Below are positions 1 through 19,325 of a stretch of 19,325 nucleotides of DNA, piece by piece. Source of the DNA: a virus; UHGV virus genome UHGV-0136548. One strand, given 5' to 3'. The notes under the pieces are model-generated. The model had not been told where the DNA came from. It worked only from the letters and a program-made list of their open reading frames with translations, and did no database searches. The position numbers were made by a program, and so were the translations under genes. Positions within the stretch are counted from its first letter, which is position 1; each line of letters begins with the position of its first letter.

Positions 1-10962: not shown

Positions 10963-11049
10963 ATGAACACGGCATTCAAAATCATTATGGCCGCGATCTA
11001 TTTCTGGCTGTTCTCTATCACTTTTGGCGGCATCGTCGCGCATGGGTAA
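10963..11049 (+). CDS. candidate micro-ORF, 28-aa hydrophobic peptide
   Basis: MNTAFKIIMAAIYFWLFSITFGGIVAHG. ATG 7 nt after GGAGC; stop 9 nt before the next gene start. Below the ORF-track cutoff. Confidence 0.35.
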   Translation: MNTAFKIIMAAIYFWLFSITFGGIVAHG

Positions 11050-11058
11050 GGGGGATGC

Positions 11059-11787
11059 ATGAAAGGCGAAGTGAAAGAGCGCGGCATGATTTTCAACGAT
11101 GAGATGGTCCGAGCCATCCTCGAAGGAAGGAAAACGCAGACGCGGCGGATAATGAAAAATCAGCCTGCGGAAGTTGGTCCAGAAGCACCAGTGATGGTTA
11201 GGGAAATTGGTGCAGGTTTTCAGTGGTACGGGGCTGATGGTGTAAGCAGTGTTTTCAATTGCCCCTTTGGTATCGTCGGCGATCGAATTTGGGTTCGTGA
11301 AACATGGGCGATATTAGGCAATGAAGATGGTTGCAGTGTGGACTGGAACGACAACCTTTGTCGTGGCGATGAGAAGAACGCAGCAAGGATTTATCGGGCC
11401 AGTTGTGAGCAAAAACCTGGTGATTACGGCTTATGGTCGATACCCGATGATGCCGACTGGAAACCTCACACTGTGAATGAAAAGTTTGATGGTGGGTGGC
11501 GTCCATCAATTCACATGCCGCGATGGGCATCACGCATTCTGTTGGAAATTACCAACGTGCGCGTTGAACGGTTGAACGATATCAGCGAATGCGATGCAAG
11601 GGCTGAGGGCGTTCCGCCTGCTGGAAGTTTGCTTCCTGATCACCCGGGAACATTCCTTACTCCCAAGAGGGATTTCGCAATGGCCAAGGTTGCGTTCCAG
11701 CGCCTGTGGGAATCCATCTATGGTGAAGAAAGCTGGAACGCTAATCCCTGGGTGTGGGTAATCGAGTTTAAGCGCATTCAGGAATAA
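11059..11787 (+). CDS. conserved phage protein with ASCH/PUA-like N-terminal signature (tentative)
   Basis: 242 aa. Strong RBS AAGGGGGA. MIFNDEMVRAILEGRKTQTRR resembles a widespread phage N-terminal motif that I recall as ASCH-like. Confidence 0.45.
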   Translation: MKGEVKERGMIFNDEMVRAILEGRKTQTRRIMKNQPAEVGPEAPVMVREIGAGFQWYGADGVSSVFNCPFGIVGDRIWVRETWAILGNEDGCSVDWNDNLCRGDEKNAARIYRASCEQKPGDYGLWSIPDDADWKPHTVNEKFDGGWRPSIHMPRWASRILLEITNVRVERLNDISECDARAEGVPPAGSLLPDHPGTFLTPKRDFAMAKVAFQRLWESIYGEESWNANPWVWVIEFKRIQE

Positions 11788-11796
11788 ACCGTGAGT

Positions 11797-11874
11797 ATGC
11801 ATCAAATCGTCAGTTTTTCAGGTGGACGAGCATCGGCCTGTCTCGTTCATCTGTTCGAAGAGGTAGTGGCATGA
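11797..11874 (+). pseudogene. 25-codon ORF resembling the N-terminus of a PP-loop ATPase (possible gene remnant)
   Basis: MHQIVSFSGGRASACLVHLFEEVVA resembles the PP-loop start hVSxSGGKDS, with Ala in place of the Asp. Ends at a stop overlapping the next ATG. Confidence 0.25.
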
Positions 11875-12074
11875 CAATCGTAAAAACCCATACCGGCACC
11901 GTGATCACCAAAGACGGGCCGCAGGTAAAAAAACTGCACCAAACAGAGCGGATGTGGGTCGTCGGCAAAAATGAGTTTTACCACAAAGATACCGGACGCC
12001 GCCACTTTGCAGAAAATACGCGCCGTCGACTGCTGTTAGACACCATCAAGCCTATCGAGGTGAAGCATGTTTAA
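11871..12074 (+). CDS. hypothetical small protein (67 aa)
   Basis: ATG preceded by GAGG; ATGA overlap upstream; ends overlapping the next start. Confidence 0.45.
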   Translation: MTIVKTHTGTVITKDGPQVKKLHQTERMWVVGKNEFYHKDTGRRHFAENTRRRLLLDTIKPIEVKHV

Positions 12075-12306
12075 ACAGAACGAAAAAGCTATCGCTCAAA
12101 TTGCTGATTATATCCCGCGTGCGTGCCGGGGTATGCAGTTGCAGGAAGCCAAAGCGCGCCTGGAGAAAAAAATTGCGCTCTATATTGATGACGGCTGTGA
12201 TGCTGCCGTTCTTAACGCGGCGTTCGCACCAGCTCTTAACAGTCATACTCGGGAGTCTTTTTTTTCGTGCATCGAAGCGCAACTCCGCAAAGGAGGCAGC
12301 CAGTGA
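12067..12306 (+). CDS. hypothetical small protein (79 aa)
   Basis: ATG preceded by GAGGTG at 5 nt. Stop overlaps the next GTG start (GTGA). Confidence 0.45.
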   Translation: MFKQNEKAIAQIADYIPRACRGMQLQEAKARLEKKIALYIDDGCDAAVLNAAFAPALNSHTRESFFSCIEAQLRKGGSQ

Positions 12307-12851
12307 GCGAAATTAATTACCAGGCACTGCGTGAGGCGGCGGAACGTGCAATTCCAGCAATGGAACGCCTGTCAATATTGCCAGCTGATGATGATTTGTT
12401 AAGTGAACAGGAACTTAAAGATTACGGTGTGGATATTGATGCGCTCAACGCCTTCAAATTTCTGGCCGGACCAGAAACCGTGCTGGCACTACTGGATGAA
12501 CGGGAAAGAAACCAGCAATACATCAAAAGCCGTGACCAGGAGAACGAGGAGATTGCGCTAACGGTAGGGAAGCTGCGTGTTGAGCTGGAATCCGCAGAGA
12601 ACAACCTTATTGATAGTGAGTGCCATGTTGCTGAACTGGAAGAAGCGCTACGCGATAAGCAGGCGTTACTTGAAGCATCAGAGAAGCGCATAGCAGAACT
12701 GGAGGAGCGGGAAATACTGCTCCCGGAACGTAGCAGCATGCTTCATCGAACAGATTTTCACGATGATTACCAAACGGTAATGGCATACAAAGTTTCTGAA
12801 GTCATCGCTGCAATCCGCGCCGCAGGCATTCGCATCAAAGGAGGTGAGTAA
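12303..12851 (+). CDS. acidic coiled-coil protein (Ead/Ea22-like; tentative)
   Basis: Start chosen at GTG 12303 (strong AAGGAGG RBS 9 nt upstream) rather than the overlapping ATG 12267. Central EEALRDKQALLEASEKRIAELEERE coiled-coil. Confidence 0.45.
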   Translation: MSEINYQALREAAERAIPAMERLSILPADDDLLSEQELKDYGVDIDALNAFKFLAGPETVLALLDERERNQQYIKSRDQENEEIALTVGKLRVELESAENNLIDSECHVAELEEALRDKQALLEASEKRIAELEEREILLPERSSMLHRTDFHDDYQTVMAYKVSEVIAAIRAAGIRIKGGE

Positions 12852-13027
12852 TGCGTGTGGCATGTATCGGCTTGTTACCGTACCCGACTCGTTTTTGGGC
12901 TTCTGCGCTAATTGCAAAGCCGTATGTCCTGATGGCTGACAACATCATCCCGGCACCAAAGCGCCGCCATACCGGTATTGCAGCGGCACGACGAGCAGCA
13001 AAGAGACGCAGGAGAGCAAAGCGATGA
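12851..13027 (+). CDS. candidate small basic protein (58 aa)
   Basis: ATG overlaps the upstream stop (TAATG) and is preceded by GGAGGTGAG; Arg/Lys-rich C-terminus. Below the ORF-track cutoff. Confidence 0.35.
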   Translation: MRVACIGLLPYPTRFWASALIAKPYVLMADNIIPAPKRRHTGIAAARRAAKRRRRAKR

Positions 13028-13200
13028 AAAACCGTAAGGCAAAACGACTTTTTTTACAGCGACCTGTGCGTGTGGTGGAGCTGGTTATTAGCAACCATAA
13101 GATAGCGGTACTCCATCCATTTGGTCAGGTGGCTTTTGCCGCAAAGCGTAAGCCTACTGCGTCACAGAACAGGCGGAAGAAAGGGTACGCAGTAAGATGA
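13024..13200 (+). CDS. candidate small basic protein (58 aa) starting MKNRKAK
   Basis: ATGA overlap with the upstream ORF. First 20 nt nearly identical to the start of the next ORF. Confidence 0.35.
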   Translation: MKNRKAKRLFLQRPVRVVELVISNHKIAVLHPFGQVAFAAKRKPTASQNRRKKGYAVR

Positions 13201-13385
13201 AAAACCGTAAAGCAAAGATTCTGTTAGTTCGTAGAAACGCTCCTGGCGTCTGGCAGTGGGTGAGACTCAGCAACCGACGGATGGGGTTGATGAAATATTA
13301 CGGGATGATGGATTGTGGTTTTTGCAAAAAGCCCAGCGCGGCGCAAAACCGCTGGAAAAACCATTTGCGCACTAAAGGAGAGTGA
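13197..13385 (+). CDS. small basic protein (62 aa) starting MKNRKAK
   Basis: ORF-track entry; ATGA overlap upstream; contains a CGFC motif. Confidence 0.4.
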   Translation: MKNRKAKILLVRRNAPGVWQWVRLSNRRMGLMKYYGMMDCGFCKKPSAAQNRWKNHLRTKGE

Positions 13386-13386
13386 T

Positions 13387-13902
13387 ATGGCGTTAACACA
13401 CCGCGAACTCTGTCAAATTGCGTACAAGTTCCTTAAGCGCAACGGGTTCAAGGTTTGTTTTCATGACCGCTTTATAGCTGTAACCAGTACCGGAGAACAG
13501 CCAGATGCTACGGGGTTCAGAAATTCAGCATCATGCCTGATAGAGGCGAAGTGTTCTCGTGCTGACTTGTTGGCAGATAGAAAAAAGCGTTTCCGTAAAA
13601 ATCCCTCACTTGGCATGGGCGACTGGCGATTCTTTATTAGTGAGCCGGGAATTATTTCAATTGAGGATTTACCACCTGGCTGGGGATTACTTCACGTTGT
13701 TAACGGAAGAGTACGGAAAGTACATGGGTGGCCCAAGGGTAATTGCTGTTGGGGTAATCCTGACGATAAGCCATTTACTGGAAATAAGCAGGTTGAATGC
13801 GATTACATGTTATCTGCATTAAGGCGCATGGAGTTGAGAGGGCACCTTAATGAAATATATGACGGTGTAATTGTTAATAAGAAAGAAGGAAACGCGGCAT
13901 GA
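13387..13902 (+). CDS. PD-(D/E)xK-fold protein (MmcB-like; tentative)
   Basis: Start at ATG 13387 with strong AAGGAG RBS. PDATGF...CLIEAKCSRADLL fits a D...ExK nuclease-like core. Confidence 0.45.
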   Translation: MALTHRELCQIAYKFLKRNGFKVCFHDRFIAVTSTGEQPDATGFRNSASCLIEAKCSRADLLADRKKRFRKNPSLGMGDWRFFISEPGIISIEDLPPGWGLLHVVNGRVRKVHGWPKGNCCWGNPDDKPFTGNKQVECDYMLSALRRMELRGHLNEIYDGVIVNKKEGNAA

Positions 13903-14783
13903 TCACTATTACCAAAGAGCGACTACTGACAATCAAGCAGTGGCGCGAAACATACGGACCTGGTAGCAACGTTGTACTGCCAGCAGAAGAAGCGGAAGAA
14001 CTGGCACGAATTGCTCTGGCATCGCTGGAAGCAGAACCAGTTGCTTATATTTTCAAACATCCGGCCGGGAAATTATTCTGGGCTTTAACGGATGAAAGCA
14101 ATAAAGAGCAACCGGACGTTATTCCTGTTTATGCTGACTCACCTGCGCCGGTTGTGCCGGATGAAATAGACGTAAACGATGTACCAAGGGCGGTGACATA
14201 TTTCAAGACACACAGAGATTGTTACGCAGATGGCTGGAACGCCTGCCGCGCCGCCATGCTTCAGTCCGGAAACTTTCGGGAAAACAAGAATTCGTCAACC
14301 AATAATTTTCGGGAAATCGCGGAAACGTCAACCAACTATCCGGTAATTCCTAGTGAGGTGTTGTCCGCAATCCGGGAGGTTGCCAAGATTCGTGCCGATT
14401 TCGATGATTTTGACGGTGACAGGCGAGGTATCGGTGATTGTCTGGATGAGGCCGAGCAAGAGCTTATCGTTACCATTAACAAATATGCCAGTCAGTTGGC
14501 AGCAGAACCTATAGCGCCTAATGACGTTCGAGAGCAGACAGCCATTCCGCAAGTTCCGGTAACTCCGGATGGTTGGATAAGCTGTAGTGAGCGAATGCCG
14601 AATACCAAAACAGCCGTTCTTGTTGCCGTGGAGTTTGACAGGAAAGGTGACTGGCGAATGAAATGGGCTACTTACATCCCGGGGCATCCTGACGCTAATG
14701 ATGGGTGGATAATTCCTGGTGCGTCGTGGAAACCGTCACACTGGATGCCGCTACCAGAACCGCCGCAGGAGGTGAATCAATGA
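13899..14783 (+). CDS. phage protein with C-terminal DUF551-like domain
   Basis: 294 aa. C-terminus GWISCSERMP...VLVAVEF...W...GWIIPGASWKPSHWMPLPEPP is the typical DUF551 pattern. ATGA overlap upstream. Confidence 0.55.
   Translation: MITITKERLLTIKQWRETYGPGSNVVLPAEEAEELARIALASLEAEPVAYIFKHPAGKLFWALTDESNKEQPDVIPVYADSPAPVVPDEIDVNDVPRAVTYFKTHRDCYADGWNACRAAMLQSGNFRENKNSSTNNFREIAETSTNYPVIPSEVLSAIREVAKIRADFDDFDGDRRGIGDCLDEAEQELIVTINKYASQLAAEPIAPNDVREQTAIPQVPVTPDGWISCSERMPNTKTAVLVAVEFDRKGDWRMKWATYIPGHPDANDGWIIPGASWKPSHWMPLPEPPQEVNQ
14271..14339. repeat. two-copy imperfect 33-bp tandem repeat inside the DUF551 gene
   Basis: TTTCGGGAAA at 14274 and 14307, CGTCAACCAA at 14293 and 14326, both 33 bp apart. 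Encodes NFRENKNSSTN / NFREIAETSTN. Confidence 0.6.
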
Positions 14784-14863
14784 GCTGGCCTGAAGCATTC
14801 ACCACGGTAGGAATTGTGATGGCGGCAGCACTGGGTTTGTATTCAATTTGTCGCTGGTGGTAA
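14780..14863 (+). CDS. candidate micro-ORF, 27-aa hydrophobic peptide
   Basis: MSWPEAFTTVGIVMAAALGLYSICRWW. Strong SD AGGAGGTG 6 nt upstream; ATGA overlap with the DUF551 gene stop. Below the ORF-track cutoff. Confidence 0.4.
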   Translation: MSWPEAFTTVGIVMAAALGLYSICRWW

Positions 14864-14865
14864 CG

Positions 14866-15099
14866 ATGGGAAAAATAACTTTTGTAGTCGAATTTGAGGA
14901 TGGTAAAGAGCCACCTGTTAGCGCCAATCTTGATGTTGCTGGTGGCAGGCTTGTTTCGGTTCTATTTGGTGACTACCGAGATGATTTCTTCCAACCAGAA
15001 GAAGTTGATGTGGTGCGAGAGGCATTAAACGAGTTAAGTGTTGATAACGATGATGCTCATGCGGAAATCATCCAAAAAATGGAACTGCTAACTCACTAA
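14866..15099 (+). CDS. hypothetical small acidic protein (77 aa)
   Basis: ATG 14866 (MGKITFVVEFEDG) chosen over the upstream in-frame ATG 14848, which overlaps the micro-ORF. Confidence 0.45.
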   Translation: MGKITFVVEFEDGKEPPVSANLDVAGGRLVSVLFGDYRDDFFQPEEVDVVREALNELSVDNDDAHAEIIQKMELLTH

Positions 15100-15147
15100 A
15101 TTATCAATTATGGTGCTATCACCTACGACACCGAGAGAAAATTTATA

Positions 15148-15270
15148 ATGTCAAAAGTAAATGTTTTGATTTTTTCAGTAATTGTAGGTTTTGGTTTTTC
15201 TGCTGGAGTGCATATTTATATTACGTGGGAAAAAATCATCAACTACGTATGGAGTTGTTTTATTAAGTGA
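15148..15270 (+). CDS. candidate micro-ORF, 40-aa hydrophobic peptide
   Basis: MSKVNVLIFSVIVGFGFSAGVHIYITWEKIINYVWSCFIK. Stop 7 nt before the next start; AT-rich context. Below the ORF-track cutoff. Confidence 0.35.
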   Translation: MSKVNVLIFSVIVGFGFSAGVHIYITWEKIINYVWSCFIK

Positions 15271-15277
15271 GGTAAGT

Positions 15278-15571
15278 ATGTGGAGAGGTAATAGTCATGG
15301 CAAAAGCCAGATGATACTTACCGAATATCAGTTTGACCATAAAACCAATAAATCACGTTCAGTATATTTGCTTCGGCACAATAGCCGCGTAAGGAATACC
15401 GTGCTGGAACAAAATCTGACAGTTGAAATAGATAATTACGGGGGCTTCAAGCCAACAATTTCGCTTGATGATTTTCCTCGTGGTTTAAGCGAAAGAGAAG
15501 CAATGCTGAAATTAGCAGAATGGCTACAAAGATTAAGCATTGCTATTGAAGATAACTGGTCTGAACCTTAA
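15278..15571 (+). CDS. hypothetical protein (97 aa) in low-GC island
   Basis: ATG 15278 with GAGG 8 nt upstream, in frame with the longer track ORF 15191..15571 that overlaps the micro-ORF. Confidence 0.45.
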   Translation: MWRGNSHGKSQMILTEYQFDHKTNKSRSVYLLRHNSRVRNTVLEQNLTVEIDNYGGFKPTISLDDFPRGLSEREAMLKLAEWLQRLSIAIEDNWSEP

Positions 15572-15577
15572 ATTTAT

Positions 15578-15952
15578 ATGATGACACTAAAACATTTTCT
15601 TGACCGCCCATTATGGGCGGCAGCCGCAGGCTATGACTTTAATTATATGGATTGCATGTCTTATACTGCCAATGCATACGACCATGCGTTCAGCCTGCTG
15701 TTTAATTCTTTAAGAATATTGCCGGAAACAGAAGTTGGAGAGCTTCATTTATGGATATTGAGCTTTATCGCGGCAGTCGTTGGTATTGCTGTATGGCCTT
15801 TTATTTTCTGGCTGGTGGCTGTTGTAGTGTGGTTTAAGTGCAAGACATACCGGAGAAAGTATTTCTTAGGTGATGGAATGACCGATATTGCCAAAATGAA
15901 CATTGAAAAATGGACTAAGGAATGTGAAAAGAAATGGCGCAAAAAGAAATGA
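15578..15952 (+). CDS. small membrane protein (124 aa) with hydrophobic segment and Lys-rich C-terminus
   Basis: LWILSFIAAVVGIAVWPFIFWLVAVVVWF is a predicted transmembrane hairpin; C-terminus KKWRKKK. Start is uncertain: a GC-rich hairpin sits at 15606-15622. Confidence 0.5.
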   Translation: MMTLKHFLDRPLWAAAAGYDFNYMDCMSYTANAYDHAFSLLFNSLRILPETEVGELHLWILSFIAAVVGIAVWPFIFWLVAVVVWFKCKTYRRKYFLGDGMTDIAKMNIEKWTKECEKKWRKKK

Positions 15953-16866
15953 CCAGAATCACTGAAGAGCGTATATCAGAGATTATTTCCCGTATCGAAA
16001 TGTATGGTCACGGTGCTGGATATACGGCAGATGAAGTATTGGCACTTGCCCAAATGGCTTTGGCGGCTTGCAAAGATGATAAAAAAATGAAGCTTATCGA
16101 CTTGTTAGTGAAGGAGCTGCCTAAGTGCGGCGGGTGGCCTGATGGAATGAGTTATTGTTACCTACCCAGTGTCAATTTAATGGCACCATGCGCGACTTTT
16201 GCTTTTGGCTCAGACCACAAAAAAGACACTTTCTTTGGGCGCAATTTTTGTTGTGAGATTGAGCTTCCAATTGGTGACCTTGATAGCGATGAATACCAGT
16301 CAGTTGTCACTCGCGAACAATACGAATCAGCTCTCATAGCGTCGCAGAAAGTCGAGTTCAATGGTGATGAACTTGAAAGTAAGACTTACAGGTTGGATTT
16401 TGGGCAATGGCTGGAACAGCAACGCGGGAAAATCGATGTGGACTGTGGTTGTGTGTCCACTGAAACATTCATGCACTGGCTGCGGGTAGCTTACGAGGCT
16501 GGCAACTATCCGGATATTCCGGATAGTTCGGTGCCAGGGCCAGGAAAGGGCGTCACCGGTGAACGTATCCGCATTAAACCGCATGTTTATCGCGAACTGG
16601 TTAACCGTCTCCACGATACAGCGATCAAGTGTGCTGGCACCCAGCAATTACGAGAAAGAATTAGCCGTGTTTTGGGCGACGTTATTACACCAGATCATCA
16701 TAAACAAGCCGAGAAAAGTGGCCTGGAAAGGTGTCACCTTGAGGCGGCATTAAACATTAAGCCGGGGCATACGCTTGGCATTATTGATGCACTATTGGTT
16801 CATAAGATGGCCAGGGCTTTATTGCCGCTGGTGGATGCTGGCGATACAAGCGAGGGTGAAGTATGA
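15934..16866 (+). CDS. hypothetical protein (310 aa), Cys-containing
   Basis: Long ORF overlapping its neighbours at both ends by a few nt. No family recognised. Confidence 0.5.
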   Translation: MAQKEMTRITEERISEIISRIEMYGHGAGYTADEVLALAQMALAACKDDKKMKLIDLLVKELPKCGGWPDGMSYCYLPSVNLMAPCATFAFGSDHKKDTFFGRNFCCEIELPIGDLDSDEYQSVVTREQYESALIASQKVEFNGDELESKTYRLDFGQWLEQQRGKIDVDCGCVSTETFMHWLRVAYEAGNYPDIPDSSVPGPGKGVTGERIRIKPHVYRELVNRLHDTAIKCAGTQQLRERISRVLGDVITPDHHKQAEKSGLERCHLEAALNIKPGHTLGIIDALLVHKMARALLPLVDAGDTSEGEV

Positions 16867-17225
16867 GAGTTGCAGATCACATCAAACACCTTGAAAGAAT
16901 TATCGAAAACGGTGAACTCTTAAGAGATCAGATGAGACGCACGGCAGAAGTCAGAGAGGCGATAATCCGCAGTCAGGCTGGTAAATTAAAGCAATTATCA
17001 GAGATTAACGCGCTATACAAGAACAGACGTAACCGGGCGGCGCTGCGGCTTCAGAAAGCACGTAATGAAATTAAATTGGTGGAGCCAAAACTGAAAAAAC
17101 AGATTCAGCGTTACGATCAGCAAGATGCTTTTTATGCCGCCATCAAGGCGGCTGCTAATGAAATAGGCATCTGGAAGTTGCTGGTGGAGAAAGCAAAGAC
17201 GAAGTTAAATGCCAACGAAAGCTGA
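16863..17225 (+). CDS. hypothetical coiled-coil protein (120 aa)
   Basis: ATGA overlap upstream with GAGGGTG RBS; Lys/Arg/Glu-rich helical sequence. Confidence 0.5.
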   Translation: MRVADHIKHLERIIENGELLRDQMRRTAEVREAIIRSQAGKLKQLSEINALYKNRRNRAALRLQKARNEIKLVEPKLKKQIQRYDQQDAFYAAIKAAANEIGIWKLLVEKAKTKLNANES

Positions 17226-17299
17226 ACTACAGGTACCCACCAGCACATACAGAAAATGATTGTTTCCACATCAAGGAGATTTTAATGTTTCACTGAACA

Positions 17300-17437
17300 T
17301 TAAGTAAGCCAGTGCATAATTCCATTTTTTACTGACCTTAAAAGCAAAATCAAAACGATGATGAGGATGATCGCCAGAATCTGGCTAATAACAGGCGCAT
17401 CTAAAAATGCACTCAGGAACTGAAAAAAAGCAGTCAT
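17300..17437 (-). CDS. candidate 45-aa hydrophobic peptide (type I toxin-like or small membrane protein)
   Basis: MTAFFQFLSAFLDAPVISQILAIILIIVLILLLRSVKNGIMHWLT. AAGGA about 9 nt upstream on the minus strand. Sits in an otherwise ORF-poor 660-bp region. Confidence 0.3.
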   Translation of the reverse strand: MTAFFQFLSAFLDAPVISQILAIILIIVLILLLRSVKNGIMHWLT

Positions 17438-17479
17438 TAAGGTGGTTCCTTGTCAAATGTAAAGGAGCACTTGCTCACG

Positions 17480-17508
17480 TTGACGTAGAAACCCAACCCC
17501 TATATAGT
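17480..17508 (+). promoter_or_regulatory. near-consensus sigma70 promoter (TTGACG-17 bp-TATAGT)
   Basis: -35 at 17480-17485, -10 at 17503-17508. Flanked by a 9-bp inverted repeat GCTCACGTT (17473-17481) / AACGTGAGC (17535-17543). Confidence 0.4.
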
Positions 17509-17598
17509 TGGATTCGGTGAAAGAAAGTCGTTAACGTGAGCTTACGGCACATGTTTTCGGAACAACATCAGGGAACGGCTAATTCCTTGATGCGGATG

Positions 17599-17617
17599 GG
17601 GTCTGTAATGCAGACCC
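17599..17617 (+). other. stem-loop about 100 nt downstream of the predicted promoter
   Basis: GGGTCTG-taatg-CAGACCC, 7-bp stem. No clean U-tract follows. Confidence 0.35.
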
Positions 17618-17886
17618 TATCTATTAACGTCATGATTGCATCTCAAATTTTCTCCTTATCTTCATTAATCAAAATTCATTTCATTTGTGAAACATCACAA
17701 TATTTAGAAAATGGCCCTCTTGCAAGTGCATAACTTTGTGGATAAATCAGGAAGAAAAAAGTTGATTCTGCGCACGGCAAGGCAGATAAGCTGTGCACAA
17801 AAATCAATGGGAAAAGAAAAAAAATTAAAAGTTACTTTGCTGGTTAAATAATAGTCGTTACGCAATTGTTCTGGATGGGATTTGAT

Positions 17887-18138
17887 ATGCACGATTGGAA
17901 TATTGCAGCTAAAAGTCAGGAAGAACGGGATAAGGTTAACGTTGATCTGGCTGCCAGCGGTGTGGCGTACAAAGAGCGATTGAACATACCTGTCATAGCT
18001 GAACAGGTAGCCCGCGAGCAACCAGAGAATCTGCGCACCTATTTCATGGAACGGTTACGGCACTATCGGCAGTTAAGCCTCCAGTTGCCAAAAGGGAGCG
18101 ATCCGGTGTATCAGAACGAGGATGCACCAAAAAAATAA
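17887..18138 (+). CDS. hot: homolog of DNA polymerase III theta subunit (HolE-like)
   Basis: [36 protein letters not shown] aligns closely with my recollection of E. coli HolE ([36 protein letters not shown]). Start set at ATG 17887; the track's longer ORF begins at TTG 17866. Confidence 0.8.
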
Positions 18139-18223
18139 CGGCAAGATGGGGGAGAAATGTGATTAGCCCCCAGCGTGGCGCGCCTACAAACCCCGCTTTC
18201 ACAAACTATGCCTTTTCAATGTA

Positions 18224-18243
18224 TACTGTATGAATAAACAGTA
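18224..18243 (+). promoter_or_regulatory. LexA (SOS) box upstream of humD
   Basis: TACTGTATGAATAAACAGTA is a perfect CTGT-N8-ACAG palindrome, 19 nt upstream of the humD start. Confidence 0.8.
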
Positions 18244-18261
18244 TCATTGAGGTAAAACGCT

Positions 18262-18651
18262 ATGGACTTCCCTTCTCCTGCGGCGGATTATGTTGAAAGC
18301 CGAATTTCTCTTGATCAGCAGATAATTAGACATCCTTCAGCGACCTACTTCATGCGGGCAGCTGATAGCCATCACCGTGAGGGAATATTGCAGGGTGCTT
18401 TGCTGGTGGTTGATTCCTCGCTTACTCCGGTTGATGGTTCTCTGCTTGTGTGCGCTATGGAGGGTGAATATCGCATAAAGAGATACAGGAAGTATCCGCG
18501 CCAGCACCTGGAGGATTTAAGCACCGGGAAGAAAGAGGCGTTACCAGTAGATGACGATGGATACACGGGCAGTAATGCTGTTTTTGGTGTGATCACTCAT
18601 GTCATCAATGATGCCCGAAGTGGGGAATTTGATGATTGTCCGGTTATTTAA
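18262..18651 (+). CDS. humD: UmuD-like S24 peptidase family protein
   Basis: 129 aa. FPSPAADY...HPSATYFMRAADSHHREGI...EYRIKRY parallels the UmuD/LexA C-terminal domain (Ser and Lys present). GAGGT RBS; SOS box upstream. Confidence 0.8.
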   Translation: MDFPSPAADYVESRISLDQQIIRHPSATYFMRAADSHHREGILQGALLVVDSSLTPVDGSLLVCAMEGEYRIKRYRKYPRQHLEDLSTGKKEALPVDDDGYTGSNAVFGVITHVINDARSGEFDDCPVI

Positions 18652-18723
18652 GCTGCAAAGTGCTGGTGCTTTATGCCTGTGAAGTTTATAATTGTGTACA
18701 CATAACGAGTACACGAGGTGTTT

Positions 18724-18945
18724 ATGCAATCCATTAACTTCCGTACCGCGCGTGGCAACCTTTCTGAAGTGCTCAACAATGTTGAAGCCGGGGAAGAGGT
18801 TGAAATCACCCGCAGAGGCCGTGAGCCAGCAGTAATTGTCAGCAAGGCTACTTTCGAAGCCTACAAAAAAGCGGCGCTGGATGCTGAATTTGCATCCCTG
18901 TTTGACACCCTGGACTCCACCAACAAGGAACTGGTTAACCGATAA
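18724..18945 (+). CDS. phd: Phd antitoxin (Phd/YefM family)
   Basis: [49 protein letters not shown]... matches my recollection of P1 Phd (73 aa). GAGGTG RBS. The track's longer ORF starts at an upstream GTG. Stop overlaps the doc start. Confidence 0.9.
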
Positions 18946-19325
18946 TGAGGCATATATCACCGGAAGAACTTATTGCGCTTCATGATGCGAATATAAGCCG
19001 CTACGGCGGCCTGCCGGGAATGTCTGATCCGGGTAGGGCAGAGGCCATTATCGGGAGAGTTCAGGCCAGAGTTGCCTACGAAGAGATCACCGACCTTTTC
19101 GAAGTCTCCGCCACCTACCTGGTGGCTACAGCGAGAGGGCATATATTCAATGATGCCAATAAGCGTACCGCGCTAAACAGTGCGCTGCTATTTCTACGCC
19201 GTAACGGGGTGCAGGTATTTGATTCACCTGAACTGGCAGACCTTACTGTAGGCGCTGCGACTGGCGAGATATCTGTATCTTCTGTCGCCGACACGTTACG
19301 TAGATTGTATGGTTCTGCGGAGTAG
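18945..19325 (+). CDS. doc: Doc toxin (Fic-domain kinase)
   Basis: 126 aa matching my recollection of P1 Doc, including the Fic motif HIFNDANKR. Translationally coupled to phd; stop is the last codon of the window. Confidence 0.9.

Follow-up and report, generated by a model that had tools for sequence, protein, structure and literature searches.

The AT-rich stretch at positions 15100–15952 of the viral genome UHGV-0136548 raises the question of whether it constitutes a single, horizontally acquired cassette, and of what its small proteins may do for the element that carries them. A first-pass annotation had read it as such a three-gene island, a moron, and had named superinfection exclusion, abortive infection and lysis modulation as candidate roles. 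The window, to which all coordinates refer, is the whole stretch of DNA that was analyzed (19,325 nt).

Genomic context

The sequence around the three genes recurs with 100% identity in about ten E. coli plasmids of 96–128 kb, including the IncY plasmid NZ_CP023961, and shares 97–98% identity with the P1-like phages vB_EcoM-813R1 and SJ46. The gene order of the window comprises tail and baseplate genes, pmgL to pmgS, pap, a block of small genes, hot, humD, phd and doc. Given these plasmid and phage identities and this gene order, the window is a P1-like (IncY) phage-plasmid. The replicon, a low-copy plasmid prophage, carries the phd-doc addiction genes.

The three-gene stretch lies between pap and hot of the P1-type backbone, inside a 4.7-kb block that has no counterpart in reference P1. 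The pap–lxr interval has been published as the variable region RD-5 of P1-like elements (PMC6906374) and the variable interval from pap to hot as "region 8" (PMC9603915); both papers tie the variable regions to a low G+C content. The pap-to-hot interval is AT-rich and its content varies among P1-like elements. The three genes are an ordinary case of the variation already described for this region. Flanking repeats, direct or inverted, which might have pointed to a mobile-element insertion, were not found in a repeat search.

Base composition

The GC content of positions 15100–15952 is 0.377 (37.7%), compared with 0.477 (47.7%) for the whole window, and deviates with z = -3.6 from 19 non-overlapping windows outside the region. 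The lowest 853-nt window starts at 15136 with a GC content of 0.375, to which the stretch is essentially equal, and 0.16% of the overlapping 853-nt windows are as low as the stretch. The first-pass annotation, which had described the stretch as more AT-rich than its flanks, was correct on this point. It had also proposed a comparison of GC and codon usage, in which both GC and GC3 proved to differ significantly from the window and the backbone genes. The GC3 of the three genes is 0.371 versus 0.496 in 20 backbone genes (Fisher p = 9.9e-5), and the low GC therefore does not merely result from hydrophobic and lysine-rich amino acids. For the 124-aa gene alone, GC3 is 0.432 and not significantly low (p = 0.17); its low GC arises mainly from first codon positions, i.e., from amino-acid content.

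Change points of the cumulative GC deviation place the full AT-rich tract, a feature without strand, at approximately 14835–16401. It also takes in the gene of a 77-aa acidic protein (14866–15099) and the 5' part of the gene that follows the 124-aa gene. The AT-rich island is thus real, but its original boundaries, 15100 and 15952, were too narrow. A second AT-rich valley, with a GC content of 0.392, is found just downstream (17226–18000).

Conservation of the three genes

The positions given to the three ORFs by the first-pass annotation are confirmed, as are the product types: a hydrophobic 40-aa peptide, a soluble 97-aa protein and a 124-aa membrane protein with a Lys-rich tail. The ORFs were extracted from 7–10 distinct relatives for the calculation of pN/pS, and all three are intact and unchanged in length in every relative examined. 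The pN/pS values are 0.33 (40-aa), 0.21 (97-aa) and 0.22 (124-aa), and 0.07 for the 77-aa neighbor. The three products match the PHROG families phrog_5525, phrog_1258 and phrog_2638, respectively, at the same or nearly the same length, and distant homologues of equal length occur in other temperate phages for all three. Judged by this conservation, all three ORFs are real genes, and two of the products, the 40-aa and the 124-aa protein, are predicted membrane proteins.

Searches for a function returned little. Pfam and NCBIfam scans of the three proteins and five neighbors gave only DUF551 and Ead/Ea22 domains, all of them in the neighbors. The same eight proteins had no match at E <= 0.1 in PADLOC-DB v2 (5,027 defence-system models), and none of the island proteins matched the superinfection or exclusion families of Pfam. 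Profile searches of solved structures (PDB) were without a match, and a Foldseek comparison with viral structure predictions yielded, for each model, one notable match that is unnamed and probably belongs to the protein's own family. Neither an Rfam scan of positions 14000–18300 nor a literature search by protein accession numbers gave a match.

Properties of the individual proteins

The first gene (15148–15270, + strand; phrog_5525) encodes a putative single-pass micro-protein of 40 amino acids with one hydrophobic segment. The frame is open and exactly 40 codons long in all eight variants, and the changes among them are conservative. Its homologues share 47–50% identity and a similar length, and keep the hydrophobic pattern and the motif YITWE; in the phages EC.W1-9 and phiv142-3 they are located directly after ea22/eaa genes. 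In most plasmid records the ORF carries no annotation.

The 97-aa gene (15278–15571, + strand; phrog_1258) is preceded by a GAGG Shine-Dalgarno sequence 5 nt upstream. Its product lacks any hydrophobic segment (maximum Kyte-Doolittle 19-residue mean 0.21) and is matched by 128 database clusters. It is homologous over its full length to N15 gp44 and phiKO2 gp43 (55–67% identity), whereas the neighboring genes differ: N15 gp45, compared directly, is unrelated to the 124-aa protein. A distant relative is found beside an EaD gene in a Salmonella phage. In the AlphaFold2 model (pLDDT 80.5), four antiparallel strands form a beta-meander, and the long amphipathic helix at the C-terminus bears the invariant residues FP..L..RE.MLKL..WL.R....IED.W.

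The 124-aa protein (15578–15952, + strand; phrog_2638) has a hydrophobic segment at approximately residues 57–86 (Kyte-Doolittle maximum 2.6) and the sequence KKWRKKK at its C-terminus. In the structural model, which is of moderate confidence (pLDDT 71, built from 8 sequences), a helical N-terminal part is followed by a long hydrophobic helix, residues 55–97, and a basic C-terminal helix. The family is small, with about 33 matching clusters among 1.84 billion representatives. Among 26 diverse members, conservation extends to the N-terminal motif TLKHF.D.P..A..AGY.....DC, to a (V/I)RELP motif ahead of the membrane segment and to a proline halfway along this segment that hardly ever varies, but not to the Lys-rich tail. 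A cytoplasmic location is expected for the basic C-terminus. The protein would then be either bitopic, with the acidic N-terminal part in the periplasm, or folded as a re-entrant hairpin around the proline, with the N-terminal part in the cytoplasm. One homologue stands behind the O/P replication genes of a lambdoid contig; in N15-like elements a homologue is positioned between an RNase_T-family exonuclease gene and dam.

Distribution among P1-like elements

A check for the presence or absence of the genes among related phage-plasmids had also been suggested along with the annotation. They are found in part of these elements only and are missing from reference P1. In PLSDB, 680 plasmids carry pmgS; about 310 P1-like plasmids have the 97-aa gene, 257 plasmids the 124-aa gene and 225 the micro-ORF segment, so that each gene is present in about 33–46% of the 680, and at least 80% of the stretch is covered in 221 plasmids. 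A further 42 PLSDB matches to the 97-aa gene, at about 65% identity, are mostly from Klebsiella plasmids. In complete E. coli genomes, 309 out of 5,426 carry some part of the stretch, and 314 of the 318 places are on plasmids.

Several arrangements differ from that of the window: the 97-aa and 124-aa genes only (RCS47 type), the 97-aa gene only, the 40-aa and 97-aa genes without the 124-aa gene, and another small ORF between the 97-aa and 124-aa genes. The breakpoints, 15272, 15571 and 15953, are gene boundaries. In the relative L006 the identity to the window is 82% for the micro-ORF but 97–98% for the adjacent genes, which shows recombination between them. In the slot after the 97-aa gene, other P1-like plasmids encode a different small protein: one of 54–58 aa that contains two hydrophobic segments, or one of 69 aa whose N-terminus resembles a signal peptide. 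Patches of the block content are common to the P1-like plasmids SJ46, RCS47 and vB_EcoM-813R1, and P1-like elements exchange about 30% of their genes (PMC10879196).

Outside the P1-like elements, distant homologues stand beside unrelated neighbors in N15-like, lambdoid, P22-like and Uetakevirus phages. In Yersinia phage P840, an N15-like contig and a lambdoid contig, the gene upstream of the 124-aa homologue shows no relation to the 97-aa protein; the one in the N15-like contig shows none to the 77-aa protein either. By comparative sequence analysis, it is well supported that the three genes are separately shuffled accessory genes and not one self-contained cassette. The claim of horizontal acquisition agrees with the deviant composition and the patchy presence, but that of a single three-gene island does not stand, as the genes assort separately with breakpoints at their boundaries. 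About 98% of the plasmids with the micro-ORF (221/225) also carry the 124-aa gene, and a functional link, instead of clonal linkage, could be the cause.

Comparison with reference P1

Positions 2571–11753 of the window align to P1 (NC_005856) with 98.7% identity, and the alignment continues without a gap at 16491–18141 with 97.6% identity. Since the flanks are contiguous in P1, it lacks positions 11754–16490, an accessory block of 4,737 bp (+ strand). The junction in P1 falls within two ORFs, both of which the window has in full. P1 PmgT corresponds to the first ~231 residues of a 242-aa ORF (11059–11787) and continues into an out-of-frame 3' part of a 310-aa ORF, the last 111 residues of which constitute PmgU. 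The simplest reading of this junction is that reference P1 carries a deletion, rather than that this plasmid gained a single insertion. In P1, pmgT, pmgU and pmgV are non-essential (PMC10695390).

The gene of the 310-aa protein (15934–16866, + strand) directly follows the 124-aa gene. Its N-terminal motif is common to the DUF551 gene at 13899–14783 and to N15 gp45. Translation probably begins at ATG 15949, as the protein would then start with MTRITEERI, a sequence similar to the N-termini of the DUF551 gene product and N15 gp45. The P1 backbone resumes with the pmgV homologue (16863–17225, + strand), whose 120-aa product is almost identical to P1 PmgV.

Operon context and expression

A C1 repressor operator corresponding to P1 OpmgT (former Op88) is located upstream at 10864–10880 (+ strand), where it overlaps the stop codon of pap. 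It has one mismatch to the C1 operator consensus, of which the window contains four matches versus 0.09 expected, and its position and sequence agree with the feature annotated in NC_005856. In the P1 record this operator overlaps the predicted promoters P2pmgT and P1pmgT. The corresponding predicted sigma-70 promoters at the head of the operon in the window (10865–10908, + strand) have almost the same sequence as those annotated in P1.

All genes between 11059 and 17225 share one orientation. A consensus scan of the + strand revealed no sigma-70-like promoter between 14408 and 17480, although the scan is crude and weak internal promoters in AT-rich DNA can escape it. No terminator-like site was found on the + strand from 14041 to 16761 and no P1 late-promoter box within the AT-rich tract; the late promoter LPhot is conserved at 17829. 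The 40-aa and 97-aa genes are 7 nt apart and the 97-aa and 124-aa genes 6 nt, and the stop codon of the 124-aa gene overlaps the ATG at 15949 (ATGA) that probably starts the following gene. We infer from this arrangement that the three genes lie within a C1-repressed operon as internal cistrons with coupled translation. The upstream position of OpmgT and the tight coupling suggest expression on derepression, and the genes would probably be expressed on removal of C1 rather than in the lysogen. As a single (monovalent) operator, OpmgT may repress incompletely.

Morons are defined by a promoter and a terminator of their own, which allow expression from the repressed prophage (PMC3594210). The stretch shares with them the extra DNA relative to close relatives and the deviant GC, whereas the consensus scan detected neither an own promoter nor an own terminator. 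The label of an acquired moron consequently keeps its deviant composition and patchy presence but loses its own transcription signals and its unity. It fails mainly because the genes are internal coupled cistrons of what appears to be a C1-repressed operon, and the C1 operator upstream, as predicted here, argues against expression from the repressed prophage.

Proposed explanation and its alternatives

We propose that the three gene families circulate in temperate enterobacterial phages, both in ea/nin-type early regions (lambdoid, P22-like) and in N15-like plasmid prophages, and that their genes would have reached the pap-to-hot region through recombination events located at gene boundaries. 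Such a history would account for both the low GC and the patchy distribution. In the operon transcribed from the PpmgT promoters and controlled by C1 through OpmgT, the genes would be silent or nearly so in the lysogen. Once C1 is removed, by induction or in a fresh infection, coupled transcription and translation would produce the three proteins. The 40-aa and 124-aa products would insert into the inner membrane, and the 97-aa protein may act separately in the cytoplasm by binding a partner. Because two products are predicted membrane proteins and other small envelope proteins fill the slot after the 97-aa gene, a dispensable, host-specific envelope function early in lytic growth is conceivable, for example to keep out the DNA of competing phages or to disturb a host function associated with the envelope. 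The biochemical role of the products is speculative. That the three are separately acquired, dispensable ea/nin-type accessory genes in a known P1 hotspot is well supported, while the whole explanation, from independent accessory genes through the C1-controlled operon to the early envelope role, commands a little over half of our confidence.

If the genes were instead a moron expressed in the lysogen from a weak promoter of its own, the membrane proteins could confer superinfection exclusion or abortive infection, like HK97 gp15, P22 SieA or P1 Sim. We consider this unlikely, although it draws on two of the moron properties (PMC3594210), the deviant composition and the presence/absence among relatives. 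In addition, two products are small membrane proteins, other small envelope proteins in the same slot of relatives resemble diversifying cargo, and AT-rich DNA often has promoters that a strict consensus scan misses. However, no promoter-like or terminator-like site was seen on the coding strand in or beside the tract, and the genes are translationally coupled to their neighbors inside the putative C1-controlled operon. They also assort independently, have homologues in the early regions of other phages, and give no match to the 5,027 defence-system models or to the Pfam superinfection and exclusion families. The role in lysis modulation would make the 124-aa protein a holin/antiholin-like timer with the 40-aa peptide as its partner. 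The small size, the hydrophobic helix and the Lys/Arg-rich tail suit a holin, as does a weak similarity to phrog_20, a holin family (E = 0.026), but this similarity is not significant and spans the hydrophobic segment and the charged tail only. In distant members it is the N-terminal motif that is conserved and the Lys-rich tail that varies. The neighbors are Ea22-like, DUF551 and pmgV genes, with no endolysin or spanin gene nearby, and Pfam and NCBIfam returned no holin match for the island proteins. Moreover, reference P1 lacks these genes, and its pmgT–pmgV remnants are non-essential (PMC10695390). A function in lysis timing is, in our estimate, very unlikely.

Two further readings concern the micro-ORF. 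As a type I toxin, it would produce a membrane-damaging peptide that is checked by an antisense RNA and aids plasmid maintenance. The peptide is indeed hydrophobic, two opposite-strand promoter-like matches (15339–15311 and 15303–15275) face into the ORF, and the replicon, as a low-copy plasmid prophage, already uses phd-doc for addiction. Such weak matches, however, are at chance level (10 found versus 8.6 expected in shuffled sequence), no opposite-strand terminator-like site lies downstream of them, and Rfam gave no match. The ORF is an internal coupled cistron and not a separate unit with a long leader, and its homologues in non-plasmid phages stand directly after ea22/eaa genes. An addiction role is thus highly improbable. 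Still less credible is that the micro-ORF is no gene and that the protein actually made is an extended, 126-aa version of the 97-aa protein that starts at TTG 15191. The corresponding ORF (15191–15571) exists and some gene callers predict it, and several database entries of 125–140 aa bear N-terminal extensions of this kind, but the 40-codon frame is kept in eight variants and has homologues of 47–50% identity elsewhere. The start at TTG 15191 was rejected, given that distant members of the 97-aa family are about 97 aa long with the same Met-Trp start, that GAGG precedes ATG 15278 as a Shine-Dalgarno sequence, and that the homology of RCS47-type plasmids begins at 15272, 6 nt before this ATG.

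Relation to known systems

With RD-5 and region 8 the locus shares the pap-to-hot position, the variable content and the low G+C. In their available text, the papers on these regions proceed gene by gene against P1 and do not address the three genes. The present comparison splits the block into modules that assort separately and explains the P1 arrangement by a probable 4.7-kb deletion. The locus also resembles the lambdoid exo-xis/ea region (ea22, ea8.5, orf60a-63; PMC7093339, PMC8614690, PMC10834534) as an array of small dispensable genes in the company of Ead/Ea22-like, Eaa and DUF551 genes, with likely repressor control and early expression. Homologues of the three genes were found in repressor-controlled early accessory regions beside Ea22, Eaa and DUF551 genes. 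The two regions differ in that the present one belongs to a P1-type plasmid prophage under C1, not CI/pL. The characterized exo-xis proteins show no homology to the three proteins, of which two are predicted membrane proteins. With the HK97 gene 15 moron (PMC3594210) the locus has in common extra DNA relative to close relatives, a deviant GC and a small inner-membrane product. It differs from that moron in that no own promoter or terminator was found and several independent genes are present within a repressor-controlled operon.

About 6% of complete E. coli genomes contain P1-like phage-plasmids; because these elements spread resistance genes, their variable cargo is of practical interest. 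To a specialist in phage genomics, nothing here is surprising as it stands. Reading the AT-rich stretch as separately shuffled early accessory genes, and not as a defence cassette, shifts the focus to derepression and to single genes.

Neighboring small genes

The analysis also brings to light small membrane proteins that routine annotation misses. In addition to the 40-aa gene, the block contains an unannotated 27-aa hydrophobic micro-ORF (MSWPEAFTTVGIVMAAALGLYSICRWW; 14780–14863, + strand). An AGGAGG Shine-Dalgarno sequence precedes it at a distance of 6 nt, and its start codon overlaps the stop codon of the DUF551 gene (ATGA). A bolder reading, which we regard as distinctly unlikely, is that the slot after the 97-aa gene is a diversifying one for small proteins sent to the envelope (those of 124, 54–58 and 69 aa), and that these proteins and the unannotated hydrophobic micro-proteins of 27, 28 and 40 aa, translationally coupled in the same C1-controlled operon, form an unrecognized early membrane-effector set of P1-like phage-plasmids. 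If this were true, the set could exclude competing phages or disarm envelope-associated host defences, and the N-terminal motif of the 124-aa protein (TLKHF-D-P--A--AGY-----DC) would be a target-binding element. The 27-aa peptide is conserved in the relatives L006, L008 and L010, and a diverged form of 24 aa is found in L011–L013. It is followed by the gene of the 77-aa protein (14866–15099, + strand), which matches phrog_3876, is strongly acidic with 18 D/E versus 6 K/R residues, and has a GC3 of 0.32 and, over six distinct alleles, a pN/pS of 0.07.

Accessory block and its probable deletion from reference P1

The pmgT and pmgU genes of reference P1 (NC_005856) look, from sequence comparison, like the leftovers of a 4.7-kb deletion that removed the equivalent of positions 11754-16490 of the window. 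Alignment to the window places the junction at about 85182 of the P1 record (position 9183 of the corresponding locus, L014). In P1 PmgT, approximately 231 N-terminal residues of a 242-aa ORF (11059-11787) are fused to a different reading frame of the 310-aa ORF's 3' portion, and PmgU is equivalent to the C-terminal 111 residues of that 310-aa ORF. The junction reads CCCTGGGT up to the join and TACGAGG after it, with microhomology of at most 1 nt.

The true start of the 310-aa gene is probably the ATG at 15949, and not the annotated start at 15934. An N-terminal motif, M-(I/T)-(T/R)-I-T-(K/E)-E, is common to this gene, the DUF551 gene and gp45 of phage N15 (sites: 15934 versus 15949 and 13899 in the window, and 2782 in locus L003). 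The motif may represent a recombination linker between modules at their boundaries.

Small genes of the block

A very acidic 77-aa protein (18 D/E versus 6 K/R; phrog_3876) is encoded on the plus strand at 14866-15099, and its pN/pS of 0.07 marks the strongest conservation within the AT-rich tract. The gene lies immediately outside the segment 15100-15952 delimited in the first-pass annotation. Further upstream, a tandem pair of small paralogous genes (13024-13200 and 13197-13385, plus strand; phrog_1380) overlaps by 4 nt, and both products begin with MKNRKAK.

The slot 3' of the 97-aa gene holds differing small envelope proteins in other P1-like plasmids (L007 2972-3136, L008 2972-3148 and L009 2825-3034). 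The occupants are of two types: a protein of 54-58 aa carrying two hydrophobic segments, and a Cys-rich 69-aa protein (phrog_20764) whose N-terminus resembles a signal peptide.

Two hydrophobic micro-ORFs were found on the plus strand. The first encodes 28 aa (10963-11049; peptide MNTAFKIIMAAIYFWLFSITFGGIVAHG) behind an AGGAG Shine-Dalgarno sequence, and separates the PpmgT/OpmgT control region from the operon's leading gene. P1, RCS47 and a further two plasmids encode this peptide without any change, yet the ORF carries no annotation in the P1 record. The second, also unannotated, encodes 27 aa (14780-14863; peptide MSWPEAFTTVGIVMAAALGLYSICRWW), is preceded by AGGAGG and overlaps the stop of the DUF551 gene through ATGA. 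It is kept in three relatives, and a diverged 24-aa form occurs in three others behind a different upstream gene.

Regulatory sites and a second AT-rich valley

Directly 3' of PpmgT lies a perfect 10-bp GC-rich hairpin (10913-10935), which resembles a terminator of leftward transcription because the subsequent T-run is present on the minus strand only. Three more sequence matches to the C1 operator lie at 5099-5115, 8723-8739 and 8772-8788, and correspond by position to P1 O26 (Op82) and OpmgRa/b (Op86a/b). Another AT-rich valley (17226-18000; GC 0.392) spans the homologues of upfM-upfO together with LPhot, a late promoter located at 17829.

Follow-up and report, generated by a model that had tools for sequence, protein, structure and literature searches.

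A conserved, strand-asymmetrically structured RNA-like element beside an orphan micro-ORF and a promoter of host origin in P1-like phage-plasmids

The interval between pmgV and hot in phage P1 and its relatives contains a highly conserved, strand-asymmetrically structured and unannotated RNA-like element, which is accompanied by an invariant promoter, an orphan micro-ORF on the opposite strand and a promoter captured from the bacterial host. This description of the locus is solid. We came to it through a virus genome of 19,325 nucleotides, UHGV-0136548, referred to here as the window, whose coordinates are used throughout. By sequence comparison the window is phage P1: its positions 17100-18000 are 99.0% identical to the P1 reference (NC_005856, 85791-86692) and 99.7-99.9% identical to other P1-like phages.

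An initial annotation made from the letters alone had called this interval the largest non-coding gap of the window. With regard to credible genes this holds, as the gap begins after pmgV (16863-17225 in the P1 record) and ends at hot on the plus strand, which starts at 17887 (ATG) or 17866 (TTG) and runs to 18138, but it ignores what is already annotated there. The P1 GenBank record fills the interval with three plus-strand genes of 'unknown protein function', namely upfM (about 17408-17521, 37 aa), upfN (17536-17733, 65 aa) and upfO (17711-17851, a homologue of E. coli YpaB), together with the predicted sigma-70 promoters P2upfM, P1upfM and PupfN, the late promoter of hot (LPhot) and a segment with two DnaA boxes. 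The older record M95666 further annotates the minus strand with an 'nrdA-like promoter' that includes a dnaA box. Both promoters discussed below, on the plus strand and at the DnaA boxes, were already predicted in these records (Lehnherr et al. 1993 record M95666; NC_005856). The difference lies in the products, which the P1 annotation places on the plus strand as proteins, whereas our comparative data favour a non-coding plus-strand RNA and a 45-aa ORF on the minus strand. The latter is not annotated in the P1 reference, and appears as a hypothetical protein, called by PGAP, in some plasmids (WP_000123562.1) and in the SJ46 record.

To place the interval in an evolutionary context, we compared it by tblastn and blastn with 229 plasmid records, 13 phages, 54 IMG/VR loci, E. 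coli genomes and 19 metagenome contigs. All sources return the same three alleles, which occur in P1-like elements of Escherichia, Salmonella and Shigella. One is the P1 type, another a P7/SJ46 type at about 96-98% identity, and the third a divergent type whose 45-aa peptide has just 58-60% identity. When the P1 and divergent alleles are compared, similarity is concentrated in a core block of about 190 bp (17473-17660), which extends from the left arm of an inverted repeat and the -35 hexamer of the plus-strand promoter, through the predicted RNA, to the Shine-Dalgarno (SD) sequence AAGGAG of a minus-strand leader. The block is 91% identical, with 16 mismatches and one 1-nt indel in 183 nt, whereas identity is 65% in the spacer between block and ORF, 69% in the 3' tail and 76% in the AT-rich 5' leader, which also has a 19-nt indel; the nucleotide sequence of the 45-aa ORF is 77.5% identical. 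Because the block is so much better preserved than its flanks (65-76%), and because hot differs between the alleles with a pS of 0.40 at synonymous sites, these comparisons indicate that the block is under strong purifying selection at the nucleotide level. Together with the folding z-score of -6.2 described below, this conservation profile is the strongest evidence against chance.

The same comparison bears on the annotated genes. Reading UpfM (37 aa) and UpfN (65 aa) as the functional products, with the promoter simply expressing UpfN, agrees with the P1 reference, where both are annotated and PupfN lies just upstream of upfN. However, upfM is missing from the divergent allele, and the start, frame continuity and C-terminus of upfN differ between alleles through the 1-nt and 19-nt indels, so that only the part overlapping the conserved block is kept; neither upfN nor upfO matched a family in PADLOC, the one library scanned for them. 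We consider this reading very improbable. As the divergent allele lacks the one frame and shifts the other, upfM and upfN are probably spurious annotations rather than genes, and upfO is probably a relic of ypaB that arrived with a captured nrdA upstream segment and plays no part in the function of the module. The reference annotation of the interval, from which the minus-strand ORF is absent, may need revision on all of these points.

The plus-strand promoter is as first described: TTGACG-17-TATAGT at 17480-17508, matching the sigma-70 consensus at 10 of 12 positions. It coincides with the predicted PupfN and would start transcription at about 17515. As a sequence match alone it does not go beyond chance, with two promoter-like sites observed by scan against 1.5 expected; across all three alleles, both hexamers and their spacing are invariant, and variation is confined to spacer bases. 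The inverted repeat reported to flank it is also present, although its arms (17473-17485 and 17529-17541, the left one including the -35 hexamer) span 13 nt with one mismatch rather than 9. Control of the module by the C1 repressor was rejected, as there is no C1 operator close to the plus-strand promoter or the module, and the four operator-like sites of the window lie elsewhere; constitutive plus-strand expression in the lysogen is therefore plausible. A LexA box is likewise missing here; the LexA site of the P1 annotation belongs to lxr/humD.

Downstream of the predicted start, positions 17515-17625 of the plus strand are predicted to form a structured RNA of about 110 nt, with a single-stranded 5' end of 13 nt followed by three stem-loops, SL1 (17528-17560), SL2 (17566-17592) and SL3 (17594-17622). 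SL3 is the 7-bp-stem hairpin already noted downstream of the promoter; its core (17599-17605/17611-17617) is perfect, and with G.U pairs the stem extends to 13 bp, about 80-108 nt from the predicted start. The minimum free energy of the plus strand is -43.8 kcal/mol (z = -6.17), and none of 200 shuffled sequences is equally stable. On the minus strand the same stretch reaches -30.2 kcal/mol (z = -3.5), a gap of 13.6 kcal/mol that arises because several plus-strand G.U pairs become C.A on the minus strand. The U-tract after SL3 is poor (UAUCUAUU) and a terminator scan gave no call there, so SL3 would be a weak intrinsic terminator at best.

The initial annotation had pointed to structure and covariation across homologous regions as a check on this RNA, and the two fared differently. 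In an RNAalifold analysis of six variants all three stems are retained, two stem pairs alternate between G.U and A-U in a manner compatible with the plus strand, and the SL2 loop and the linkers take most of the substitutions. Covariation tests on both strands yielded one compensatory pair, a U-A to C-G change in SL3, with unimpressive shuffle controls; beyond this pair covariation carries no information, since almost every pair is invariant among only three alleles. The element has no counterpart among known RNA families: the Rfam 15 covariance models gave no match at the gathering threshold anywhere in the window, which accordingly contains no c4 RNA, and a permissive Rfam scan of 17150-17950 returned chance sub-threshold matches only, the best being BsrG with 15 bits against the 55 required. 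YUNR loop motifs, checked by eye, are not conserved.

The invariance of most base pairs, through which covariation fails to demonstrate an RNA structure, leaves room for the view that the block is a conserved DNA element, such as a protein-binding, replication, DnaA-titration or recombination site, and that the RNA fold and the ORF are by-products. DnaA boxes and an AT-rich stretch adjoin the block and the 13-nt inverted repeat flanks the promoter, as might be expected of such a site. Yet near-invariance over 183 nt far exceeds a typical binding site, the DnaA boxes lie outside the block in the host-captured segment, the substitutions that do occur avoid stems and fall in loops, with one of them compensated, and a strand asymmetry of 13.6 kcal/mol is unexpected for a DNA site. 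We find a pure DNA element improbable.

Whether such an RNA serves the gene downstream can be judged from the neighbourhoods in which the module occurs. It was first suggested to be a regulatory RNA for hot or humD, and one could regard the promoter as an early or lysogenic promoter of hot and genes beyond, with the hairpins as a cis-regulatory leader or attenuator. In the P1 and divergent alleles hot does follow on the same strand, with no good terminator between. Chikova and Schaaper are said to have reported in 2007 that hot is expressed in lysogens, though only a late promoter is annotated directly upstream, which would count in favour of this view. In P7, SJ46 and L070, however, the promoter, the hairpins and the ORF are kept almost unchanged without hot and without a credible plus-strand gene downstream; the P7/SJ46 type alone accounts for about 97 plasmids, in which the block is 97.6% identical. 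Furthermore, the sequence from the block to hot is poorly conserved (69-76%) and is made up of host-derived nrdA/ypaB DNA. The persistence of the module without hot speaks against the RNA being a hot leader, so that the suggested link to hot/humD is not supported, and we rate an attenuator role for hot or more distal genes as quite unlikely. The unit that moves is instead the module itself (about 17235-17775), which is found as a whole across different neighbourhoods. In plasmids with the divergent allele, a type I restriction-modification gene can take the place of the pmgV side. All 19 metagenome contigs carry the block and the ORF together. In a CRISPRi essentiality screen the region was dispensable for lytic growth (PMC10695390).

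The second component of the module is the 45-aa hydrophobic ORF on the minus strand (17300-17437; MTAFFQFLSAFLDAPVISQILAIILIIVLILLLRSVKNGIMHWLT). As first described, it is strongly hydrophobic (GRAVY 1.6) and has a ribosome-binding site, AAGGA at 17447-17451, 9 nt upstream of the ATG, and its start lies 42 nt from the -35 hexamer of the plus-strand promoter. The peptide has a single predicted transmembrane segment at residues 16-33 or so, followed by a basic (R/K) tail. Conservation of the frame in close relatives had been named as one point on which the peptide would stand or fall, and the frame is intact in 19 of 19 unique variants, spanning the three alleles, and in 227-228 of the 229 plasmids. 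The ORF has no indel between alleles while its flanks have several, the SD core AGGA is kept at a spacing of 8-9 nt in all alleles despite an indel in the spacer, and the hydrophobicity of the peptide is maintained (GRAVY 1.6 and 1.7). A public assembly collection has the 45-aa sequence, in exact form, in 5275 of its indexed blocks.

The coding statistics are more modest. For the P1 and divergent alleles, dN/dS over the whole ORF is 0.45, and in simulations the ORF stays open by chance in 12-13% of cases, with a joint probability of about 0.04 when the BLOSUM score is included. The signal is unevenly distributed: codons 4-23 have a pN/pS of 0.23 at a pS of 0.33, similar to that of hot, and codons 24-45 have a pN/pS of 0.79, almost neutral except that hydrophobic residues replace hydrophobic ones. 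On these substitution patterns the N-terminal half of the peptide is under purifying selection. Variants with a frameshifted C-terminus exist, as does one with an IS1 insertion. Weighing these observations, we lean towards the ORF being a real gene.

The searches found no relatives of the peptide outside P1-like elements. It has no family in Pfam, NCBIfam, PHROGs or PADLOC, there is no Pfam match to Hok/Gef (PF01848) at E-values up to 10 and no match to an NCBIfam type I toxin model, and an exhaustive phmmer search of 1.84 billion representative proteins returned only truncated copies of the peptide itself. Word-indexed searches and degenerate-pattern scans of GTDB genomes, IMG/VR and metagenomes again gave the same three alleles in P1-like elements only. 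By sequence it belongs to none of the Hok/Gef, Ldr, TisB, Ibs and Fst proteins. An AT-rich hairpin of the minus strand (17282-17303; TTAATGTT/AACATTAA) overlaps the stop codon of the ORF. In the divergent allele (TTAATGTC/GATATTAA), comparison by hand identifies one compensatory U-A to C-G change and one G.U pair, the automated pair count at this position being confounded by an indel. This hairpin is possibly a 3' stabiliser or a weak terminator.

Expression of the peptide could be driven by the third component, a PnrdA-like promoter on the minus strand (17697-17745) with a -35 element TTGCAA at 17720-17725, a -10 element TATTGT at 17697-17702 and a predicted start at about 17690. Upstream of nrdA, all 5426 complete E. 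coli genomes carry a sequence that matches the segment 17707-17775 at about 90% identity, and nrdA sits on the same side and strand relative to this segment as the 45-aa ORF does. The homology includes the -35 element and both DnaA boxes, TTATGCACT at 17725-17733 and TTATCCACA at 17737-17745 on the minus strand (the latter confirmed by a motif check), and ends at the -10 element, which is at a 17-nt spacing both in P1 and in E. coli. Applied to E. coli, this geometry puts the start about 107 nt ahead of nrdA, in agreement with an nrdA leader of about 110 nt. Although it matches only 8 of 12 consensus positions, the promoter could, by its homology to the characterised PnrdA, drive a peptide mRNA.

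The transcript predicted from this start begins with a variable AT-rich end and continues into conserved translation signals, the leader SD AAGGAG (17652-17657), which is kept in all alleles, a mini-ORF whose ATG (17641-17639) is followed by an overlapping ATGA restart, and a 21-aa leader ORF (17633-17568), the start of which is likewise kept in all alleles. Then comes the complement of the plus-strand RNA, and a further leader ORF of 25 aa spans 17552-17475. Further 3', the two arms of the 13-nt inverted repeat would pair to form a 13-bp stem enclosing a hairpin (AAUCCAAC/GUUGGGUU), before the 45-aa ORF and the AT-rich hairpin over its stop. Of 12 pairs here, 10 are invariant, and one C-G to U.G change is compatible with the minus strand. 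The leader peptide sequences themselves are unconstrained, and a gap of at least 37 nt separates the leader ORFs from the start of the 45-aa ORF, with no mok-like overlap. Conservation nevertheless runs past SL3 as far as the SD and start on the minus strand, an argument for a function of that strand too.

Pairing between the two ends of this mRNA was also considered. In the divergent allele a complementarity of 17-21 bp brackets the predicted mRNA exactly (-28.1 kcal/mol, matched by 0 of 1000 shuffles). In the P7 allele the fold-back is marginal (p of about 0.03) and in the P1 allele, to which the window belongs, it is absent (p of about 0.5-0.6). Throughout, the 5' end is a predicted one and the alignment around it ambiguous. 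Although a hok-like fold-back is striking by eye, we do not count it among the conserved features.

Taken together, these components suggest that P1-like phage-plasmids carry a compact and self-contained module in which two transcription units converge. On the plus strand, a strong promoter (17480-17508), free of C1 control, would produce a stable RNA with three hairpins, about 110 nt long or more, and the PnrdA-derived DnaA-box promoter on the minus strand, starting at about 17690, would produce an mRNA of about 400-450 nt, with a structured leader of about 250 nt that carries the conserved SD and tiny leader ORFs, followed by the peptide gene (17437-17300). The plus-strand RNA would be perfectly complementary to at least 105 nt of the leader and could repress synthesis of the peptide in cis as an antisense RNA, whether because the duplex is formed and cut by RNase III or because ribosome loading and translation of the leader are blocked. 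The peptide would then be a membrane-active toxin, following the logic of type I toxin-antitoxin systems. We infer from this arrangement that both RNAs are made and interact, and that the peptide is translated and toxic. Antisense control of a small peptide, in a locus resembling type I systems, is a tentative reading that we place just short of probable, and true toxicity of the peptide is the less likely part of it. The toxin-antitoxin-like locus first suggested is in this sense the best-supported interpretation, given its layout with a PnrdA-like promoter and a leader of about 250 nt complementary to the RNA, and is held back by the single compensatory pair, the modest coding statistics and the lack of a toxin family. 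We found no literature on transcripts, translation or toxicity at the module, and two P1vir RNA-seq papers make no mention of these loci. In 1993, Lehnherr and colleagues reportedly identified phd/doc alone as an addiction function, yet their cloned P1 fragment (M95666) includes the module.

The main competitor of the antisense proposal accepts the RNA but separates it from the peptide. It holds that the plus-strand transcript is a phage small RNA with another job, be it regulation of host or phage mRNAs in trans or transcriptional interference with the PnrdA-like promoter, and that the ORF encodes an independent, harmless membrane protein or is unexpressed, with no relation to toxin-antitoxin systems. 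The strongest signals, namely conservation, fold z-score and promoter, do concern the RNA block rather than the ORF, whose constraint is modest and in which C-terminal frameshift and IS1 variants are tolerated; the 5' end of the RNA is moreover single-stranded, and further downstream comes a CU-rich stretch (UUCUCCUUAUC, 17650-17660) that is conserved and resembles an anti-SD. Against this view, the block and the ORF always occur together and the boundaries of the module shift jointly, conservation does not stop at SL3 but reaches the minus-strand SD and start, and there is no Hfq-type terminator. We consider such an independent small RNA unlikely, and return to antisense control in comparing the module with systems that have been described.

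In layout, the module is closest to the plasmid type I loci hok/sok, pnd, srnB and flm. As in these loci, a gene for a small hydrophobic peptide would stand at the 3' end of an mRNA of about 400 nt whose leader is long and structured. A strong convergent promoter, a short way upstream of the peptide start, would yield a short structured RNA complementary to that leader, in which a conserved SD and start mark the far side of the overlap, and the whole is set in a low-copy plasmid prophage. Complementarity of the 5' and 3' ends is shared by one allele, the divergent one, and is not significant in the P1 allele. Membership in the hok family nonetheless fails on two features, as the P1 peptide has no Hok/Gef similarity and no mok-like frame overlaps its start. 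In addition, the predicted P1 RNA, of about 110 nt with three hairpins, is longer than Sok RNA, which has about 64 nt. Measured against type I systems in general, a small hydrophobic membrane peptide ORF (<60 aa) with its own ribosome-binding site is present, and complementarity of an RNA to the toxin mRNA would depend on the predicted PnrdA-like transcript.

The head-to-head order of RNA and peptide genes, with the RNA promoter tens of nucleotides from the peptide start, is also seen in tisB/istR-1, shoB/ohsC and zor/orz, and control could act far upstream, at the ribosome-loading site of the leader, in the way that IstR-1 acts on the standby site of tisB. Sequence similarity to these loci is lacking, however, the P1 promoter lacks a LexA box, and the predicted complementarity spans at least 105 nt in the P1 module compared with about 20. 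From the phage side, P22 sar/ant, lambda oop/cII and P1 c4/ant likewise involve a short, constitutive, structured RNA that opposes a convergent transcript, but they differ in sequence, and the present RNA would be aimed at an orphan membrane peptide and not at an immunity regulator. At the sequence level, the minus-strand promoter is homologous to the E. coli nrdA promoter/ypaB segment, with which P1 shares both DnaA boxes and the -35/-10 geometry, oriented here towards the 45-aa ORF; UpfO is the homologue of YpaB.

A block of about 190 bp that is more conserved than the neighbouring protein genes, has no Rfam family and is partnered by an orphan peptide offers a cheaply testable candidate for a novel antisense-RNA system. 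At its most far-reaching, the locus would be a second, unrecognised addiction or abortive-infection module of P1 next to phd/doc, and a new type I toxin-antitoxin family with a captured host nrdA promoter, its DnaA boxes and a three-hairpin antisense RNA, a scenario that we regard as speculative and rather unlikely. If true, expression of the toxin would be wired to the replication and DnaA status of the host and held in check by a constitutive antisense RNA. For P1-like phage-plasmids, possible roles of the module include prophage maintenance, the exclusion of other phages and a coupling to host replication through the captured DnaA-regulated promoter.

Within the 45-aa ORF (17300–17437, minus strand), sequence conservation is unevenly distributed, with an identity between alleles of ~91% in the 5′ third and ~69% in the remainder. 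Codons 9–15 contain a terminator-like hairpin on the minus strand (GTGCAT/ATGCGC, 17395–17412), with a T-rich tail after it, and this hairpin is unchanged in all alleles. Conservation of the hairpin and the 5′ third could reflect constraint on the peptide, an RNA element, or both. An imperfect long-range complementarity, with arms of 7–20 nt, connects 17310–17343 with 17403–17443, pairing the last 12 codons of the ORF with its translation start region and first codons, and may sequester the start codon. In the divergent allele (peptide 58–60% identical), M41V and H42R are both nonsynonymous, and the pairing is maintained as U·G on the minus strand.

The C-terminal tail of the peptide is evidently dispensable or weakly constrained. 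In one plasmid (NZ_AP026785, pIPCEC31_2, ~400–1170) an IS1 is inserted within the ORF at about residue 31, and in several database variants the C terminus is frameshifted or replaced past residue ~34–37, as in ...SVMVMTPTY (proteins P0001–P0004).

The surroundings of the module (~17235–17775) also vary. Some plasmids with the divergent allele carry a type I restriction-modification hsdM gene in place of the pmgT/U/V side (CP057430, 2177–3135), and the module boundary near 17235 thus acts as a recombination junction. On the other side, hot is wholly absent from P7/SJ46-type elements (P7, AF503408, ~91.7–94.3 kb; SJ46), in which two unrelated minus-strand genes, equivalents of P7 upf93.6 and upf94.2, separate the module from humD; in P7 itself an IS903 is also present between the module and humD. 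This hot-less context hosts P1-type peptide alleles as well, as seen in a further element, L070. In the window, hot has two candidate starts within 17866–17889, a TTG at 17866 (ORF finder) and an ATG at 17887. Of these, the one giving the longer product is annotated in the P1 record, where an alternative start is also marked.

The P1 C1-repressor operator consensus, ATTGCTCTAATAAATTT, has four matches in the window with 1–3 mismatches (5099–5115, 8723–8739, 8772–8788 and 10864–10880), compared with 0.09 expected by chance. All four presumably correspond to C1 operators already known from this portion of P1, and none lies near the module.

Finally, the segment at 17707–17851 shares ~90% identity with the chromosomal nrdA promoter/ypaB region of E. 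coli, a counterpart found in all 5,426 complete E. coli genomes searched, and the product of P1 upfO is a YpaB homologue (MALLQVHNFVDKSGRKK... versus MTLLQVHNFVDNSGRKKW... in E. coli). Over this stretch the P7/SJ46 allele resembles the E. coli sequence more closely than the P1 allele does. The segment looks like host DNA taken up by the phage.
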